Source of the DNA: a phage
Assembly: GCA_012441205.1 (NCBI GenBank)
Contig: GCA_012441205.1_4705.1
Reading direction: 5' to 3' (one strand)
DNA length: 64,000 nucleotides
The position numbers and the translations under genes were made by a program. The notes beneath the pieces are model-generated. The model saw only the letters and a program-made list of their open reading frames with translations, was not told the origin of the DNA and made no database searches. Numbering within the stretch: position 1 is the first letter of the stretch; the number at the start of each line of letters is the position of its first letter. Below, in pieces: positions 1-64,000 of the stretch.

Positions 1-820
1 GAACCGCGGTACAGGAAGGCTGGTTAGGCGACCCTAATACCTCCGTTGTGGGGTTAATTGCCGAAATAACGTTACGGGTTGAGTTCCAAACGCGACGTGA
101 ACCAAACTTACCTTGGAAGATCCCTTTCTTACCCTGGAACATATCCAACAGTAAAGCGTAGATATCGTTGAATGTTCTCTGTAAGCTCCAGCGCTGGCCG
201 TCGTAAACGGGATCGGAATAATCTTTTAATCCATCAGGGACGGTGTTAGAAATTGCAAGGAAACGACGATACAACTCCGTGATTTCTTGCTCGCTTTCAT
301 ACCCACCTTCTTTTACTTCTATTTCACGTAAGCCTGCAGGCAATACCAGTAAGTGACGGGTCATCGCTTTGAACATGTTCTCTTCGACAACTTTAATTCG
401 TAGCTCTCGTTGAGCTGAACCCGTTGAAACGAACTTGATATCCGCGACGTGTTGTGCAAAGAACCCGTATCCTGTTTGTCCTGTTAATGCATCAGACGCA
501 ACGAAGTCGCGTTGTTCGGGATCCCACCGAGCGTACGCCTTCCCCGACATGATATCGCCATAGAGGTGTTTTAATCGAATGAGACGGTCGTAAATGACAG
601 GATGCAGGATTTCAACCTTGCATTCAATCACCGCAAATCGACGGTCTCGATCTTCACTACCCGCACTACCAAAGATGGTGTAAGAATAGAAACCATCATC
701 GTGGAAATTACCGGTGCTTGGGTCACGAATGCTCATGCTCGTGATCTTGGGGAGAAAACGTAACTGCTGTTTATCGAGGTGTAAAATACTAATATTAAAC
801 GGCTCTCTGACTTTAGCCAT
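1..820 (-). CDS. multisubunit RNA polymerase beta-prime-like subunit, N-terminal part (gene continues past window start)
   Basis: ATG at 820-818 preceded by GAGGAG; frame stays open to position 1, so it is absent from the ORF track. Translation contains GKKGIFQGKFGSRRVWNSTRNVIS (cf. beta-prime [23 protein letters not shown]), ELYRRF (cf. DLYRRV) and LVLPAGLRE (cf. LPVLPPDLRP). Confidence 0.6.
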   Translation of the reverse strand, partial: MAKVREPFNISILHLDKQQLRFLPKITSMSIRDPSTGNFHDDGFYSYTIFGSAGSEDRDRRFAVIECKVEILHPVIYDRLIRLKHLYGDIMSGKAYARWDPEQRDFVASDALTGQTGYGFFAQHVADIKFVSTGSAQRELRIKVVEENMFKAMTRHLLVLPAGLREIEVKEGGYESEQEITELYRRFLAISNTVPDGLKDYSDPVYDGQRWSLQRTFNDIYALLLDMFQGKKGIFQGKFGSRRVWNSTRNVISAINPTTEVLGSPNQPSCTAV

Positions 821-1065
821 GGAGACACTCCTCTTTACCACCACCGGCTGCGGCGGTATCATCTGAACACACGAGAGACGTAATGGGTGATGGCGTCACC
901 CATCGCTTCCTTGCTTGAGGCGAGGAAGTTATTAGGTTACGTACCTGCCTGATTTTATCAGGTGGGCGATGTGTGAAGTTACGCTTCAACATTATCAATG
1001 CCGAAGGTAAACTTCGTGCATCACGTTCCAACGTAACATGGGAACGTATCGAACTGGAGGTATAC

Positions 1066-4000
1066 ATGGTAGATAAAACCCGTGTTGAGGGTGATGATAA
1101 TTGGGACAACTGGGATGAAGACTTCTCCCTGGATCTCGATTTTAACGAACCCAAAGACGATCGTAAACCGATAACACGCTTTGCGATAGGAGCGGTTAAA
1201 GGTGCTGCTGAGGATCTTACTTCCTACGAAAGAATGAAGGAGATCGCCAGAAACGCATTGCCTAAGGGCTACAGCGACGGTATGGATCTTATTGATTCCG
1301 CCGTCGGATCCACGAAGGAACTATACAATGAAGCCGTTCGTGACGTTCTTCCTAAGGTCCAAAGCTCAAAACGGTTAGCCGCACAACTGACCAAGAAATA
1401 CCGTGCGAGCATGCCCGATTTCTCGAAGAAAATTCTTGAACAATGGGAGCGAGAAGCCAAGGAAGAAGACGAACGTAAACAAGCTGAAGAAACCCTTCGT
1501 CAACGCATGGCGAGCGCGGGGGACGATGAGATCGCCCGCAAGGTTGCCGAGGCATTAGGCGAATCAGCAAACCAAAGCGCGGATCAGTTCGCTGAACAGC
1601 AAGCGAAAGAGAGTATCCGTGACGATATCGCTGACAAACGGTACGCTGTAACCAACAAACAAATGAGCGCGATGCAAGAAGGCGTCGCCAAGATGGTTGG
1701 TTTCAACAACGAATTCGCTGCACGCTACATGCGTAAAAGCCTGGAACTGAAATATCGTTCCTTAGCGATTCAACGTGCAAGTTTTGATCAGCATAAAAAG
1801 TTAGCCGAAGTCTATATCGGTTTATTACAAAACATCCAGAAGAATACGGCTTTACCTGATGCGGCTAAAGCAAAAATGTCGGAAGAATTCCGCCGTAGCG
1901 CGTACCAACGTTTCTTTGGTAATGCGTTAGATGCGATGAGTTCTTTCGAGAACCGTTTCTTTGCCGATGTTAAGAAGAACCTTGCCACCAACGCATTAGG
2001 CGCTTTAAAAGGTGTCGTGTCCGGCGCAAACGATGCGTTATACGGTTTAAACGAAGCGCGTGACTCGATGTCCATGATGGACGGGATGGGGTCAGAAGGC
2101 GATATTAAGGAAATGCAAGGAAAGATGTTGGGTCAGTTCATTGGCTCAACTGTCGCGCCGTGGATGGCTAATAAAGGCAGGATGGCGTTACGCGATTTAG
2201 CAAAACGTCACCCCAATGCTAAATTCGCTAGCGCATTAAAAGCCGTGGATCAAGGTGGTGAGGCTGCCGCTTACACGACGCGTAATCTCGGTAAACTGCT
2301 CCAGGAAGATATTCGTAAAAACGAATTCAATCTTAGCGATCCGTTTTACAAGCAATTGTTACGCGGTGCAGGGCGTTGGGCGTTCAACATGGACAGCGGA
2401 CGTAACTTCCGCGTGATGAACGACACCGCTGAAACACTGGCGGAGCAAACATCTTTCGACGGTTTAACTTACCGCAGTATCAATGAAGTTATTCCTGGTT
2501 TTCTTGCACGCATTCTGAAAAGCAGTGAAGGTATCCGCACCGGAAACAGCGATCCTGACTACGAGGTCTATGACGGCATCAGCGGACAATTCGTGTCTCA
2601 GCGCACGCGTGAACAAAGCGTCAATGACACGCTGTTTAACAAACGTACATTTGGTTATTACGCCAGCCGTTTCAACGAGGTTATCTCGGTCATCGATCCC
2701 GATAAGCAATTATCGGAAAAAGCCAGAAAGGCGCTGGCCAAGCAGTTGGCGCGAGATAGCGACGCGAACATCGCATTCGACCCGGCTCGTTTTACGGATG
2801 AAAGCAACTTCGATCGTAGTATTGACCGCGACGCTATTAAGGAACTTTCCACGTACTTTCGTGACCGTTACGGTATTCGTGATGATGTCAACGATAAGGG
2901 CGAACGTCATCAGGTCATTGGAAACCGCGGGCAATATTACACGGAACGTAACCGAGCCGATCTTCGTTACGGTCATCTGAAATCTTTACAACCGGATATC
3001 CAGCGTAACCTTAACCTGCTGAAACGTACTGGTGACGTCCAATATCTGGAACGGATTGGGATTGTAACGAGAAATAGCGACGGAAGCTACTCGGTTAATC
3101 ACGATCGGTATTTCTCTGAAATCGATCAATACATCGACCGACCGGAGTACGCTGACCGCGGCGATGTCAATACGCGATTAACCGCTCAGGAAACAAGAGC
3201 GCTGGCGCTGGGTTATCGTGACGCAAAACCATCAGCTGGTGACGTCCAAAATGTCGGCCTGCCGAACATCGGTCGTAAGGCTGCTGGAACAGTAACCGTT
3301 GATGAAAACATCGGCTACGATAAATGGTGGAACGACACAGGTGTTATCACCACATCGCTTGAAGAACAGAATCGAGCGTGGCAAGAGCTTTATCTCGAGG
3401 CGTTGTCCGAAGCATCCGAACAACGTGTTGAAATGCTTGCGCTGCTGAAAGCCATTTCTGAGAAAGACTGGTCTAATAACGTTTCGCTGGATGGTGAAGA
3501 TGTACCTGAAGGTACAGCACCCATTTCATTTATCGATCGTGCCAAACAAAAACTCGGCGGACGCAACCTGTTTAAAGGCGGCCGCAATCTCCTCTGGAAA
3601 GGAATTAAAAATACCGCACGTTTAGGTGTTAAAGGCGCACGCTGGGGTGCAGAACGCACGTTGGGTAGTTTGGTAAATTCTGGCCGACGCATTATCAATT
3701 TCAACCGCTTCGTGTTCGGCGCATTATCCAAGGTTGATCAGGTTCCGTTTGACATTTACGTTAAAGGGGAATCCCAACCACGCATACTGGCTGCCAAACT
3801 TCGTCAGGGGTTATACTTCGACGAAGCGACAGGAAAAGCCGTAAAACGGATGAAGGATATCAAAGGCCCACTCGTTGATGCGGATGGAAACATCGTAATC
3901 AGCAACGAGGATATCGAGAAAGGGTTGGTCACTCGCGCTGGTCGTGCCTTTGAGAATTCAGGACTTAAAGCATGGGCACGTGAAGGTCTTAATGGAATAA

Positions 4001-7000
4001 CGACGGCATTAAGTCTCCCACGGATGTTAAAACGCGGTGCGGTTGAGATCTACAAACAGCTTGACAAAACACCCGACGTTTACGTCAAGGGAGAATCAAC
4101 GCCTCGTCTGTTGTCCATGGTGTTAGCAGCGGGTGGGTATTTCCGTCGCTCGGATGGACAAGTCATCAAAAATCTTGAAGACATCGATGGTGATGTTGTT
4201 GATGCACAAGGTAACGTCGTACTTACGCTTGCCGACATGCAGAAAGGACTTGTCGATAAATACGGTAAAGCGATTCGTCGTTTAAAAGAAAAGCTCATCA
4301 ACTTCGGTGTAAAAGCTTTTACGTTACCGTTAACGTTGCTACGTAAGACAAAGGACATCCTTAAAGCCCTTCCAGGTAAAACCGTTAACGGTCTACGGCG
4401 GATGGGATTAAATTTCCAATCACCCGACGCATTACTGGTGGGAACAACGTCGAGCATGGTAGATCGCCTCGATGCTATTTACCAGCTTCTTGACCAGCGT
4501 ATGCCGGGAGGTGATAAGGATTACCGCGATTGGAATGGCGATGGTGTTCGAGAAGGATCGTTGGAAGACCTGAAACGTAAGCGTGAAGCCAAGGAAAACG
4601 GTAAGGATGACATCGGCAAAGATTCCAATAAAGGAGAAGAAAAGGAGAAGAAACGAGGGTTACTCGGAAGCCTTTTCGATATGCTCGGTGATACCGCAAT
4701 AGGTAAACGTCTCATGGCGAGTCCGCTTGGAAAAATTCTGGGTGGTCTTGGGGCGGTGTTAAGCGGCGGTGCGTCGTTAACTGGGTTGTTGGGCAAAGGT
4801 CTCATTAGAGGAACCGGCGCGCTGGTCAAGGGAGGACTAAGTGCGGCAGGATGGTTAGGACGTGGTGCGTTAATGGCGGGTGGGGCCGCGTTGAACGCCG
4901 TTGGTGGGTTATCGGGATTAGGTGCATTCCTCATCTCACCTGTTGGGCTTGCTATCGCTGGCGGTGCGTTGGCTGCTTATGCTGGATGGAAGATCTATCA
5001 GCATTTCGCCGAGAAGCCTGACCCGATGCAGAAGCTCCGTCTTATTGCATACGGTGCAAAAGGGGATGATAAAGACTTCAATAAGAAGCTGCTTGCGACA
5101 GAAACATACCTCACCGACCATGTGGTCATGACCGGGGATACCATCGGATTCGATCCGAAAGCCGATTCTGAAAAGATTCTCGAAATCTGGGAATTGTCTC
5201 TGGAAGATTCCGACCGAATGAACGAATGGAAACGCTGGTATCTGCATCGTTTTATTCCTGTTTTCGCTCGTGCGTACAAACTCTGGAAAGAGCATATGCC
5301 GGACGAGAAGAAATACATGGAAATGGATAAATATCCGAACGGTGAGAACAAAGTGAAATGGTCGGAAGCGTTTATCTGGCCTTCCGATAGTCCTGATGGT
5401 CCGTATTACGTCGAAGCTAACCCGTTGGGTTCTTCTGGTGCGACGCGTTATATTGCTGGTCAAGACGTCAAAACCTTGATGCTGAAACAGCTCGAAGCCA
5501 TCAAGAAAGAGTACCAGAATCAGATTAAGCAATACACTCATGATGAGGCTATTGCTGATTGGTCACGGATGTCTGACACACAACGTAAATCCGTTGCGCC
5601 TAACGCATTACGTGGTCAGAAAGCGTCATTACGTTTTAACGATAAACGTTACAACAGCGCTGGTGCTAAAGGACGACAGAAACTGGATGCAACCGCGGTT
5701 ATTGAAAGCGTAGACCGTCGTGGTAGAAAATGGGTTGCCGGTGGATACATCGATGAACTCACCAGTCTCCGTGTTCGTGCGTACGGTATTAAGGTTCCGT
5801 TGTTAAGTCAGATAAAAGTGCTGATGGAACTCGAAGACGCTGTAGAACCTGGCGTTGTCGCTGAAGGTAAAGGTGTTAAATACGGTGGCGATCTTGTCGC
5901 GCTCTACAAGAAATTCGCGACGAAGTTCGGAAGAGACGTTAACAGCAAGCATGATCAGGATATCTGGTTTGCTTGGATGAACAACCGTTTCCTGCCCGTC
6001 TTTTTAACCTATTACCAACAAGTTAGCGACATGGGCGGTCAAGGACTTCTGTCCGACGTGGTACAGAACCTGAAAGACAGCCAACGTTGGGAAATCGGTG
6101 AAGAACTTGTCGCAGCGCAATACCGTGATGAGAAAGGTACACTGCAGCCCGTATGGTCGTGGAACAGTTGTGGTTTCTCCGGTACTGAAGCTAACACCAC
6201 CAGCAGTTCAACAAAGAGTCAGCTCGATCTGTTAAAAGAATATGCGGATAAAGAGAAGGTTCGTGAGAAGAACGCGGAAGCATCGCAAGAGGATACCGAT
6301 AAATTATCGAAGATCCAAGAGCTGATGATGAAGCAGGCTGGGTACGAGAAGAAAGACGGTGTCTGGCAGAAGAAATCTCGCATTACCGGCGGGATGAGTA
6401 ACTCCGAAGCGAATTACAACCCCAATGGGAATAAGGTCGGTGCAAGCAGCTTTACTGCTTCAGCTACTTCCAGTGCGGGATTGGGGTCAACCGGCGATCT
6501 TACCGGATTGCCTAACATGGGCTTACAGAAACCTGCAACGGGGCCAGGTCCCGAAGCTGGACGTCGTGCGCTTGTTAAATCCGCTGTGAAACGCGGTATT
6601 ACCGATCCAATGGAAATGGCGATGTTCCTTGCAAACATCGAACATGAATCGGGGAACTACACTCACGTACGTGAGGGGAACTATAAGACACCAGAGCATC
6701 TTAAACAGGTCTTCCCTTACAAATTCCGTGACGTGCAGGATGCAGCGCAGACGATTAGCATGGGGCCGGAAGCGGTGTTCGAACGCGTGTACGGTAATCG
6801 TAAAGACTTAGGGAACACGCAGAAAGGAGACGGGGCGAAGTATTTAGGACGTGGCTTCATTCAGGTTACCGGTAAAGCTAACTACGCTCGTCTGTCCAAG
6901 ACCTTGAATAAAGATCTTGTCAGCGATCCATCATACCTGGAAACGCCGGAAGGTGCGGCGGAAGGTAGTGTCGCGTGGTGGCTCAACCGAGGCAATGTGT

Positions 7001-7731
7001 TACGCGATCCTGCGAAACGGGGTGATGTGCGCCAAGTTCGTTATCTGGTTAACGGTGGCTATAATGGATTACGTGACGTTGAACAGCGCTCTGCTTATTG
7101 GATTCAGGCGGCTAAGAATGGCACCCTGAAGAAAATGATGGATGAGTTATCGGGATCAACATCAGGCGATCAAGCTGAAGGACCGACTACCGCCGAGCAG
7201 GTGAAGAATGAAGCAGCCCAAGAGGCAAACGGAACGCCAACTGTAAGCAACGATCCGCAAGCCCCAGCACCTTCAACCACCCCTGAAGCTAAACCGTCTG
7301 CGGCTGCCGGTACGGCTCCAGCACCCGGAGAAGCATCACCAGCGCCTGGAAGTTTCGAAACAGCGAAAGCTGCGGCAGGACAACCGACATCAACGCCAGC
7401 ACTTAGCGATTTGCCGTCAAACCCTGGCGCAAATCGAGGGATATCGGTTCCGAATACGCCTGCACAGGTCGCGCAGTCTGCGACACAAACATCGGCCGCG
7501 AGTGAGAACTTCTACGGTAGCGCAGGTGAAATTCTCCGACAGCAGCTGACCACGCAGCAGAACATCGAGAAGAACACCGGTAGAACGAATGAACTTATTT
7601 CGGAATTAATCCAAGCCGTTAAGGGTTCTTCTATCGGTAAGGGTTCTGCAAGTCCTTCTCAACAACAGGCGATGTCGCTACCTAATCGTCCGCAAGGAAT
7701 CTCTCCAACACGGACAAGGTACGCGCAGTAG
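1066..7731 (+). CDS. giant virion-associated protein (~2220 aa) with Gly-rich hydrophobic segment and C-terminal GH19-like peptidoglycan hydrolase domain
   Basis: Single uninterrupted ORF (track 973..7731, GTG); preferred start ATG 1066 with GGAGG 5 nt upstream. Architecture resembles tape-measure or ejected cell-wall-degrading proteins of large phages. Confidence 0.8.
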   Translation: MVDKTRVEGDDNWDNWDEDFSLDLDFNEPKDDRKPITRFAIGAVKGAAEDLTSYERMKEIARNALPKGYSDGMDLIDSAVGSTKELYNEAVRDVLPKVQSSKRLAAQLTKKYRASMPDFSKKILEQWEREAKEEDERKQAEETLRQRMASAGDDEIARKVAEALGESANQSADQFAEQQAKESIRDDIADKRYAVTNKQMSAMQEGVAKMVGFNNEFAARYMRKSLELKYRSLAIQRASFDQHKKLAEVYIGLLQNIQKNTALPDAAKAKMSEEFRRSAYQRFFGNALDAMSSFENRFFADVKKNLATNALGALKGVVSGANDALYGLNEARDSMSMMDGMGSEGDIKEMQGKMLGQFIGSTVAPWMANKGRMALRDLAKRHPNAKFASALKAVDQGGEAAAYTTRNLGKLLQEDIRKNEFNLSDPFYKQLLRGAGRWAFNMDSGRNFRVMNDTAETLAEQTSFDGLTYRSINEVIPGFLARILKSSEGIRTGNSDPDYEVYDGISGQFVSQRTREQSVNDTLFNKRTFGYYASRFNEVISVIDPDKQLSEKARKALAKQLARDSDANIAFDPARFTDESNFDRSIDRDAIKELSTYFRDRYGIRDDVNDKGERHQVIGNRGQYYTERNRADLRYGHLKSLQPDIQRNLNLLKRTGDVQYLERIGIVTRNSDGSYSVNHDRYFSEIDQYIDRPEYADRGDVNTRLTAQETRALALGYRDAKPSAGDVQNVGLPNIGRKAAGTVTVDENIGYDKWWNDTGVITTSLEEQNRAWQELYLEALSEASEQRVEMLALLKAISEKDWSNNVSLDGEDVPEGTAPISFIDRAKQKLGGRNLFKGGRNLLWKGIKNTARLGVKGARWGAERTLGSLVNSGRRIINFNRFVFGALSKVDQVPFDIYVKGESQPRILAAKLRQGLYFDEATGKAVKRMKDIKGPLVDADGNIVISNEDIEKGLVTRAGRAFENSGLKAWAREGLNGITTALSLPRMLKRGAVEIYKQLDKTPDVYVKGESTPRLLSMVLAAGGYFRRSDGQVIKNLEDIDGDVVDAQGNVVLTLADMQKGLVDKYGKAIRRLKEKLINFGVKAFTLPLTLLRKTKDILKALPGKTVNGLRRMGLNFQSPDALLVGTTSSMVDRLDAIYQLLDQRMPGGDKDYRDWNGDGVREGSLEDLKRKREAKENGKDDIGKDSNKGEEKEKKRGLLGSLFDMLGDTAIGKRLMASPLGKILGGLGAVLSGGASLTGLLGKGLIRGTGALVKGGLSAAGWLGRGALMAGGAALNAVGGLSGLGAFLISPVGLAIAGGALAAYAGWKIYQHFAEKPDPMQKLRLIAYGAKGDDKDFNKKLLATETYLTDHVVMTGDTIGFDPKADSEKILEIWELSLEDSDRMNEWKRWYLHRFIPVFARAYKLWKEHMPDEKKYMEMDKYPNGENKVKWSEAFIWPSDSPDGPYYVEANPLGSSGATRYIAGQDVKTLMLKQLEAIKKEYQNQIKQYTHDEAIADWSRMSDTQRKSVAPNALRGQKASLRFNDKRYNSAGAKGRQKLDATAVIESVDRRGRKWVAGGYIDELTSLRVRAYGIKVPLLSQIKVLMELEDAVEPGVVAEGKGVKYGGDLVALYKKFATKFGRDVNSKHDQDIWFAWMNNRFLPVFLTYYQQVSDMGGQGLLSDVVQNLKDSQRWEIGEELVAAQYRDEKGTLQPVWSWNSCGFSGTEANTTSSSTKSQLDLLKEYADKEKVREKNAEASQEDTDKLSKIQELMMKQAGYEKKDGVWQKKSRITGGMSNSEANYNPNGNKVGASSFTASATSSAGLGSTGDLTGLPNMGLQKPATGPGPEAGRRALVKSAVKRGITDPMEMAMFLANIEHESGNYTHVREGNYKTPEHLKQVFPYKFRDVQDAAQTISMGPEAVFERVYGNRKDLGNTQKGDGAKYLGRGFIQVTGKANYARLSKTLNKDLVSDPSYLETPEGAAEGSVAWWLNRGNVLRDPAKRGDVRQVRYLVNGGYNGLRDVEQRSAYWIQAAKNGTLKKMMDELSGSTSGDQAEGPTTAEQVKNEAAQEANGTPTVSNDPQAPAPSTTPEAKPSAAAGTAPAPGEASPAPGSFETAKAAAGQPTSTPALSDLPSNPGANRGISVPNTPAQVAQSATQTSAASENFYGSAGEILRQQLTTQQNIEKNTGRTNELISELIQAVKGSSIGKGSASPSQQQAMSLPNRPQGISPTRTRYAQ
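4680..4990 (+). other. Gly/Ala/Leu-rich hydrophobic segment (GxxxG-like repeats) inside giant protein; probable membrane-inserting region
   Basis: Translation GLLGSLFDMLGDTAIGKRLMASPLGKILGGLGAVLSGGASLTGLLGKGLIRGTGALVKGGLSAAGWLGRGALMAGGAALNAVGGLSGLGAFLISPVGLAIAGGALAAYAGW. Confidence 0.5.
6560..7130 (+). other. GH19-like (chitinase/lysozyme family) catalytic domain within giant protein
   Basis: Motifs FLANIEHESGNY, YLGRGFIQVTGKANY, GSVAWWLNRG and YLVNGGYNGLRDVEQRSAYW match GH19 signatures (HET/HES catalytic region, GRGPIQLSWNYNY, AIWFWM). Confidence 0.65.
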
Positions 7732-7742
7732 TCATTAGTTAA

Positions 7743-7770
7743 GGGCGGGAATCTCCCGCCCTCTTCTTGA
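7743..7770 (+). terminator. putative intrinsic terminator after giant gene
   Basis: Stem GGGCGGGA / TCCCGCCC with short loop, followed by TCTTCTT. Confidence 0.4.
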
Positions 7771-7780
7771 GGAATGTTAC

Positions 7781-9922
7781 ATGGGTATTCTTGTTCAAAA
7801 CGCCCTAATCACCAAACAGGCGTTTTTATTACCGGGCGATAGCAGCACGCTTAGTGCTGACATGATTAAAGCGAGACATACACCGTATTCCTACGATAAC
7901 GTCGATGATACCACCTTAGGCGGGAACTGGGTGCTTAACCCACCACCGCAATATACCAAATTTGCCGACATCAAGGAACGCCGACGTGCGGTTATGCCTG
8001 GATCAACGGGCATGGGCCGAGGCTATAGTGAAAGCATTAACAGCTTTAAAGAGGTCGTTACGTTACGATTCGGTAAACCTCGCTTTACAGGCGCAAGTAT
8101 CTTCTTTACTGATTTCTACGATGCCGATGTTGCCGTAACGGTTAAAACCGGTCGCGATCCCGGTATTCTTTATTACGCAGCCAAAGCGTATACCACCGTT
8201 CTTTCTTACCTCACACCTCTACCCTACTTGTATATGGTTGGACGTATCGGTCGATATTTCCTGGGTAAGCCTACCAGTCAATATTACTATCAAGTACCAA
8301 CCATGCACGTGTATTGGGCGTCTTTCCAAACGCTGGTAAACCAAACAGCGATAAACATGGGTCTTATCGCCGGTGCCGGTAAAGATAAAGGCTATGTGGA
8401 AGAAGGGGGTACCGTACTCCACCAATATTCAATCGGTGGTCAGAACGTTGAAGAATTCATCAACTACGCCTCTAAGACGCTACCGGGGATTTATAAGAAA
8501 GGTGGTGGGATCGATATCTACCAGATCGCAACACGACGTCAGCGCATACAGAACGCATGGGTACGTCGTATTCAATCCATGATGGAAAACGATTACTCGT
8601 CTTACGAGGAGTTCTGGAACGATCTTGATAAACGACTTGATAGCGGAGCATTTCCATCGGATGTAACCGGCCGTACGTTAACGCAGTATCTCGCCGACAC
8701 GCAGAAGTCTGCTGTTTACAGTGCGACAGCTGGTGATAATAAACAAACGATGGACGACCTTTTATTTGGAAGAGCCTCGTACACCAATAAAGATGCCGAT
8801 GCTAACTTCAATGTCTCAGCGGCTACCTCCGACGGCGGTACGTCAACACAGAGTCAGGGTACAACAGCCAATGTCGGTAATTCGACGTCAGGGACAACGC
8901 AGGCTTCAACAACAGCATCAACGGCTGGAGGCGCGAACGTACAGAGCAAAGGAATCGGTCAAACGAACGCAGCCGAAGAAGCTACGTTTCTTGATCTGAT
9001 GGATGCTGAACTGGCCGATGGTGCTCAGTTTATCAGTTTTCGAGTCGACTCTGTCACCAGTGTAACCGAAACGTTTTCAAACAGCGCTTCAGAAAGTTCA
9101 ATCGCACAGACGATGAATAGCCGTGCACAAGCGAACATCGAACGTCGTTTCACCCTCTCCGGTGGTAATACAGGTTGGGCTGTACTAGACGAAGCCATCA
9201 AAGCCGGTTCCGATCTCGTTAATGGTGCTATTTCCGGGATGGGCCTGGATGGTATTTTTGGTGCCTTCATGGGTTCCGGCTTCGCCGACATTCCGAAATT
9301 CTATTCCGGATCATCGGTAAGTCTTCCGCGTGCAGATCTGACGATGGAATTGCGTTCCTGGAGCGGGGACCGCTGGTCGATCTTTACGAACCTCATGGTA
9401 CCTCTTTTAGCGATCCTTGCAGGTGGTTTACCTCAGGCTACCGGTAAATCGTCCTACGGGATGCCGTTCATGTGTGAGTGTTATATTCCAGGTAAAGTCC
9501 AGATTAAAATGGGCCTTATCGATAATATCACTGTGACGCGCCATGTTGGAAACGTACCATCAACACGCGAGCGATTACCGTTGGGGATCGACGTCAGCTT
9601 CAGCGTTTATGACCTGTCGTCTATCGTCGCCATGCCGATCACAACGACGGCCGCATCGATCGCAAAATTGGATCCTCGTGGCTTCTTAAGCGATCTTCTT
9701 GCTGACGATACGCCGCTCAACAACTATCTTGCTGTATTATCAGCATTGACACTTACGGAACAAGTTTACATGATTCCGGATTTAAGTCGTCGCATGCATA
9801 AAACCATGGCTGATATCGATAGTTTCTGGAGCAAAGGTAATTTTGCTAGCTGGTTGTCTGACACCATGCCTGGCAGGATAGCATCAGGGCTGTTATGGAA
9901 ACGTACAGAACGGCCGTTCTGA
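7781..9922 (+). CDS. hypothetical protein (713 aa), Ser/Thr/Gly-rich central region; possible virion protein
   Basis: Long ORF, ATG with GAGG upstream, immediately downstream of giant virion gene on same strand. Confidence 0.7.
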   Translation: MGILVQNALITKQAFLLPGDSSTLSADMIKARHTPYSYDNVDDTTLGGNWVLNPPPQYTKFADIKERRRAVMPGSTGMGRGYSESINSFKEVVTLRFGKPRFTGASIFFTDFYDADVAVTVKTGRDPGILYYAAKAYTTVLSYLTPLPYLYMVGRIGRYFLGKPTSQYYYQVPTMHVYWASFQTLVNQTAINMGLIAGAGKDKGYVEEGGTVLHQYSIGGQNVEEFINYASKTLPGIYKKGGGIDIYQIATRRQRIQNAWVRRIQSMMENDYSSYEEFWNDLDKRLDSGAFPSDVTGRTLTQYLADTQKSAVYSATAGDNKQTMDDLLFGRASYTNKDADANFNVSAATSDGGTSTQSQGTTANVGNSTSGTTQASTTASTAGGANVQSKGIGQTNAAEEATFLDLMDAELADGAQFISFRVDSVTSVTETFSNSASESSIAQTMNSRAQANIERRFTLSGGNTGWAVLDEAIKAGSDLVNGAISGMGLDGIFGAFMGSGFADIPKFYSGSSVSLPRADLTMELRSWSGDRWSIFTNLMVPLLAILAGGLPQATGKSSYGMPFMCECYIPGKVQIKMGLIDNITVTRHVGNVPSTRERLPLGIDVSFSVYDLSSIVAMPITTTAASIAKLDPRGFLSDLLADDTPLNNYLAVLSALTLTEQVYMIPDLSRRMHKTMADIDSFWSKGNFASWLSDTMPGRIASGLLWKRTERPF

Positions 9923-9931
9923 TATTCACTG

Positions 9932-9977
9932 CATAAACCCCCTCTCCCTTCCCTGCTGGGTTGGGAGAGGGATTATG
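9932..9977. repeat. GGAGG-stem palindromic hairpin element (family copy) at convergent gene junction
   Basis: CATAAA-CCCCCTCTCCC-ttCCCtgctGGGtt-GGGAGAGGG-ATTATG; lies between the stop of the + gene (9922) and the stop of the - gene (9978). Confidence 0.6.
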
Positions 9978-11045
9978 TTAACCTAACGTCACCGTCGGTA
10001 AATCAGGATAAAGTTTCTTCAAGCCTGCCATCGTGGTGGTAGTTGTATAATTCTTACCCATCGCAGCAAGAGATGCGTATTTCCTACTGCGAGAGAAAAG
10101 AGAATAGAACCCACTGGATGTTTCCATCCACATCGTGAGGAGTTCTGCATCGTTACCGTGATAGTTCGTTTTACCCCATCCAGGTTTAAACGCATCGGCA
10201 AAATCAATTAAACGCGAGGCTTCAGCGTCGTATTCTTTAAGGGTAAGGTACGATGGAATGCGGTAGTTACGAAACAGTAACGTAATGAGTTCAGGGACAA
10301 CGCTACGGGCACGTTCAGCCGTGATAAGTTCGGTGATCACAGCAGCTGTACGGAAATCGCCGTTAAGACCAACGCTGCTTAACGATTCCGCTAAAGTGGT
10401 CGCCATCGCCACTTTATCCTCCGCTGACCCAGAGTCATACAGACTACGCACATCGATGTAGTTGCCTGCTAATGCGGCTTGACGAATCAACGATGTGACA
10501 ACTGTCCGGTTCGTCTTATAGTCGTTGTAACTGAATTCGGTTCGCGTTTTCCCTTGATCGTCGAGATACCGATCGACAATCGTTGAAAGTTTATAATACT
10601 CATCGCCCGACATCAGACTATCGAGAAGCTTAACGTTTCCATCTTTATCAATAAGCTTCCCTAACGCACCATTGGATTGCTGGTTAATGGTACTGTAAAT
10701 CTGGTCTTTTACTTGCGATAGAATGTTATCGGTTGACGATATATTCAGGCCAGTAACATCTTTGATCTTATTCATCAACGCGTTTTCATTCAGGGAGATT
10801 TTGCCTCCGCTGATATCGATGAAAGAATTAAGATCGCTTATGGAAATCAGGTTTCCTGTTAACGCCGATAATGTACTATTGATACTGTTCGTAATACTGC
10901 TGCGAAAACTGGTTAACGCATCCGCCGCTGAAACAGCGGTACCGCTAACCGCTTTAAGGAGCGTATCACGCCCTGTCGAAAAATCGCTGGTGATGGTTTT
11001 GATCTTGGACGTATCTATACTCGGCAGTTTGTCGTAAAGACTCAT
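9978..11045 (-). CDS. hypothetical protein (355 aa)
   Basis: ORF track 9978..11096; preferred start ATG 11045 with AGGAGG 5 nt upstream (MSLYDKLPS...). Confidence 0.65.
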   Translation of the reverse strand: MSLYDKLPSIDTSKIKTITSDFSTGRDTLLKAVSGTAVSAADALTSFRSSITNSINSTLSALTGNLISISDLNSFIDISGGKISLNENALMNKIKDVTGLNISSTDNILSQVKDQIYSTINQQSNGALGKLIDKDGNVKLLDSLMSGDEYYKLSTIVDRYLDDQGKTRTEFSYNDYKTNRTVVTSLIRQAALAGNYIDVRSLYDSGSAEDKVAMATTLAESLSSVGLNGDFRTAAVITELITAERARSVVPELITLLFRNYRIPSYLTLKEYDAEASRLIDFADAFKPGWGKTNYHGNDAELLTMWMETSSGFYSLFSRSRKYASLAAMGKNYTTTTTMAGLKKLYPDLPTVTLG

Positions 11046-11084
11046 CACGTCCTCCTGAAAAAGAAAAAAGAAATACGGCATAAA

Positions 11085-11110
11085 GCCTACCCACACAATG
11101 GTGGGTAGGC
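11085..11110 (-). other. intra-operon stem-loop (GCCTACCCAC / GTGGGTAGGC)
   Basis: Perfect 10-bp inverted repeat between two co-directional minus-strand genes; possible attenuator or RNA-stability element. Confidence 0.35.
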
Positions 11111-11127
11111 TAAGATCAACATCGATG

Positions 11128-11640
11128 TTAAACTTCTTCGTTTTCTGAACCTAATGATTCAGCATCTGGATCGTCAACAGGAATGGTTGCATCAAAATAC
11201 CGTTTCGTATGCGTGGTTGTATATCCTACGCTATCTGTGATGGAAATCGTAAACGTGACTTCCCTTGCACGGATTAAGCGTAGTTTATTCATGAAGTTAC
11301 GGAACGGCATCGATCCCCGATTCAACTCCTTAATGACGTTTCCCCGAATACTGGAAATGTCTTTATTCGTTTTATCAGGGTGTCGTTTCTTCACATCACG
11401 CATATGTCGGGTAATATACGAATTGAGCTGATTTGCGCCGATCCCTCTCTCCGTATAAATCTGCAACAGGAACTCCGTAAGGAAATCCTGTCTACCCGTA
11501 GGCGTCCAGAAATTGTTACCGTGATTGTAGTTAGTCGCTCGTCCTCGATTGCTTTGAGGATTTTCATCATCGCTTTCATCACGACGCTTAAGCGGATTAA
11601 TGCGTGCGCGGAAAGAGACTTCATTATATTTATTTGTCAT
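11128..11640 (-). CDS. hypothetical protein (170 aa)
   Basis: ORF track 11128..11685; preferred start ATG 11640, which overlaps the upstream stop as ATGA. Confidence 0.6.
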   Translation of the reverse strand: MTNKYNEVSFRARINPLKRRDESDDENPQSNRGRATNYNHGNNFWTPTGRQDFLTEFLLQIYTERGIGANQLNSYITRHMRDVKKRHPDKTNKDISSIRGNVIKELNRGSMPFRNFMNKLRLIRAREVTFTISITDSVGYTTTHTKRYFDATIPVDDPDAESLGSENEEV

Positions 11641-12152
11641 AATACACCAGTGTACTGACTGAGTGCGAAGGTTAGGAGTTCGCAACAGTCTCTCGCTAGT
11701 TTCCTTGTTTTGCGTAATCCATAAGCCGCATCCAAATCGTCACGTTCCGCCAGCGCGTCTAACCACGTCGCAAGTATGCGTCCATACTCGATAACGTCAC
11801 GCATGAGAACGTCGAACCGGATAACACGACCATCGGCATCAGCAAGCCAACGATTGAACGTGATTTGTGGTGCTAGTATTGCATATGTTCTCTCCTCTAA
11901 TGCGATTATGTTTATGTTGCCTTCGTTATCGAACGCTTGATGCCAACGGCGAAGGTCAAGCATCAACGACTCAGCGTCCATATACCACAACGGTAAATAC
12001 GTTTTACGTGCAACGCGTATATCGTAGATGTTGTGAACCCAGGACGTTGTTTTGTAAAGCAACAAGAGTTCGTTTAACCGTTGCCTATCATCTTGAAACG
12101 TCTTCCTTTTATAACGTTGGAACGCACGCCTCAAGAAAAAGCGATGTAACAT
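11637..12152 (-). CDS. hypothetical protein (171 aa)
   Basis: ORF with ATG 12152 and AGGTGA upstream. Confidence 0.6.
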   Translation of the reverse strand: MLHRFFLRRAFQRYKRKTFQDDRQRLNELLLLYKTTSWVHNIYDIRVARKTYLPLWYMDAESLMLDLRRWHQAFDNEGNINIIALEERTYAILAPQITFNRWLADADGRVIRFDVLMRDVIEYGRILATWLDALAERDDLDAAYGLRKTRKLARDCCELLTFALSQYTGVL

Positions 12153-12202
12153 GGCATCACCTATGTATCATTCTTGCAGGCATCAATGAAGCCATCACAA
12201 GA

Positions 12203-12254
12203 AGGTAACGTTATACGTCGCCTTCATGACTGTCATCATGAAGGTAATATAGTC
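12203..12254 (+). promoter_or_regulatory. conserved intergenic element, copy A (candidate phage promoter or regulator site)
   Basis: AGGTAACGTTATACGTCGCCTTCATGACTGTCATCATGAAGGTAATATAGTCC; near-identical to 37921-37976; lies in a divergent intergenic region about 35 bp upstream of ATG 12286. Confidence 0.4.
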
Positions 12255-12285
12255 CTGTTATTTTTTTCAATACGGAGAATGTAAA

Positions 12286-12915
12286 ATGAGCGAATATGGT
12301 GTTGCCCCCGTAGATGATGAACCGCAAGAAGCACCTGATAAATTCGAGGTCCGTCTTGACGAAACCCGTAATATCCGCCAACGATTTATTCAACGCCTTG
12401 AAATGCTGTTAGATAGCGAATTCAAAGATTTCGAGCTTAATCCTGGCGCTGATAACAAAGCCATCGTCGACGTCGAAAACGTCGACCGAATAGGTAAGCT
12501 GTTGTTGAAATCGTTGGGCGATAACGACAAAGTCGACTTAACGTTGAAACGTATCAGTGCCGACCAGGCCATGAATGACAGCGCACTGAAAACAGCACAA
12601 GCCCTAACCGAAACCATGCTGCGCCGCTTAGGTCAGATGGATCAACATCCTCTCGCAGCAGGGGCTGTTTATGAAGGCGAAGTCGTGAAGCCAGTCACGC
12701 CTGAAGAACGTGATCGTCGACTTGGTTTTGCGTCATTGGAAGAGTTCGATAGCAAGGAGTTCTCACCAGGCGTTCTCATCCAGGGACGTGTCGAAGAAAC
12801 CAGCGATGCTTTCTATGCTAGAATGGCTCAACTGACGGCGTCGGTTCGTGAGGAGGTATCTCAGAAGATGGCTGCAGATCATCAGTCTTCGGAGGCGTCA
12901 CACGAGGAGGAATAA
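12286..12915 (+). CDS. acidic hypothetical protein (209 aa)
   Basis: ATG with GGAGA upstream; Asp/Glu-rich product. Confidence 0.6.
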   Translation: MSEYGVAPVDDEPQEAPDKFEVRLDETRNIRQRFIQRLEMLLDSEFKDFELNPGADNKAIVDVENVDRIGKLLLKSLGDNDKVDLTLKRISADQAMNDSALKTAQALTETMLRRLGQMDQHPLAAGAVYEGEVVKPVTPEERDRRLGFASLEEFDSKEFSPGVLIQGRVEETSDAFYARMAQLTASVREEVSQKMAADHQSSEASHEEE

Positions 12916-13606
12916 AATAACTGAACCATTTTATTCCAAAGAACCGCATGAACATCACAGGCGCGTTAGAAAGTTCGATTGCTTCGTAAAGTTTGTCATA
13001 AGCCAGATCGGAATCAGGGATGGTTTCACTGATTCGTCTGGCTACAACCAATACGTTACAAATCGGATTGTCTTCTAACAGCATCTGATTGGGGAGGTGC
13101 CAGCGTTTGAAATCGTAAAAGAACATCGCATTATACGTCTTACGGATTTCTGACGGATGCAGTGTGGCCGGATGACGGTAAATAATCTCAACGCTATCTT
13201 GCGCGCCGAGGTATTGCTGGATGCCTTCTTTTAACGCAATTGCAGCATCTCCCACAAATTCAAACGGGTACGTATTCACATGAACCGAAAAATCCGGTGC
13301 GGCAATCCCTGTCAAGCGGTCTTTCATGTAGTCCGCAACCACGTAACATAATCGCCACATCAACTCCGTCGGAATACATTTATCAAGAATGGTTTCATCG
13401 ATATTTGCCAACGCACCCTTAAACTCTTCGTAAGTGTAAGTAACACCCGCCTGCTTTTCCGGCTCCAGGTTATAGGGTCGGTAATGCCATTTCTTCCCCC
13501 ACTTTCTGATAGCCTCAGGATCCAACGTTGTTGCTACCGCCATTTCGATATCAAGCAGCGCCTCGAGTTCTACGTACACCGTCACTAACGCCGCATTTCC
13601 AGTCAT
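12818..13606 (-). CDS. hypothetical protein (262 aa)
   Basis: ORF; start ATG 13606 overlaps upstream stop as ATGA; 3' end overlaps convergent gene 12286..12915 by 98 bp. Confidence 0.55.
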   Translation of the reverse strand: MTGNAALVTVYVELEALLDIEMAVATTLDPEAIRKWGKKWHYRPYNLEPEKQAGVTYTYEEFKGALANIDETILDKCIPTELMWRLCYVVADYMKDRLTGIAAPDFSVHVNTYPFEFVGDAAIALKEGIQQYLGAQDSVEIIYRHPATLHPSEIRKTYNAMFFYDFKRWHLPNQMLLEDNPICNVLVVARRISETIPDSDLAYDKLYEAIELSNAPVMFMRFFGIKWFSYFIPPRVTPPKTDDLQPSSEIPPHEPTPSVEPF

Positions 13607-14310
13607 CGTTGCTCTCCAGCTTCACCGGTTAACATCTGCATATCGGGAGACGTTTTAATTTTCTTCTCGTACTCTTTTGTTTGTTTGAATACCAACTCAC
13701 CGATTTCTTCCAATTCTTCAACGGTGACGGTATGCAAATAAAGCAACGGAATAATCCAGGTATTCGCACGAAGCATATCCCGAATATCATCAATGGTGGG
13801 TAATTCCGTAAAGAACTGTTCGTCTACCGCGAATAAATCCCGGGCGATACCATCCACCAGTTTATGATTGCTTTCATGGATCCATGCAAAACTTCCAGCA
13901 AGATGATCGATAAGCATATCGATGTCATCGACAGTTGAGAACACTGTACGCCGAACGTGCGTTGTGAGGTCCATCGTAAAACCCATTAACGAAGGGGTTT
14001 CCTCAGAACGGAGTTCACGCCAAAGACGGATCATGTTTTCAGGGATAAACAAATCATGGATGAACGTCACACTGAATTTCGTAACCCAGTCACGAATTGT
14101 TGCCCCTTTGGAATATTGTTGCGGTGGGGAATACAAATACACCCAGCGTTTCGTGTACGCGATAACTTCCTTTCGCATCGCCGCATCTAAAACAAGCACG
14201 TAACGATCGGAAGCAAGCTCTTCTAATAAAAGCTCGAACGCAGTATCACTCTCTGGGGAGAACGATCGTTTTATTTCTGCGATACGTCGTGATAACCGAC
14301 CACGTAACAT
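13603..14310 (-). CDS. hypothetical protein (235 aa)
   Basis: ORF tightly packed in minus-strand operon. Confidence 0.6.
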   Translation of the reverse strand: MLRGRLSRRIAEIKRSFSPESDTAFELLLEELASDRYVLVLDAAMRKEVIAYTKRWVYLYSPPQQYSKGATIRDWVTKFSVTFIHDLFIPENMIRLWRELRSEETPSLMGFTMDLTTHVRRTVFSTVDDIDMLIDHLAGSFAWIHESNHKLVDGIARDLFAVDEQFFTELPTIDDIRDMLRANTWIIPLLYLHTVTVEELEEIGELVFKQTKEYEKKIKTSPDMQMLTGEAGEQR

Positions 14311-14312
14311 AA

Positions 14313-14987
14313 TTAGCCCTCATCAAGGTTATTCTGGAGATGCATCGCGGTGAGGATAACGCCAACCGCCGAAACCGATTTTGCCTTGCTGTCTTCAGGG
14401 AGCTGCTCCAAGCTTACGGTACCTGTTTCTAACAGCATGCGGTTCATCGCGTTGAACTTCTTATCGTCACCACCACGAGCCTGCATCAGCTCTCGGTTCA
14501 CGTTCGGCATCGACCGTCCTAACGTCGCTTGCATTTCCGGCTGGCTCCAAGTGGAACCTTTACTATCACCCGTCGGCTGATTGGTGAGCTGGTCCTTGGT
14601 GTTGTTGTTTTTCGGAATCGAAATTTTAGCACTCAACGTTTCGGCTTGTCGGCGGTTTGGAATCAGGTACAATCTGGTTGGGCGGTCACGAAGCACCAAT
14701 TGCCCTGTTTTCTGGTCGGTGAGATAAATGCGTTGGAAGAAAGGGAAACCGTATTTCTTACCGACTTCCAACGCACGTTTTATCGTCACCTCGTTTTTGT
14801 TCATGTTGGGTACCCAGATGGGTAGAATCTCTTTCTTATCCCGACATAAACGCATATAGGCATCAAACGTCTCATCATCGATTTCAGCAAAACGTTTTTT
14901 GTAAATAGCGTAAGTCGGGCTCGATTCACCCACCAGGTCTTTGATATACCCAAGAATGAATTTTTCTGCTGCAGCGCGGTTGGACAT
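14313..14987 (-). CDS. hypothetical protein (224 aa)
   Basis: ORF tightly packed in minus-strand operon. Confidence 0.6.
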   Translation of the reverse strand: MSNRAAAEKFILGYIKDLVGESSPTYAIYKKRFAEIDDETFDAYMRLCRDKKEILPIWVPNMNKNEVTIKRALEVGKKYGFPFFQRIYLTDQKTGQLVLRDRPTRLYLIPNRRQAETLSAKISIPKNNNTKDQLTNQPTGDSKGSTWSQPEMQATLGRSMPNVNRELMQARGGDDKKFNAMNRMLLETGTVSLEQLPEDSKAKSVSAVGVILTAMHLQNNLDEG

Positions 14988-14996
14988 AAACGTCTC

Positions 14997-15338
14997 CTAT
15001 TGTCGTGTCTGTTGCGGAAATACCCGAAACACCTGGACAATGATGTTCTTGTCCTCGCGGTTGGCGATGTCGATCATGTGTTTTGTTCCAGGACTTTTGA
15101 AATCCCAGAACGCAATTAAATGCGTAATGACATCGCCCATCCACTCATTGCGTCTGAATCCAGCACCTTTACGATAAGGACCATCCCAATCGGCAGGAAA
15201 CGTGGTGTATTTAAACCCGTAATCCTTCGCGTAGCGGCGCACATGCAAATCAGCGCCTGAATGCGCACCGCCAGCAATGAGATGAACTTTGTCGTGAGGA
15301 AGGTTGTGTAACATCTGGTTCATACGCTTTTCGAACAA
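14997..15338 (-). CDS. small protein, possible SLOG/DUF2493-like fold
   Basis: Translation LIAGGAHSGADLHVRRYAKDYG...FPADWDG...GAGFRRNEWMGD...LIAFWD..SPGTKHMI resembles the GG.x.GAD / ADW / RN..M / AFWD..S.GT pattern of that family; recalled from memory, not searched. Confidence 0.4.
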   Translation of the reverse strand: MFEKRMNQMLHNLPHDKVHLIAGGAHSGADLHVRRYAKDYGFKYTTFPADWDGPYRKGAGFRRNEWMGDVITHLIAFWDFKSPGTKHMIDIANREDKNIIVQVFRVFPQQTRQ

Positions 15339-15391
15339 GGGATAATCATCCCAGTAGCGTGATCCCGATACCCCTACACGATAGGGTTCGC

Positions 15392-15712
15392 TTATCTTCC
15401 ACCGCGCAATGACTTTACGTTGCGTGCGATAAAGGGTGCAACGTAATCACGGAAATTATGGATCCATCCTTTAATGGGTTGGTTGTCTAGTAAGCACTCA
15501 CGTACCGAAAACGTACTTACTTCTAATACACCAAACTGTAGTCGCCAATAGCGATTGATTTCAGCTTGGGTATGTTCTAATGTCATGTACTCAGGAACAC
15601 GAGCCAATAGGTCGTGTTTAAATTGCTCAGCAATCGCTGGTTGATGTGACGCAATTGTCTGCGTGATAACATCAATCAGTTCATGTGCATGCTTGATAGC
15701 AGGTGCGGTCAT
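15392..15712 (-). CDS. hypothetical protein (106 aa)
   Basis: ORF in operon context. Confidence 0.5.
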   Translation of the reverse strand: MTAPAIKHAHELIDVITQTIASHQPAIAEQFKHDLLARVPEYMTLEHTQAEINRYWRLQFGVLEVSTFSVRECLLDNQPIKGWIHNFRDYVAPFIARNVKSLRGGR

Positions 15713-15724
15713 TTATTTAGCCTT

Positions 15725-17215
15725 TTATTTTTTACTCGGACGATTCAATGCGGGTACCGGGTTCTTTGGTTGCTTTGTCTTTTCATCCATCCAGTACGGG
15801 AAGTACTCACCAGTACGCATACGCAATAAGTCCATTGTGGACAGGAACGGCAGCGGGTTAGGATCGTCCAGATACGTCCAGTAACCACGCGTGTTTAACA
15901 ATACATCCCAATCGAAACCTTTTGCTTTAAGATCGTCGTACAGTTCCTGTGGGGTGCAATACAGCTGTGGGTTTTCGTAAACCTCTTGACGCCAGAGATT
16001 ATGCATTTGACACAGCTCCGACGTAATTTCCAGAGCACGCTGTAAATACTCATCCTCTTCGCAGAGAGAACGAATGGTCGTACGCTGCAACGCAACATCC
16101 GGATAAATATCCAAATATACCGTTGAAGCACCATCAGCTGACTTACCACCTGACGCATGCATACCCCAACCACGCATCCAATCTTTATCACGCAGGTAGT
16201 GGTATTCCGTTAATGATGGTTTAACCCCTTCGCTCTGACTAACCACAATCGGGAACGGTAAGCCGGTGGGTCCGTTTTTAGCGCGCATGTTAAAGACTTG
16301 AATCAACTGCAGATCGGTATCCCCGATAAGGTTGTCACCAGGCCCACGCGGATAAAGGACGCGTTTATCCGCGTTCTGAAGAATCGTCAGTTTATCGATT
16401 TTCCAGAGGTTATTCGTATAAAACGTGAAGCGTTCCGGGACGTTCTTAAACTTCTCATCGCCCTTAAACCCTTTCAGTTTTCGTACCGGTTGCTGTCCCG
16501 GCATACCACCAACGTTTACACCGTCACCAAGGTGGGCGGTCATGGTAATGTAGATACCCGCCGACGCTGTGAGTACTGGCATCTGTGATAGAATCTGGCT
16601 TTTCGCAGCTGCTGAACGCATCGCTTCAGCATTCAGTTTTGCGCCACCCGCGGTTTCTTTATCGAACAGTGCATCAACGGCATCGATTGGTAATCCAGAG
16701 AAACTGTCGATGAGTACAACGGTCGGCAACCACCAGGTATAGTTCTCACCGTGTTTATTAATAAACGGAACGGCTTTGCGTTGAGATTTATCTTTGACCT
16801 TGTCGTCACGGAATTTCTTAATCGCATCAAACCAAATGTTACCGCTCATCTGAACAGCATCGGTGATAAACACACGTTCTTCTTCGAAAAGATCGACACC
16901 TGCGATATTAGACATGTTCATCGCAAGCGTTAAGATACGTGTTGTCGTTAACGACATTTCTGTGTCGTAAACGCTACTATTGCTGTTTGCGTAACGATCG
17001 ATAACGCGTAACAAGCGAAACATTATGAACGTGGTTTTGTTCATGTTGCCGCGAGCGCCTGCGCCCTCAACAAGCATCATGCCGCCGTTACAAATGCTTT
17101 CACCGTGTTTACCGACATAGTACCGACCACCAGATGTGGGAATATCCATTAAGCAACCAATGTTGAGATTAAAACGCATCTCTTCACCAGGAGAAAGGTA
17201 CTTATTAAGATTCAT
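15725..17215 (-). CDS. RecA-superfamily ATPase, possible UvsX/RecA-like recombinase (496 aa)
   Basis: Candidate Walker A EGAGARGNMNKTTF, Walker B-like TVVLIDSFSGL (cf. UvsX VVFIDSLGNL, RecA IVVDSVAAL), then AEAMRSAAAKSQIL...AGIYITMTAHL (cf. RecA ARMMSQAMRKLAG...LLIFINQ). Confidence 0.5.
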   Translation of the reverse strand: MNLNKYLSPGEEMRFNLNIGCLMDIPTSGGRYYVGKHGESICNGGMMLVEGAGARGNMNKTTFIMFRLLRVIDRYANSNSSVYDTEMSLTTTRILTLAMNMSNIAGVDLFEEERVFITDAVQMSGNIWFDAIKKFRDDKVKDKSQRKAVPFINKHGENYTWWLPTVVLIDSFSGLPIDAVDALFDKETAGGAKLNAEAMRSAAAKSQILSQMPVLTASAGIYITMTAHLGDGVNVGGMPGQQPVRKLKGFKGDEKFKNVPERFTFYTNNLWKIDKLTILQNADKRVLYPRGPGDNLIGDTDLQLIQVFNMRAKNGPTGLPFPIVVSQSEGVKPSLTEYHYLRDKDWMRGWGMHASGGKSADGASTVYLDIYPDVALQRTTIRSLCEEDEYLQRALEITSELCQMHNLWRQEVYENPQLYCTPQELYDDLKAKGFDWDVLLNTRGYWTYLDDPNPLPFLSTMDLLRMRTGEYFPYWMDEKTKQPKNPVPALNRPSKK

Positions 17216-17314
17216 TGGGTAAAGACTCCTTCGATTCTTCGACTAATTCTTAGTGTTCAGAGAATAACTATTTTTTAGTTAAGACTGACAACCGCTATTT
17301 CCACGAGGACAATC

Positions 17315-18157
17315 ATGCATAAATTTACCATTCCTGAAGACCCGATTACACTGCAGACCCTTTGGGATTCACATCGTGCTTTATCAATGGAAGGCTTTGC
17401 GCAAGACTTCGCTTCACTTACCGCAGTAACGAATCTTCGCAGTATGTTTACCAACGGTAAGAAGTTTGTTACCGATTGGCTTAAGAAACGTGATGTGACG
17501 GTTTATCCTAAAGTTTTCGATGACCTCGATACGATTTTTAGCAACAACGCTTACAGCGATCTCATTGGGTATCGTGCTTTTATTCCGAATGGTTTAAATG
17601 CGCCGATGTCAGATTATGTTGTTGCTTTAACTCAGAGCCTGGATAGCGTGATTGGCACCATCCTACCTGATTTGGATAAGCTGACCGTAACGTGCGCTAA
17701 AGCCGTCAACGACGTTAACTTCCGTCGTAGTAGTGGTATGGCTCAAACGCTACCTAAAAACGATCCAGAGAACGTTCTAGAGACGTTACGTGCGATGTTC
17801 AAACAAGGGACGGTAACACAGACCACTGTAGGCCGTGCATATAAGAACGAAGATGATATTCGTCAGATCGGAAAAGATCTGGATGCTTCCCGTATCCGTG
17901 CGCTTGACGTTAATCCTAAAGACGTGAAGAAGGCAATCGAACGTTTCATGGAGGTAGCTGACCGTTTAACCGAAATCCTGGTTCAAGACTACAATGAAGG
18001 TGCGGTGAGCAACGCGATGATTCGCGATATTAGTGACGCTATCTACCAAACAGCCAAGCAGGCTGAACTGTATGCGTTTCTCGTGAACGCTTTGGCTGAG
18101 GCGATCATCGCATATAACGACACTTGGGACGCCGTTAAAAAGAACGCGAAAAAATAA
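17315..18157 (+). CDS. hypothetical protein (280 aa)
   Basis: ATG with GAGGA upstream. Confidence 0.6.
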   Translation: MHKFTIPEDPITLQTLWDSHRALSMEGFAQDFASLTAVTNLRSMFTNGKKFVTDWLKKRDVTVYPKVFDDLDTIFSNNAYSDLIGYRAFIPNGLNAPMSDYVVALTQSLDSVIGTILPDLDKLTVTCAKAVNDVNFRRSSGMAQTLPKNDPENVLETLRAMFKQGTVTQTTVGRAYKNEDDIRQIGKDLDASRIRALDVNPKDVKKAIERFMEVADRLTEILVQDYNEGAVSNAMIRDISDAIYQTAKQAELYAFLVNALAEAIIAYNDTWDAVKKNAKK

Positions 18158-18165
18158 CATAATAA

Positions 18166-18201
18166 CCCACCCTACTACCCCGTTAAGGGCGGTAGGGTGG
18201 G
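18166..18201. repeat. palindromic hairpin (variant of the junction hairpin family)
   Basis: CCCACCCTAC / GTAGGGTGGG outer stem, inner CCC-gttaa-GGG apex; between convergent genes ending at 18157 and 18209. Confidence 0.5.
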
Positions 18202-18208
18202 ATAAGGT

Positions 18209-18640
18209 TTATTTGCCGTATAGTTGTACCACTCGTTGTGTCGTAGGAACGCAGACTCTTACCAGAAGCTTTTTAATCTCCTGACGAATCGTTGCTTTAT
18301 CATCATAATAAAGCCATGGCGGAACGCGTTGCATTATGCACTGCACGGCTTCATCGTAGTTCGTCGTCTCATTAAGTAACGTCTCACTATCCAGATCTTT
18401 CCATGCAGTAATACCAAGTCGCGCAGCAAACATCAACGCTGAAACCGACTCAGCTATCTCCAATCGCTCATTCATATCCGCAAGACCTTTTAGCATGATG
18501 TAATTATCGTCATGCTGGTGCAGGGTACCATACAAACTTCCGAAGAGAAGTATGCGTTTAGCTTTTGCGGTTAAGAGGAACGATAGGAGAGCGTGTTTCA
18601 ACGGTTGTTTCTCACGTTCTACCTGTTCGACCATCACCAT
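18209..18640 (-). CDS. hypothetical protein (143 aa)
   Basis: ORF. Confidence 0.55.
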   Translation of the reverse strand: MVMVEQVEREKQPLKHALLSFLLTAKAKRILLFGSLYGTLHQHDDNYIMLKGLADMNERLEIAESVSALMFAARLGITAWKDLDSETLLNETTNYDEAVQCIMQRVPPWLYYDDKATIRQEIKKLLVRVCVPTTQRVVQLYGK

Positions 18641-18643
18641 TGA

Positions 18644-20170
18644 TTACTCCAACACATAACGTGGGTTACTGTATATGTTAGCCCATATACCAACGTCGTC
18701 TCCCGACTCAATAATCACAGCGAAACGAAACGCAACATCAGACTCGCGATATGTTACCGCGTACGCTTTCGTTTCCGGTGATGCTAAATAGCTCAAGTTC
18801 AGACGTTGAGGCAGGTCTAACCCCAAGGACATGGTACAAGACGTAACGCCCTGCTTATCGGGGGTCAGTCTGTAATTCACGTCCACCTTCAAGCTTTTCG
18901 TAACCTGCGTAATCGCACTATGCACTTTGGTAACCGTTTTGCCTTTCTTATCCTTTTCTGTTTCGAAAAGAACGTCGGTAATTTCGGTTACGACTAGACG
19001 CGGTGTGGATTCGCGGTTAGCGTCAAGCCATTCATCCAGTAACGTCTTTAAGAAGTTCAAGGAATCAATCGCACGCCAAGCAAGGTTAGGCGGGTTGCAC
19101 GCTTCCATTAAAATGGCTGTGTTGGATCCACCTAGCGGAAGATGCACGCTCTTACCGAGGCCTGTCGGACGCATCGTAAGATCGCACTCACCCTCAAGAA
19201 TATCGCGATGATATTGACGATGATGAAGGTTATCCGTGTATGCGATATACACTGACTCCGTTGTCCCATGCTCTAATACCCGAGATGCATGCGTACGCAT
19301 AATCTCAACAGCATCATCCGGCTTGCTTAGATAGATAACACTGTACGCACTATCGCTAATCCTTTTCCCTAACTCAAGACGTCCCTTGTTGTCTTTATCG
19401 GTGTTACCACCGAAATAGATGTAGCGGCCATCTTTCGCACGCTCTTGCTGCTGGTTGGTGGTAAAGTAGCAGCGTGAGAACGTAAAGAACGGGCTTATTT
19501 CCGGTTCGGGGCTCCAATACCCCTTAGCCGGAAGTTCGCGGCGTATTTGGGTTCTTACAGCCCAGTCCTGGTTTTGTGATAGATATGTTCCACGCGTTGC
19601 CAACATATCCGCACGTTCGTTACCAACATTGCCCTCATGTCCAGGAACATAGCGCAGCGAAATATCGATAGCGTCGCGCTTCGCATCCCTTATCGCGCTA
19701 TCGAGTTTCCGCCACCGTTCCGCATTCATTAACGGTTTATTGTCGGATTTAACCCAGTTGTTCTCTCGCCAATTAGCAAGATGGTTGGTGGCACCTACAA
19801 CAACATATTGGCTGTCCGACAACAGCTGGATCCGTTTTGCCCCCTTTGCTTTTCCAAGTTCAATCGCACGTATTGCGGCATCCAACTCAGCCTGATTGTT
19901 CGTTACATTGAAACCCAAAGCCTCTAACTCATCCACGTATTCCTTGGGTTCGACCAGCACAGCGTCTTTAGGAAAGTCGAGTTTAGGGTCAACATAACCG
20001 TATTGCGTTGGTTTGGGCTTCCCACTTTTTGAAGGTTCCAAGGTGCCTTTTATTTCTTTCACCATATCGTAGGTGTAGCCATGCACGCCATAGCCACCAT
20101 ACCCACTCGATGTTGGACGGGATCCTCCATCACAGTAGAAAACGGCACCAAGCTCAGTATTTCCTGCCAT
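18644..20170 (-). CDS. RNase H (type 1, RnhA-like) domain protein with ~330-aa uncharacterised C-terminal extension
   Basis: CDGGS, TNNQAELDAAIRAIELG, LSDSQYVV, NWRENNWVKSDNKPLMNAERWRKL and VPGHEGNVGNERADMLA match the RnhA motifs TDGSC, TNNRMEL..AL, STDSQYV, W..W...KPVKN..LW and GHAG...NE.CD.LA. Preferred start ATG 20170 (GAGG upstream); ORF track starts at 20182. Confidence 0.8.
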   Translation of the reverse strand: MAGNTELGAVFYCDGGSRPTSSGYGGYGVHGYTYDMVKEIKGTLEPSKSGKPKPTQYGYVDPKLDFPKDAVLVEPKEYVDELEALGFNVTNNQAELDAAIRAIELGKAKGAKRIQLLSDSQYVVVGATNHLANWRENNWVKSDNKPLMNAERWRKLDSAIRDAKRDAIDISLRYVPGHEGNVGNERADMLATRGTYLSQNQDWAVRTQIRRELPAKGYWSPEPEISPFFTFSRCYFTTNQQQERAKDGRYIYFGGNTDKDNKGRLELGKRISDSAYSVIYLSKPDDAVEIMRTHASRVLEHGTTESVYIAYTDNLHHRQYHRDILEGECDLTMRPTGLGKSVHLPLGGSNTAILMEACNPPNLAWRAIDSLNFLKTLLDEWLDANRESTPRLVVTEITDVLFETEKDKKGKTVTKVHSAITQVTKSLKVDVNYRLTPDKQGVTSCTMSLGLDLPQRLNLSYLASPETKAYAVTYRESDVAFRFAVIIESGDDVGIWANIYSNPRYVLE

Positions 20171-20220
20171 TGTAAACCTCATTAATCATTGTCCGTATGA
20201 TAGCCCAAAGTTGTACGGTA

Positions 20221-20772
20221 TTACCGATTACCGTCAGTTGACGTTGGTTGATTGCGATCGATTTTCATTGACCGTAATTTTCCACCATTAGTTACACACT
20301 GATTGCGCTGTTCGACGGAGGCCAGACTGTTACAGACATAATAAGTATCGATAAAACGCTCAACGCGTTCTTGAAACTTCCTCCCGGCAACTTGCTCTTT
20401 TTCAAAAGTTCGTAATGCACGATCGACCTCACCTTGGAGAATCCGGTTCTGTTCAACCATACTGTCTATTAAACGGCCTCGCACTTCGTTCGATGTGTAG
20501 AGTTGATGAATCAGTTCTCGGTTGGTGTCTCGCGCATAACGCAATGTTGCATTTTCCTGACGTAAACTACTCACGTCAGCCATCAAGGTAATGATTTTTT
20601 CGCCAGCGAATAACGTCACGATACCCAATACGATGAAAAAGCCCGTAATCAAGAATATCGAGGACTGTCGAGCTCCATCTCGACGATAGCGTGTGGGCGG
20701 TCGCTTACTTCGCCGAAACAACTCGCGAAGAAAAGGGAAAAGCCAGGGCAACGCCTTGAGTGTAGTAAACAT
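20221..20772 (-). CDS. membrane-anchored coiled-coil protein (183 aa)
   Basis: N-terminal hydrophobic segment SSIFLITGFFIVLGIVTLFAG followed by a charged, heptad-like region; preferred start ATG 20772 (AAGGA upstream). Confidence 0.5.
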   Translation of the reverse strand: MFTTLKALPWLFPFLRELFRRSKRPPTRYRRDGARQSSIFLITGFFIVLGIVTLFAGEKIITLMADVSSLRQENATLRYARDTNRELIHQLYTSNEVRGRLIDSMVEQNRILQGEVDRALRTFEKEQVAGRKFQERVERFIDTYYVCNSLASVEQRNQCVTNGGKLRSMKIDRNQPTSTDGNR

Positions 20773-20826
20773 GCGTGTGTCCTTGATAGTATGAAATTTC
20801 CAATACAACTTAACCGAGGACGTCGA

Positions 20827-22167
20827 ATGATTAGTATTTTTGGTTTTTATACGTACAAAGGGTACGCTAATAACCACCCAAAAACCACGGCGAAATTCGG
20901 TGAGTTCAGTCAGCACAGTGCTACGTTCAGTCGCGAAATCGGCATCTATACCAACACGGCGTACGCACGTACGACCTTATTAGTGTTGAATGCCGAAAAC
21001 GAAGCTGGTGAAGCACAAACGCTGAATGACGACACCGCAGGCCGCATTCTTCAGGTTGGTCAATGGTTGCTGGAAAAAGCCTCATCAGGCGAAATCCAGG
21101 ATGACCGAGACCAGGTTATCGGCTACCTAAAAGACGACTTCACAACGTATCTGGATTCTATCGACATCCCAACACCCACCACCGATGGTACCGTCTATCT
21201 ACCGGCGTGGATCAGTTTCAAGATAACCGCCACCGGCGATGTCGTCAAGATTTGGTTGTCTGATAGCGTATTCCAAAGTCAATATCCAAAATACGAATAT
21301 GAAGTCGTTCCCCCTGTTCCTAAGGATCAGTTAGATACCTTCTTCGAAGATCTGGCAACATTGAAGAAACTGGTTGACAGTCGAAGCAGCGAGAAACTGA
21401 CCGAAGAAATCAACGAGGTGCGCGACCAATTCCCAGACACACAATTGTGGACGAAAACATATAAAGCGTACGATTACACCGACGATTCGAAATATATTAA
21501 TACCGATTGGACGGTGATTATCTACGGTGCAGCAGGTAACAACATTGATAATATCAAGGAGTTCCTGCAAAACTGGATTCTTAGCAATAGCACGCACGGA
21601 CGTCCAGACTGGGAAATCGTTCTGCCGGATCTTTTTATTCCGACGGAACACATCTTCATTCCAATCTGGAACCGCCACAGTGCGCCAGAAATGACCAATC
21701 AGGCACGTATCTATAGTCCTATATTCGATGATTCGTTGATGGATACCTACCTGAAAAACTTTGCTGATGGTTACGGCGAAACCGCCGAAGTCCGTAAATC
21801 GCTTCAAGCGGTGCCGACGTTGTGGCGCTCGATCGGTTTCTTAAGCGTTGGTAACTCACGTAACCGAGACGGTAAACTTAAGTTCTACGATCGTTGGCCG
21901 CAATACGCGCTCATCAGCACAACCAGCATCGATATTAACCGTATCGATGATGCGACACGTGAATTCATCACGTTCACTTACGAAATGCTGAAACTGGCAG
22001 AATCGCTGACCGAAGACGACCCGGTACCGTTGGGTTATAGTCGTGTTACGCGTGGTAGCAATAGCTTCTTAGCGAAAAGCCACAACGATGTTCAGTATCT
22101 CTTCTTAACAAAAGAAGCGTTCCTGAAGAAAATGCCGGATGAAGCCGACACGCCTGTTGGAGGTTGA
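20827..22167 (+). CDS. hypothetical protein (446 aa)
   Basis: ORF; preferred start ATG 20827 with GAGGA 6 nt upstream (track start 20791). Confidence 0.6.
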   Translation: MISIFGFYTYKGYANNHPKTTAKFGEFSQHSATFSREIGIYTNTAYARTTLLVLNAENEAGEAQTLNDDTAGRILQVGQWLLEKASSGEIQDDRDQVIGYLKDDFTTYLDSIDIPTPTTDGTVYLPAWISFKITATGDVVKIWLSDSVFQSQYPKYEYEVVPPVPKDQLDTFFEDLATLKKLVDSRSSEKLTEEINEVRDQFPDTQLWTKTYKAYDYTDDSKYINTDWTVIIYGAAGNNIDNIKEFLQNWILSNSTHGRPDWEIVLPDLFIPTEHIFIPIWNRHSAPEMTNQARIYSPIFDDSLMDTYLKNFADGYGETAEVRKSLQAVPTLWRSIGFLSVGNSRNRDGKLKFYDRWPQYALISTTSIDINRIDDATREFITFTYEMLKLAESLTEDDPVPLGYSRVTRGSNSFLAKSHNDVQYLFLTKEAFLKKMPDEADTPVGG

Positions 22168-22169
22168 TT

Positions 22170-22796
22170 ATGGCTGTAACACGCATGACGCCAAGTCCCG
22201 GTGCGGTCGGGGTATTCACAGTATCAGCGCCGTTTACCGTTGGTGCGTCAACGCTATATACCGTTACAGCGTTGCGAAGATTCAGCGAAGTCATCGGTAG
22301 TGGAATCGATCTATTTACGGAACTGTACGAACCGTTATCAATAGACAAATCCACATTCGAAGCGCATCTCGAAGCGAATGCTTATCTCGTCACGTTGCAA
22401 CCGGATTACGGTGCACCCGTACTGGTACCTGATACGTATATCACGTCGTACCCAAAGAACGATTCATTGCGGTATCGTCGCATTATTCTGGGTATCGATT
22501 TCGGGCCTCTTCCTCCCGGTCTTGACCTTTCGTATTTAACAACGATATTGAAAGGTAAGGCCAGTGATATTCTTGGTGTCGAACCTGAAGTTAAAACGAT
22601 GGAAATCACTCTCGATGATACCGTTACTCAGGAACAACATCAGATAAACGAAGCCCGTCGTCAGGCCGCGATAAAAGAGCGAGATACCATATACGCACGT
22701 TGTGAAACGCAAGAGAAGCAGATAACGGCTTTACTTGCAACCCAAAAGCAACTTATCAAATTGCTTCAAGACGCCGGTATCAATCCGACACCTTAA
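22170..22796 (+). CDS. hypothetical protein (208 aa) with C-terminal coiled-coil-like region
   Basis: ATG 22170 with GGAGG 6 nt upstream; overlaps the preceding stop. Confidence 0.6.
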   Translation: MAVTRMTPSPGAVGVFTVSAPFTVGASTLYTVTALRRFSEVIGSGIDLFTELYEPLSIDKSTFEAHLEANAYLVTLQPDYGAPVLVPDTYITSYPKNDSLRYRRIILGIDFGPLPPGLDLSYLTTILKGKASDILGVEPEVKTMEITLDDTVTQEQHQINEARRQAAIKERDTIYARCETQEKQITALLATQKQLIKLLQDAGINPTP

Positions 22797-22839
22797 CATA
22801 TTCCCTCCTCCTTCCCTGTTGGGTTGGAGGAGGGTTATG
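22797..22839. repeat. GGAGG-stem palindromic hairpin element (family copy)
   Basis: CATA-TTCCCTCCTCC-ttCCCtgttGGGtt-GGAGGAGGG-TTATG, immediately after stop 22796. Confidence 0.65.
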
Positions 22840-22848
22840 CTGTCAAGC

Positions 22849-22864
22849 AAAAAAAAAAAAAAAA
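22849..22864. repeat. A16 homopolymer tract
   Basis: 16 consecutive A, 10 nt downstream of the hairpin. Confidence 0.9.
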
Positions 22865-22909
22865 TGATAGTCACAGGCTCTCCAATGAAGGAGAGCCGTG
22901 ACCGTCAGT

Positions 22910-23611
22910 TTAAGATGCAGATAATCTCGCGTACTTCTGGCGAACATGGTTCTTACGGCGAACTTCGTCGTCCTCGTCGCGCCATTCGAGGTAAGCAACG
23001 AATCGACGTAACTGCGCCGCCGTCATCGTTGACGAGCGGTCTTCTACGTCTAGAACAACGTAACGAACATCACCAACGCCATCGCAATCAACGTAACTGA
23101 ATACCAAAAGGCCATCGCCGTACTCAACGATGGTAACTTCGAATCGTTTATCGAACAAATAAAACAGTTCCGATTCAATGATCATCGGAATGACGCATAA
23201 ATCAGCACGATTGAGGATTTCCATCATCACCCGTAACGCGCGAGGAGTATGGCGAGCGAACTGGTCGTTAAAACGTTGTTTCATCGCTTGTTCCACGCCA
23301 TCTGTTTTTGTTCCAAACCACGGACGTACTACAGATTTCGGTGGTGTAAGACGAAAGCGATATGCTTGTATAAACAACAGAATATCAGCGACGTTAGGAA
23401 ATTCTTCCTGGTCTTCGTATATCTTGCGGATAATATCCGGAATCGTAACCATCAAGTATTTCTTATCGCCTCCCACTTTCTCGAGATTAGCAATATGTCC
23501 TTCTACCACAGGCTGGTAAACGAAATTATACCAATGACGGTATCTTTCAGTACGTTGGTAGTTTGGGATAAAATTAAGAATAATACTCACTGCGCGTTTT
23601 AATGGGTTCAT
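22910..23611 (-). CDS. hypothetical protein (233 aa)
   Basis: ORF with AAGGA upstream of ATG 23611. Confidence 0.6.
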   Translation of the reverse strand: MNPLKRAVSIILNFIPNYQRTERYRHWYNFVYQPVVEGHIANLEKVGGDKKYLMVTIPDIIRKIYEDQEEFPNVADILLFIQAYRFRLTPPKSVVRPWFGTKTDGVEQAMKQRFNDQFARHTPRALRVMMEILNRADLCVIPMIIESELFYLFDKRFEVTIVEYGDGLLVFSYVDCDGVGDVRYVVLDVEDRSSTMTAAQLRRFVAYLEWRDEDDEVRRKNHVRQKYARLSAS

Positions 23612-23625
23612 CGGAAGGATCCTTC

Positions 23626-24039
23626 TTATGTTTTAATATGCACATCGTCAATCCCCTCGGTAATCCAGCCGATGGGAAGGACAATCGTTGTTATCCTGTT
23701 ATGGGTGTAGTGGTTGAGAAAATGGAAATAGTAATTTTTGTTAGACTGTTCGATCCGCAGGTCGAGATGCGCGTCTTCAGGTAACCGTAACCAAGCACCG
23801 TACAGTTCATTAAACTTACGCTGAATTTTACCGGGGTTCATTGGAACCCCACGACCACGACGATGTAGCTGACGTAATGATTCAATCAAACACTCAGAGA
23901 TACCCGTTGTCGTTCCGTTATCGCTTGTATCAATAACGATGAACTCTCGTGACCCACGACCGAGATAAAAGCCAGCGACAAAAGCTGCAGCAACAAAAAT
24001 TATCGTACCGATACCAATATACCAATAGTAAGTATCCAT
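23626..24039 (-). CDS. small membrane protein (N-terminal TM helix)
   Basis: Preferred start ATG 24039 (GAGG upstream); hydrophobic IGIGTIIFVAAAFVAGFYLG. Confidence 0.5.
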   Translation of the reverse strand: MDTYYWYIGIGTIIFVAAAFVAGFYLGRGSREFIVIDTSDNGTTTGISECLIESLRQLHRRGRGVPMNPGKIQRKFNELYGAWLRLPEDAHLDLRIEQSNKNYYFHFLNHYTHNRITTIVLPIGWITEGIDDVHIKT

Positions 24040-24050
24040 AACGACCTCAC

Positions 24051-24578
24051 TTATACCCAATAGTCGGCAAGCGGTTTTACCTTATTAATGGGCAACTGTA
24101 CTTTACCGATGTTCTCTACATCCGCATCAGCGTAGAGAACAATTTTATCACCGTCTCTTTCCCAACGAATAATGAATCGACCAGGAAGAAGATTACTCTG
24201 TTCAAGAGACGCAGTAACCTGTTGTGTTAAAACAGACAACCAAGCAGGCATCAGTGTTGCAACATCTAAGTCATTTGACCATTCAGCGCGTTGCTCCACT
24301 GGACGTAACATACGTTCGACGGTGCGTTGAACTGTTGCGGTGATATAGCCTTTATCTTCGTCACTGATTGGATCAGGACGAGACACAAAACGTTCAGCAG
24401 GCTTGTGGGTAATATATTCATGCAAATCGATGAGTGGTGTTGTCATAGTACTCGCTCCATCAGAATGTAATTGGGTAACCCGTAGGGTTGTCTGCATGCT
24501 ATTCAGCAGCGCAAAAGCGCCATAAACAACAACGATACCAAGTATAGCCAAAACAGAAATCATTAACGTGTATTGCAT
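24051..24578 (-). CDS. membrane protein (N-terminal TM helix)
   Basis: Preferred start ATG 24578 (GGGGAG upstream); hydrophobic LMISVLAILGIVVVYGAFALL. Confidence 0.5.
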   Translation of the reverse strand: MQYTLMISVLAILGIVVVYGAFALLNSMQTTLRVTQLHSDGASTMTTPLIDLHEYITHKPAERFVSRPDPISDEDKGYITATVQRTVERMLRPVEQRAEWSNDLDVATLMPAWLSVLTQQVTASLEQSNLLPGRFIIRWERDGDKIVLYADADVENIGKVQLPINKVKPLADYWV

Positions 24579-24679
24579 TGTCATCTCCCCTACATACGCA
24601 TCTTGAAGATCGGTTAAAAACAACAAAAGAAAAAACGATATAAAGCAAGGTCCTCTGATATCAGAGGACCTTGGATCAA

Positions 24680-25336
24680 TTAGCTTGCAGCTTCTTCATT
24701 TGTATCAGGTTTGCTTCCCCCTAACAAACCGTCAAACAGACCCGTATGTTTCAGGTAGAAGAGAGCGATAGCGCCCATTGCTGCTGCGCTCGTCGCCGTT
24801 AACGCAACCCCGGCACGATACTGCCATTTACGGTCAGGCTTTTGATCAAGAGCCATACGACGCATGTATTCAGCCTCTGCTTCATTCCGATGAATTTCGG
24901 ATTCAGCCAAGCGGGCTAAGGTATCGCGGTCAAGGTTATCATAACGTACGTTCATGGTGGTTTCCTCTTGTTTGGAAGTTGATTGCTTAGTGGATTCTTG
25001 GTCAACAGTCGTTTCAGATGGTTCAAACGGCTGGTTGTTCATTTTCTGATCTTTATTGGTCATGATAGACTCCTTCGATTTTTGAGACGAAATTGATTTA
25101 AACCATCGTGGATGGCGGTATTCAGTTTTACATGTGCAGTTAAGTTTCTCGTGCAGGAAAGCGTAAAAACGTTTTGCGCCTACACGTAAGGCTTTCAGCA
25201 TTACCCATCCACGAGCACTCAAACGGTGTAGCTGTTGCGGTATGTCGAGTTTCCTAGCCAAGCGAAAGTATCTTTCAATCACTTCGATAGGAAACCATTG
25301 TTGTTCCACATCGGTGAGACTGAAAGTCTTATCCAT
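24680..25336 (-). CDS. protein with C-terminal TM helix (218 aa)
   Basis: C-terminal AGVALTATSAAAMGAIALFYL. Confidence 0.5.
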   Translation of the reverse strand: MDKTFSLTDVEQQWFPIEVIERYFRLARKLDIPQQLHRLSARGWVMLKALRVGAKRFYAFLHEKLNCTCKTEYRHPRWFKSISSQKSKESIMTNKDQKMNNQPFEPSETTVDQESTKQSTSKQEETTMNVRYDNLDRDTLARLAESEIHRNEAEAEYMRRMALDQKPDRKWQYRAGVALTATSAAAMGAIALFYLKHTGLFDGLLGGSKPDTNEEAAS

Positions 25337-25365
25337 GATTGAAATCTCGCTGGCTTACTTCACTT

Positions 25366-25388
25366 AAGTAATATAGCCGTGAAAAATG
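25366..25388 (+). promoter_or_regulatory. partial copy of conserved intergenic element (copy C)
   Basis: TAAGTAATATAGCCGTGAAAAATG shares the 17-mer GTAATATAGCCGTGAAA with 37966-37982. Confidence 0.35.
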
Positions 25389-25486
25389 TTGGATTAAGTT
25401 AAATACCGCAACCGCAGCTAATTTTATAGGCTTTTAGCCTAAACCAATCATCTTCGGAATCATCATCTTTGAAACAGGAATCTATC

Positions 25487-26308
25487 ATGGAAAAAGTATT
25501 TGTTTGTAAGTTGTTTACCAACGGCAATAGCCAACCAATGTATCTGACCGATCCTGTTCTAGGTAATCGGAACAGTACCGTATTCAAAGAGGCTTTCGAA
25601 TACGCTAAAAATAAAGCCGTGAGAACACTGACGTCTGATGACTGTATCAACGGTATCACGTGGGCAGAGTTAATCGGTGATGCCGTTCGACACTTCGTTC
25701 GGGATGCGAGAAAACGGGAAATCTGTCTCACGACTATTGTTGTGCGTGAAAACGCAGAAATTTTATCAAACGTTTTGGTTGATTTTAATGACGTTTGTGT
25801 GTTTAATCCAGAGAACACGTTTGAACAATACCTTACTGCCCTGAACAACCAGCTCGGTAAAGATATTCATCCCGAATTCGCCAAGTTAACATATCAGTTA
25901 CTTTTTGACGACGTCGATCCAAATACGAAGATCGATACCAGCTTATCGCCCCTGGTAAAGAAATACGGATCGGTTCTCGCTACGGCAACACCCACCACCG
26001 ATGGTGGTTATGATATCGAATTGGATGATCCATTAAAAGAACAAGAGCCTACTGGGGTTAGGGCGGTACATCACAACCTCGTCGTTAAATCTGATGGATG
26101 CGATGAACATTACGCTATGATAAACGATGAAAACAATTACCGTTTAAGTCAAGCGATTGGTGTTCTACGCTATACCGAACCCACTGTTGTAGACGATTAT
26201 ACATCGACAACAACGCACACCACGTGTTTCATTTTCATCTATCCCAATGAAAGTGTGTACATTACCGACTGCTATGGCAATACCGTAGATAGCTTACGTC
26301 GTTATTGA
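25487..26308 (+). CDS. hypothetical protein (273 aa)
   Basis: Preferred start ATG 25487 with AGGAA upstream (track start 25469). Confidence 0.6.
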   Translation: MEKVFVCKLFTNGNSQPMYLTDPVLGNRNSTVFKEAFEYAKNKAVRTLTSDDCINGITWAELIGDAVRHFVRDARKREICLTTIVVRENAEILSNVLVDFNDVCVFNPENTFEQYLTALNNQLGKDIHPEFAKLTYQLLFDDVDPNTKIDTSLSPLVKKYGSVLATATPTTDGGYDIELDDPLKEQEPTGVRAVHHNLVVKSDGCDEHYAMINDENNYRLSQAIGVLRYTEPTVVDDYTSTTTHTTCFIFIYPNESVYITDCYGNTVDSLRRY

Positions 26309-26315
26309 TTATCGA

Positions 26316-26341
26316 GCCTGTCCTTCGGGGCAGGCTTTTTA
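26316..26341 (+). terminator. intrinsic terminator (UUCG-loop hairpin followed by T5)
   Basis: GCCTGTCC-ttcg-GGGCAGGC followed by TTTTT, directly after stop 26308. Confidence 0.7.
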
Positions 26342-26417
26342 TGCTGTTAAATATCAGGAATAAGAATTAACAAAATAGGAAAATGGTGTGTATATAACAC
26401 AAAGGAGGGAGATGATT

Positions 26418-26534
26418 ATGTTACTCATTCTAATGGAGAGAGCATTGCTGGCGGGTATCTGCGCATTCTCTGTTAAACACGCTGTTGCTATCATGGCTGA
26501 AGAAAGGCGTAATACGCATAATGTATTACGCTGA
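26418..26534 (+). CDS. candidate small hydrophobic peptide (38 aa)
   Basis: AAGGAGGGAG precedes the ATG; product MLLILMERALLAGICAFSVKHAVAIMAEERRNTHNVLR; below the ORF-track size cutoff. Confidence 0.3.
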   Translation: MLLILMERALLAGICAFSVKHAVAIMAEERRNTHNVLR

Positions 26535-26644
26535 AAACACTGTGTGCATTAGTGTATGACGAGAAATCGTCGAGGCCCCCGTCTTCACGAGGGCCAACAC
26601 CTATGCATGATTATTCATCGTCTGTTAAACAAAAGGTTATAAAC

Positions 26645-26953
26645 ATGAGCAATTTGAACGTTGAATTTACTTCAACAACGCCTGTCATGAATGGTGTTGG
26701 CACTGAAACCAAAATCGTATTAGAACCCATTCCAGGGTTACGCGATCTCGGTGATTTTTATCCACTGATGCCGCGTATACGGAAGGCCTTAAACAGTATC
26801 GATCTTGATTCCAATAAAGATTTCCAACACGATACAGAAAATACCGATCATGTATTGCTGCCATCAGGGATCGCAAAATTCACCTACACGCAAACATTGA
26901 AAGCCTCTGATGGTGAAATCCGTCGTTTTATCGTTGAAGTAGAAAGCGCATAA
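26645..26953 (+). CDS. hypothetical protein (start uncertain; ORF track starts at 26552)
   Basis: ORF; several candidate ATG starts, none with a strong RBS. Confidence 0.45.
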   Translation: MSNLNVEFTSTTPVMNGVGTETKIVLEPIPGLRDLGDFYPLMPRIRKALNSIDLDSNKDFQHDTENTDHVLLPSGIAKFTYTQTLKASDGEIRRFIVEVESA

Positions 26954-26955
26954 AA

Positions 26956-26996
26956 ACCATCCTCCCAACCCGTAAGGGAAGGGAGGATGAAATATG
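26956..26996. repeat. GGAGG-stem palindromic hairpin element (family copy)
   Basis: CCATCCTCCC-aaCCCgtaaGGGaa-GGGAGGATG then AAATATG; between convergent genes. Confidence 0.6.
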
Positions 26997-27006
26997 CCGT
27001 TAAACG

Positions 27007-27636
27007 TTATTCAACAAACCCTGCATTCAACAGATTGTCGTAAACACGATTAGCGACATCAACAGGAGAATGTGTGTTACTGGTATCTATACGCAGCGTT
27101 TTCGCGTCGCCGAGATAGTCCATAAAATCCATGTAACGATAACGTCGTTTATTGAATGTCGCTTCATCGATGTTATCAAACATCTGATGTTTAGCGTGAC
27201 GAACACGGAACCGCCTTAAATACGTAGGATAGTCGATATCCAGATAAACATAGTAAGACGGCATGATAATCGACGGTAGGTTCGGCAACAATGCGTCAAA
27301 CAACTTAACGTTGGCATCATTAACCTGATAAACATACGTCGAAGCAATCGAACGATCGCTAAGCACAGTCTTCCCTTCGTTAAGGGCTGGATGAATCACC
27401 TTGTTGAAGAGATGATTACGTTGCGACATCATCGCCAATAGTTCAGTTTCTGGATCGAATCTGTTCGTTGGTGTCTGATCTTCCAGGATAAGTTTACGAA
27501 TGGCTTCTCCGTAGAGCGTACCACCGGGTTCACGTACGACACAGACGTTGTTTAAACGACTGTGTAAAGACGAGATAACCGAACTCTTTCCTGAATAATC
27601 CAGACCTTCAATAACGATATATTTATTACGAGACAT
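27007..27636 (-). CDS. tmk: thymidylate (dTMP) kinase
   Basis: P-loop KYIVIEGLDYSGKSS, REPGGT and the DR motif, matching Tmk (KYIVIEGLEGAGKTT, REPGGT); preferred start ATG 27636. Confidence 0.8.
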   Translation of the reverse strand: MSRNKYIVIEGLDYSGKSSVISSLHSRLNNVCVVREPGGTLYGEAIRKLILEDQTPTNRFDPETELLAMMSQRNHLFNKVIHPALNEGKTVLSDRSIASTYVYQVNDANVKLFDALLPNLPSIIMPSYYVYLDIDYPTYLRRFRVRHAKHQMFDNIDEATFNKRRYRYMDFMDYLGDAKTLRIDTSNTHSPVDVANRVYDNLLNAGFVE

Positions 27637-27652
27637 TCCCCGCTCCAATTAA

Positions 27653-28906
27653 CTACTTCGTTTTCGCCGTTATCGGCTGCGATACTGTAATCTCGACCCG
27701 ATCGACATCGGTACGTTTAACGATGATAAGGCTGCGTTCATCACCGAATGGTTCTGAGATCTTACAAGCCTCTTTAAGATTTTCGAGAATCGTGCCATGG
27801 GGTTCAAACACCGCAAAACCGGAACTAGCGTCGATTCTTATTAAATATACACGCACATTGTTTACGGTAATGGTGTCATCCGTCTTGAACCCACAGCAGG
27901 AGGGTAGACAGAACTGACCATTAACGCAATTAGCTAAGTATGCCTCACCACCGAACATTTCTATTAACGTCACCGGTTTAAATGTTTTCTCTGGGAAAGC
28001 ATTATTAAGAATATCGTTTCCATTCACAAACCAGATCGTTACTTTATCTTCGGAATACGCTAGTCTGTATGGTTGGGTTGCGGACGCCTGCGCTTTATGC
28101 TGGTTAAATAACTTTGATTTTGTCGCAATCACAGCACGACCTTGGGCGTCAAAGTACAGAACTTCATACCCAACACATCCGATAAACACGCGACGGTTAT
28201 TAAGTTCCGGAATTCTGACTACTAACGCATTACCATCTTCCGTCGGTGTAATACCACGTAGGATGATAGATTCGTTGTTCAATGTTGAGTTGCTCACGAT
28301 GACGCTTCGCATTACCGCTGGCGACACTATTTCATCTGCTGCAGGTTCAAGTTGCTCCGCTGTTACAGTCACGGATCTGTCTTCCTTTTCAACTGGCCAG
28401 TTGAAAAGGATTGTTTTATTAAGACAAACAATTGGGGTAATTTCGCCGATACTCCGTATCTTGACTGAGGGGCAATTGCACACATACGGAACAAAAACAT
28501 CAATATCGTTGGTCGCTTCTTCAAGCATGCTAGCATACGCCATTGCTTCGGGACGATCGGTGAGATGAATAACAGCATAGACGATATCGTCTTTTAACCA
28601 CGCACGTTTCACTCGTCCTATAACACGATTGATGTCTACAATAACTCTCTGAGCTTTCATCTCCCATTTTACTGCATCAGTACCACCCGCAACCACGTTC
28701 GGTTTATCCGTGTTTACACGATGAAGGAAACTATTGATTATTTCCTCATCGATCTGGATATCCTTTCTCGCAAAATTCAACAACGGAATAACGAACTCAT
28801 TGTTACCGCACTTCTCTGCTCCGCGAATGATAGGAGTACACTTCTTGTTCTCATCTGATCCCCAGATAACTTTAGTCATTTTCTGTTTCCTTCTTGGGTT
28901 TTGCAC
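27653..28906 (-). CDS. hypothetical protein (417 aa), Cys-containing
   Basis: ORF in the recombination/nucleotide module; no recognised motifs. Confidence 0.55.
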   Translation of the reverse strand: MQNPRRKQKMTKVIWGSDENKKCTPIIRGAEKCGNNEFVIPLLNFARKDIQIDEEIINSFLHRVNTDKPNVVAGGTDAVKWEMKAQRVIVDINRVIGRVKRAWLKDDIVYAVIHLTDRPEAMAYASMLEEATNDIDVFVPYVCNCPSVKIRSIGEITPIVCLNKTILFNWPVEKEDRSVTVTAEQLEPAADEIVSPAVMRSVIVSNSTLNNESIILRGITPTEDGNALVVRIPELNNRRVFIGCVGYEVLYFDAQGRAVIATKSKLFNQHKAQASATQPYRLAYSEDKVTIWFVNGNDILNNAFPEKTFKPVTLIEMFGGEAYLANCVNGQFCLPSCCGFKTDDTITVNNVRVYLIRIDASSGFAVFEPHGTILENLKEACKISEPFGDERSLIIVKRTDVDRVEITVSQPITAKTK

Positions 28907-28912
28907 AAGTTT

Positions 28913-29527
28913 CTAACGGCGTTTTGTACCGACCTTCCCATTTCGATGGTCATCAAGAATACGCCATTCTTCGAACAGGAGTTCGGCTGCGAAATAACCT
29001 ACAGCGATGCTGTCTATCGCATGCTCATCAAGATTCGCTAACACAACACCGTTTCTGGGTGTGATGTTCATGAGGTTCAACACTTTCTGGCGAACATCGT
29101 CCTTACCAACACGGGACGTCATAATCCCAACAGCGCGTTTTGCGCTTCGGTTATCAACCCCTAAGAAAGATACCGTAGGATCAAAATCGATAACCGTTGT
29201 ATGAATCGCTGAAAACAGCTCGCTGAGCGCCATACCGCTTTGCTTGAAACGACCGATGAATGGCGTCTCACAAGCGACCGCTTGCGGCTGGTACTCTTGC
29301 AATAACGTTGTCAGTGAACGACGGTGTTCTTGGATACGTGCGGCACGATTACCGTATCCAAGCGCAATATCGCCATCGGGATCATATCGACGTGAAGCGT
29401 GCCATGTCCCTGCATACAGCAGTTCAATATCTTCGACACGCACGTCCAAACGTAGTAACGACGCACCGAGTGTATCGGTGCCAGGGTCGATTGCCAGAAT
29501 ATCGTAAGCGTATTCTGGTGGGATCAT
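28913..29527 (-). CDS. RuvC-like Holliday junction resolvase
   Basis: ILAIDPGTDTLGASL (cf. RuvC ILGIDPGSRVTGYGV), YQPQAVACETPFI (cf. FQPDYFAIEQVFM), DEHAIDSIAVGY (cf. DAADALAIAITH); start ATG 29527 overlaps upstream stop as ATGA. Confidence 0.75.
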   Translation of the reverse strand: MIPPEYAYDILAIDPGTDTLGASLLRLDVRVEDIELLYAGTWHASRRYDPDGDIALGYGNRAARIQEHRRSLTTLLQEYQPQAVACETPFIGRFKQSGMALSELFSAIHTTVIDFDPTVSFLGVDNRSAKRAVGIMTSRVGKDDVRQKVLNLMNITPRNGVVLANLDEHAIDSIAVGYFAAELLFEEWRILDDHRNGKVGTKRR

Positions 29528-30336
29528 GGTGTTACAACAGCCTCTACTGACCATGGGAAGGTTTTCGCAACAACACCTTCCAGGAAGCGTTCAACTTCCG
29601 ATTGCTCATACACCGAAAGCTTTTCGAACGGCGTTTGGTCTTCGGTTAAACCTATCGCGTGAATAGGACCCAGGTCTTTAACCAGAGTGACTTCGCCTTT
29701 AACGCCTTCGCGTTTAACGATGATCGCATGATCATTAACCTTGGGATCATACAGCACGCGCATCATGGTTACCGCGTCATCCGGTTCATGACCGAAATCG
29801 ATGGCAACACGAGCATTCGTCCCTTCATCATCCAGAAGCTTGCTCAGCGCTTTACAACGGTCTTCAATCCAATCCAACGCAACCACGGTTTCTTGGCGTA
29901 GCTGAACCTCAACTTCTTTTCCTTGTTCGTCGATACGTTTCACGGTAACAAAATCGTGTAATAGGCGGTCAGGAAGGAGGGAAGCAATAAGCTCAATGTT
30001 GGGTTCAGGTTTTTCGTTTTCCAGAATGATGGTCGCTTGTGCGTCCAGATGTTCTTTAAAACGGATGTAGCGCGTTAATCGCAGAACTTCATCTTGGGAT
30101 TTTGCGTCTTCGGGAATAATCTCCGTCATGACGTTATAAATCTTTTCAGCGAACGTCGGAATTACGGTGATTGTAATTCGTGCTGGTGTACCACGCTCCT
30201 GGTACTCATCGGCTAACTTCTTCGCCATCCCGTTAAAGTAGGTCTGGAGAAACGGTTGCTGCGTTAAAAACATTTTCTCCAGATCGGAATAGCGATGCTT
30301 GCGTGCATGGCCTAGCTTCTTCATGGGTTTTTTCAT
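29524..30336 (-). CDS. hypothetical protein (270 aa)
   Basis: ORF; preferred start ATG 30336 with AAGGA upstream. Confidence 0.55.
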   Translation of the reverse strand: MKKPMKKLGHARKHRYSDLEKMFLTQQPFLQTYFNGMAKKLADEYQERGTPARITITVIPTFAEKIYNVMTEIIPEDAKSQDEVLRLTRYIRFKEHLDAQATIILENEKPEPNIELIASLLPDRLLHDFVTVKRIDEQGKEVEVQLRQETVVALDWIEDRCKALSKLLDDEGTNARVAIDFGHEPDDAVTMMRVLYDPKVNDHAIIVKREGVKGEVTLVKDLGPIHAIGLTEDQTPFEKLSVYEQSEVERFLEGVVAKTFPWSVEAVVTP

Positions 30337-30357
30337 CAACAGAAATCCTTATTTGTC

Positions 30358-32814
30358 TTAAATAATCGTGACGTGTTCGTTATATGTTTCAGGGAGAATG
30401 ATGTTCGTTTTATCAAGAACCATACACTCGGCTTTACGGAATGATGCATGGTTGATCACATAGTGACTGATGAACCACACCTGGCTTACGCGGTGACCAT
30501 CAACCAGACGACGAACAAAATCCATGGCATTAGATTGGTGCTGCGGATCAAATGTTGATGCGAATTCATCTAACATCAACGGATAATCCGTAAACCCCTT
30601 GTAATGCATCATCGCGATGATGAACGCGATATTGATAATTTCCTTTTGTCCCTTACTCCCATAAACAATATCTTTTCGCGGTGTCGGATACTTCTCAGTT
30701 AAAAGCGGAAAACGATAGTTCAATCCTTGCGCGTCGATAGCACACGGGAGTATCTGAAGTTGGTATTCCCAAATACTCGCAATGATGCCGTTCATGTACT
30801 CAACGAACGCGTTGATGGGACCCGCAATTGTTTCGGCAATCAGTCCGTTGGATGGACTCAACTCATCCAGAACAAGTTGTGCGTAACTGAGCTGTTCTTC
30901 CACCTCTTTTTGTGTCGTTTCCAACTGAGCCAGAAGCTGCTGGTCGGTTTTAGCTTCCTGTAGTTGCTGTTCGACATGACTTATTCGGCGAACTGTATCA
31001 GACATCGCAGCACGTAACGATTTCGTGTAGAGGTGTTGCAGATACTCTAACCACAGTTGCGTTAACGCTTTATCGCTGTTATCAGAACGTACCTGATCTT
31101 CCATAATCGCCGTAATGGTTTCCAATCTACCTTCCGTAGCTGTGATGGCTTGTGTTAACCGCTCAACGGTTGTTAACAACTCTGTCCTGTTCTTATAAAG
31201 CAATTCTCGACGTTGCTGTAACGGTTCAACATCAACCGCTTGTACACGTTCGAGCATGCCTTGAAGATGTTTACGTTCTTGTTCGGCTTGTGTATAACGT
31301 GCGAGTTTCTCGAATGCAAGCAACCAATCATTAATGATTCCAATGCTGCGGAATCCTAATCCGTTTTTACGTCCTTCTTCCAGCAGATTGTCCCACATGG
31401 GTTTAATGGCGTAATAATCCTTCGTCCAACGTGTTAACTGACGATGTTGTTCCATCCAGAGCGTATAACGCTGAACCTTCTCGCTAAGCTCAGCTAACGA
31501 TTTCTCTTGTTCTTCAACCCAAGCACGGCCTTTCTGAATGCGTTGTTCAATACTCGCTTTGCTGGTCTTTTCCGTTTCACCAACATGAAAGCGATAATTG
31601 CATTTTGGACAGCTGGTCTGGGGTTGATGATTCAGATGGTCGAGATGCGCTTCCAAATCGGCTAACGCATGTTTCGCGTTACGCAAACGCATTCTTGCTG
31701 CCTCTTCCTCCTTGATGTAAGCTTCAGCATCGTAAACATGATAGGTGTTGTCGGTATCAATCCATTCTTGCAATAGTTCCGTTAACGGAGCCTGAACTTG
31801 TGTGAGCTGTTGTAAACAAACCGCAGCGTCCAGATTCATCGTTAAAAGCTCACCTGGATGATCTTGCTGAAGTTGTTCGTCCAAACATGCAATGCGGGCT
31901 TTAATTTGATCGATATCACCTTCGCCAGACTGTTTCAACTGGTCAAGGATATTATCGATACCCAACAGCTCGTCAACCTGACTTTCGAGTTTTGCATTCG
32001 CATTCGCGAGTTGCTCTCTTAGTTCAGCCAGATTCTGCTGTTCTTGTTGCGATGTTCCTCCTTGGTAACGAACAACCGCACGAAGAAGCTCGCGATTAAA
32101 ATGATGGGCACGTTGTGCGGATTCCAGAAGCTGTCGTTGATCAACATCGCTATCGAATAACGGCAATCCCATCATCGCTTCGAGCGCTGAGCGTTGCTGT
32201 TTTAACTCTGCTTCCAATCCCTGGTGGTCGGTGCCCGTGTATTTCGCTTCAATGCGCTGTGATGTTTCAACCAACTTATTCAGTGTATGCTCATTCACCG
32301 CTTTCAGTGAACGTACTTGTTGCTTAACAACCTGAAACAACTCGAGCGCATAATCGACGTTAACCGGACATATCTGTGTTAATCGTTCGCGGCGTTTCAT
32401 CGGTCCCATTTCGGTGAACTGATAAGCCGTTTCGTAACCTAGCAACAAACGAATGGTGTCATCATTAAGTTCGAAATGTTCTTCAATCAGTTTCCATTGG
32501 GCCGGTTGTGTGCCACCACCGTTCAGGTTCTCGCTGTCGTTAACGTAGAACTCATGCTTAAACCCTTTTTCTAAACGACTGATAAGACGGTATTGCTTAT
32601 TACGGTGTTCGCAGCGGTACTCGTAATACCCGTCTTTATCAAAATCAGCACGCTCAGGAACGGTCGGATACAGCAAAGGCAATAGACTACTCTTACCGGA
32701 ACCATTACTGCCTAAAATGAGTTGTACGGGATTATCTGGCCGGATGACCAGCTCCCGAATCATCCCGGTATCAAAACGATTGAATCCACGTAAGTGGAGA
32801 TAGGTGCATCGCAT
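30358..32814 (-). CDS. SbcC/Rad50-like (SMC-family) coiled-coil ATPase
   Basis: N-terminal Walker A LILGSNGSGKSSLL, long Q/E/L-rich coiled-coil middle, C-terminal Walker B/D-loop LMLDEFASTFD and H-loop-like WFISH. Preferred start ATG 32814 (MRCTYLHL), which puts the P-loop about 30 aa from the N-terminus; track start is 32877. Confidence 0.65.
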   Translation of the reverse strand: MRCTYLHLRGFNRFDTGMIRELVIRPDNPVQLILGSNGSGKSSLLPLLYPTVPERADFDKDGYYEYRCEHRNKQYRLISRLEKGFKHEFYVNDSENLNGGGTQPAQWKLIEEHFELNDDTIRLLLGYETAYQFTEMGPMKRRERLTQICPVNVDYALELFQVVKQQVRSLKAVNEHTLNKLVETSQRIEAKYTGTDHQGLEAELKQQRSALEAMMGLPLFDSDVDQRQLLESAQRAHHFNRELLRAVVRYQGGTSQQEQQNLAELREQLANANAKLESQVDELLGIDNILDQLKQSGEGDIDQIKARIACLDEQLQQDHPGELLTMNLDAAVCLQQLTQVQAPLTELLQEWIDTDNTYHVYDAEAYIKEEEAARMRLRNAKHALADLEAHLDHLNHQPQTSCPKCNYRFHVGETEKTSKASIEQRIQKGRAWVEEQEKSLAELSEKVQRYTLWMEQHRQLTRWTKDYYAIKPMWDNLLEEGRKNGLGFRSIGIINDWLLAFEKLARYTQAEQERKHLQGMLERVQAVDVEPLQQRRELLYKNRTELLTTVERLTQAITATEGRLETITAIMEDQVRSDNSDKALTQLWLEYLQHLYTKSLRAAMSDTVRRISHVEQQLQEAKTDQQLLAQLETTQKEVEEQLSYAQLVLDELSPSNGLIAETIAGPINAFVEYMNGIIASIWEYQLQILPCAIDAQGLNYRFPLLTEKYPTPRKDIVYGSKGQKEIINIAFIIAMMHYKGFTDYPLMLDEFASTFDPQHQSNAMDFVRRLVDGHRVSQVWFISHYVINHASFRKAECMVLDKTNIILPETYNEHVTII

Positions 32815-32928
32815 GCTATGATAATCCTTCTTCGATACCTTCTGAACCACGGGTTCAGAATGCGAAGCTGAAGCCATACTTCAGCGTTATTTTCTATATC
32901 GTTATTTAAATCAGTAGGAGATTACAGC

Positions 32929-34017
32929 ATGAGCGACCTGGCAACAGACAATCGCACAAAAGGGAGTCAGCTAGCTCCAGACAACAACGTAAGCGTTTTC
33001 CGTATCTATGCCTTGGGTACTGTTGCTGCCGACTTTTCCAATAAAAGTCTGGAGGAAGATCCTAACCAGACGCTGGAGGTCTTTCTTGATGAGATGATGT
33101 CAGGCGCTGATGGGAAAGTTGAAGCGGTGGGAAGCGTTAAAGAAGTCAGTGCAACAGACGCTCAAGGGAACAGCTATACGGCGAAAGCGGCAACAACAAC
33201 CAGCATACAGTGTTACTGGTTACCCTTCGGCAGTAACCGGATGACAGCACCTAACTTGAGGAAAGGTCAGCGTGTGGTGGTTTGGCGTACCGCGGATGAA
33301 GAACAACTCTATTGGCAACCCAAAGGAGGGGATAGCGAGCTGATGACCATGGAATCGGTTATCCTCACCGTCAGCGCACGTCCTAGCGCCAAGAAGGACC
33401 GTAAATCGATTTCAACGGAAGACTGCTATTACCTAATGGTTGATACCTTCCTCAAGAAAGCGGTTATCGGCACCAGCGCACAGCTTGGTGAAGTTACCCA
33501 AGTCTACATGGAACTTAATCTGGACGAGGGTTACCTACAGGTTGCGGACAGCGTTCATCAAAATCTGTTGTTACTCCATTTTGTCGAGCATATGCTGCGT
33601 TATCAAAACCAGGACGACAGCATCATCGACGTGACAAAAAAGAACATCACGTTCCAGTGCGAGGATACGCTCAAAGCAATCGCTAAGAACGATATCCGAA
33701 TGAAAGCAAAAAATATTTATACGGAATGTGAGAACTTTGAACGTACCAGCAAAACAGAAAGCGTTACGAGTCAGAATGTTTCTTTGAAGTGTGATCGTTA
33801 CACCGCGCAAGTATCAGGACAGACCACGTTTAAATGTCCTAATACGGTATTCACTGGAGCTGTAAGCTTCACAGGTGAAGACGGAAACACGATGACGTTG
33901 AATGGGAACTTCGTACACATCGCAGGCTCTTGGCGTTCACCAACCGGAACAAACGTATACACCCACGATCACGGTGGTGTAGATCGTGGTAGCGGTCGTA
34001 CAGACCCGTTCCAATAA
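32929..34017 (+). CDS. hypothetical protein (362 aa), possibly structural
   Basis: ATG with AGGAG upstream; Gly-rich C-terminus DHGGVDRGSGRTDPFQ; structural role is a guess. Confidence 0.45.
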   Translation: MSDLATDNRTKGSQLAPDNNVSVFRIYALGTVAADFSNKSLEEDPNQTLEVFLDEMMSGADGKVEAVGSVKEVSATDAQGNSYTAKAATTTSIQCYWLPFGSNRMTAPNLRKGQRVVVWRTADEEQLYWQPKGGDSELMTMESVILTVSARPSAKKDRKSISTEDCYYLMVDTFLKKAVIGTSAQLGEVTQVYMELNLDEGYLQVADSVHQNLLLLHFVEHMLRYQNQDDSIIDVTKKNITFQCEDTLKAIAKNDIRMKAKNIYTECENFERTSKTESVTSQNVSLKCDRYTAQVSGQTTFKCPNTVFTGAVSFTGEDGNTMTLNGNFVHIAGSWRSPTGTNVYTHDHGGVDRGSGRTDPFQ

Positions 34018-34048
34018 ACAGAAGAAAAAAAAAAGAAATGCAATACAA

Positions 34049-34088
34049 CCTCCTTCCCTAGCCGTCAAGGCCGGGGAAGGAGGATTAT
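34049..34088. repeat. GGAGG-stem palindromic hairpin element (family copy); A10 tract just upstream at 34025-34034
   Basis: CCTCCTTCC-ctaGCCgtcaaGGCcgg-GGAAGGAGG then ATTATAG; between convergent genes. Confidence 0.55.
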
Positions 34089-34098
34089 AGTTTATTTA

Positions 34099-34488
34099 TT
34101 AACGCGTTGCATTCTGGATGATTTCTTTTCCGATCTTAACCAAAGCGGGTATCTGTACAGCGGTTGCGCCTCGATGACGAAACGCGGTCGTTAACGCGGT
34201 ATCGATACTCACCGCACGTCCGTGAAGACGATCGAAATAGACTTGAGTGATTGCGGTAGCGTAATCCTTTCGCTGTTTCTTGGTTTGGCTCAACAGCGCC
34301 GCACTATGACTAACGATGAAGTAAGCGATTAAGAAGAACGCCGCTGACCGAGAACCAGGTAGAAAACCTTGTCGCTTAGGGAGCATCTCACAATCGCGAA
34401 CACTATTATCGTTCGCCAGCTCTTCCATATCAACACAGCATAATTTTGCATAGGTGTGGAGATAGTGGGTAAAAGTTGAATTTAACAT
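34099..34488 (-). CDS. hypothetical protein (129 aa)
   Basis: ORF in a block of small minus-strand genes. Confidence 0.5.
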   Translation of the reverse strand: MLNSTFTHYLHTYAKLCCVDMEELANDNSVRDCEMLPKRQGFLPGSRSAAFFLIAYFIVSHSAALLSQTKKQRKDYATAITQVYFDRLHGRAVSIDTALTTAFRHRGATAVQIPALVKIGKEIIQNATR

Positions 34489-34593
34489 TTTCTTTCCTCG
34501 ATTGCCATGAGTTCAATGTATAGCTTAAACGTCACAGAACGACGTATAACGGTTTGTTTTAATTTCTAAGGGGTTTCCTTATCTAAGATTGAT

Positions 34594-34956
34594 TTAAAGC
34601 GTTCTGAAGAGTTCTGTAGCGTTCTCGTCACGTAGGCAGGCTTCGTTCAACAATTCAGCTAACAGCTTCGACCGAACTTCAACAAATGTCCTGAGGCGAT
34701 GCTCCCATTCTAAACGGATAGTGTACGTATTATCCAGGTTTTTGTAATCAACGACAGATGTAGAACAACGGGCCTCGCGTTTGTTCACAGCACTCCAAAC
34801 ATCACGGATAACCGTCACGCCTTTCTTGGTACACGTAAACGTTAAAATAAAGCGATTATTCGCAGCTTCTTCACGGACGCCAACAAATTCACTTCGCAAC
34901 GATGAGACTTTGATCAGTCGGTCAATAGCTAACGATAAACCGATACGTTGTTGCAT
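34594..34956 (-). CDS. hypothetical protein (120 aa)
   Basis: ORF. Confidence 0.5.
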   Translation of the reverse strand: MQQRIGLSLAIDRLIKVSSLRSEFVGVREEAANNRFILTFTCTKKGVTVIRDVWSAVNKREARCSTSVVDYKNLDNTYTIRLEWEHRLRTFVEVRSKLLAELLNEACLRDENATELFRTL

Positions 34957-34957
34957 A

Positions 34958-35383
34958 TCAAATTCCTTCTTTCAGAATCTCATTAAGACCGTCAGTAATC
35001 CAGTCGAACTTCGTCTTAATCATGGCTGGGTTCAATCCATATACTTCCCACACAAGCTGGGGTTTATGTGTTCCATCGTCCAAACAAAGCACATCGATTG
35101 AGAGTACCATACCACCCGTCAATTTCATGTTCTCGCAACTACGAAGATATGCGGATTCTAGCAATACTTTCCCTAACGCAGTGCAAGCAAATGTTAACCG
35201 GGAAGAGTACAGGTACGATGACGTTTTACAGTAGGTTGCTGATATCGGTTGAATATGTTTGCGGAGTTTGGCGTCTTCACGTAAAAGCAATAACGTGTGA
35301 TGTAACCGCGTATGCTCGGTAACCGATGAGCTATACTCACCGATACACTCTTCGGCGACTGATTTAGGCCATTTAATTTTCAT
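34958..35383 (-). CDS. hypothetical protein (141 aa)
   Basis: ORF, adjacent to the upstream gene with a 1-nt gap. Confidence 0.5.
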   Translation of the reverse strand: MKIKWPKSVAEECIGEYSSSVTEHTRLHHTLLLLREDAKLRKHIQPISATYCKTSSYLYSSRLTFACTALGKVLLESAYLRSCENMKLTGGMVLSIDVLCLDDGTHKPQLVWEVYGLNPAMIKTKFDWITDGLNEILKEGI

Positions 35384-35398
35384 GTTCGATTCCTCGTA

Positions 35399-35842
35399 TT
35401 AACACTGTGTTCCATTCGATAAGCGGGTGGTATCAAAACGATCCAGTTGGTGTACAATGCTATCAGCAACACGATGCAAATAGTGTATTTTGTCCATTCG
35501 TGAAATCGCAGAAATCGTCCAGCAAGCCTCTGACGTCCAATAGGTGCCGTCTTCACTAAGGCTAACGTTATAAACTAACTTCGTCATCACATTTCTCGCC
35601 TTATGCTCAGCAGACCAGAATATGTTTTCTAACACATCCTTCCCCGTTTGTGAAAACACGAACCCAAGCTTCACGTCGAAGTCGGATGCTTCAAGATTAA
35701 CGCAGTGAAGATGATTCTCTAACGGCGCAAAAGAGGCTAAACGTTCCAGCGCATGTTGCAGTGTGGGATGATCGAGCTTTTCGAGATCATCCGCAGGTTG
35801 TTCAGGTACAATCGCGATCGATTTACAGAATTTAATTTCCAT
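35399..35842 (-). CDS. hypothetical protein (147 aa)
   Basis: ORF. Confidence 0.5.
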   Translation of the reverse strand: MEIKFCKSIAIVPEQPADDLEKLDHPTLQHALERLASFAPLENHLHCVNLEASDFDVKLGFVFSQTGKDVLENIFWSAEHKARNVMTKLVYNVSLSEDGTYWTSEACWTISAISRMDKIHYLHRVADSIVHQLDRFDTTRLSNGTQC

Positions 35843-35877
35843 GGTAGGTTCCTCTTGATAGTGGTTGATGATAGTAA

Positions 35878-35940
35878 CGGGGACGGCGATGTCCCCTTGG
35901 TTTCTTATTGCCCCGCCTGTACCCGATGGGGTACAGGCGG
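35878..35940 (-). other. two tandem stem-loops between co-directional genes
   Basis: GGGGAC-ggcgat-GTCCCC and CCCGCCTGTACCC-gatg-GGGTACAGGCGGG. Confidence 0.4.
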
Positions 35941-35954
35941 GTGATGTTGATGCG

Positions 35955-36362
35955 TTATAGCGGCATCAGACGTTCTTTAAGTTGGGTTAACTTATTTGCA
36001 ACGATGTTCTCAACGTCGATCATCTTGTTCATGTTGTCGAGGGTATCCTGCCAGATGAAAATATCCACGGAACCGGTTCCGACTAACGCGTTCTCAGGAC
36101 GATGGTCACGGGTCACGTAGCGTGGTCTCTGCGGGCAGGTTTGTAACTCGATCCAAAGCGCATCTAACGGACCACGGTCCGTGACACCTAAGGCGAAGAA
36201 TTCACCTCGTACGACCAGAACATCATCAGCCGTCCTGACACGGGTTGATCCTTCGTACACCAATTCCATCTTTGCTCGACAGGCTGGGTTCTCGTTCCAC
36301 GCCTGGACGGCATCGGCAAGGGCTATTGACGTTGCGGTGGTGTTCGTTTGATCATGTTGCAT
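35955..36362 (-). CDS. hypothetical protein (135 aa)
   Basis: ORF. Confidence 0.5.
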   Translation of the reverse strand: MQHDQTNTTATSIALADAVQAWNENPACRAKMELVYEGSTRVRTADDVLVVRGEFFALGVTDRGPLDALWIELQTCPQRPRYVTRDHRPENALVGTGSVDIFIWQDTLDNMNKMIDVENIVANKLTQLKERLMPL

Positions 36363-36439
36363 TCTAAGCTCCTGTAACGCTCTCTAAGCGTCGTTTTAAG
36401 TTAAGGTATAGTTTCCCTTCTTTGGATTCGTTTATTGCG

Positions 36440-36715
36440 TTATACGGCTTTTCTGTGCGCGTAGAACGCCTTCGTTCCGTTGTTGATTGCTTCAACCACA
36501 TCCCGGGTTAACACAACGGCGTTATCGCTTCGAGACGACGGTGCGTAATACCCTTCACCGTTCTCGGTAATCAGGCGATAACGGACTAAGCCTATGCTCG
36601 GTTCAACACGTAGCACCTTCTCAAGTTTGTATTTGATGATCTTCGTCAGGCTAACCGTGTCTGACGCGTAGATCGCTTTATAAACTTTGTTCTTTGCTGT
36701 GGGTTTCATCAACAT
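36440..36715 (-). CDS. hypothetical protein (91 aa)
   Basis: ORF. Confidence 0.45.
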   Translation of the reverse strand: MLMKPTAKNKVYKAIYASDTVSLTKIIKYKLEKVLRVEPSIGLVRYRLITENGEGYYAPSSRSDNAVVLTRDVVEAINNGTKAFYAHRKAV

Positions 36716-36755
36716 GATTTCTGTTGTATTTTCCTTTTCGCTTGTTGGTGTTGGA

Positions 36756-37055
36756 TTAATGTTTAGGTTCCGTTTTGTGTTGTGCGAGTAATGTGTTGAT
36801 CTGCTCCCGTTGTTCTTTTAAGCATGCAGGAAGCTGGTCTTCCCGTACCGTTCCGATTTCCAACGTGATGTACCAACGTTGTTCGGAAGCCTGCCATTGA
36901 AAACTGCTCTGTAACCTCAGGATGCTAGGATCACGTACCTTGCTTGCACTGTAACGGTTGAACCAATCCAGGTATGCTGCTTTCCCTTCCTCGTCAGCGA
37001 TGTAACGCTGCACGCTGTTCTTCCCTTTGTTCTCGTATCCCGTTGCACGTATCAT
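36756..37055 (-). CDS. hypothetical protein (99 aa)
   Basis: Preferred start ATG 37055 overlaps upstream stop as ATGA; ORF track extends to 37109. Confidence 0.45.
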   Translation of the reverse strand: MIRATGYENKGKNSVQRYIADEEGKAAYLDWFNRYSASKVRDPSILRLQSSFQWQASEQRWYITLEIGTVREDQLPACLKEQREQINTLLAQHKTEPKH

Positions 37056-37834
37056 GCGAACGTTTCTCCTGTAATGTGTTGCGGATGGCGTAGCATGGTA
37101 GCATCCCATTGTACGATCTGGCTTCGGCTTACCCGCATCATGATGGATTCGTCATCAAGCCCCTGTTGCGCAACCGGCAACCAACGTTCCCCAAGCACCT
37201 TCGCTTCAACACGTTTCTTGCGTGGGTTGTAACGCACCTCGCTAACCCAAGCGAATCCAAGCGGATGGACTACCCGTGGATAAAACATGCGAAGCAATTG
37301 ATGCATCCGATCCGTTGCCTCCAATTTGCCATCCACCATGTAAGGTTTCACCATGGTAAGCTTTTTGGTGTAATACGTTCCAACGGTATGGTTACGCCAA
37401 CTTGGCAAGGCATGATCCCCTTCTCTCAGTTTGCTATCCGAGTTCATTGACCAGACCTGCTGTTTACCGGCCAGCATCGCGTACTGCCGATCAACGCAAC
37501 GAACCCGATCGGCGAACAATGGATCCAGGACATCATCCACCGCGCCCTTATTGCGATAACCGTGATGTACCACCAACCTGCTTGCGCTCATCGATGCGGG
37601 ATGCTGGCTCTTATGCGCATACAGCCCTCCGTCACCGCGAGCGTCGTAAAGATAACCGCATGCGCCACGCCATATCACCTTGCCTACGGTTCTCTCGTCT
37701 TCAAGCAGCATCGTCGGCCCATCAAGCAAATTGGTGAACCACTGCACCTTCACGCATTCCGCTTGGACATGCTCAGGTAATGCCTGATACTCTTTTTGGG
37801 TGTATAAGGTATCAAAAATGATTTCTTCGTTCAT
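37052..37834 (-). CDS. hypothetical protein (260 aa)
   Basis: ORF; first gene downstream of the long non-coding region on the minus strand. Confidence 0.6.
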   Translation of the reverse strand: MNEEIIFDTLYTQKEYQALPEHVQAECVKVQWFTNLLDGPTMLLEDERTVGKVIWRGACGYLYDARGDGGLYAHKSQHPASMSASRLVVHHGYRNKGAVDDVLDPLFADRVRCVDRQYAMLAGKQQVWSMNSDSKLREGDHALPSWRNHTVGTYYTKKLTMVKPYMVDGKLEATDRMHQLLRMFYPRVVHPLGFAWVSEVRYNPRKKRVEAKVLGERWLPVAQQGLDDESIMMRVSRSQIVQWDATMLRHPQHITGETFA

Positions 37835-37920
37835 TTAAAAAGTTCCTCTGTTTCACGTTAATTAAACAACGTATTGATTTCTATTTGACAGAATACGAAC
37901 ATCGTACGTATCTATCACTT

Positions 37921-37976
37921 AGGTAACGCTTACGCGTCGCGTTCATGATACCATGCATCATGAAGGTAATATAGCC
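37921..37976 (+). promoter_or_regulatory. conserved intergenic element, copy B
   Basis: AGGTAACGCTTACGCGTCGCGTTCATGATACCATGCATCATGAAGGTAATATAGCC; near-identical to 12203-12254. Confidence 0.4.
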
Positions 37977-38085
37977 GTGAAAGGATTTGTGTTAACGCAA
38001 GGGTTTTGTTTGTTTTTTAAGAAGGGATGGATTTAGAAGAGGTGTTTCAAGGAAGGTAAACGAGAATAGGTATTTTGATTTAAGT

Positions 38086-38210
38086 AAGATGTTATCTGTA
38101 TCCGTTAGAAGTGTATTGTCTAAGTTATCTTGTTTATCTTAGGTTTAATCGTTTTTATCTTGGTATGTTTAAGTTGTTTTTATTTAACTGTTAAAATGCT
38201 TATCTTCAAA
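38086..38210. repeat. AT-rich tract with reiterated TTATCT/TTATC motifs (iteron-like)
   Basis: gTTATCTgta, gTTATCTtg, tTTATCTtag, tTTATCTtgg, cTTATCTtc within about 120 bp. Confidence 0.5.
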
Positions 38211-38220
38211 ACAATGGATA

Positions 38221-38269
38221 ACATGTGTTTACTACGCTCGTTGAGTTATAACTCAACGGTAACACATGT
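38221..38269. repeat. nested palindrome (cruciform-capable)
   Basis: Outer arms ACATGTGTT / AACACATGT enclosing inner arms CGTTGAGTT / AACTCAACG. Confidence 0.6.
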
Positions 38270-38428
38270 CATCTGTGCATTACACTACGTTACATGCTAG
38301 TTAAATCGGATAACTCAAAAAAACATTTGTGATACTCTTCTTCACGTTGTTCATCAGAGTATCTCGTCTATACTCATTGCATTCGTATACGACATAACCG
38401 TTACACGCTAACGCTACGCTTATAGCTT

Positions 38429-38495
38429 GATAACTCTAAGGATAAAAACATAAACTCGCTTCGCTCGTTTAGTTTTTCTTTTTCTTAGAGTTATC
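38429..38495. repeat. 12-bp perfect inverted repeat GATAACTCTAAG / CTTAGAGTTATC separated by 43 bp
   Basis: Read directly at 38429-38440 and 38484-38495; GATAACTC also recurs at 38308. Confidence 0.6.
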
Positions 38496-38661
38496 CTGTT
38501 GCTCGTCTCTAAAGGACTTCGCTCCTCCCCCGTCCCCCGAAGGGGCCGAGGTCGTGGAAATTTTACTTTCCAAATACATTTACAACATCTGTAAACTTTT
38601 ACTCCAGGTACTTAATCTTATCATTAGAAATTATAAAAGAGAAAATAAACACAAACATAAA

Positions 38662-38698
38662 CCTTCCCCCGACCCGTAAGGGAAGGAGGAAGGGAGAG
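38662..38698. repeat. hairpin related to the junction family (conserved apex CCCGTAAGGGAA)
   Basis: CCTTCC-cccgaCCCgtaag-GGAAGG then GAGGAAGGGAGAG; directly 3' of minus gene stop 38705. Confidence 0.45.
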
Positions 38699-38704
38699 AT
38701 TAAA

Positions 38705-39597
38705 TTATTCGGAAACGTTATAACCGAATACTGCTTTACCGTAGGTGTGAGTACCGTCAGCTAACGACAGCACCAACACATGGTTGTATGTAGCGTTAAC
38801 GCCTTTATCGGTAGACCCGGTGGTAGCACCGTTATAGACAAAGGTAGCTGTTTGCAGATTGGTTTTCAGTTCATTGATGATATCATCACTTACACCAGTC
38901 TGTTCTTTAATCAGGGTGGTCAGGTTACCCGCTAAGCCTGCATCGATCTTGGTATCGTTACTGGTAATAGCTTGTAAACCTGCGGTGTAAGTACTGAAGT
39001 CTAACGGATAGGTTAACAGACGTGCTGAGGTCTTGGTACCATCGCCTTCATCAACGTAGGTTAAGTTACCCAGATTGGTAACCTTGATGATGTTAGCCAG
39101 ATCCAGCGTGGTGTTATAAACTTTAACTTGAACAGAGCCATACCACGCCAACGAATCTTCTTTGGCTTCCAGGGTGATCGTCTGGATACCATGCTGGTCG
39201 AAGGTAACCGGCGTAGCTAACGTTTCGGCTTTGATGTCTTTCGCTTTATCCAGGAACTTCTCACCGGAAGGCGTGATCATACCGTAGCGTTGAGCTACAA
39301 GGTCAACCACATCACCGATGGTGGTGTTCGCCTCAACGTTAACACGTACAGCGATCTTCTGGAACCACTTAGCCAGATCCAGACGATGGTAGGTGACATC
39401 TCGGTTATTGAAGTAAGGGGTACCTTCACCAGGACTAAGTGTTAAAGTTGCTTCTGGAGCAGAAGGATTCTTTTCTTTAAGGACGTATTTAAGGTCGGTA
39501 TATTTAAAGCTGGCACCAGTGTCAGCGTTAAGCTGGTTGATCTCATCAACGATAAGTTGCCAAGGTGTTTTTAAAGTAAGCGATACTTGAGCAGTCA
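38705..39597 (-). CDS. paralogous-family protein (297 aa), putative virion structural protein
   Basis: Preferred start ATG 39597 (MTAQVSLTLK); shares Y.R.DL, DLVAQRYGM and LAWYGSV motifs with the family at 50658-54277. Confidence 0.6.
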
Positions 39598-39737
39598 TTT
39601 TCTTCCTCGATAGTTGGTACATCACTCTCAAAAGATGTAAGTGTTTACAGAAATTAATATATTTTATATTAAATGTGAATATTATGGAGAACGACTCCGA
39701 ATCTCCTTTTCGACCATCAAAATCAGAGGACACGAAC

Positions 39738-40283
39738 ATGTCTACTTTAGACTTTAACAAAGCAGCGAAATCCCTTCTGCTTGATCTTATTAACACCAAA
39801 GCGACCCGCACATTGGCTGAAGAAGAACTGCAGTTCGGTACTCCGCAGGAATCTTCCGAACATGAAAAGAACACCGTTATTCAGCTGGACGCGGCGGCTG
39901 AAGCAGCTAACCTGCAGGGTACTCAGCAGTTCTACTACGATCGTCTGGCTCTGTCTGACGTTTTCGCTGATGTAACTGGTGATGTTACTTTCGAACTGCC
40001 GCACGGTACTGACAGCATTCAGGCTTCTGAGCTGGTAAGCAAGCTGGTCACCAAATTCGGTCTGGCTTCCCTGAATGGTGAAATCAGAGAAGAAACCTTC
40101 CAGCTGTCTGCCGGTACTGTTGATGAGGTAATTCTGAATGCGATCGAGGGTGGCCTGGTATACACTGGTACTCTGCGAGTTGCCCTGACCTACGCACTGG
40201 CACCAAAAGACGAACTGGCAACCGTTCTGGCGAATAACGTAGCTGAAGGTTTCGAGAAACCGACCGTTAGCGTTGTTGGCTAA
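39738..40283 (+). CDS. paralogous-family protein (181 aa), strongly codon-optimised, probably highly expressed
   Basis: ATG 39738 with GAGGA upstream; near-exclusive use of CTG, GGT, CGT, CCG, GAA, GCT, ACT, TCT codons; architecture parallels the neighbouring 297-aa protein. Confidence 0.7.
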   Translation: MSTLDFNKAAKSLLLDLINTKATRTLAEEELQFGTPQESSEHEKNTVIQLDAAAEAANLQGTQQFYYDRLALSDVFADVTGDVTFELPHGTDSIQASELVSKLVTKFGLASLNGEIREETFQLSAGTVDEVILNAIEGGLVYTGTLRVALTYALAPKDELATVLANNVAEGFEKPTVSVVG

Positions 40284-40478
40284 TAAGCACATAGAGCAAT
40301 AGTATGGGTTTTGTACAGCTCGGCTATTGATCTTCTACAATTTGGTTGTAACAATCTGCGTGGTTGCACGCTTATCTTTCTCATTGAACGCTTCGTATGA
40401 AGCGTGGTGTTGAAAGGGTTGTGGATCTCCTCAAGCGGCCAGGGACCCAGACCAACCTGAATAAACACAAACACATGT

Positions 40479-40512
40479 TAAGCCCCTCCTCATCCGTTAT
40501 TGGGTGGGGGGG
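40479..40512. repeat. degenerate hairpin related to the junction family
   Basis: CCCCTCC-tcatccgttattgggt-GGGGGGG, between convergent genes ending at 40283 and 40577. Confidence 0.3.
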
Positions 40513-40576
40513 GTCTTATACGTCTTTATGCGTTCCGTTCGTTCTGGAGCGTTTTAGGACGGTTTATGATGGTGTT

Positions 40577-41212
40577 TTACTCAACACTGAACCCGTTCAA
40601 GATGATCGCTTCATAACGCTTACGTTCACGACGTTTGCGTGCCTGCCAACCGTAGATGAATTTCTCATCTTTCTCACGACGTTCCGCTAATTCGATGTAA
40701 TAGGTGCTCTGCATGTCCAGCATCGCATCGATGAGATAATCCTTACCGGTTGCACCACGCTTAGCGATGTAAGCGTCGAGCGCGCTTAACGTCGCAGGTC
40801 CCATCAAACCGTCGGCGTTGATATTCTTCCAGTACGTTTGTCGGTTGTTCATGACGTTCAGATAACGTTGGAGGTTCTTAACCGGGACGGTTTTGCCAGC
40901 ATTGATACCCAGGTCAAAGAGACGGTCAGCTAAGAACACAGAACGTTTCATGACTTCGTCAAGTTTCATCTTATCCCAGAAGTGGGTCTTGTAGATAAAG
41001 AACGCCATTTCCGTGGTAAGGTTACGCATGTTACCGTCCCAGCCGAATTTCGTTTTCAGCGTGGTTTTGTATTGATCGGCGAGTGTTTTCGTAATGCCGT
41101 GGTTCGTGATTCCACCCGAGTCATCGGGATCGTCGACGTAACCTGCTTCGATGCTGGTTTTATCGCGAATGATAAATTCGCACGTGAAATCTTTCTCAGT
41201 AATCTTAGCCAT
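40577..41212 (-). CDS. endolysin, GH108-type lysozyme domain plus peptidoglycan-binding domain
   Basis: AGYVDDPDDSGGITNHGIT matches the GH108 EGGY..DP.D.GG.T..GIT motif; GLMGPATLSAL matches a PG-binding motif; GAGGAG upstream of ATG 41212; no signal peptide or SAR-like N-terminus. Confidence 0.75.
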   Translation of the reverse strand: MAKITEKDFTCEFIIRDKTSIEAGYVDDPDDSGGITNHGITKTLADQYKTTLKTKFGWDGNMRNLTTEMAFFIYKTHFWDKMKLDEVMKRSVFLADRLFDLGINAGKTVPVKNLQRYLNVMNNRQTYWKNINADGLMGPATLSALDAYIAKRGATGKDYLIDAMLDMQSTYYIELAERREKDEKFIYGWQARKRRERKRYEAIILNGFSVE

Positions 41213-41338
41213 TAGAACTCCTCGTTTAAATAACGATTTAGAGGAACAGGAAGGGTCTAGAACGCGATAAACGATTTAACCCAGGCAAACCCTAGATTAA
41301 ACTTTTCGAAGCGTTACAACGCGTTCTAGAACGTTGAA

Positions 41339-41800
41339 TTAAATACCCTTGGTTCCCTTCACGTGATGTGCAATTTCTTCAACCATTGCACGCAGAGCAC
41401 GAAGTTGTTGGTCATGTTCGTACCAACCACCCAACAGAACCCCGCTATACACCATGGTGTCAAGACTTAACAGCCCTTTATCTGATACGTTGATCATTTC
41501 CGGGAACTGTTCTTGAACACGCTGTGCGATAACACCGATCTTCTCGACATCAGGATCGTAGTTGTGACGGAAACGGGCAAGTCCGGTATACGCCATTTCA
41601 CGTAAACGATCACTGAAAGATTCCGGATGATCTTTCAGATAACGAATGTCATGTTTACTACGTTCATCCGAGCGAATGTAAGCGTTAGGAACATCGATAT
41701 TGCTGTTGAAGTACAGCGCACTACCACCGCCTGCAGAGTTCCCCCAATAGAAGCGTGTGATCTCACCGCCACCATTCTCCGTGATGATGACATGTTTACC
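41339..41800 (-). other. S74-like intramolecular chaperone (auto-cleaving) domain region of tail fibre
   Basis: SDERSKHDI Ser-Lys dyad motif near the protein C-terminus. Confidence 0.55.
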
Positions 41801-43387
41801 TAAACGCGTACCGCCACTACCATCAACGAAGACCAGTTTGTTTCCGCTGTAAGAACCCCAGAACAAACGTGTATCGATGATGTGCGTTGCAGCGAGGCGG
41901 GCGTTACGTGGCGTAGAATACACGGTGTTAACATCTTGCTGCGCTTGCGCATCGGAAGCGATACCATAGTTCTGTACGTTACCTAACCCAACCTGCGCTT
42001 TCGTAACCGCGTGTGGGTTATCACGACGGTTAGCGTGAGCGTTAACCAGATCACCCGCTAATTTCTGAATTGCCCAGTTGGTAGACTGTGGTGTCATGTA
42101 ACGGTTAGTTGCAGAACCACCTTGCGCTTCAGCTTGGTTAGCGGTTGGATAGTTCTCAACGCTTCCCAAACCGACCTGCGCTTTGGTTACTCTGTGTGGG
42201 TTGTTCTTGTCAGCGATGTGCGCATTAAGCGGAACTAACGCAAAGGTCTCAATGGACGCTTTGGTTGTGTTCGGTGCCATTAATCGGTTAGCTGCAACAC
42301 CGGCACGCGCTTCTTCTTCAGAAGCCATCGGATAGTCTTGCACATTCCCTAACCCAACCTGCGCTTTGGTTACTCTGTGTGGGTTGTTGTAATCGGCTTT
42401 ATGTGCATTAAGTGGAATCAATGCGAACTGTTCAATCGCTGCAACAGTGCGTAGCGGCGTCATGAAACGGTTGTTCGCTGTTCCGGCTTTCGCCTCATCA
42501 TCCGAAGCGGTCGGGAAGTTATCAACGTTCCCAAGGTTAACCTGTGCTTTGGTGACGCTATGCGGGTTGTCTCGACGGTTAGCGTGAGCGTCGACTAGAT
42601 CGCCCGCCAGTTTAGCAATCGCCCATCCAACCGTTTGTGCTGTCATGTAACGGTCTGGTGCGGTACCGGCTTCTGCCTCCGCCTTGTTGGCAGTAGGATA
42701 GTTCTGTACATTACCTAGTCCGACTTGGGCTTTTGTGGTTTCGTGCGGGTTATCGGTACGGTTAGCATGTGCGTAATGCAGATCGGTCAGATCTTTATCC
42801 GCTGCTTGCATGTCTTTGCGTAACTGATCGATTGCCGCCCAGAGACGGTTATCGGATGCAGCATCACCGATAAGTATTGCGGCTTTCAGTGAATAGATCG
42901 CTAAGCAAAGATGTTCGGTACCGTAGATAGCACTAACGTGGTGGATGTGTGGTTCAGGCGGATAAAGTTCCGGTTTGTTCTTGATGTCGTCCCAGTTGAT
43001 CGGACGATCGTCAAGTTTGAGTTCTTCGATAGCCTGATACAACGCGTCAATAAGACTTACGTAAACACCACCGATGATACGATAGTCGTTAACTAACGTC
43101 CCCTCGATATCATCGTTGATGATGGCGATGGCTGCACAGATTTCTTTACCAGCGTAAAGCGTAGCGTCCTGATACAAGAAGATGGGTTTGTAATCCACGC
43201 CGCGTACCAGTGTCTTACCGGTAAGCTTTTCAGTGATGACCAGACTTTCGGTGAAGAACGGTCCGCCATCAAGAGCGTAACATTTGTTCTCGGTTCGTGG
43301 AACGGTATGCTCTTCACCAACGATGTGGTTGCTATCGAGCGTGCCGGTCCAGTCCTCGGGGTACTTCAGGGTAATTGGTGTTGACAT
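41339..43387 (-). CDS. tail fibre protein with tandem repeats and C-terminal S74-type intramolecular chaperone domain
   Basis: Five repeats of about 50 aa of type NPH.VTKAQVGLGNV.NY.....EA..G...NR.MTP; C-terminal YIRSDERSKHDIRYLK...GLLSLDTMVYSGVLLGGW typical of the autoproteolytic chaperone of fibres and tailspikes. Confidence 0.75.
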   Translation of the reverse strand: MSTPITLKYPEDWTGTLDSNHIVGEEHTVPRTENKCYALDGGPFFTESLVITEKLTGKTLVRGVDYKPIFLYQDATLYAGKEICAAIAIINDDIEGTLVNDYRIIGGVYVSLIDALYQAIEELKLDDRPINWDDIKNKPELYPPEPHIHHVSAIYGTEHLCLAIYSLKAAILIGDAASDNRLWAAIDQLRKDMQAADKDLTDLHYAHANRTDNPHETTKAQVGLGNVQNYPTANKAEAEAGTAPDRYMTAQTVGWAIAKLAGDLVDAHANRRDNPHSVTKAQVNLGNVDNFPTASDDEAKAGTANNRFMTPLRTVAAIEQFALIPLNAHKADYNNPHRVTKAQVGLGNVQDYPMASEEEARAGVAANRLMAPNTTKASIETFALVPLNAHIADKNNPHRVTKAQVGLGSVENYPTANQAEAQGGSATNRYMTPQSTNWAIQKLAGDLVNAHANRRDNPHAVTKAQVGLGNVQNYGIASDAQAQQDVNTVYSTPRNARLAATHIIDTRLFWGSYSGNKLVFVDGSGGTRLGKHVIITENGGGEITRFYWGNSAGGGSALYFNSNIDVPNAYIRSDERSKHDIRYLKDHPESFSDRLREMAYTGLARFRHNYDPDVEKIGVIAQRVQEQFPEMINVSDKGLLSLDTMVYSGVLLGGWYEHDQQLRALRAMVEEIAHHVKGTKGI
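41990..42820 (-). repeat. coding tandem repeat array (tail-fibre shaft repeats)
   Basis: Repeated DNA blocks; segment TTCTCAACGCTTCCCAAACCGACCTG at 42156-42181 recurs at 47836-47861 in the second fibre gene. Confidence 0.6.
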
Positions 43388-43400
43388 AACCTGGAGGTCC

Positions 43401-45998
43401 TTATAACGTGACTGTACCTAATTTGGTTGTCTTATTGAGATTAATGACTGAGATCTGGGTATCGCTGGTCGTGATGGTGCCGATATTAACGCGCTGTCCT
43501 TTATCATCCTCTTGCTTGTGGATGGTTAATTCCAGCTCTAACTGGTTACCATTAGGAACAACGGAAACGTACCATGTTTTATTACCTGGTGAGCTATTAT
43601 AGTCTTTTAGGTTATAATGGCCTTTAGGTAAGGTCATGGCCTTACCAGCAAACAAACATGAAATATCCTCGTTGATATAAACGTCGAAACCGGAAGAAGC
43701 GATGACTGTTGAGGCCATTATTCGAGACGCGACGATACCACGATTATAGTCGTCGATTGTGGTACCTATGACATTGAATACTTGCCCCCCGTTACCCATA
43801 ATGGTCGATTCGCTAGTGTTTACGTAGCCGATACCCCAAGTCGGATGAATGTTCCAGCGGTACCCACTGTTTTGTAAATATGTATACAAGTCTTCATAGG
43901 CCGCATTCACCCAACTACCATCACTTTTTCGTCCAGCCCTAAATTGGAATGTATTGCTATTTCCAGATGTTCCTCGGCCAAGAGGGACATGTCCCGCCAC
44001 TAACCAACCATCTGTACTTTGCATATACGCGAACGAACCGTACGCTCTGTTATCGGCCCAAATATTCACGGTATCAACACGTTCAACGTAGGCGATCACC
44101 TTTTGTACGCCGGTTATAGCGATCGAACCCTTGCGTGCCGACACACTAACTTCAGCAATTACGACACCCATTTTCCGCTGGCTGCTGTTAAATCCCAATA
44201 CAACCATTAAACACGGTGCGTTTGTTGTTTCTGGAGGAATCGTTATCGATTGTTTCCAGTCGGTGATTCCGCTGAGTTTTGTTCCAGTATATGCGTTCCA
44301 GACGGTTTGTCCAGCCGATTTCAGATTCTGTTCAGAAATAGAAATGGCCTCGCCCTCAGGGATTAACGTGTCGTAATTGAGACCAATGTTGCTGGATAGA
44401 CGAAGGTCGTTTAAGTAAGATCCGCTGAGTGTGACGTTACCGTTACGATAAATTGTCAAGAATGGCGCAGCCAGGGAGTTTAATACCGTAAAGTTACTCG
44501 ATGGCATGAAACCATAGACATCGATGCCATTACCGTGGTAATGGTAGTTTGTCCAACTACCTTGATAACTTACGGTACGTGCATCGTAGTGGCCTTGTCC
44601 AAGACCGCTGCTGGATAACGTGTATATCTTGGTTGCTGATAGAAATGCGAGATATCCATGCGCTGCCAGAGCTCCAACTACCCTGTCTTTTATCTTTAAC
44701 CAAGCTGAAGTATACAACGTACTGTCGGGATTCATTTTGGCTATTTCATCGTAAGCCGTGCCTGCGAAGTTTCCGATAGTGTACGTACGTATATCCGGCT
44801 GTCCGTTATTGTCGTTCTGTACAGCAATTACTTGCCCAGAATCATTGATATCGATATTACCGATACAGTTGTGAGCCCCCCACACCCAATATCCATCTTT
44901 ATAATTGGATTCTCCTTGTGTAAATGTCGACGGTCCTCGCCACGCGATGCCGTTCGATTCGGCGTAGTAGGTAGCTTGTCCCGATCCTGGATTCATGGCG
45001 TATCTGTTATTGGTCGGGTCAAAATCGATGTAAAAATGATGCATTCCTTGACGTTGACGGTTGTCCCGATCATTTGTCCACCACGACGAACCGACCAGAA
45101 TTCGCGCCTTACCATTTTTTACAGTGGACCATAAACGTATTGCGGCGCGCCAGACGATTTGACCGATCCCGTTGGACGGGAAACTATTCGTACTGATGCT
45201 GTTGCAGACAACGAGCTCGCTGCTGTTGTTTATTTGAGTCCCTTCAATTGTAACGCCGTTTATGTTAGTAATCAGTGTTGCCGATACACTACCCCCTGTA
45301 GGGGCGATAGAGGAACGTTGAACGGTGTAAATTTTTAGTGATAATTTATAGCCGCTCCGAATAGCTATACCAATGTAAATAGTTCCGTTAATTTCCCAAC
45401 AACAAACATCGGGCATTGTTTCTTTGAAATCGGATAAAGCACCGTCGATATACATCGCAACGTGTTTACTGGCGTCGAATGTGCCGTCCGTTAACGCGAT
45501 GAACATTTTGGCGTTATTGCCGTTGATATCAGCCGCTAATCCGAGTAGTATGTTGTTCTGATGACAGTAGATGGCTTTAGGTGCTAGATCCAACATAGCT
45601 GGTTGGTACTGTCGGCTTGTTGGTATTACGCTAGTAACTGCACCATTTTGATCCGTTTTACAAATAACGTAATATACACCGTGTATGATGCTGTTTGTCG
45701 CTGACCTCAGTAGGACGATCGTCCCGTCAGATTCACGACATATACCGTAATGGCGATAGTCGGTGATTAAACCGATAGCGCCATCGGCCGAACCTTCGAT
45801 TGCCAGAGGAAAATAACTTTGGTCCCCAACCTGTTCGATATCGGTTGCGCCGATATCGATGTATTTTTCCATCTCAGTGTTGAACTCAGCGGTACTGTAG
45901 GCACCGAGATCGCTCGCCTTTAGTCCCGTTGGGTTGTCACGACTGGCGATACGTGTAGTAACGCTACTCACCAGTTCGCTGAACTTTTTCATTGCCAT
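43401..45998 (-). CDS. large tail protein, putative tailspike or receptor-binding protein (865 aa)
   Basis: N-terminus MAMKKFSELVSSVTTRIASRDNPTGLKASDLGA shares an anchor-like motif with neighbouring tail proteins. Confidence 0.55.
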   Translation of the reverse strand: MAMKKFSELVSSVTTRIASRDNPTGLKASDLGAYSTAEFNTEMEKYIDIGATDIEQVGDQSYFPLAIEGSADGAIGLITDYRHYGICRESDGTIVLLRSATNSIIHGVYYVICKTDQNGAVTSVIPTSRQYQPAMLDLAPKAIYCHQNNILLGLAADINGNNAKMFIALTDGTFDASKHVAMYIDGALSDFKETMPDVCCWEINGTIYIGIAIRSGYKLSLKIYTVQRSSIAPTGGSVSATLITNINGVTIEGTQINNSSELVVCNSISTNSFPSNGIGQIVWRAAIRLWSTVKNGKARILVGSSWWTNDRDNRQRQGMHHFYIDFDPTNNRYAMNPGSGQATYYAESNGIAWRGPSTFTQGESNYKDGYWVWGAHNCIGNIDINDSGQVIAVQNDNNGQPDIRTYTIGNFAGTAYDEIAKMNPDSTLYTSAWLKIKDRVVGALAAHGYLAFLSATKIYTLSSSGLGQGHYDARTVSYQGSWTNYHYHGNGIDVYGFMPSSNFTVLNSLAAPFLTIYRNGNVTLSGSYLNDLRLSSNIGLNYDTLIPEGEAISISEQNLKSAGQTVWNAYTGTKLSGITDWKQSITIPPETTNAPCLMVVLGFNSSQRKMGVVIAEVSVSARKGSIAITGVQKVIAYVERVDTVNIWADNRAYGSFAYMQSTDGWLVAGHVPLGRGTSGNSNTFQFRAGRKSDGSWVNAAYEDLYTYLQNSGYRWNIHPTWGIGYVNTSESTIMGNGGQVFNVIGTTIDDYNRGIVASRIMASTVIASSGFDVYINEDISCLFAGKAMTLPKGHYNLKDYNSSPGNKTWYVSVVPNGNQLELELTIHKQEDDKGQRVNIGTITTSDTQISVINLNKTTKLGTVTL

Positions 45999-46010
45999 TA
46001 TTCACCTCGA

Positions 46011-46496
46011 TTAAATAGGCGAGTCGGGTAGCTGACCATCATCGATCTCGATGGTGGCCACCTTACGTGTTGCAGCAAGATGTGATGTACCCTGGATTTT
46101 GTTCCAGGTGCCGATACGCATGGCGTTTTTGTAGCTGCTATCGCTATCGTTCAGCGTGTAAACAAAACCGCTATCGGTTACGGCAAGATAGATCCAGCCT
46201 ACAGACTCACTGATGCCTGACACATCCAAAGTTGCTGCTGGCACCGTCCCTACCACCGTGTTGTATTCCGCTGTACCTTGACCAATGCTGATCCGGCCGT
46301 TGCTGTAAGTGGCTGCCGGAAGCGTTTTATTTCGACTGAAGAAAAGAAACGGAAGGTAACGCTGAGTAACAAGCGGTGCAAGTTTAGGAGCCACTTCGGT
46401 CTTAACGTAGACATTTGTTTGTGCTGGCGTTACCTCGTGAGGGTTCTTTTGGGTGAGATACGCTCCCCATTCAGAAAGCAATGTTGATAGCTTCAT
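46011..46496 (-). CDS. small tail-associated protein (161 aa)
   Basis: N-terminus LSEWGAYLTQKNPHEVTPAQTNV resembles the fibre N-terminal/repeat motif. Confidence 0.5.
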   Translation of the reverse strand: MKLSTLLSEWGAYLTQKNPHEVTPAQTNVYVKTEVAPKLAPLVTQRYLPFLFFSRNKTLPAATYSNGRISIGQGTAEYNTVVGTVPAATLDVSGISESVGWIYLAVTDSGFVYTLNDSDSSYKNAMRIGTWNKIQGTSHLAATRKVATIEIDDGQLPDSPI

Positions 46497-46500
46497 GCGG

Positions 46501-47016
46501 TTACCCCATGTAACGTTTTTGGCCGAGGATGAAGACTTTGTTGAATACCACCGAAGTGATTCCTGTTGCGTTACAGCTCACCTGCCCGACGCGAATTGCT
46601 GTTGATGTATCGACCCCAGCACTACTCTGCCAGATCCAATCGATCGATCCGTCTTTCTGACGAATGAAAAGATAACCGGTTTTGTTCGCCCAGTCGGAAG
46701 TAAGTTTTTTGATGTCTAGCGTTCCCTTCGCCAGAATATAGTCGGTACCGGCGATCATGACGGGTATTTCAGGATACGAGATTACCGTACCGCTGGCAGT
46801 AACGTTGCTGATGCGTTCGCTACGAATATCGGTACAGTCACCGAAATACGCTACGGGGAGTATCCCCTTAGGGAGCTTTTTGCCGATTCTCGTATCGATC
46901 GTGTTTTTATCGGGTGCGTCGATTTGCGCTGCGGTGACTTGGTTAGGGTTATCCTTCCTTGCGTACCATGTCGTCATGCGAGCACCCAATTCACTCATTT
47001 TTGTGCCCATTTTCAC
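46501..47016 (-). CDS. small tail-associated protein (171 aa)
   Basis: N-terminus MSELGARMTTWYARKDNPNQVTAAQI resembles the fibre N-terminal/repeat motif. Confidence 0.5.
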   Translation of the reverse strand: MKMGTKMSELGARMTTWYARKDNPNQVTAAQIDAPDKNTIDTRIGKKLPKGILPVAYFGDCTDIRSERISNVTASGTVISYPEIPVMIAGTDYILAKGTLDIKKLTSDWANKTGYLFIRQKDGSIDWIWQSSAGVDTSTAIRVGQVSCNATGITSVVFNKVFILGQKRYMG

Positions 47017-47067
47017 ATCCTATCGAAAAATAAAAAGAAGGAAAGGTGGGTAGAACCCACCCATCCG

Positions 47068-49221
47068 TTATAACGTTTCGAAGTCGGTTGCTTTGATAAC
47101 CGCGTTGAAGTTGGCAAGGAATTCCTTAAGCAGTGCTTGGAAGACATCACGAAACGCTGTGTTCGTCTGCAAGCTGGTTAAATAATCGTTCTTAAGGTAA
47201 TCGCTCAGCTTACCGATCTTCTGCATCTTCTCGCCGTCTTGGTTCTCTCCAGGTTCTTGGCTGTTGATGTTAACCCATTTGATCCCTTCGAGATCACCAT
47301 CGGCAAGGAAGTTGGCGGGTGTCTCATCGTCGTTCAGGATTTTAATCGTATCACTGGATTCAATGCCACCGTAAGCTTCCAGAAGCTGGTTGACTGTTAG
47401 CTTATTGGTGTTGATTGAACCATTGACACCATCGATACCGATGCCTGCACCTGTGATGGATGTCGCCGAAAGATCGATCGGTCCGGTTAACTTACCACCG
47501 TTGATCGGTAACGCACCAACTTGCTCAGCGGTGTGTGTATGGTCAGCTAACGCCGCAAACGCCACGATAGACTTATATGTCGAATACGGCGTCATATACG
47601 CTGATTGGTTGGTGTTGTCAGCCGCTTCAGTATCGGTAGCGACATTAAAGTTCTGCACGTTGCTGAGACCGACCTGCACCTTCGTTACTTCATGCGGGTT
47701 GTTCTTATTGACAACGTGTGCTGCAAAACCATCACCAGCTAAAGCAGTGATTGCCGCTTTTGTCGCAGCCGGTGTCATATAGCGGTTGGTTGCTTCACCC
47801 GTTTGCGCCTCTTCGTCGGAAGCAACAGGATAGTTCTCAACGCTTCCCAAACCGACCTGAGATTTTGTTACTTGGTGTGGGTTTTCGGTATTCGCAATAT
47901 GACTACTGAACCCTTGACCCGCCAGTTGCTCGATTGCGTAACGAACAAGTATTGGTGTCATGTACTTGTTGTTAACTTGACCATCGATAGCTTCTTGGGT
48001 GGTGGCAACCCCGAAGTTTTGCACGCTCCCCAACCCAACTTGAGATTTTGTTACCCCATGGGGGTTATTGGTGTTACCGATGTGTTCGGTTACAGTTGGG
48101 GTGATTAATGCTGCGATAGCGGCTGCTGTGGTCGCAGGTGTCATGTATTTATCGTTAGCAACACCCGCAGCAGCTTCTACGTTAGATGCTAAACCGTAGT
48201 TCAATACACTACCCAACCCAACCTGAGCCTTGGTTACCCCATGGGGGTTGTTCTTGTCTCCGGTATGGGTTGTCAACGAAGCATTAACGTTATCGATACG
48301 TGTACTTAAGCCATCGGTGATTGCTTTGATTGCGGCTCGTACACCCGCTGGAGTCGTGTACAGATTTGTGGCCGTACCGGTAATAGTTGTATTACTATCG
48401 GCTACACCGTAGTTCTCAACGTTTCCGAGTCCGATCTGTGCCTTGGTCACCTTGTGTGGGTTGTTGTAGTTGCTGATGTGCGCAGCGGCACTATCACCAC
48501 TCAGGTTAGCGATCATCTTACGTGTCATCGCCAACGTCATGTACAGATTTTCACCGATGGTTTCCAGATCGCTCTCGGTCGCCGTTGTGAAGTTCTGCAC
48601 ATTCCCTAACCCAACCTGAGCCTTGGTTACCCCGTGGGGGTTATCGCGACGATTCTCGTGCTGCAACAATGCGGTCATTGCTTTATTGAACCCTTCTTCA
48701 AGCGGTTCTTTCAATGATTCGATTGCAGCTACCACATCGTCCCACGTCATTGTGTCGGTTTCGACATTATGCTGGTGGTTAATTGGCGGGAATACGGAAG
48801 GAACGTCGGCAACCTTTTCCCAGAATGTAACGCGAGGGTCGTAAAGGTTGTTGGCTAAAACGTTAAGAATTTGCTGCTGATCGAGTGTAAACTCACCCCC
48901 CAGTGAATAGTAGTTCAGTTGCAACTGTCCACTGAATGCGGTGTCCAACAGCATGATGGAACCGTATAATTCCAGGCCGGTCAGCGCAGCCATGGCACGG
49001 AAGGGGTGAGTGCATAAAAAGTCAACGCCTTCTTCCAGATACGCGTTTGTTTCAGGGTTATAGATCTTTAACCCATTACGAAAATATGGCGCGTATTTAG
49101 GAACGAGAAAGTTAAATCCGGTCCCCGTGGAAGGACGGACAGTGACGAGTTCTTCTGGAACCCATGCGCCATCCAAATTCCCCTGCGGGTTATACGGAAG
49201 GCGTTTAATTTCATCTGTCAT
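47068..49221 (-). CDS. tail fibre protein with six tandem repeats (717 aa); no S74 domain
   Basis: Repeats NPHGVTKAQVGLGNVQNF..., NNPHKVTKAQIGLGNVENY..., NNPHGVTKSQVGLGSVQNF... and others; distinct C-terminal domain. Confidence 0.75.
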   Translation of the reverse strand: MTDEIKRLPYNPQGNLDGAWVPEELVTVRPSTGTGFNFLVPKYAPYFRNGLKIYNPETNAYLEEGVDFLCTHPFRAMAALTGLELYGSIMLLDTAFSGQLQLNYYSLGGEFTLDQQQILNVLANNLYDPRVTFWEKVADVPSVFPPINHQHNVETDTMTWDDVVAAIESLKEPLEEGFNKAMTALLQHENRRDNPHGVTKAQVGLGNVQNFTTATESDLETIGENLYMTLAMTRKMIANLSGDSAAAHISNYNNPHKVTKAQIGLGNVENYGVADSNTTITGTATNLYTTPAGVRAAIKAITDGLSTRIDNVNASLTTHTGDKNNPHGVTKAQVGLGSVLNYGLASNVEAAAGVANDKYMTPATTAAAIAALITPTVTEHIGNTNNPHGVTKSQVGLGSVQNFGVATTQEAIDGQVNNKYMTPILVRYAIEQLAGQGFSSHIANTENPHQVTKSQVGLGSVENYPVASDEEAQTGEATNRYMTPAATKAAITALAGDGFAAHVVNKNNPHEVTKVQVGLSNVQNFNVATDTEAADNTNQSAYMTPYSTYKSIVAFAALADHTHTAEQVGALPINGGKLTGPIDLSATSITGAGIGIDGVNGSINTNKLTVNQLLEAYGGIESSDTIKILNDDETPANFLADGDLEGIKWVNINSQEPGENQDGEKMQKIGKLSDYLKNDYLTSLQTNTAFRDVFQALLKEFLANFNAVIKATDFETL
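47640..48660 (-). repeat. coding tandem repeat array (tail-fibre shaft repeats), second fibre
   Basis: Six approximately 120-150-bp repeat units; shares near-identical stretches with 41990-42820. Confidence 0.6.
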
Positions 49222-49252
49222 GATGCGCCCTTTACAAGTTGTTAGTAAGAGT

Positions 49253-49272
49253 GGGATACCCTGGGGTATCCT
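49253..49272. promoter_or_regulatory. palindromic operator-like site in divergent intergenic region
   Basis: GGATACCC-tg-GGGTATCC, followed by AT-rich TATAAAATA and AAGGGGG before ATG 49326. Confidence 0.35.
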
Positions 49273-49325
49273 GTGTTAACAGCGGTAAAATATTACTGTA
49301 ACTATAAAATAAGGGGGCCTCTACC

Positions 49326-50606
49326 ATGTATACATTGGTAAAAACTTACGGATTACCCGTAGGTTCTGGCACGGCCTGGACAGCACTTGAGGCGGGTGAA
49401 AGTGTCCTGAGTACGTTGTTCTCAACGTATCAAAAACTCAAGATCCAGGTTCATGAAAGCTATGCTGACCAGCAACAAGTTATTGATCTGTACGCATTTC
49501 AATCCGAGCTTCAAAATAGTAGCGATACGCTTAATGCGTGGTTGAAAGCGAAATCGGATGCGCATACCAACCTTCGCGGACAGCCCGGCGAGCTGTCGAT
49601 TAAAACCCACAAGCTCTATTGCCATGACGCTATTACAGTAGGCTTTCTTCCCAAAGTCGGTAATAGCGGCTATCATCCGAGCAACGCGATCCCTGAGTCG
49701 GAACGCACTGATATCCTGTTGACGAAAGCAAATACGAATTACGAAAATATCGGCAAACATTGTCTATTCACCGTAGGCGGTTATGTTCACCCTCATGTCT
49801 ACGGTAAAGATGTTGGCGTCTATATCCAGGGTGGGTTCAAAACAGCACAGCGCAGCCAAGAAAACGATATCGGCATGATTGATTTTAGCCGTATCGGGAG
49901 TTTGGAAATTCATGCTATCACAGAAGAGATGATTGCTGATTCCACGAAGCTCTTGCCGTATAAGGACGAGATGTACTTACGGCTACCGCGCAAGGTCGCC
50001 GAAGATGAAACCGTTGCGCTGGTGTTCGGGGGATATTTACATCTTCTTGACGATTGTTACACGATCGTTAGTGACACGACAGCGAAAATAAACTGCATTA
50101 ATATGTTTCTGTATGAAAGATACTTCCGCTCCCGCAAATACCTTGATTTAACATCCCTTGGTATTCTGCTGAACGAAGAAGACCCGCAGTCCGACATTGT
50201 TGCCAATCGTTTACTGTCCGATAAAGCATTAAAAGCTTGGGTGACGCACCCCTGCAGTTTCTGGGTGTATATCAAAGCAACATCGATTCAGGTTACGCAA
50301 GAACCTTTACCACGAAGTGGCGTACCAGGACAATATTTCTTAGGTAAGAAACCGGAAGGACTGATTCGAGCCGATCTCGGCGAGTTACCGGCTTACGTGC
50401 AGACCTATGAAAAACCGTTATGGGTACTTCACTCGCGTTGGGGACTTCGTAAGAACATGTTGTTTGAAAATACATTGTACAAACATACCCGCGTTAAGAG
50501 ACTTAACGATACGCCTTATCTTCACCAGGTTTGGTTGGAAACGCATGCGACGTTACAGACAGTACACAAGCTCGAATTGATCGATTCCAGTCAGAAAAAC
50601 AAATAA
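49326..50606 (+). CDS. hypothetical protein (426 aa), plus-strand gene inside the tail module
   Basis: ATG with AAGGGGG upstream. Confidence 0.6.
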   Translation: MYTLVKTYGLPVGSGTAWTALEAGESVLSTLFSTYQKLKIQVHESYADQQQVIDLYAFQSELQNSSDTLNAWLKAKSDAHTNLRGQPGELSIKTHKLYCHDAITVGFLPKVGNSGYHPSNAIPESERTDILLTKANTNYENIGKHCLFTVGGYVHPHVYGKDVGVYIQGGFKTAQRSQENDIGMIDFSRIGSLEIHAITEEMIADSTKLLPYKDEMYLRLPRKVAEDETVALVFGGYLHLLDDCYTIVSDTTAKINCINMFLYERYFRSRKYLDLTSLGILLNEEDPQSDIVANRLLSDKALKAWVTHPCSFWVYIKATSIQVTQEPLPRSGVPGQYFLGKKPEGLIRADLGELPAYVQTYEKPLWVLHSRWGLRKNMLFENTLYKHTRVKRLNDTPYLHQVWLETHATLQTVHKLELIDSSQKNK

Positions 50607-50609
50607 CCA

Positions 50610-50652
50610 AACATAACCCTCCTCCAACCCGTAAGGGAAGGAGGAGGGAATA
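50610..50652. repeat. GGAGG-stem palindromic hairpin element (canonical family copy)
   Basis: CATAA-CCCTCCTCC-aaCCCgtaaGGGaa-GGAGGAGGG-AATATG; between convergent genes ending at 50606 and 50658. Confidence 0.65.
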
Positions 50653-50657
50653 TGCTG

Positions 50658-51563
50658 TTATGCTACATATAACGTCAGATAACCGTCGATGAGCGTATTC
50701 ATCACACTGAGTTGAAGTACGACAGCTTTACTACCATCTGTACGTACACCGAACGGTAGTGTTTTGAATTGCTCTGGATCGGCTATTACTTGCGCATTCT
50801 GCAAGTTGAGCGGTCCAGGCATTGCTGACAATACCCAGCGATCGTTGACCATAAGGCCGTCGATCTCTTCAGAGAGACCCAATTGCAGTGCGTTCATTTC
50901 TGCGATTAGTGCCTCCGATTGCGTATCGCCTGAGGTTAGCGTATACCCATCGGTAAGCGATGCCAGAACACCAGCAGATACGAACCAGTTGTACGAAACA
51001 ATAGCGCCTGGGAGTTTACTGCTATCTCGATCGATGATATAATTCAACCCAGCCAACATATTGTTGCGAACGAGGTTGTTGAGGTCATTATGTCCTGAGG
51101 TTAACTCAACAAGTAACTGACCAACCCATACTTGGTTACCGGGTTTAGGTGTTATCATAACCTGTATCGGTGACTTGGACTTATCCAGATCCGCGTCGAC
51201 AATCTCGGTTTTGTTGAGAAGGATACCGTACGTCGATGCTAAGACAGGTAGGATCTCAGAGACCTTGGTTAATGCATCTAAGGTTTCGATCTCGATGGGC
51301 CAGCGGTGCTGTCCGCCAGACCAGGTACCCAGTTTACCAAGATCGATGCGGTTATAATAGATGTCGACAGAGTTCACCAACCCTGAACCCGGTTGGGGAT
51401 GCACGGTTAACTTGCTGTTACGCTTGTACCATGTGCTTTCAGAAGCCTCACCGATAACCAGTTTATCCAGCGTTACGCCTCGAGCATCGAAATCGCTATG
51501 CTTTCGAATCAGCAGAAAGAGGATTTCTTTCGATTCTAACCCCAGGATTTCACTGTACTCCAT
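50658..51563 (-). CDS. paralogous-family protein (301 aa)
   Basis: Motifs YYNRIDLG, LASTYGIL; similar to the 283-aa and 311-aa neighbours. Confidence 0.6.
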   Translation of the reverse strand: MEYSEILGLESKEILFLLIRKHSDFDARGVTLDKLVIGEASESTWYKRNSKLTVHPQPGSGLVNSVDIYYNRIDLGKLGTWSGGQHRWPIEIETLDALTKVSEILPVLASTYGILLNKTEIVDADLDKSKSPIQVMITPKPGNQVWVGQLLVELTSGHNDLNNLVRNNMLAGLNYIIDRDSSKLPGAIVSYNWFVSAGVLASLTDGYTLTSGDTQSEALIAEMNALQLGLSEEIDGLMVNDRWVLSAMPGPLNLQNAQVIADPEQFKTLPFGVRTDGSKAVVLQLSVMNTLIDGYLTLYVA

Positions 51564-51578
51564 TTAACACCCCTTAGG

Positions 51579-52463
51579 TTACGGTAGGATTTCTGCGCCC
51601 GTCGGGCCTGCCTTACGAGCTTCCAACGCACCAAGGTCGTATTTCAACGTCAGCGTATCGTTGGTGGTAAATAGGTTGTGATAAGTCGAAATCAGATCGG
51701 TAACCTGTGCGCCTACGATTTCGTTCATGTCGAAGGCAGAACCTTGACCATCATCAGCACGAACGATTTTGTCGCCAGCAGAGACCATCCCAATTTCAGA
51801 AATAACCGCGTACTCTTCACCACCTTCGGTGAGTTTAGCCACATTGAGGTATTCGCTGATATCCCACGGCGTCCAGACCAAAGAGACTTTACAGCTATAA
51901 TCGTAGTACTCTCCGGTTGCCACCAGAATTCCTGTTGTTGGAATATCCGGTCGGGGTGGGTTGAGGTTCTTGTCGGTTGGATGCCATTCAATAGTCTGAG
52001 CAACACCATCGATGTACTTGGTATATCGCGTGGAGCGGACAACGTTATCGAAATCGATGCGACGGCCGTAATAACAGATGTACTTTTTACCGTTTTCCAG
52101 TGTCTCAATACGACGTAACCCAAATCTAGCACGTTCGTCCGTGGTTAAATCGTTACCAACTTCACGCATCACGAAAGGTTTGATTTTCCATGGTGAAAGA
52201 TCGCTTGCTTCGTGAGCGATCGGCATCGAGGAAGGGATGCCGTTAGCGTTGCGGATGAATTCGTGACCTTGGTTGCCGATACAGAAGTAACGTACAGCAG
52301 GATTACCCTCGGGGTAAACCTTTGATTGAATCTGAAGCTTTTCGTTCAAGGTGCTGTGTTCTTCCCATGCGTGAGGAAGACCGAGCGTAAGGTTAGTTTG
52401 TACTTGACCGCCGATAATCGTACGGACGATACGATCGGTAGCACGGATTTGTGTAGAAGCCAT
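51579..52463 (-). CDS. paralogous-family-related protein (294 aa)
   Basis: Contains YYGRRIDF, but in a different position from the other members; weaker family membership. Confidence 0.5.
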   Translation of the reverse strand: MASTQIRATDRIVRTIIGGQVQTNLTLGLPHAWEEHSTLNEKLQIQSKVYPEGNPAVRYFCIGNQGHEFIRNANGIPSSMPIAHEASDLSPWKIKPFVMREVGNDLTTDERARFGLRRIETLENGKKYICYYGRRIDFDNVVRSTRYTKYIDGVAQTIEWHPTDKNLNPPRPDIPTTGILVATGEYYDYSCKVSLVWTPWDISEYLNVAKLTEGGEEYAVISEIGMVSAGDKIVRADDGQGSAFDMNEIVGAQVTDLISTYHNLFTTNDTLTLKYDLGALEARKAGPTGAEILP

Positions 52464-52479
52464 GTCTTTTCCTATTTAA

Positions 52480-53331
52480 TCAGTTATATTGCATCAACAG
52501 GATACCGCCGTAGTTCGTGCAGTAATCTTGGCTAAGCGTAACGATAACAGCGTTAGCGAACGCAGGGTTAACAGGATAACCCTGTGCGATAAGTTCTGTT
52601 GTTTTACCGGTTGCAAGCACGGTGGCTCCGTAAAGGTTGTTTTCGTCTTCACGGCCGTTATAAACCCATGGGGTTGGCGCAACGTTGTTGAATAAGCTAA
52701 CCAATGCGCTTAAGTTACCACCAACTTTTAACCCGGCGAGATCGGAACGGATAGCTGTACAGTCTATAGCGTAACTGTAGACCAATGCCTGGATACGATT
52801 TGCGGTGTAGTACGGGAAATTGAGACCGGTCATCACCGAAGTCTTCATCATCCCCGCAATATCGTGGGCACTATCGAGGAGATAGAACGTAACACTTCCC
52901 GTCCAAGCCAATCCGGTTGTTTTCAATTCTACGGTGTGAGGGAACGGATACTCATCACCTCGTACGATCGGAGAATCGACGCAGCTATCCTGATCGATAA
53001 CGATTCCGTACGTTGATTGAATCAGAGGGATAAGATCGTGCGTTGTTTTAACCCCAGCATCGATAGCAAGCTTCGGTTCCATTCCCAAGAAGAAGTCTTG
53101 GATAGGGATACGATCGTACCACACGTAGCTGCTTTCGCGGTATTGTGCTGGTGTTACTGTTGCCGAAGGGGATACCTTAGCGCGAGTGTTTCGGCTATAC
53201 GCGTGGTTTCCGTTTTCAGCAACATCCGTGATATCAATTGCATCGAAGTTAAAGTCGAAGTCAGGATTGGCTGCCTGAATAAGTTCAGCGACCAGTACTT
53301 TAGGACTTTTGTTTAACAATTTCTGACTCAT
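52480..53331 (-). CDS. paralogous-family protein (283 aa)
   Basis: Motifs WYDRIPIQ, IQSTYGIV, LAWTGSV, DYCTNYGG. Confidence 0.6.
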   Translation of the reverse strand: MSQKLLNKSPKVLVAELIQAANPDFDFNFDAIDITDVAENGNHAYSRNTRAKVSPSATVTPAQYRESSYVWYDRIPIQDFFLGMEPKLAIDAGVKTTHDLIPLIQSTYGIVIDQDSCVDSPIVRGDEYPFPHTVELKTTGLAWTGSVTFYLLDSAHDIAGMMKTSVMTGLNFPYYTANRIQALVYSYAIDCTAIRSDLAGLKVGGNLSALVSLFNNVAPTPWVYNGREDENNLYGATVLATGKTTELIAQGYPVNPAFANAVIVTLSQDYCTNYGGILLMQYN

Positions 53332-53341
53332 TGTTTATTCC

Positions 53342-54277
53342 TTAGCCTTGTTCTTCTGGAGAACGACCCTGGAGGCTTGCGGTATGTCCGTCGACGTTGT
53401 AATAGAAAATCAATGGACCGCCGACAGCAGTACAGTAGTTTTCATCCAGACTGATCTCGATACCGTATTGGTAACCTGCTCGTGCTGGAATACGTCCACC
53501 TAACTCGCCGTTGAAAGCCACTTTAGCGTTATACAGGTTATACGGTGCGATGTTGTCGTCTAATACCCAACGATCGGTAGTCATTTCAGCCAGAAGATCG
53601 GCAACCACCACATCGCTAATAACGGTACCTGTTACCAGCGAAGCCAGCAGTTCACCGTAATCAGAGGTATCACGACTGTAACTGTAAATCTCACCGCTAG
53701 CGCGTACGCCTTGACCAAAGAACTTAAGACCATCCAGCTCCTTGATCGCGATAATATCATCAAGATTCGGTACACGCGACTTCATCAAGATACGAACGCT
53801 CCCCGTCCAAGCCAGGCAGTTAGATGCGACACGAAGCAATTGTCCGTTAACAGTATCCCAGTTAAGTTCGTCGTTGACGATTTCTTCCGCGGTAAGACCA
53901 AGACCGAAACGTTCTTTGATGATAGGCCAGATATCACGCATCTTGGCGGCGTCTGGCGCATCGATAAGAATAGGCGCTACGTTACGCAGATACGCACCGA
54001 TATTGATACGATCGTAATACAGCGTCGTCGAACCTTCATAATCGTCTAACTCGGTAAGCTTAGCGGTTGCTGTCGCCGTAATCTGGGTGTCGCGCTCATA
54101 GGCGCTTTGGTTGGTGGTTGGTGTTCCTAAAACCAATAATTCAGGGGTTAGGATATGCTCTCCGTTCTGAGGTGGGTTATCGTGGTTGATAAGACCATAC
54201 ACGAGATCGGATGAGGGTAAAGAGACGTCGACCGGGTAAAGTTCGGTGTCGTCAATAGTTGTTACCGTATCACTCAC
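53342..54277 (-). CDS. paralogous-family protein (311 aa), GTG start
   Basis: Motifs YYDRINIG, LAWTGSV, NYCTAVGG; GTG 54277 with GGAGG 5 nt upstream. Confidence 0.6.
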   Translation of the reverse strand: MSDTVTTIDDTELYPVDVSLPSSDLVYGLINHDNPPQNGEHILTPELLVLGTPTTNQSAYERDTQITATATAKLTELDDYEGSTTLYYDRINIGAYLRNVAPILIDAPDAAKMRDIWPIIKERFGLGLTAEEIVNDELNWDTVNGQLLRVASNCLAWTGSVRILMKSRVPNLDDIIAIKELDGLKFFGQGVRASGEIYSYSRDTSDYGELLASLVTGTVISDVVVADLLAEMTTDRWVLDDNIAPYNLYNAKVAFNGELGGRIPARAGYQYGIEISLDENYCTAVGGPLIFYYNVDGHTASLQGRSPEEQG

Positions 54278-54336
54278 GGTGACCTCCTCGCCAGGAATTA
54301 GATAAAAAAGACTTTACGATTTGCTGCGCTATCACG

Positions 54337-56748
54337 TTAAACGTCCTCGATAGGCAAAGGTTTAACAATCAAACGATTGAGCGGATTCGATAGACGCATA
54401 CTGATAGGCTTATACGCAGCATGATTCGTCTCACTTAGAGCCACTGATCTGAAACGACCGTTCAACTGTTTGTAAATCGGTTCTATCCAGAGACCTCGAA
54501 GATCACGTTTACGGAAACGTTGTTCGAACGGTTTGATTGGGGTTACGGTTAACCCACGCAACGACTCTGATGGCAGACGCTCACGAAGGTCGCGTGGTGC
54601 CCGACCTGGGAACGGTGCAAGCCACAAACCATCGAGCGGATTTTTACGGAAACGCAACGAGACAGGATCGCTAATGACTTGTGCCCAATATTGCGTACTG
54701 AATCGAACGGTTTGGGTGTTCTCGTAACCACTACAATCACACCAGGTTGGTTTCGGAGGCGCTTCCAAACTTTCAACCGCTGATTCACGCCAGTTCGTCA
54801 TCGGGTTGTTATCATGCACGAATTTGATAACTTCCGTAGCCTGGTTATCCGTATCATGAACGTTTGCCTGTGCCCAGTCTTCCCACAGTTCTTCACTACC
54901 ACTTACTAAACTCGAACCGAGACGAACGGCGATTTTATTTAGTGGTTTGATTGGGTCACTGTTGATTGTCTGGATAAAATGGATGGTGTAACTGCTCAAT
55001 GTCTTAAGCAGCTGCAGCATTCCGTATTGAATATCCTTAAGACTGGTGACATCTTCCAAATCCTGGCCGGTGGCCTTTGTGAAGATATCGAGAGCCAGAA
55101 TACCCGCCTCTTCTTGACTGATTGCGTCAAGCTCCCAATCCATCGATAAGAACCATTCCTTGTAAAGCTGTCCAATACCGAAGTCGACACCAACATCCAT
55201 GTAGAAGTTTTCAACGATTGCTTCAGCCATGCCTCGAGCTTGATAATGTTCTTGGAGCTGATACATGAACTGATGGCGACGCCAGCCCTGGTAAATCTCG
55301 GTAACGGCGCTCAGAAACTCTTCAGTACTGACGACAGCACGCAGCGTCACTTGCTTATCCAAACACCACCAGATCAGTTTATCGGGAATGATAGCAGGAT
55401 CGGTAATGCTACGGAGATGGTCGAATGTCGGTAGCGTTAACACCCTGACGTGGTTAGCATGGATCTTAGGTACTTCAATCAGCGTCATGCCCATCGAATA
55501 GTTCAGCAAATACAAGAACAGCTTGTATGCATCTTTCATCGACATCGTCATGGTATCACCCGTCACCGGGTTGGTTGTCGTTAACCGTGACTGATACATG
55601 CCTATCGCGCTAAGATGAATCCATTCGTTCAGCAGGAAATCATACTTAGGATACAGTTCACTGTCTGTAAGGTCTTCGGCTTCACTTTCCAACACCTTGG
55701 TCGTTAAGGTATTGTTGTCATGCATCGACATCTTCTCTATCGTGCGGTTAAGCTCGGTATAATACTCCGCTTCGTTATCCCGCGCTAAAGGGAACTGTTG
55801 CTGCATCACGGTGGTGACCTTACGTCTTACCGTGCCATTACCGACGATCTCTTGAAGGTTAAGCGGTTTACGCTCCATGTAAACAGCAGGTTTTAACGTC
55901 TGGGGTATCTCGGAAGCGTCTTGTTTGATCGAGAACGCACCGATTGGAATTCCACGATCGGTTAATACCTTTTGAATGAGCTTATCGTAGTTTTCCGTTC
56001 TGCCCATGTTTCTTTCAACGTAAGCGATGTTACGATAGAACCAGAGCATTTGGGATTCGGTCATGTATCGCTTGAATCGATCGAGACCTTGATGGCTTGC
56101 CAGATAACTCCAGATATGGAAGCTATGGGCATAATGGGTATGACAGTTTTCCCAACGAATACCTTTTATCATCTCAGGTATTTGTGTGAATAGGATGGCG
56201 TATAGCGCAGGCCAATGAAGCATATCGACGCTCTCGTATGCCGGATGTTCCCAGCGTCTGAAGTAATCGTCGATTTCTTGCTGTAAACGTGGAATAAGAT
56301 TGGCCTCGCGTGACTCAACCTCTTGTGTATCGTACCAGAGAATCTCATGATTGCGTGCCGCAATTGCTTTCTCGATATCGATGGGGTTAAGGATACCCAA
56401 GATCAACATACGTTGTTCCGGGTACCGCGCAATTAAACGATTGAAATAATCTCCACCATACGCGTACTCCCTTGCCGTCATGCGATGCCGTAACATGTTT
56501 TCCTTAGTGAACTCGATCTCTTCGAGCGTATCCAGGGAATTTACGGTCATCATTGTCTGACAAGGATGATACTCGCCAGCGAGATTCATGTAGTATAACC
56601 ACGTGCGTGGGTCGTCCCCGACGGCCATCTGGTAGACTTCGGAAACCTTGAGGTTTAACCGTTCTGCCGTGATGTCGCTTTTAATAATCAGGGTGTCCGT
56701 TAGACGCTGCACGCTTTCCGAATAAAGCTGATAGTCAGTGTTGGACAC
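54337..56748 (-). CDS. hypothetical large protein (~804 aa)
   Basis: Preferred start GTG 56748 with GGAGG 7 nt upstream; track start 56817 would overlap the divergent gene. Confidence 0.55.
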   Translation of the reverse strand: MSNTDYQLYSESVQRLTDTLIIKSDITAERLNLKVSEVYQMAVGDDPRTWLYYMNLAGEYHPCQTMMTVNSLDTLEEIEFTKENMLRHRMTAREYAYGGDYFNRLIARYPEQRMLILGILNPIDIEKAIAARNHEILWYDTQEVESREANLIPRLQQEIDDYFRRWEHPAYESVDMLHWPALYAILFTQIPEMIKGIRWENCHTHYAHSFHIWSYLASHQGLDRFKRYMTESQMLWFYRNIAYVERNMGRTENYDKLIQKVLTDRGIPIGAFSIKQDASEIPQTLKPAVYMERKPLNLQEIVGNGTVRRKVTTVMQQQFPLARDNEAEYYTELNRTIEKMSMHDNNTLTTKVLESEAEDLTDSELYPKYDFLLNEWIHLSAIGMYQSRLTTTNPVTGDTMTMSMKDAYKLFLYLLNYSMGMTLIEVPKIHANHVRVLTLPTFDHLRSITDPAIIPDKLIWWCLDKQVTLRAVVSTEEFLSAVTEIYQGWRRHQFMYQLQEHYQARGMAEAIVENFYMDVGVDFGIGQLYKEWFLSMDWELDAISQEEAGILALDIFTKATGQDLEDVTSLKDIQYGMLQLLKTLSSYTIHFIQTINSDPIKPLNKIAVRLGSSLVSGSEELWEDWAQANVHDTDNQATEVIKFVHDNNPMTNWRESAVESLEAPPKPTWCDCSGYENTQTVRFSTQYWAQVISDPVSLRFRKNPLDGLWLAPFPGRAPRDLRERLPSESLRGLTVTPIKPFEQRFRKRDLRGLWIEPIYKQLNGRFRSVALSETNHAAYKPISMRLSNPLNRLIVKPLPIEDV

Positions 56749-56775
56749 GATCGGTCCTCCAAGGAGCCAGTGTAA

Positions 56776-59685
56776 ATGAACGATATAAATAAAGGGCGCG
56801 TCGCCCTCGAACGTCAAATGAGCAATAATGACGTTGCGAAGGCACTCATGAACAAATTTGTCGCTCCTGCTCCGCAGTCACGTCTTTATAATACACGTGA
56901 TGCGGAAGGAGCGAACGGTCGTTTCGGGTTAGTTGTTCCCGACCAAATGACGATGAACACGGTTACGCGTGCTACCGCGACAAACATCGAGGATAATAAA
57001 AACATCCTCGAGCTGTTCCCTGAACTTAAACGCGTGATGCAGATCTATGTTGCCGCGTTGACGAACCCTAACGATCTTAAGACGGTCGAGATGTTTATCG
57101 ACAGCGAAGATTTCCCCGGCAGAGTCGCAGAAATCGTTCAGCCGATGATCGATACCATCGACACGCATTTTAAGAATATCTATAAAATAAAGACGCTTAT
57201 CCCTCGTATCATCGAAGACGTCTTCTTTATCAAGGGCAGTTATAACTTCGTTGTTCTGCCGGAAAGCACGCTCGACCGCGCCATTAATGGTAACGGTCAA
57301 CTGAAACTTGAAGAATACGGATTTAAAGACAACCATTTTGCAAGTTGGGGGCTTCTAGGTAACGACAGTCGCAAACGCCACGAAAATCAATTACCTGCGA
57401 CGGTTTCGATGGAAGATTATTTCTCGGGTGTTAATGAAACCATACCGTACGATCCTGTTGTTCGCATAGACAGCATCAAGTTTACCAATACCCTGCTTCG
57501 CGATAAGGACGGTAAATTCATTGAAGCGAAGATCGATATTCCGGATATGGTTACGGTTGTCGATAACCCAGACATCCTCCGCATGCCTATTCTGCATCAA
57601 CGTCGAGCAGCGACAGCAGTGCAGCGTGCGTTACGCGCAAACACGTTAGGAGGTAGTGGTTTGGTAACGCTGTCAGGCGATCCGACCCTAACCGCTAACC
57701 GACGTGAGCTGTCGCAAGAACAGGTTAACGAGATCTGGAATAAGCTCAACATCCAGCGCCACACCAAGGTATCGCCCGTTTACGCGCTGGCAACCCCAGA
57801 TACGCTTGATCGTCAAAGCGTTGGCCATCCTGGCGTGATGCATGTACCACCTGAGGCATTAGAACCCGTACATGCGCCCGGTGATCCTGAGAACCATATC
57901 GGGTATTTGGTTCAGTTGGATGAGTTTGGTTATCCAGTACGTTTGGTTGAAGATGCGGCGTATTACAAGCAGTTGGAAGGTCGGTTGTCGAAGATCACCG
58001 CAGATATCGCAGGTACGTCAAGCAACGGCATGGCGAGCGAGATGATTGGTGCAGCCAAGAACATGATCCAAGGTACGTCATGTAATCAGGTAGACATGTC
58101 GGCCTTCGTATCATCGTACGAATCGCTGATGCAACGTTACATTGTCGAACGTATCGTTAACGGTTATCTTGGCAGTGCGGTGGAGATCGGTGCGACATCA
58201 TCGTTTTATCTGTCGATGCTTGCTCGTAGCCTCGCTCACAAGCAGACCCGTGTTTTGTTTATTCCTCGAGAGATGGTGACTTACATCGCCTATGAATACA
58301 ACAAATACGGTATCGGTCGTTCGCTGCTTGAAAGTACGAAGATGATCTCATCGCAACGAGCCATGCTCATGGTTCAAGAACTGATGGCGAAAATCAAAAG
58401 TTCGTTGAACTATACGACGCTAAGCGTAATGCTTGAAGACACCGACAGAAACCCGGTCGATACCGTCGAACAAGCACTGCATAGTTTCGCTCGTGTCTAC
58501 CAGTCTGGTTTCCCGTTGGGTGAAACTAACCCGATGGATATCATCAACGCGTACGAACGAAGCTCGATTAGATTGAAGGTTGAGGGGAATAACCCACGCT
58601 TCCCGAAATTGAATACAGACGTCAGTGTTGAGCAGCGTAACTATCAGTCTCCTGATAATGAGCTGATGGATCGTTACCGTCGTGACCATTTCATGGGCTT
58701 GGGTGTGTCTCCGGAGATTATCGATACTTCCTACCAATCTGAATTCGCAGCTTCTGTGATTACAGCTAACGCGATGCAAGAGAAACAGTTCACGGTTTGT
58801 CGTGAGGTGATCACGAATGGGTTATCGGACCACATCAAGAAATATACGGCATACAGTCCCGTGTTGTTGACGTCGTTACGAAACACGGTTCGTGCGAACA
58901 TGTCTAAGCTTTCCCAGGCACAATTGAAGCAGCTTTTTGGTAGCGATTTCGAAAACGGTGTTATCCGTAACGTTAACGCCTATCAGGAGATTGACGACCA
59001 ATCAGCAACAATGGATCTGGATTACACTAAACCAGAAGTCCAGGAAGTTATTGCCGATGCTTATGTGTCCATGTTCTTAAACAGCCTGCGTGTGCGTTTA
59101 CCGGATAGCAATGCCCGTCGCCTTGAAGATCAGGTACGTGAATATAATCAGTACAAGGAAGCGATTACTGCGCAACTTGATGATTATTTAACGCCTGATT
59201 ACGTCATGGGTCTGGGTGGGGTTGATGAAACAACGCTGCAGATGATCCGCGCATGCATTATTGGTACCGCGATGCGTACGTGGGCAAAAGAGAACAACTT
59301 CAATCAGGAGCTGGCTGATCTCTTCAGTCTTGACGATAAGAAGAATGCCGTGCAAGATTGGAAACGTATGTCCATGGAACATATTGAAGTCATGGGTAAA
59401 TGCATGGGTGATTTTGCATTGTATATTCAGAATCTGACGAAGAAGATTGAAGAGAAGATGGGAGCTCAAGCACAGGACGGTAGCGTTTCATCTGATGGTT
59501 CGTGGTCATCCGATTCAAGTAGCGATACCGGTTCTTCTGATGACTTCGGTGGCGGTGACGATTTCGGAGATACCGATTTCGATACCGAAACGATGGAGGA
59601 AACCTCAACAGAAGAAACAACCACATCTGAGGAAACGACGACCGACACAACGTCAGAAGACGACACTTCAGGTGACATTGTCTAA
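56776..59685 (+). CDS. hypothetical large protein (969 aa) with acidic Ser/Thr/Asp/Glu-rich C-terminal tail
   Basis: ATG 56776 with AAGGAG upstream; C-terminus SSDSSSDTGSSDDFGGGDDFGDTDFDTETMEETSTEETTTSEETTTDTTSEDDTSGDIV. Confidence 0.65.
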   Translation: MNDINKGRVALERQMSNNDVAKALMNKFVAPAPQSRLYNTRDAEGANGRFGLVVPDQMTMNTVTRATATNIEDNKNILELFPELKRVMQIYVAALTNPNDLKTVEMFIDSEDFPGRVAEIVQPMIDTIDTHFKNIYKIKTLIPRIIEDVFFIKGSYNFVVLPESTLDRAINGNGQLKLEEYGFKDNHFASWGLLGNDSRKRHENQLPATVSMEDYFSGVNETIPYDPVVRIDSIKFTNTLLRDKDGKFIEAKIDIPDMVTVVDNPDILRMPILHQRRAATAVQRALRANTLGGSGLVTLSGDPTLTANRRELSQEQVNEIWNKLNIQRHTKVSPVYALATPDTLDRQSVGHPGVMHVPPEALEPVHAPGDPENHIGYLVQLDEFGYPVRLVEDAAYYKQLEGRLSKITADIAGTSSNGMASEMIGAAKNMIQGTSCNQVDMSAFVSSYESLMQRYIVERIVNGYLGSAVEIGATSSFYLSMLARSLAHKQTRVLFIPREMVTYIAYEYNKYGIGRSLLESTKMISSQRAMLMVQELMAKIKSSLNYTTLSVMLEDTDRNPVDTVEQALHSFARVYQSGFPLGETNPMDIINAYERSSIRLKVEGNNPRFPKLNTDVSVEQRNYQSPDNELMDRYRRDHFMGLGVSPEIIDTSYQSEFAASVITANAMQEKQFTVCREVITNGLSDHIKKYTAYSPVLLTSLRNTVRANMSKLSQAQLKQLFGSDFENGVIRNVNAYQEIDDQSATMDLDYTKPEVQEVIADAYVSMFLNSLRVRLPDSNARRLEDQVREYNQYKEAITAQLDDYLTPDYVMGLGGVDETTLQMIRACIIGTAMRTWAKENNFNQELADLFSLDDKKNAVQDWKRMSMEHIEVMGKCMGDFALYIQNLTKKIEEKMGAQAQDGSVSSDGSWSSDSSSDTGSSDDFGGGDDFGDTDFDTETMEETSTEETTTSEETTTDTTSEDDTSGDIV

Positions 59686-59706
59686 ACGGATGTAAAAAAA
59701 ATAACA

Positions 59707-59756
59707 CATAGTTAACCTTCTCCCCAACCCGATGAGGGAAGGGGAGAAGGGCTATG
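59707..59756. repeat. GGAGG-stem palindromic hairpin element (family copy)
   Basis: CATAG-ttaa-CCTTCTCCCC-aaCCCgatgaGGGaa-GGGGAGAAGG-GCTATG; between convergent genes. Confidence 0.6.
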
Positions 59757-59770
59757 CGCTATTTAATTTA

Positions 59771-60043
59771 TTACGAGGTTAACCACGATTCAATTGTGGT
59801 GAGTTTGCTTCTCAGTACGCGCCAACTAGGGTGTGGTGGGATCACAGCGCCTTTGTCGATTACGGTTAACTGAACCTGGTACTTCTGCTGCATACGCGCT
59901 ACCGTGTCGCTTATCGAGAGGAAAAGCTGGTAACGTTCATATGCCGTCAGTTCACTGTCCTGTTGAACTGCGTTGGCCGCTAACGTAATTTCGCGTAAGT
60001 CCTTTGCATCCACAGAGACGGTAATGAGTTTATATTGACTCAT
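59771..60043 (-). CDS. hypothetical protein (90 aa)
   Basis: ORF. Confidence 0.5.
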   Translation of the reverse strand: MSQYKLITVSVDAKDLREITLAANAVQQDSELTAYERYQLFLSISDTVARMQQKYQVQLTVIDKGAVIPPHPSWRVLRSKLTTIESWLTS

Positions 60044-60104
60044 ACGGTTTCCTTATCAACTAGGGTATTGCAAATACAATACCCACCGTCGGACGATAAG
60101 TTAA

Positions 60105-62663
60105 TTACTGCTCTTCACGTTCCAGCAGATACTCGGAAGCGGTAATACCGTTTACCGTACGTACTGCTTTCAGACGAGTATCATCGCTCAGAATTACAGT
60201 AACAGATTGCAGACCTTTTACTTTGGTTTCGAAGGTCTTGAACACCTGATCCAGCATACGAGCAATGCTTGGGTTGGTTGCAGCCGATGCGTGGGTGTAA
60301 CCGCTTTGGTTCAGCTTCAGAATCTTGGCGTTGGTCGGTACGCGAACAACAACATGCGGACGCATCGCGAACACGCTATGATTAAACCAGTAAGCATCGT
60401 TGCTATCTTCGTCGGTAACGATGTCTGGATTAACACGCATATCCTCGACAGCCGCATCCGCCAAACGACGTTCGATTTCATCGGCGTCCAGAGAGCCATC
60501 TTTCTCCAGTTCTGCACGATACTCACTCATGGCAACCAGATGACGTTCACGATTCGCTGCGGATTTTTCGTGAGCGGCTTTCAGGTAGTCATGCATGTTG
60601 TACAGTTCTGCCATGGAAAGACGAATGTTCCACTGACCTTCGCCGTCACGATTGCAGTAGAGACACTTCAGCATGTTGACCCAGGTATAGTAGCAATTGG
60701 AGAATTCATCTTCAATGAACTTCTGGTCCATTTTAAGATCGTGAATCAGCCAACCGGACAGTTCTCCGATATCATCAACGAAGCTAGAGATGGTGGTTTC
60801 AGAGAAGTTCTTCGGTACGATACGTTTGATCAGCTTATTGACGTCTTTGGTCATGCTATCGTTCAGGAAATGCCAGATACGCAGAGGAATAACATCTCGA
60901 TACTGTTGCATGATCTGACGATAAGCTTTGATATCGTCGCTACGACCTTTATCAATAGACAACGCATCCAGGAATTCATGGATTGCATCCAGCTCTTTGT
61001 CGGTATAGGTTCCCAGATAGGAATTGACGGTGGCAAGGAATGCTAATGCGTCGTTTTGGTTGACGTCGGTGTTGGTCTGCTGAATGATTGCCACTGAAGC
61101 TTTGGTTTCAGCATCCTCAACGCTTGACGCTGCGATTGCGTCGGTGACGGTAAACAGTTTCATTTCGCGCTGCTCACCGACAACGATTGGCTCACGTTGA
61201 ACCGGTTTGTTAAGACTAACACGAACAACTTCTGCTTGCGCGATACGATCCAGTTTTGCCATTTCCTGCTCTGCCATACGACGAGCGGTTGGATCTGATT
61301 CAAGTTCGATGTATTCCACTTCTTCCTCCGTGAGGGATGTAATGTCAACAATGGTTTCATGAAGAATTCCGTTTTCGTCGATACGTGCTCGACGAGCGAA
61401 GTGCCTGAAGTCATACAACGTCGGCCAACGACTATTAGGTGCAAAGTCTTTGGCTTTCAGACGCATCTGCATAAATTCTTCATGTTGAACAACACGACCG
61501 TAACGCTTAGCATCTTCGGTCGCATCAATTGGATTAACGGTCTTTGTTACCGTAGCAGAACGAGCCGTACGAACGGGTTCCGGTTTCACCTGCGCAGGTT
61601 CAGGTTGAACGGGTTTCTGCTGCCCAGCCTTAACATGCCATTCTGGCTCTTCGTACTGTTCAGCAAACTGTTCAGCCGCTGCAAAGATATCGTTGATACC
61701 ACCAATATCTCCTTCAGGATTTGTCGAGTAAATCCGTGGTTGTGGTGCCTCGTAACGCGGCGCTGTAGTAGCAGGCACCTCATCAACGATAGGATCGTCA
61801 TCACCAACATCATACAAACGGTTGAACGCACAATCCTTCGAATCAATGTACGATGGCGCTTGTGGTTGGACAACCGTCGGCCGAGGTTGTGCACCGTATC
61901 CTGGTGTTGTTGGAGCCATGCCGCGCATAACTGCCGGACTAGGTTGGTATTGCGGTTGCGGATAGGTTCCACCATACATAGCGTACGCAGGCTGTTGTGG
62001 TTGACCATACCCGTTGCTAACCATCGCGCTTGCTTGCGGCCCACGATAAGTCATCCCCATCTGCATCACCTGCTGCTTCAAACCACGTGACTTCTGAGCG
62101 ATTTGCGCTAGGCTTCCGCTTTTATTCAGCTGCGTGTACTTATTCGCGGCTTCCGGGTTAATGCGTGATAATTCGATCGCGCGATAATATTCCGGGTACT
62201 GATTCGGTTCAAAGAGCCACGTTACAAGGTGATACAGCGCAACTGTGCTCACAGCAGCAGAGACGATCTGGTCGTCGGACGCGTTCTGCGGCATCGGGTT
62301 GATGTAAGAGAATACGTTCCAACAACAGTCTTCAACAAGCGATTCCATCATCATATCGTTATTGGTATAACGTGCGACGAACTCGGTTTGTATTTTGTCT
62401 TGCTGAGCGAAGTCTTTCAGGACATTAAAGATGGCTTGACGGATTTTGACGATCGTCGCTTCTTGGGTGATGAAGTTATAGTTCTGCTGATATGAGGGTT
62501 GTTGGTATTGTGGTGGTTGATAGGCGTTATTCGGGTATGCGCCGTACGGAGATTGCTGATACTGTTGCTGACGAACCTGTTCAGCCGCATAATTAACCGT
62601 GCTCGTATAAGGGTTTTCGCTATAACCCATTTGTTGATACATGTTGTTACTGCCATTATACAT
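60105..62663 (-). CDS. hypothetical protein (852 aa) with Gln/Tyr/Pro-rich low-complexity N-terminal region
   Basis: ATG 62663 with AAGGA upstream; N-terminus YQQMGYSENPY...QQQYQQSPYGAYPNNAYQPPQYQQPSYQQNYN plus further PQ/Y-rich stretches. Confidence 0.65.
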   Translation of the reverse strand: MYNGSNNMYQQMGYSENPYTSTVNYAAEQVRQQQYQQSPYGAYPNNAYQPPQYQQPSYQQNYNFITQEATIVKIRQAIFNVLKDFAQQDKIQTEFVARYTNNDMMMESLVEDCCWNVFSYINPMPQNASDDQIVSAAVSTVALYHLVTWLFEPNQYPEYYRAIELSRINPEAANKYTQLNKSGSLAQIAQKSRGLKQQVMQMGMTYRGPQASAMVSNGYGQPQQPAYAMYGGTYPQPQYQPSPAVMRGMAPTTPGYGAQPRPTVVQPQAPSYIDSKDCAFNRLYDVGDDDPIVDEVPATTAPRYEAPQPRIYSTNPEGDIGGINDIFAAAEQFAEQYEEPEWHVKAGQQKPVQPEPAQVKPEPVRTARSATVTKTVNPIDATEDAKRYGRVVQHEEFMQMRLKAKDFAPNSRWPTLYDFRHFARRARIDENGILHETIVDITSLTEEEVEYIELESDPTARRMAEQEMAKLDRIAQAEVVRVSLNKPVQREPIVVGEQREMKLFTVTDAIAASSVEDAETKASVAIIQQTNTDVNQNDALAFLATVNSYLGTYTDKELDAIHEFLDALSIDKGRSDDIKAYRQIMQQYRDVIPLRIWHFLNDSMTKDVNKLIKRIVPKNFSETTISSFVDDIGELSGWLIHDLKMDQKFIEDEFSNCYYTWVNMLKCLYCNRDGEGQWNIRLSMAELYNMHDYLKAAHEKSAANRERHLVAMSEYRAELEKDGSLDADEIERRLADAAVEDMRVNPDIVTDEDSNDAYWFNHSVFAMRPHVVVRVPTNAKILKLNQSGYTHASAATNPSIARMLDQVFKTFETKVKGLQSVTVILSDDTRLKAVRTVNGITASEYLLEREEQ

Positions 62664-62697
62664 TTCTTACGATCCTTTTTATTTATTCGGTTATGTG

Positions 62698-64000
62698 TCA
62701 ATCGATTATGTCGTGATCGTTAATTTCTACAATTTCTTCATCGAATCGACCGACGTCTTTCTTCAAGCCTGCATTGGTTGCTGCAACGTCATTTGCAATT
62801 TGTGGGGTAATGATTAACCGACCGCGCTCATCGATAGGTGCGTACATACTGAACTTCTGACGTCCGGTTGGTTCGGAGTGTGGAAGATTCAGATAGCTTG
62901 CACAGAACGGGATGGAACCACTAACCAAACGACTCTCGTCAGCCAATGCAGCACCGCCTGCGTTTTGGCTCTGGAGAACAACATGCGTGCTCACTTTGAA
63001 CAGCATGCAATCACCCGGTGACTGAATCGATGTTGCCACTTTCTCACGTTTATCACGATTGCTCTGGATATTGAGAATCGCTTCCGTTGCAACTTGATTT
63101 CGCAACGCCTTCTGTACATCACGATTGGTCATCTCTTTACGGTTGTTCTGTCGTTTACCACGTTCTGTGGTTTTAAGATGGAACCCCAGTTTAAAGATGC
63201 TCTTACGCACATCCTCCATGACATATTCCAACACCATCAATTCCTTACCGAACATCGTCGTGGTATCAACACGACTCATTTCGATAGTGACATTGTCAAT
63301 CAGATACGCCATAAATTCGTAGAAGTCGTCGCAAGGAATATTTTCCTGTTTGAACTTCTTCTGTTGAATTTCATCAACGTAAAGATCGAGACTGTCGATG
63401 TGGTGGTTTACATCACGCAACAAACGCGCATCCGCGTTGTTGTTATTAAAGATAATCAAACCGAGTAATGTACGCCAATGGTCTGGCGCATTCGCGAACT
63501 CTTCAACCGGATAGTCTTCCGGAAAACGATCGTAATAACGGTCGATGAGATACAAGAATGCACCGACAAGGCCAAGAACAATACGTTCCGTGCCTCCACG
63601 TCTTACTGCAATTTGAATATCAGGATGTTTGTAACGTACAGCGCTAGCGCTACGGCTTTTACCGCTTTTGCTGATACTAAAACCTTTAGGAATAACCCCC
63701 ATGGTGCGATAGATTACCCATTGGTCACGCGGAAAATCACGTTCAGCAAGGTTCCGTCCGGTTACGGCTTCGACACCTGCAAAACGTCGGAAACACTCAC
63801 CCACCCCGTACTTCGCAAAGAGATAGTGACCCAGTGTGGTTACGCTGGTGTGGTTGATGTTGTCACCGTTCACTTTACTTTGTTTGGTAAGATGATAGAT
63901 TTGTGACCAGGGTAATGACAGGTAATGACGATAATCGATACCGGTCGGTGTATCATTGCTCAGGAACTGATACGGTGTACGTTTAACCGTGATTTTGTCA
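62698..64000 (-). CDS. multisubunit RNA polymerase beta-like subunit, C-terminal part (gene begins beyond window end)
   Basis: Frame stays open upstream of track start 63873 to position 64000. [20 protein letters not shown] resembles beta [37 protein letters not shown] resembles GGQRFGEMEVWALEAYGA; about 300 aa of extra C-terminal sequence. Confidence 0.5.
   Translation of the reverse strand, partial: [433 protein letters not shown]

Follow-up and report, generated by a model that had tools for sequence, protein, structure and literature searches.

A strongly codon-adapted ortholog of Goslar gp23, a short DUF7941 virion protein gene, in a collinear relative of Escherichia phage Goslar

The gene, its neighbourhood and its family

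The open reading frame (ORF) at 39738-40283 on the plus strand lies in a stretch of 64,000 nucleotides of phage DNA (contig GCA_012441205.1_4705.1 of GenBank assembly GCA_012441205.1), the whole of which was analysed and is referred to here as the window. It encodes a protein of 181 aa, and the coordinates given in the preliminary description are exact. Both the Shine-Dalgarno sequence AGAGGA (39725-39730, +), located 7 nt before the ATG at 39738, and the tandem stop codons TAA TAA (40281-40286, +) can be read from the sequence; TAA is the stop preferred by highly expressed E. coli genes. A consensus scan placed the hairpin GCGTGGTTGCACGC and a subsequent T-rich run, together resembling a terminator, 75 nt past the stop (40358-40381, +), which would leave the gene monocistronic, and the predicted RNA fold of this 3' region was no better than that of shuffled sequences (z = -0.6). 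The fully open antisense frame of 181 aa at 39747-40292 (-) was rejected as a gene: it is open because the sense frame avoids the codons TTA, CTA and TCA, and it is broken in Goslar (85 aa). The preliminary description had presented the gene as the only one on the plus strand in its neighbourhood, starting in an AT-rich divergent region and belonging to a family. All three points are borne out, with no other plus-strand gene between 34018 and 49326, a spacer of 139 nt at 39599-39737 with a GC content of 0.34, compared with ≈ 0.47 elsewhere, a divergent partner on the minus strand (38705-39598), and five genes of the same family in the window.

At the DNA level, the window is 96.4% identical to and collinear with Escherichia phage Goslar, a nucleus-forming jumbo phage, and it spans the arbitrary ends of the Goslar record (Goslar 214445-237307, then 1-41130). 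The chimallin gene lies outside the window, and the assignment to the nucleus-forming phages rests on this collinearity and the 96% identity. The gene at 39738-40283 is the ortholog of Goslar gp23 (HOV27_gp023, YP_009820708.1), annotated as 'virion structural protein', with 87-88% amino acid identity; gp23 and its abundance have already been described for Goslar, and the gene considered here is the ortholog in a related phage. The two share an identical position at the locus, transcribed away from gp22 and towards the endolysin gene, the same architecture of N-terminal domain plus linker (181 vs 180 aa), a similar codon adaptation index (CAI; 0.62 vs 0.66), and the upstream 12-mer and leader described below. 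They differ by 22 amino acid substitutions and one indel, clustered at residues 25-57 and 117-173, and thus reach 87% identity, while most neighbouring genes reach 97-100%; in addition, the AT-rich spacer in the window is 1 nt longer.

The protein scores 68 bits (cut-off 27; E = 1.2e-18) with the Pfam family DUF7941 (PF25613), covering positions 4-174 of the 276 in the profile, and also matches phrog_2935 and phrog_1037 ('virion structural protein'). It is a short DUF7941 protein, consisting of the N-terminal domain and the linker and ending just past the linker motif, without the C-terminal domain. Goslar gp23, which has the same truncation, was counted as a DUF7941 family member by the authors of a preprint of April 2026 (10.64898/2026.04.21.720040); the missing C-terminal domain marks a short subtype of DUF7941 and does not exclude family membership. 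The divergent paralog, the gp22 ortholog (38705-39598, -; 297 aa), is a full-length DUF7941 protein with N-terminal domain, linker and C-terminal domain (Pfam 177 bits), and a consensus scan found a terminator-like hairpin beside its gene (38686-38662). The three remaining paralogs are the orthologs of gp31 (50658-51563, -; Pfam 184 bits; CAI 0.246, an ordinary codon usage), gp33 (52480-53331, -; 162 bits; CAI 0.316) and gp34 (53342-54277, -; 213 bits; CAI 0.348). DUF7941 has been reported only from chimalliviruses, with paralogs carrying carbohydrate-binding or LRR domains (10.64898/2026.04.21.720040).

Codon usage in the window, in Goslar and in further lineages

The CAI was computed with the Sharp-Li weights for E. 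coli and cross-checked with a second set, which was built from MG1655 genes for ribosomal proteins and elongation factors (30 genes); the weights of both sets agree (r = 0.97). For the gp23 ortholog the values are 0.616 (Sharp-Li) and 0.685 (MG1655-derived), whereas the other 55 genes of the window have a mean CAI of 0.283 (sd 0.061) and a maximum of 0.439, the latter belonging to the gp22 ortholog as the second-highest in the window; the gp23 ortholog thus stands at z = 5.5. For comparison, the median of E. coli ribosomal-protein genes is 0.58, and average E. coli genes such as secY and bfr have values of 0.37 and 0.33, respectively. Random recodings of this protein that followed the codon usage of the remaining genes in the window (20,000 in all) had a CAI of 0.288 +/- 0.026 (observed value at z = 12.5), and not one of them attained the CAI of the real gene. 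The effective number of codons, Nc, is the lowest in the window (34.5, median 52), while GC3 is average for the window (0.48), and therefore the codon bias is not a GC effect. Leucine is encoded by CTG in 19 of 24 cases, glycine by GGT or GGC in 12 of 12, glutamine by CAG in 8 of 8, threonine by ACC or ACT in 17 of 18, and tyrosine by TAC in 4 of 4. The codon bias is hence not due to base composition, strand or amino acid content, and the claim that it sets the gene apart from the surrounding phage genes stands. The wording that host codons are used 'almost exclusively' goes slightly too far: the bias is strong, but 82% of the codons have w >= 0.5, and AGA, CGA, TTA, TTG and three CTT are still present. 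Among the other genes of the window, the gp38 ortholog (60105-62663, -; 852 aa, function unknown) has the third-highest CAI (0.415); its Goslar counterpart is early and heavily transcribed (≈ 1.5 reads per nt), and is unaffected by chimallin knockdown.

For a genome-wide ranking, the Goslar genome (237 kb) was assembled from annotated stretches, and 249 ORFs were scored. With a CAI of 0.659 (z = 4.4), Goslar gp23 ranks third of the 249, and the gene is thus a codon-usage outlier on the scale of the genome. The top class is discrete and comprises the major capsid protein (0.743), the main inner-body protein gp58 (0.731), gp23 (0.659), gp214 (0.655) and chimallin, the protein of the nuclear shell (0.613); the first gene below these five has a value of 0.48. 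The high CAI of gp23 is accordingly not unique, as it is one of five such genes in Goslar. The least understood member of this class is gp214 (Goslar 201334-201813, -; outside the window), a protein of 159 aa of unknown function with ≈ 865 copies per virion.

The preliminary description had also offered recent adaptation as a source of the bias. Three further lineages speak against it: their gp23 orthologs, with 91%, 52% and 47% protein identity, have CAI values of 0.604, 0.559 and 0.591, respectively, compared with ≈ 0.28 in the neighbouring genes of each, so that host-like codons are kept in orthologs only 47-52% identical. In the same context, one may consider that the codons reflect a gene recently acquired from E. 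coli, or else a mutational or strand bias at the locus, rather than expression. The position as the only plus-strand gene in 15 kb and the location in a divergence hot spot could be taken to favour such an origin, which is nevertheless highly improbable. DUF7941 is known only from chimalliviruses, and all homologs found reside in phage-like contigs; the CAI falls in the range of ribosomal-protein genes, above that of secY or bfr; the remaining plus-strand genes of the window are ordinary (CAI 0.26-0.37), and the top-CAI Goslar genes other than gp23 sit on the minus strand; moreover, GC3 is average, and the bias persists in the distant orthologs. Neither a cellular homolog of high identity nor a CAI that tracks the strand genome-wide was seen.

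Abundance, timing and candidate regulatory elements

Data on abundance and timing come from the Goslar ortholog, not from the phage of this window: label-free mass spectrometry of Goslar virions gave ≈ 2,140 copies of gp23 per virion at 90% peptide coverage, with a molar signal level with that of gp58 as the highest, above the capsid protein, and ≈ 580 copies of gp22, i.e. a gp23:gp22 ratio of ≈ 3.7 to 1 (10.64898/2026.04.21.720040). Codon usage is not mentioned in this preprint (10.64898/2026.04.21.720040). We matched 105 proteins of its Table S4 to genes by mass, took the LFQ area per mass as the measure of abundance, and compared it with the CAI; the two are correlated (Spearman 0.56, p = 8e-10), and the three most abundant proteins are the three with the highest CAI. 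The members of the top CAI class are those for which the greatest abundance is reported. The copy number of the ortholog and the correlation over these 105 proteins support the suggestion that the bias marks an abundant virion protein expressed at a very high level.

The alternative role in host takeover, proposed in the same breath, is contradicted by the time of expression. Upon chimallin knockdown in Goslar, gp23 transcripts fell 11-15-fold (log2 -3.5 to -3.95), with reads going from ≈ 530 to ≈ 16 (10.1101/2023.09.20.558163, Supplementary Table 2); the capsid gene (log2 -4.0), gp58 (-3.8) and gp22 (-5) fell similarly, and the adjacent gp14-gp21 block was unaffected (10.1101/2023.09.20.558163). 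Since the knockdown depletes gp23 transcripts as it does capsid transcripts, gp23 belongs to the second, nucleus-dependent stage and is a late gene, not an early one. The mRNA level at 30 min was rejected as the cause of the abundance, since mRNA density in Goslar at this single early time point varies ≈ 3-fold across 25 genes vs a 450-fold range in virion abundance, and gp23 mRNA, at ≈ 1 read per nt, is similar to that of paralogs which are 20-80 times rarer in virions. This mismatch between mRNA and protein, seen at one early time point, fits a large translational contribution. A scan of the window found no tRNA genes, and none is reported for Goslar, so the proteins depend on the host tRNA pool; an Rfam scan of the window gave no hit.

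That abundant phage proteins have adapted codons is textbook knowledge, and translational selection on the late structural genes of coliphages, e.g. T4 and T7, was reportedly described by Sharp and co-workers and by Lucks et al. in 2008. As in such phages, it is the most abundant late proteins that are richest in host-preferred codons; such codon usage is what very heavy expression would be expected to leave behind, and is in itself not new. The difference lies in the unusually discrete nature of the effect, with five Goslar genes far above the rest, and in its occurrence in a phage without tRNA genes of its own, whose transcription and translation take place apart from each other. Raw codon usage alone thus picks out the handful of proteins that a jumbo phage makes most, and it may serve as a cheap flag for major structural or compartment proteins in uncultured chimalliviruses.

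Both genes flanking the AT-rich intergenic region at 39599-39737, the gp22 and gp23 orthologs, are late in the Goslar RNA-seq data, and the region presumably holds the late promoters of both; as a candidate, the 'divergent promoter' of the preliminary description is plausible. A host-type promoter in the spacer was discarded: a sigma-70 scan of 37700-40700 returned five sites vs 5.6 expected, none of them in the spacer, and no such signal is expected because the phage uses its own RNA polymerases. The promoters of the nvRNAP are poorly defined according to the literature. Comparison of five lineages revealed two conserved blocks around an AT-rich spacer of variable length (33-43 nt). The first contains the 12-mer GTAAGTGTTTAC (39637-39648, +), a candidate cis-element common to the major capsid gene, which occurs exactly twice in the 237-kb Goslar genome vs 0.03 expected, both copies in the sense orientation: at 16758 (+), 104 nt upstream of gp23, and at 45757 (-), 96 nt upstream of the capsid gene. 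It is kept with 0-2 mismatches in the four other lineages, and may be a shared cis-element of late genes, which we regard as a lead. The capsid upstream region is invariant in three genomes, so that no covariation signal with the 12-mer upstream of gp23 is possible there. A looser pattern, GTAAGNNNTTAC, is also found 80-130 nt upstream of gp213 and gp29.

The second block, a leader of 42 nt (39683-39724, +) that starts with TATGG, reminiscent of the phiKZ-type late 'TATG' motif, is a candidate for the transcription start and 5' UTR. Its sequence, CTATGGrGAAyGACTCCGAwTCTCCTkTTCGAyCATC, is nearly invariant in the five lineages, one of which has an overall identity of ≈ 74%, and TATGG or TATGA is also present 40-90 nt upstream of the genes for capsid, gp58, gp214, sheath and gp88. 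The fold of the putative leader RNA, including a 5' hairpin, was no better than that of shuffled sequences (z = -0.8). Two further candidates did not hold: a fixed distance between the 12-mer and TATGG, which is 33 nt in Goslar but 33-43 nt across the lineages, and a TATG followed immediately by a short inverted repeat, seen before six late genes, which genome-wide applies to 11 of 79 intergenic TATG sites vs a background of 10% (p = 0.26).

Close by, at 37835-38704, lies an AT-rich stretch of 870 bp devoid of genes, with a GC content down to 0.27, which is unannotated in Goslar as well. It precedes the gp21-gp14 block, whose expression in the Goslar RNA-seq data is early and does not depend on the nucleus, and contains the 9-mer TATATTACC at 37973 (-) with an overlapping sigma-70-like site; we take the 9-mer to resemble the phiKZ early-promoter core. 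In Goslar, TATATTACC also precedes chimallin and gp214, such that the upstream region of gp214 combines this early-like element with a TATG motif.

Fold, filament model and evolution of gp23

A search of the PDB with the sequence of the gp23 ortholog found nothing. An AF2 model, built from 21 homologs, reached a pLDDT of 80, with a C-terminal tail of low confidence, and a Foldseek comparison with the PDB returned a sole significant match, the N-terminal domain of phiKZ gp127 (9xqd chain 0; E = 9e-7, probability 1.00, TM 0.70). For the gp22 ortholog, the same phiKZ protein in 9xqd was already found by sequence (E = 6e-7). The gp23 ortholog and phiKZ gp127 have the fold of the N-terminal domain and the Pfam family in common; on the other hand, their sequence identity is 14%, gp127 is a full-length protein of 290 aa, and it was modelled as a single copy per star lobe, not as a protein of 2,000 copies. 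In the outer peripheral baseplate of phiKZ, gp127 caps the gp139 band (PMC13250141).

With gp22, in Goslar as in the window, gp23 has the N-terminal domain and the linker motif in common, and gp22 is also abundant and of high CAI; gp22 differs in its C-terminal globular domain and in sequence (17% identity), and filaments were observed by negative stain for gp22, not for gp23. Purified Goslar gp22 forms filaments, AF3 predicts head-to-tail oligomers for both gp22 and gp23, and a 'DUF7941 fibre cloud' anchored at the baseplate has been proposed for Goslar (10.64898/2026.04.21.720040). Association with the peripheral baseplate has been observed for phiKZ gp127 and is a proposal for Goslar gp22 and gp23. 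In each of the four paralogs, the linker aligns with the motif (D/E)LAxxxxxxxxxG(F/L) of the gp23 C-terminal tail. Between two tiers of gp23 sequences, the identity amounts to 74% in the N-terminal 34 residues and 73% in the last 23, and to 37% in the core; conserved ends and a variable core would be expected of subunits that contact each other through their ends and whose core is free to vary. These conserved docking ends, together with the variable, swappable core, lend evolutionary support to the proposed filament model.

Most probably, then, the gene at 39738-40283 encodes the counterpart of gp23, the most abundant DUF7941 member, a late protein whose codons were selected for efficient translation and which acts as a head-to-tail fibre subunit. 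Along these lines, gp23 would be transcribed late, after the phage nucleus has formed, as shown on the Goslar ortholog, and its mRNA would be translated in the cytoplasm by host ribosomes, with no phage tRNAs in the window or in Goslar. Some ≈ 2,000 copies would be needed per particle, as many as of the major capsid protein, and selection for efficient translation would therefore have driven the codons to the type of highly expressed E. coli genes. The protein would consist of an N-terminal globular domain and a short conserved tail, LATVLAxNVAxGFEKPT, which, following the published model, may dock on the globular domain of the next subunit. Head-to-tail polymerisation of this kind would yield long, flexible filaments, presumably mixed with gp22 and with the paralogs bearing carbohydrate-binding domains; for these filaments, an anchorage at the peripheral baseplate and a role in host finding have been proposed.

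It is quite unlikely that gp23, lacking the C-terminal domain, caps gp22 filaments or sets their length instead of being the main building block. The domain it lacks takes part in the predicted gp22 interface, which would favour such a role; however, with 2,140 vs 580 copies gp23 outnumbers gp22 in a way unlike a cap, and AF3 predicts that it forms head-to-tail homo-oligomers by itself.

Most window genes are 97-100% identical to Goslar in protein sequence, with dN ≈ 0.005 and dN/dS ≈ 0.05, as opposed to dN 0.079 and dN/dS 0.32 for gp23, i.e. a dN ≈ 15 times that of a typical window gene; for gp22, the values are 0.060 and 0.28, respectively. A public protein collection holds 22 gp23 clusters at 74-99% identity. 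In one IMG/VR genome, whose flanks are 95-96% identical to the window, DNA similarity is lost at 39875-40216, the core of the gene, and is back for the last 68 bases of gp23, suggestive of a replacement by recombination. The gene with the strongest codon adaptation in the window thus also encodes one of its fastest-changing proteins, a combination that is uncommon among highly expressed genes and in keeping with an exposed protein.

These features bear on a different reading, namely that gp23 is heavily made but forms no external fibre, being instead an internal capsid protein or an ejected protein, like the equally abundant gp58, or a cytoplasmic polymer that co-purifies. No gp23 density was seen in the Goslar cryo-EM maps, and the preparation also captured PhuZ filaments and fragments of the nucleus, so that free gp23 polymers could co-purify (10.64898/2026.04.21.720040). 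The lack of a modelled gp23 in these maps, the presence of PhuZ and chimallin assemblies in the virion preparation, and a copy number matching that of the inner-body protein gp58 would all be accommodated in this way. We nonetheless consider it unlikely, given the fold match to phiKZ gp127, a protein observed in the outer peripheral baseplate, the carbohydrate-binding or LRR domains of the paralogs, and the fast amino acid change and core swapping, which suit an exposed protein. Furthermore, head-processed proteins typically lose a propeptide, and the 90% peptide coverage of gp23 argues against such a removal.

Going beyond the fibre-subunit reading, gp23 might conceivably be a massively displayed (≈ 2,000 copies), rapidly diversifying coat, whose polymerisation ends, the N-terminal segment and the C-tail, stay constant and whose core is swapped through recombination among otherwise near-identical phages, and which would tune the binding to host surfaces or evade a host or immune factor, and would be driven by GTAAGTGTTTAC together with the capsid gene; this remains a doubtful possibility. 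If true, such a variable coat would run counter to the usual rule, as a protein made in very large amounts would also evolve fast.

The locus lies within a divergence hot spot (37052-45998) of a genome that is otherwise 96-99% Goslar-like. Here, protein identity to Goslar drops to 66% in the gp26 ortholog (43401-45998), whose dS is saturated, the endolysin gene (40577-41212) has a dS of 0.81 vs Goslar, and the gp21 ortholog differs by indels; the pattern suggests mosaic exchange around the tail-fibre and DUF7941 genes. In the tail-fibre-like gp25 ortholog (41339-43387, -), the sequence NPHxVTKAQVxLGNVxNYP is repeated about five times, and a Peptidase_S74 chaperone domain lies at the C-terminus; the CAI of this gene, 0.39, is among the higher values of the window. 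Elsewhere, the gp9 ortholog (27653-28879, -), a protein of 408 aa of unknown function, is 66% identical to Goslar gp9 with dN/dS ≈ 0.5, while its neighbours are at 99%.

Follow-up and report, generated by a model that had tools for sequence, protein, structure and literature searches.

A peripheral tail-fibre gene cluster with related repeat units in a Goslar-like jumbo phage of Escherichia coli

Gene content of the cluster and its counterparts in phiKZ and Goslar

Evaluating the window (the whole 64,000-nucleotide stretch of phage DNA analysed here), we identified a cluster of tail-fibre genes belonging to a jumbo phage of E. coli that is a close relative of phage Goslar. An open reading frame check recovered all five genes on the minus strand, with coordinates agreeing with the preliminary description and lengths of 682, 865, 161, 171 and 717 aa, and the genes are orthologues of Goslar gp025–gp029 at 93% nucleotide identity. 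The genes and their upstream neighbour are as follows:

41339–43387, minus strand: fibre A, 682 aa, orthologue of Goslar gp025, a gp131-type fibre
43401–45998, minus strand: protein C, 865 aa, orthologue of Goslar gp026
46011–46496, minus strand: protein D, 161 aa, orthologue of Goslar gp027, a truncated paralogue of E
46501–47016, minus strand: protein E, 171 aa, orthologue of Goslar gp028, a truncated paralogue
47068–49221, minus strand: fibre B, 717 aa, orthologue of Goslar gp029, a phiKZ gp131-type fibre
49326–50606, plus strand: homologue of phiKZ gp130 and Goslar gp030, a peripheral-baseplate protein

The product of the last gene aligns with phiKZ gp130 over 343 aa (blastp, 25% identity, E=9e-27), and the gene is transcribed divergently from the fibre cluster, an arrangement matching that of phiKZ gp130 and gp131–135. 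The region is thus syntenic with the phiKZ genes and constitutes the peripheral tail-fibre module of a nucleus-forming jumbo phage of the Goslar type. This homology and synteny, together with the presence of the five orthologues in Goslar virions, bear out the multi-component fibre and receptor-binding cluster that had been proposed from the sequence, and the locus is of an ordinary host-recognition kind.

Likeness to phiKZ covers the N-domain followed by a helix and NPH repeat unit, the paralogue cluster beside a divergent gp130 homologue, a short paralogue without the N-domain (gp132) and a beta-propeller as presumed receptor module; the crystal structure of the C-terminal propeller of phiKZ gp131 was reportedly solved by Sycheva and colleagues in 2012. 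The two modules differ in that phiKZ gp131–135 carry one to three copies of the unit, some partial (gp132 being a helix plus one unit), against five and six in the window fibres, and in that four phiKZ paralogues keep the N-domain against two here, where the propeller sits on a protein without an N-domain and one fibre ends in an S74 chaperone. In phiKZ, twelve peripheral baseplate fibres, described by the authors as functionally analogous to short tail fibres, attach beneath gp130 via six gp131-like N-domains and a six-helix bundle (PMC13250141); a hetero-hexamer composition is known only for that phage.

Comparison with Escherichia phage vB_EcoM_Goslar (NC_048170) revealed the same gene order and lengths and 93–100% nucleotide identity outside one cassette, the window differing by another allele of the gp026 cassette (59% aa identity) and by a private conversion patch in the fourth repeat of fibre A. 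All five Goslar orthologues were detected in purified virions by mass spectrometry, with label-free copy numbers (first normalisation, Table S4) of ~58 for gp025, ~50 for gp029, ~8.5, 9.2 and 9.5 for gp026, gp027 and gp028, and ~12 for gp030 (bioRxiv 10.64898/2026.04.21.720040). The resulting ratio of A and B to C, D and E of about 6:1 fits a simple one-to-one complex poorly, such copy numbers being rough. The fibres were not resolved in the Goslar cryo-EM, and the Goslar literature lists gp025–gp029 only as likely fibre or peripheral-baseplate components (bioRxiv 10.64898/2026.04.21.720040). Goslar also encodes a P1 gpS-like fibre elsewhere, so the main determinant may lie outside this cluster.

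Architecture of the two fibres and of their repeat unit

Both fibres possess an N-terminal attachment domain, a long helix, five or six units of 61 residues and a tip that differs between them:

42779–43387, minus strand: fibre A, gp131-type N-domain and helix
41873–42778, minus strand: fibre A, five 61-aa repeats (aa 204–505)
41672–41872, minus strand: fibre A, short tip
41339–41671, minus strand: fibre A, Peptidase_S74 intramolecular chaperone (PF13884, aa 573–682)
48670–49221, minus strand: fibre B, N-terminal domain and long helix (aa 1–184)
47551–48669, minus strand: fibre B, six 61-aa repeats (aa 185–557; six HMM domains)
47068–47550, minus strand: fibre B, 160-aa C-terminal domain without a known family

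Fibre A matched phiKZ gp135 and gp131 (E=7e-31 and 3e-29), while the N-terminus of fibre B matched gp131 at 31% identity (E=4e-26) and has matches in 289 jumbo-phage records. The tandem repetition of one motif in two fibre genes, as first described, was confirmed, with NPH motifs at aa 213, 274, 335, 396 and 457 of fibre A (five units) and at aa 194, 254, 325, 386, 447 and 508 of fibre B (six units). Each unit follows the pattern H-x5-NPHxVTKAQVGLGNVxNY, that is, a conserved His, the motif and a short helix, and then a helix of ~20 residues. The period is 61 aa (183 nt) apart from one 60-aa and one 71-aa spacing, and more than 100 members of the family keep to it strictly. Tandem Repeats Finder detected no DNA tandem repeat in the cluster, because the copies are too diverged.

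The preliminary description had also placed an S74 chaperone in the first fibre only, and this holds, as PF13884 matched fibre A alone among the five proteins (26.6 bits against a cut-off of 22). The same C-terminus gave a weak sequence match to the chaperone region of the S16 long tail fibre (gp37, PDB 6f45, E=0.005), placing fibre A beside S74-chaperone fibres and tailspikes such as K1F endosialidase and T5 pb1; its autocleavage is predicted from sequence, and the mature tip would then extend ~65 residues past the last repeat. In a relative (L014) the C-terminus of fibre A is replaced by one without S74.

The C-terminus of fibre B had no match in Pfam, and AF2 predicted this domain poorly. 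Elsewhere in the monomer model of fibre B, which like that of protein C is of moderate confidence (pLDDT 67–71), the N-domain reached a pLDDT of ~90, a helix spans residues 160–190 and the repeat unit is helix-rich. Foldseek returned weak matches of this model to phage baseplate chains of KP1 (9f4b) and T4 (5iv5), at E of ~6–7e-5. The third match, T4 chain 5iv5_AI (526 aa, E=7e-5), we take by its length to be the short tail fibre protein gp12, whose crystal structure (5lye) matched at E=0.054; gp12 differs, however, in the negligible TM-scores obtained with the extended monomer model, in the lack of sequence similarity and in its other repeat architecture.

Proteins C, D and E between the fibres

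The three intervening proteins are paralogous to one another, lack the attachment domain and begin with a helix and one degenerate copy of the start of the repeat unit. Their parts are as follows:

45789–45998, minus strand: protein C, conserved N-terminal module (aa 1–70)
43641–45788, minus strand: protein C, variable cassette with predicted beta-propeller (aa 71–786)
43401–43640, minus strand: protein C, conserved C-terminal domain (aa 787–865)
46912–47016, minus strand: protein E, N-terminal helix and NPN-QVTAAQ, followed by a C-terminal domain of ~85 aa in common with C
46401–46496, minus strand: protein D, N-terminal helix and NPHEVTPAQ

The length of 171 aa for protein E counts from a GTG; the more probable start is the ATG at 47010, which yields 169 aa, the length found in all homologues. 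The resemblance of these N-termini to the fibre motif, noted at the outset, was supported by profile–profile comparison with the unit start (hhalign, 93% probability, E=2.8e-7) and by a repeat-unit HMM run against all 435 window open reading frames, which ranked E (E=0.0037) and D (E=0.033) next after both fibres. An exhaustive search with protein D additionally matched multi-repeat fibre proteins via residues 13–47 (E down to 2e-12). Among the three, E aligned with C at the N-terminus (E=3e-5) and the C-terminus (aa 83–165 against 778–861, E=9e-5), and D aligned with E over its full length (E=7e-7). The C-terminus of E matches phrog_3573, and homologues of E were found only in Goslar-like phages. 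Against a distant relative, the first 30 aa are the best conserved part of D and E (57% versus 0–53% elsewhere) and among the best conserved of C, where one bin is higher (70%). In C and E, NPT and NPN replace NPH; lacking the invariant His of the unit, their single "repeat" may not fold as a shaft unit.

The ~715-aa cassette of C holds a lectin/sialidase-like beta-propeller by predicted fold, the matches having only 5–10% sequence identity; AF2 predicted the N-terminus and last 100 residues of C poorly. This propeller is a putative receptor module that would bind or cleave carbohydrates. The conserved N-terminal helix and NP motif of C, D and E may act as a docking element, inserting into the helical bundle or first-repeat region at the fibre base, much as the gp131 paralogues of phiKZ form a six-helix bundle.

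Alternatively, C, D and E might be assembly factors, chaperones or unrelated baseplate parts, with an N-terminal motif that mimics the repeat to template or cap shaft folding and with carry-over accounting for their presence in virions. Chaperone genes often come after fibre genes, D and E are small and without a recognisable binding domain, and all three proteins are about six-fold scarcer than the fibres in Goslar. Non-virion assemblies such as chimallin and PhuZ were also present in the Goslar preparation (bioRxiv 10.64898/2026.04.21.720040). We nevertheless consider this reading unlikely, as C is a protein of 865 aa with a lectin/sialidase-like propeller fold, whose alleles form the cassette-like series usual for receptor-binding proteins, and as families that start with a gp131-type N-domain or repeats (phrog_3573, 7449, 7557) include, in other phages, the C/E-type C-terminal domain and the body of C. 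Moreover, C, D and E are equimolar with one another and near the gp130 homologue in abundance, and the analogous short phiKZ paralogue, gp132, is annotated as a structural protein.

Exchange between repeats and variation among relatives

Assessing the DNA of the repeats, we found units of 37–69% pairwise nucleotide identity and best blastn matches between the fibre genes of 68% over 261 nt and 89% over 47 nt, so that the "near-identical" shared segments of the preliminary description were overstated. What stands are two exact tracts between the genes, of 32 nt (42147–42178 = 47828–47859) and 23 nt (42339–42361 = 48596–48618); the example pair first offered (42156–42181 and 47836–47861) lies 1 nt out of register and matches at 8 of 26 positions, but points at the true 32-nt tract. 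The longest exact tract is 32 nt in the window and 44 nt in any of four genomes. Resampling codons with the amino-acid sequences kept (2000 trials, codons drawn independently) gave longest runs of 16 nt on average, with 23 nt at the 99th percentile and none above 28 nt, compared with observed exact runs of 32, 32, 26 and 23 nt. The tract-bearing segments are:

42147–42205, minus strand: window-specific conversion patch in repeat A4; 42147–42178 equals B5 (47828–47859) and 42174–42205 equals A3 (42357–42388)
47828–47859, minus strand: segment of repeat B5, the likely donor, identical to the converted patch of A4

Because these tracts exceed the codon-resampled expectation and are lineage-specific, they suggest that short stretches were exchanged by gene conversion, both inside the fibre genes and between them, and in this respect the proposal that the repeats recombine was upheld by statistically clustered tracts. 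It is very improbable that chance, shared descent or selection on codons or mRNA structure produced the identical tracts without recombination. The tracts do sit in the most conserved amino-acid stretch (NPHxVTKAQVGLGNV), and the null, drawing codons independently, is blind to site-specific codon preference. Against this, the unit pairs bearing long tracts differ between genomes (A4/B5 and A3/A4 in the window, B1/B3 with 44 nt in Goslar, A5/B6 in genome L002, A2/A5 in genome L004), and synonymous polymorphisms co-vary between paralogous units within genomes. Furthermore, 9 of the 35 window-specific substitutions in the fibre A gene fall within 24 nt (42170–42193; P=6e-8, corrected 3e-6), all nine turning A4 into the A3 or B5 state, while the three other genomes keep the ancestral NPHQVSKAQ at A4; window and Goslar are 100% identical over B5 47828–47859 and differ at A4. 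Gene conversion would thus be frequent, short (~25–45 nt) and ectopic, including B5 into A4 (window) and B6 into A5 (L002) between genes; the tracts are mostly synonymous, with one altering QVS to RVT. It would partly homogenise the motif and be a by-product, new specificity arising mainly in another way.

Where relatives differ strongly, the variation maps to non-repeat sequence: residues 71–786 of C, the distal portion of B, and the tip of A. Across relatives the two ends of C (70 aa at the N-terminus, 80 aa at the C-terminus) are at least 90% identical, against 46–72% for its cassette; for the distal portion of B, four genomes carry two alleles (77–86% nucleotide identity). From these sequence comparisons, specificity would evolve by swapping these whole cassettes between conserved flanks. 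The repeats themselves may be shaft-building modules whose number, constant in the Goslar-like clade, sets fibre length. We regard the reading as a whole (a fibre module with constant repeat shafts, docking C, D and E, cassette-swapped specificity and by-product conversion) as likely.

That the shared repeats serve chiefly as recombination substrates, yielding repeat-number variants and fibre chimeras and hence host-range change, appears improbable to us, even with exact inter-unit tracts surpassing the null, conversions that cross between the genes, and copy numbers of 4 to 13 in the wider family (5 or 7 units in relatives 46–50% identical). The proposed comparison of copy number among related phages revealed no change, with 5 and 6 copies in all seven Goslar-like genomes (the window, Goslar, two IMG/VR genomes, two Salmonella-labelled or Logan contigs and one relative at 54–64% protein identity), which speaks against repeat-number variation as a host-range route at least in this clade. 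In addition, the unit identities and longest exact matches reported above are ill suited to unequal crossing-over, the conversions are short and in large part silent at the protein level, and the strongly divergent segments are the non-repeat cassettes.

The proposed cassette exchange between conserved flanks has a parallel in the T-even phages, in which adhesin segments are exchanged by recombination at motifs and host range shifts when domains are duplicated; conserved motifs ("His boxes") in the distal tail-fibre locus (gp37/gp38) were reportedly identified as recombination sites by Tetart and colleagues (1996/1998). As in that system, short conserved fibre-gene motifs provide homology for segment exchange and conserved sequence flanks variable receptor-binding modules, whereas the exchanges found here are short homogenising patches and the copy number is fixed.

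A five-gene fibre cluster of the phiKZ type

All five open reading frames that the preliminary description had grouped as a multi-component fibre cluster are present, all on the minus strand, and its recognition of the locus was correct. The cluster comprises two fibres (A and B) with three intervening proteins (C, D and E), laid out with their neighbours as follows:

40577-41212: endolysin (GH108 + PG_binding_3), downstream of the cluster
41339-43387, minus: fibre A, 682 aa
43401-45998, minus: protein C, 865 aa
46011-46496, minus: protein D, 161 aa
46501-47016, minus: protein E, 171 aa (probably 169 aa, with the ATG at 47010)
47068-49221, minus: fibre B, 717 aa
49326-50606, plus: 426-aa gp130 homologue, upstream of the cluster and divergent (E=9e-27 against phiKZ gp130)
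50658-51563: DUF7941 protein (= Goslar gp031)

The cluster region matches gp025-gp029 of the nucleus-forming jumbo phage Escherichia phage vB_EcoM_Goslar (93% identity over 82% of length), such that A, C, D, E and B correspond to gp025, gp026, gp027, gp028 and gp029, respectively. Residues 4-211 of B match phiKZ gp131 at 31% identity (E=4e-26), with gp131-type matches to its first 211 residues in 289 jumbo-phage records, and A matches phiKZ gp135 and gp131 at E=7e-31 and 3e-29. The proteins show the gp131-family build, a helix and then at least one H-x5-NPHxVTKxQVGLG unit, and an HMM of the unit matched phiKZ gp131 (3 stretches), gp132, gp133, gp134 and gp135, which carry 1-3 copies, some partial, compared with 5 and 6 in the window fibres. 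The layout is likewise that of phiKZ, with clustered paralogues adjoining a divergent gp130 homologue, and the fibre locus belongs to the already known phiKZ-gp131/Goslar fibre module. Whereas A and B possess the gp131-like N-terminal attachment domain, C, D and E do not, so these three belong to the gp131 family only in the way that phiKZ gp132 does, this 110-aa protein being just a helix and one unit, like their N-termini.

In phiKZ, twelve peripheral fibres lie one beneath each of twelve gp130 copies; each is attached by six N-domains of the gp131 type together with a six-helix bundle, which have been assigned to gp131x3 plus gp133, gp134 and gp135 (2026 structural atlas, PMC13250141). The fibres of Goslar were not resolved by cryo-EM, and virion proteomics detects all five orthologues, with copies under the first normalisation of about 58 for gp025, about 50 for gp029, about 12 for gp030 (the orthologue of the gp130 homologue) and about 8.5, 9.2 and 9.5 for gp026, gp027 and gp028 (bioRxiv 10.64898/2026.04.21.720040). 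Tail fibres are the part of the virion that the Goslar and phiKZ cryo-EM studies could not model in chimalliviruses, and the main value of our analysis is a parts list and domain map of these fibres, with hypotheses on anchoring and cassettes that can be tested. DUF7941 proteins have been proposed to surround the peripheral baseplate as a ‘cloud’ of filaments (bioRxiv 10.64898/2026.04.21.720040), such that, with a DUF7941 gene beside the cluster, host-recognition genes flank the fibres; in the related contigs L014 and L015, DUF7941 genes lie on either side of the cluster.

As the preliminary description had stated, only A of the two fibres has an S74-type intramolecular chaperone: PF13884 matches A at aa 573-631 (26.6 bits against a gathering cut-off of 22, E=7.7e-6), and the A C-terminus shows weak similarity to the chaperone of the long tail fibre of S16 (6f45). 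B has no Peptidase_S74 match in Pfam, and its C-terminus matches no Pfam or NCBIfam model. None of six tryptic peptides of the A chaperone region, which would bear on autoproteolytic release of the chaperone after trimer folding, is among the Goslar peptide-table entries listed; as the Goslar sequences may differ, their absence is uninformative. In an AF2 model of B (pLDDT 66.7), the N-terminal domain is predicted with confidence at residues 10-125, and a long helix spans 160-190. Each unit then starts with an extended stretch, NPH...GLGNV, which leads into a short helix and a ~20-residue helix ending at an invariant His, while the C-terminal 160 residues lack confident prediction. Foldseek with this extended monomer model returned phage baseplate chains only, weakly matched and with negligible TM-scores.

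Several non-coding features were also seen. B and the gp130 homologue diverge from a 104-nt intergenic region that contains a near-perfect palindrome at 49254-49272 (GGGATACCC-TG-GGGTATCC; listed by TRF as a 10-nt x 2.2 repeat), which could be a regulatory site. Directly past the B stop codon, at 47044-47062 (minus), a terminator-like GC hairpin and, after it, a T-rich run precede the genes of the three less abundant paralogues. Between the end of A and the endolysin gene lies a 16-nt inverted repeat (41251-41266 / 41320-41335, 88% complementary), and within the endolysin gene nucleotide identity with Goslar dips to 71-83% (41100-41200 and 40700-40900) amid surroundings of ~95%.

Repeat units and shared DNA tracts in A and B

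Fibres A and B carry 5 and 6 copies, respectively, of a 61-residue unit (A1-A5 and B1-B6) with the consensus H-x5-NPHxVTKAQVGLGNVxNY-x2-A(S/T)xxEAxxGxxxxxYMTPxxxxxAI, spaced at 183 nt except for one 180-nt and one 213-nt step. Nucleotide identity between units of A and B is 37-69%, short of the high identity between tandem units that marks a contingency-type locus, and Tandem Repeats Finder reported no array in the fibre genes (40000-50000) because the units are too diverged. The repeat region matched no Pfam or NCBIfam model even at E up to 10, and PDB sequence searches with A and B returned nothing for the repeats; matches to L18e (E ~0.01) were judged spurious. This leaves a widespread fibre repeat, found in >1600 proteins and in many PHROG families, with no curated family model. 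Across 63 diverse family members, two His (at -6 and in NPH), N, P and the Leu of GLG are invariant in each unit, the His and NPH positions in B being residues 188/194-196, 248/254-256, and so on. Metal sites are a feature of T4 fibres, and we speculate that the paired His could similarly form metal sites in an oligomeric shaft. Other large fibre proteins (P0159-P0166) carry up to 13 copies of a ~37-residue short variant, H-x5-NPHxVTxAQ-xxYTKxE-helix.

The preliminary description had proposed that the two fibre genes share near-identical DNA, which holds for exact inter-gene tracts of 32 and 23 nt but not for the units as wholes, given their 37-69% identity. The example offered there was one base out of register (8/26 matches as written), yet it does indicate a real A4/B5 tract. 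A self dot plot of the region with 18-nt words revealed short exact tracts only, every one in register on the repeat diagonals:

42147-42178 = 47828-47859: A4/B5, 32 nt
42174-42205 = 42357-42388: A4/A3, 32 nt
48215-48240 = 48608-48633: B3/B1, 26 nt
42339-42361 = 48596-48618: A3/B1, 23 nt

A conserved protein motif might by itself produce such runs, and we evaluated them against a null in which amino-acid sequences were fixed and synonymous codons resampled from the cluster's own usage (55 unit pairs, 2000 trials). The longest in-register exact run under this null averaged 16 nt (99th percentile 23, maximum 28), compared with observed runs of 32, 32, 26 and 23 nt, and the shared tracts exceed chance. 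Events were polarised using the window and three genomes, Goslar and two from IMG/VR (L002 and L004). All three others read NPHQVSKAQ in repeat A4, in their own codons, whereas the window has nine private substitutions inside 24 nt (42170-42193), or 9 of the 35 private to the whole 2049-nt gene A (P=6e-8, about 3e-6 corrected), and all nine make the segment identical to another unit, A3 in the 5' half and B5 in the 3' half. Long tracts of the other genomes sit in other pairs (B1/B3, 44 nt, in Goslar; A2/A5, 31 nt, and A5/B6, 28 nt, in L002; A2/A5, 35 nt, in L004), and within each genome paralogous units show co-varying synonymous polymorphisms. We read these sequence patterns as recurrent ectopic gene conversion over short tracts, acting inside one fibre gene as well as between A and B, which would document such conversion among fibre repeats as ongoing. 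In the L004 orthologue of gene B (L004 10001-12151), 62 private substitutions are concentrated around B3 in a patch of 77-78% identity (corresponding to window 48170-48470) that matches none of L004's own units, which suggests import from an unsampled phage.

Constant copy number and a variable centre in protein C

Shared repeats had also been proposed as recombination substrates that change repeat number and thereby host range, an idea right in kind, given the conversion tracts, but wrong in consequence, as copy number does not change and variation lies elsewhere. Seven Goslar-like genomes (the window, Goslar, L002, L004, L015, L016 and L014) all have 5 units in A and 6 in B, even L014, whose fibre proteins are only 54-64% identical to those of the window; a copy-number-variable (contingency-type) locus would instead differ among close relatives. 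Across the deep family (best 120 of >1600 members), unit counts run from 4 to 13, the 61-residue period is strict and the C-termini are very diverse, such that repeats are gained and lost, but on deep timescales only.

Where close relatives do differ is the centre of C. A sliding comparison over 40.5-51.6 kb revealed 90-100% nucleotide identity nearly throughout, apart from a few local dips to 71-88%, except at 43641-45788 (C residues 71-786). There, identity of the window to Goslar, L002 and L004 falls to 46-72%, whereas these three are 88-99% identical to one another. The ends of C (first 70 and last 80 residues) are at least 90% identical, and a database search returned an allele series at 96, 89, 80, 66, 48 and 33% identity, all of 864-867 aa and every member with conserved ends and a variable centre. 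Unrelated enterobacterial jumbo phages of 350-380 kb, e.g., the GAP32 group, contain full-length relatives of this cassette at 22-25% identity. A diversity-generating retroelement or hypermutation was set aside as the source, since the difference is 35-50% throughout, length is constant and the alleles form a series; the divergence would instead fit the pattern expected of old alleles exchanged by recombination. Residues 71-786 form the most probable specificity-determining cassette, with conserved flanks that could serve in engineered swaps.

Distal B (47100-47900) has two alleles among four genomes (77-86%). In L014, an unrelated domain that lacks S74 takes the place of the A C-terminus, and gene A directly follows B; the order on this distant Goslar-like contig (2821-10595) is B, A, E, D, C rather than B, E, D, C, A. 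With gene order changed and S74 lost from the A-like fibre, the cluster is rearranged as well as mosaic.

Proteins C, D and E and a possible fibre assembly

D and E align over their full length (E=7e-7), while E matches C at both its N-terminus (31% identity, E=3e-5) and its C-terminus (E residues 83-165 against C 778-861, E=9e-5). In phrog_3573, C fits positions 97-971, E the last 85 positions and the A/B repeats the first 110. By these alignments, the three intervening proteins are mutually paralogous. Their N-termini consist of a helix, then NP(H/N/T)xxVTxAQ, and the earlier suggestion that they resemble the fibre motif is borne out by three comparisons: the unit HMM run on all 435 window ORFs ranked E and D, weakly matched, right behind the two fibres; an exhaustive search with D aligned its residues 13-47 to large fibre proteins, at 3-10 stretches each (E down to 2e-12); and an hhalign profile-profile alignment between the unit and the N-termini of C, D and E gave 93% probability (E=2.8e-7). 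The large proteins matched by D carry the variant of about 37 aa, and the D N-terminus is closer to this short form than to the 61-aa one. Compared with distant L014, the first 30 residues are the best conserved in D and E (57% against 0-53% elsewhere) and among the best in C, in which one other bin reaches 70%. A homology search with E reached only close orthologues, and Pfam and NCBIfam had no model for C, D or E, the sole sub-threshold match being Lyase_8 to D.

We propose that A and B form shafts, that their N-domains nucleate the fibre base beneath the gp130 homologue, and that shaft length depends on the 61-residue units. As truncated paralogues, C, D and E would be anchored through the conserved helix and NP segment, which we raise as a testable hypothesis. 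phiKZ gp131 itself has a seven-bladed beta-propeller at its C-terminus. The lectin/sialidase-like propeller predicted by fold in C may be a receptor-binding or depolymerising module. Specificity would change via exchange of non-repeat cassettes between conserved flanks, and the repeat conversions may be a by-product of conserved motif DNA.

A more elaborate arrangement, which we consider unlikely, has C, D and E forming a 1:1:1 heterotrimer, in which the single degenerate repeat and helix of each protein build a ‘pseudo-shaft’ turn of three different chains docked on a hetero-hexameric A3B3 base, with one such assembly for every gp130 homologue and twelve in a virion. It would explain both the equimolar gp026/027/028 signal near the gp030 level in Goslar virions and the first 30 residues of C, D and E being among the most conserved, and would make each peripheral fibre a branched organelle bearing at least three distinct tips. 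It fits the Goslar proteomic ratios only roughly.

Goslar encodes a second fibre system (NC_048170, 98471-102861), outside the window by coordinate mapping, in which gp090 is a 1324-aa P1 gpS-like tail fibre and gp089 its partnering Caudo_TAP assembly protein (Tfa chaperone), such that the cluster studied here is not the sole candidate receptor-binding apparatus.

Follow-up and report, generated by a model that had tools for sequence, protein, structure and literature searches.

The gp38 locus

The window, meaning the whole 64,000-nucleotide stretch of phage DNA that was analysed, shares 98.2% identity with phage Goslar, of the genus Goslarvirus, and represents a Goslar-like E. coli chimallivirus. 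Towards its end lies the 852-aa open reading frame that a sequence-only reading had singled out at 60105-62663; it is a genuine complete CDS on the minus strand with an ATG start. Its product is 98.9% identical to Goslar gp38 (Goslar_00038 / HOV27_gp038), which is annotated as hypothetical, and is called gp38 below. Directly upstream, on the same strand, is a gene whose product matches PHROG 2943 'polymerase' (E 8.5e-75) and, by tblastn, PHIKZ123 and annotated subunits of the non-virion RNA polymerase (nvRNAP). The RNAP beta-like neighbour proposed from the letters alone is thereby borne out, as the orthologue of phiKZ gp123. This gene leaves the window at its end, with its translation open up to the edge, and a truncated neighbour of 391 aa was rejected as an artefact of the window edge. 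The gp38 gene is surrounded by head, portal and baseplate genes. The features are as follows, in the order of transcription:

62698..64000, minus strand: 3' part of the nvRNAP subunit gene (Goslar gp39, phiKZ gp123 orthologue)
62664..62697, minus strand: intergenic spacer of 34 nt, in which an AGGA ribosome-binding site (62673-62676) lies 9 nt 5' of the gp38 ATG (direct reading of the sequence)
60105..62663, minus strand: complete gp38 CDS (852 aa plus stop; ORF call)
62478..62663, minus strand: N-terminal low-complexity tail, aa 1-62 (composition, aromatic spacing, pLDDT <50)
62070..62477, minus strand: N-terminal helical domain, aa ~63-198, predicted equivalent of the JADA N-domain (AF2 helices H56-201, pLDDT 64-76; hhalign)
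61827..62069, minus strand: second low-complexity tract, aa 199-279, polar core of the interdomain linker (composition, pLDDT ~25, linker position)
61458..61826, minus strand: remainder of the linker, aa 280-402, Pro-rich and acidic with a net charge of -9 (charge, pLDDT 25-40, disordered side of the charge-hydropathy plot)
61656-61694, minus strand: short predicted helix within the linker, aa 324-336 (AF2 H324-336)
60108..61457, minus strand: acidic C-terminal domain, aa 403-852, net charge -21, with the predicted JADA C-domain fold (hhalign, HMM, AF2 and Foldseek)

The contrast between order and disorder was taken from a full-length AF2 model that is poor overall (pLDDT 46) and served only this purpose and a first Foldseek pass. 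In it pLDDT is below 50 at residues 1-56, 64-76 at 61-160 (N-domain) and 25-40 at 169-422; parts of the C-domain reach 60-78. On the charge-hydropathy plot the tail falls on the disordered side, while tract 2 is borderline. The long linker, aa 199-402, is thus predicted to be disordered, with aa 199-279 as its polar low-complexity core. The helix within it is short and conserved.

Placement of gp38 in the JADA family

JADA (phiKZ gp124, Pa36 gp316, PDB 9RP3) is a recently described protein of nucleus-forming jumbo phages (Mol Cell 2026; PMC12931631), for which it is both essential and the trigger of Avs5 defence. In Pseudomonas chimalliviruses it is made early and abundantly, is essential, gathers in foci at the vesicle of early infection (EPI vesicle), and is encoded by a gene that always follows an nvRNAP subunit gene (Mol Cell 2026). 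Its published layout is an N-domain, a disordered linker and a dimeric C-domain; the C-domain of Pa36 JADA alone suffices to activate P. aeruginosa Avs5, and the Pa36 protein was purified as a soluble dimer, with droplets unmentioned (Mol Cell 2026). No Goslar orthologue is named in the available part of the text and supplements of that paper. The sequence-only reading had likewise left the 852-aa protein unrecognised. We identify it as the JADA of the Goslar lineage, a divergent family member with the layout tail, N-domain, linker and C-domain, and give this placement a probability of roughly 85%. It is based on synteny, profile comparison and fold.

Synteny was examined at 52 loci for which the gp123-like RNAP gene was the sole anchor. 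An ORF of 612-863 aa came next on the same strand in 51 of them, and a short spacer, like the 34 nt in front of gp38, is typical of JADA family loci. Since the gp123-like gene upstream is the synteny hallmark of JADA, the position of gp38 places it in the family together with the profile comparison and the fold.

The profile link was invisible to simpler searches. Single-sequence Pfam and PHROG scans with gp38 returned nothing, a Cas9_C_2 Pfam line being rejected at 18.6 bits, under the 27-bit cut-off. There was no phmmer match in the PDB; in a HMMER profile search of 1.84 billion representatives all matches were Goslar-type proteins, and three word-indexed searches recovered hardly any of the family, also when the low-complexity regions had been taken out. 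Because a plain HMM of the 44 other members also failed to report gp38, we turned to hhalign, run with reversed controls, and to C-domain HMM matches to two Goslar-type proteins. In local mode, hhalign aligned gp38 aa 403-849 with family columns 324-678 at 99.6% probability (E 4.4e-25; reversed control, E 0.004), and sub-segments of gp38 matched the family independently with their order kept. A global-mode value of E 5e-37 was set aside in favour of the local mode with its controls. The C-domain HMM, built from non-Goslar members, matched the Goslar-type proteins P0004 (E 4e-14) and P0005 (E 2e-22). The N-domain link is weaker: hhalign against family columns 49-128 gave E 3.7e-5 and 71% probability, and the N-domain HMM had no match among the Goslar-type proteins. 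Searched against the PDB, the family profile found 9rp3_A 'Gp316/JADA' at E 1.1e-142. Its matches to TFIID TAF10 (E 7e-4) and LSm11 (E 0.04) lie in the part that includes the linker (positions 106-311) and were judged compositional.

The fold points the same way. An AF2 model of the C-domain (pLDDT 71.9, pTM 0.68), built like the full-length model on a shallow alignment (9-11 sequences), matched 9rp3_A/B in Foldseek at E 1.6e-11 and 7e-11 over ~450 columns, with TM 0.50-0.52, which is at the edge of same-fold confidence. The next PDB match was at E 0.52, so that 9RP3 is the only PDB structure matched by the model, while sequence identity to it is ~14%. Every named BFVD fold match of the C-domain comes from a jumbo phage, which agrees, as does the Goslarvirus window, with the restriction of JADA to Chimalliviridae. 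A long disordered linker between two folded domains is seen both in the AF2 pLDDT profile of gp38 and in domain mapping across the family. Two other leads were discarded: ChmC, which in Goslar is a different gene (gp176), and papers that mention Goslar and 'gp38' but mean phiKZ gp38 or the T-even receptor-binding gp38. Assigning an unannotated Goslar gene to JADA across ~14% identity opens the genetically tractable E. coli/Goslar system to the study of this protein.

A further question is whether gp38 might be packaged in the virion and injected, with its disordered tracts easing capsid packaging or passage through the tail towards the EPI vesicle. HOV27_gp038, at 97.09 kDa the mass of Goslar gp38, was found in CsCl-purified Goslar virions with 26 peptides and an estimated 17-39 copies per virion, and the gene stands among those for head, portal and baseplate. 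However, chimallin, ChmC and PhuZ were present in that preparation too, and its authors explain them by nucleus fragments and filaments that co-purify; the orthologues are classed as non-structural proteins, newly synthesised by 10-15 min, and a 28-protein virion model does not include gp38. We consider injection improbable.

Composition and selection of the two low-complexity tracts

The biased N-terminus and the second stretch that had been noticed in the sequence both hold up on composition, the second being slightly wider (~199-279) than the 200-260 first given. The tail is 23% Q, 19% Y, 13% N and 10% P, together 65%; within aa 1-60 the figures are Q 23%, Y 18%, N 12% and P 10%, and 5-7% of residues there are charged. 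Tract 2 is 16% P, 14% Q, 11% G, 11% A, 10% Y and 9% M; within aa 200-260 the values are P 16%, Q 15%, G 15%, M 11%, Y 11% and A 11%, with 3% charged. The best 60-aa stretch of Q/N/Y/P reaches 65% in gp38 and at most 33% in the 51 other large ORFs of the window. A binomial calculation covering all window positions gives an expectation of ~1e-10 for the first tract and 5e-11 for the second. The idea that such tracts are unusual in phage proteins is only partly borne out: in this phage family ChmC already has an N/G-rich disordered region that forms condensates, and the JADA linker is published as disordered.

In the tail, Tyr or Phe occurs about every 5 residues within degenerate YQQPx-like units, under which there is no tandem repeat at the DNA level. 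The tails of gp38 relatives are distinguished by Q/P/Y indels. Against a Goslar-like relative, dN/dS was 0.07 for the tail and 0.09 for tract 2, as low as for the folded N-domain: both tracts are translated and under purifying selection. Homologues keep the biased composition though the tract sequence diverges, and AF2 predicts disorder, as does charge-hydropathy for the tail, so the combination that would have spoken against the original observation, an ordered region with unbiased homologues, was not found. In family terms, the second tract is the JADA 'disordered linker', and the first an enlarged, Tyr-rich version of the P/Q/N-rich N-terminal tail.

The label 'prion-like', in its strict sense, is not supported. 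A true prion or amyloid domain would switch JADA into a self-templating aggregate, and the tail, being Q/N/Y-rich with very few charged or aliphatic residues, does resemble the yeast Sup35 N domain. The Q/N-rich criterion of Michelitsch and Weissman (2000) is reportedly at least 30 Q+N per 80 residues, whereas gp38 reaches a maximum of 26 per 80. Proline, at 10% of the tail and 16% of tract 2, is above what is expected of a low-proline prion-like domain and disfavours amyloid; the aromatics are evenly spaced, an arrangement argued in the literature to prevent aggregation; and inactivating aggregation is unlikely to be selected in an essential early protein. We regard a prion as very improbable.

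Across the family, a low-complexity linker of 53-188 aa is present in 44/44 other JADA members. These linkers cannot be aligned. Q, G, P and R are over-represented in them, L, K and I under-represented, and they fall into two types, polar Q/G/P/N and R/G/D. Chemistries this different could mean that disorder alone is selected. Aromatics make up 6.8% of linkers and 8.5% of domains, while aliphatics drop from 22.7% in domains to 8.5% in linkers. Aromatic residues are evenly spaced in all 19 of 19 linker clusters, in both types (sign test p 2e-6), whereas every non-aromatic residue class is neutral or clustered. In gp38 itself, the aromatics of the tail are spaced more evenly than in shuffled sequences (P=0.002), those of tract 2 alone not significantly so (P 0.17). 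Some members carry GGFNQGG-, GWGQQ- or RGRY-type repeats. The gp38 tail, polar, low in charge and predicted to be disordered, shows the sticker-and-spacer pattern of even aromatics, which recurs in the family linkers, and the suggested likeness to phase-separating low-complexity domains gains support from this spacing. What is new here is that low complexity is family-wide and of two chemical types, and that evenness is specific to aromatics. The published 'disordered linker' thereby becomes a conserved low-complexity element under purifying selection.

Possible roles of the tracts and comparison with known systems

One explanation is that the tracts are a passive entropic tail and linker, in which only length and flexibility matter and composition is whatever a disordered, non-aggregating spacer tolerates. 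It accounts for linkers that are unalignable and range from 53 to 188 aa, for two chemistries filling one position, for tail indels among close relatives, for a C-domain that triggers Avs5 alone and for a purified JADA that is a soluble dimer. It accounts less well for a dN/dS of 0.07-0.09, as low as that of the folded N-domain, for the retention of aromatics as the sole evenly spaced class in every cluster of both types, and for a Goslar lineage that has enlarged its tail rather than trimmed it. We put the passive explanation a little short of an even chance; were it correct, the finding would shrink to an ordinary annotation.

That the gp38 tracts are more than passive spacers, acting as stickers and spacers, we hold tentatively, at somewhat under even odds. 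Evenly spaced Tyr, Phe and Trp in tail and linker would provide weak multivalent self- or hetero-association. This association might help the C-domain, a dimer in Pa36 JADA, to gather into dynamic foci, at the EPI vesicle or at an early transcription site, without aggregating. The spacing and selection data in this way yield a testable hypothesis on the JADA foci of early infection. From sequence features a condensate role for the JADA tracts is plausible; the foci of JADA in infected cells are the only, and an indirect, hint of condensates.

A more specific version is that tail and linker build a phage condensate at the EPI vesicle or nascent nucleus, which would concentrate newly made nvRNAP and early transcripts or provide a gating like that of FG-nucleoporins, beside which the GGFNQGG or GWGQQ repeats of some members can be cited. 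The polar and R/G/D linkers would then be two evolutionary solutions to one material requirement. This version is doubtful, more so than the general one; if true, it would supply a mechanism for essential JADA and a parallel, in a bacterial virus, to the transcriptional or pore condensates of eukaryotes.

Alternatively, short linear motifs may make tail and linker a docking platform: in place of self-association, they would bring in partners from host or phage, for instance nvRNAP subunits or factors of replication, division or translation. LPFDP-like and NPPFVP-like motifs are common to non-Goslar JADA tails, a short conserved helix lies inside the gp38 linker, and silencing of PhiKZ124 perturbs phage transcription. 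According to PMC11849849, citing Van den Bossche 2014, phiKZ gp124 was reportedly among the phage proteins pulled down with host DnaX/FtsZ complexes. The Goslar tail, however, has neither LPFDP nor NPPFVP, and Avs5, the only known partner of any member, is bound by the C-domain. Docking seems unlikely.

Compared with JADA of Pa36 and phiKZ, gp38 shares a gene downstream of nvRNAP on the same strand, the architecture, an acidic C-domain of the 9RP3 fold and a chimallivirus genome. It differs in length (852 versus 721 aa), in an interdomain disordered region of ~205 rather than ~100 aa, in a Tyr-rich tail of 62 aa where that of phiKZ is ~44 aa and P/N/Q-rich, in a C-domain identity of ~14%, missed by single-sequence searches, and in its E. 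coli host.

The disordered linker of E. coli SSB is also flexible and rich in G, Q and P, and it connects a functional end with the folded, oligomeric domain. It contains the string 'GQPQQP', which occurs in gp38 at aa 220-225; the likeness is compositional only, gp38 being without an OB fold and an acidic tip motif not having been identified.

ChmC (Goslar gp176, PhiPA3 gp61, PhiKZ gp67) is an RNA-binding protein of the phage nucleus that forms puncta in infected cells and whose disordered region drives condensates in vitro. With gp38 it has in common that it belongs to a chimallivirus and includes a disordered region of low complexity. The genes are unrelated: ChmC consists of a Whirly fold with a C-terminal N/G-rich and acidic tract, an arrangement that gp38 does not have, and its condensation is RNA-dependent and demonstrated, whereas that of JADA is hypothetical.

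From the prion-like or FET-type low-complexity domains of eukaryotes, to which the stickers-and-spacers model applies, the gp38 tracts differ in being without homology to them, short (62 and 81 aa), proline-rich and below the Q/N cut-off. They nevertheless resemble the domains of FUS, EWS and hnRNPA1 in being polar and Q/N/G/S/P-rich, with few charged or aliphatic residues and evenly spaced aromatics.

The gp38 locus and its two biased tracts

The DNA of this region is 98.2% identical to that of vB_EcoM_Goslar, an Escherichia jumbo phage that forms a nucleus (a chimallivirus), and the gp38 protein shares 98.9% identity with Goslar_00038, which is annotated 'hypothetical protein'. Its neighbours also include the baseplate wedge gp35 and the major capsid protein gp41.

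56776-59685, + strand: gp36, portal
59771-60043, - strand: gp37, 90-aa ORF directly downstream of the gp38 gene, without family assignment
60105-62663, - strand: gp38, ATG start, 852 aa
62698-64000, - strand: gp39, directly upstream of gp38; phiKZ gp123 orthologue, subunit of the non-virion RNA polymerase (nvRNAP)

The position that the sequence-only reading gave for the gp38 ORF was exact, and the RNAP-like gene that it placed alongside is indeed gp39. A ribosome-binding site, AGGA, lies 9 nt 5' of the ATG, and 34 nt separate gp38 from the upstream gene. The 391-aa GTG-start ORF at 62698-64000 (-) is a window-edge artefact, because the gp39 gene runs past the window end: the frame is open to the edge and the Goslar gene encodes 598 aa. 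For gp37, a Vps51/Exo84_N match (17.6 bits, under the 24.2-bit cut-off) was disregarded.

Residues 1-60 of gp38 consist of 23% Q, 18% Y, 12% N and 10% P, and residues 200-260 of 16% P, 15% Q, 15% G and 11% each of M, Y and A, with just 3-7% charged residues in both. By composition, the second tract extends from about 199 to 279. One 60-aa stretch of gp38 reaches 65% Q/N/Y/P, while all other ORFs reach at most 33% (52 large ORFs in the window). Taken over all positions, the binomial expectation comes to about 1e-10 (first tract) and 5e-11 (second tract). The bias first noticed from the sequence alone is thus real and far exceeds chance. Between close relatives the first tract varies through Q/P/Y-unit insertions with its composition kept; the homologues P0003 and P0004 carry an extra QPQYQQPPYQPQQP-type block there. 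Calling the tracts 'prion-like' was an overstatement. A true prion is one of the lesser readings, opposed by a proline content of 10-16%, a Q+N maximum of 26 per 80 aa and the lack of any DNA-level repeat.

Other window ORFs carry biased segments of their own. The C-terminal tail of the portal gp36 (aa ~905-969) is extremely acidic and S/D/T/E-rich (…SSDGSWSSDSSSDTGSSDDFGGGDDFGDTDFDTETMEETSTEETTT…); it is the window's lowest-entropy segment and lies mostly past the crown domain (residues 778-923, per a cryo-EM preprint). A 2252-aa ORF (973-7731, +) contains a G/A/L-rich, glycine-zipper-like stretch at aa ~1240-1330 (…GKILGGLGAVLSGGASLTGLLGKGLIRGTGALVKGGLSAAGWLG…) that may be membrane-active or tape-measure-like, and a 713-aa ORF (7781-9922, +) has an S/T/G/A/N-rich low-complexity linker at aa ~340-400.

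Assignment of gp38 to the JADA family

Pfam and PHROG scans of gp38 gave no family, and a PDB sequence search gave no match. A word-indexed search found four relatives only, at 80-99% identity; an exhaustive HMMER profile search, run on 1.84 billion representatives, brought in only the more distant P0005 and a fragment. In phiKZ the gp123-like RNAP gene is followed by that of gp124 (721 aa), and in Klebsiella phage Eowyn by that of _00146 (790 aa); both proteins resemble the gp38 C-terminus weakly and collinearly, and each has its own Q/P/Y/G-rich stretch. To avoid circularity, 50 IMG/VR loci were gathered with the RNAP gene as sole anchor, making 52 with phiKZ and Eowyn. A same-strand ORF of 612-863 aa follows the RNAP gene in 51 of them, and in the 52nd the contig ends too soon.

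When the profile of the Goslar group was compared with that of the 44 other unique proteins, gp38 residues 403-849 aligned with family columns 324-678 (probability 99.6%, E 4.4e-25); a reversed-template control gave E 0.004, confined to a low-complexity stretch. Three C-terminal sub-segments matched the family separately and in the same order (E 1e-7, 8e-10 and 2.5e-4). The N-domain matched at E 3.7e-5, and the low-complexity tracts gave no alignment. A plain C-domain HMM built without Goslar-type sequences matched the Goslar-type proteins P0004 (E 4e-14) and P0005 (E 2e-22). Against the PDB, the family profile matched 9rp3_A, 'Gp316/JADA', end to end (E 1.1e-142).

The full-length AF2 model of gp38 (11-sequence alignment) was poor, with a pLDDT of 46, yet its sole PDB match was 9RP3 (E 8e-5). 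A model of the C-domain only (aa 395-852; pLDDT 71.9, pTM 0.68) matched 9rp3_A/B with E 1.6e-11 and 7e-11 (TM 0.50-0.52 over ~450 columns, 14% identity), the second-best match among 350,542 chains having E 0.52. BFVD returned 24 significant matches, all uncharacterised proteins of 514-981 aa; those with named sources were all from jumbo phages. The C-domain has a net charge of -21 (family mean ~-20). From these profiles and predicted structures, we conclude that gp38 is the Goslar-lineage JADA, a very divergent member. No Goslar orthologue is named in the JADA paper's available text and supplementary material (PMC12931631).

Disorder of the tracts, which the sequence-only reading had left to prediction, is predicted by low AF2 pLDDT in the full-length model, which does tell ordered and disordered parts apart (<50 for aa 1-56, 64-76 for 61-160, 25-40 for 169-422, 60-78 in parts of the C-domain). 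In a charge-hydropathy plot the tail and aa 280-402 fall on the disordered side, and the second tract is borderline.

Linkers and tails across the family

Sub-HMMs located the N- and C-domains in 44 other JADA members, and every one has a linker between them (53-188 aa, median 122). The second tract of gp38 is therefore the JADA linker, lengthened to ~205 aa by an acidic Pro-rich segment. Compared with the folded domains, the linkers contain more Q, G, P and R and far less L, K, I and C. One type is polar and almost uncharged, Q/G/P/N/A (32 sequences, 15 clusters), with GGFNQGG, GWGQQ and YQQP-like repeats. The other is an R/G/D/E/S polyampholyte, 34-54% charged (12 sequences, 6 clusters; e.g. 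RDRGRGRDRDYDRDDRGG), with up to 30% R and RD, RG and RGRY repeats; it is found in about a quarter of the proteins in this slot (loci L014, L017, L022, L025, L026, L028, L032, L035, L039-L041, L045), a switch in 6/21 clusters.

Most members carry, in addition, a tail at the N-terminus; its median length is 35 aa, P, Q, M and N are over-represented in it, and the first tract of gp38 is a Tyr-rich, lineage-specific enlargement of it. Other lineages too (L043, L047, P0009, P0010) have long Q/P/M/Y tails. The claim that such tracts are rare in phages went too far. LPFDP-like and NPPFVP-like motifs, frequent in the family's tails (L007, L013, L030, L034, L002 and others) and absent from the Goslar-type tail, may be linear binding motifs in the non-Goslar members. 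That the tracts are a docking platform for partners is a lesser reading.

Both gp38 tracts are under purifying selection: compared with a Goslar-like relative, dN/dS is 0.07 in the tail, 0.09 in the second tract and 0.15 in the N-domain. Family linkers retain aromatics (6.8%, against 8.5% in the domains), in contrast to aliphatic residues, which fall sharply (8.5% against 22.7%). In the gp38 tail, Tyr/Phe occurs every ~5 residues, more evenly than in shuffles (P=0.002), and spacing was even in 19/19 testable linkers, one representative per cluster (sign test p 2e-6, Stouffer Z -4.1). The residue-class control was decisive: aromatics are the sole evenly spaced class, while clustering is seen for Q, G and D/E. 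The main rival, that the tracts are a purely passive flexible spacer, has somewhat less than even odds in our estimate; purifying selection, aromatic retention and even aromatic spacing point to something more.

Against locus L006 (8211-10802), dS falls from 2.1 (aa 1-62), 1.16 (aa 63-198) and 1.03 (aa 199-279) to 0.24 (aa 280-402) and 0.14 (aa 403-852). This mosaic suggests that recombination, with a breakpoint around aa 280 (window ~61825), swapped tail, N-domain and linker core together as a module.

A possible role in JADA foci

We propose that the tail and linker would provide the C-domain, dimeric in Pa36 JADA, with weak multivalent contacts, which would help JADA to concentrate, without aggregating, in dynamic foci where early transcription occurs; we give this a probability of about 0.35-0.4. 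The earlier condensate-like reading had the low complexity, disorder and condensate-like sequence grammar right, and missed the identity of the protein. Another lesser reading is that gp38 is packaged and injected: gp038 was detected in Goslar virions purified with CsCl, its copy number being estimated as 17-39 per virion (Table S4, 10.64898/2026.04.21.720040). However, chimallin, ChmC and PhuZ were in the same preparation, attributed by its authors to co-purifying assemblies, and gp38 orthologues are regarded as non-structural. The detection could equally reflect a large co-sedimenting assembly containing JADA.

Essentiality, early abundance, foci at early-infection (EPI) vesicles, a dimeric C-domain and Avs5 activation were established by others for gp38 orthologues. 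What is new here, modestly, is the family-wide linker grammar, which makes JADA function easier to test. In the JADA paper, JADA, with phiKZ_124 as an orthologue, is described as essential, expressed early and Chimalliviridae-specific; it forms foci at EPI vesicles, its C-domain is enough to trigger the Avs5 Sir2 NADase, and the authors suggest that it acts in early transcription (PMC12931631). Two independent data sets are consistent with this description: antisense silencing of PhiKZ124 had a weak plaque phenotype but strongly affected phage transcription at 30 min, and the Churi JADA orthologue is listed among the non-structural proteins present at 15 min.
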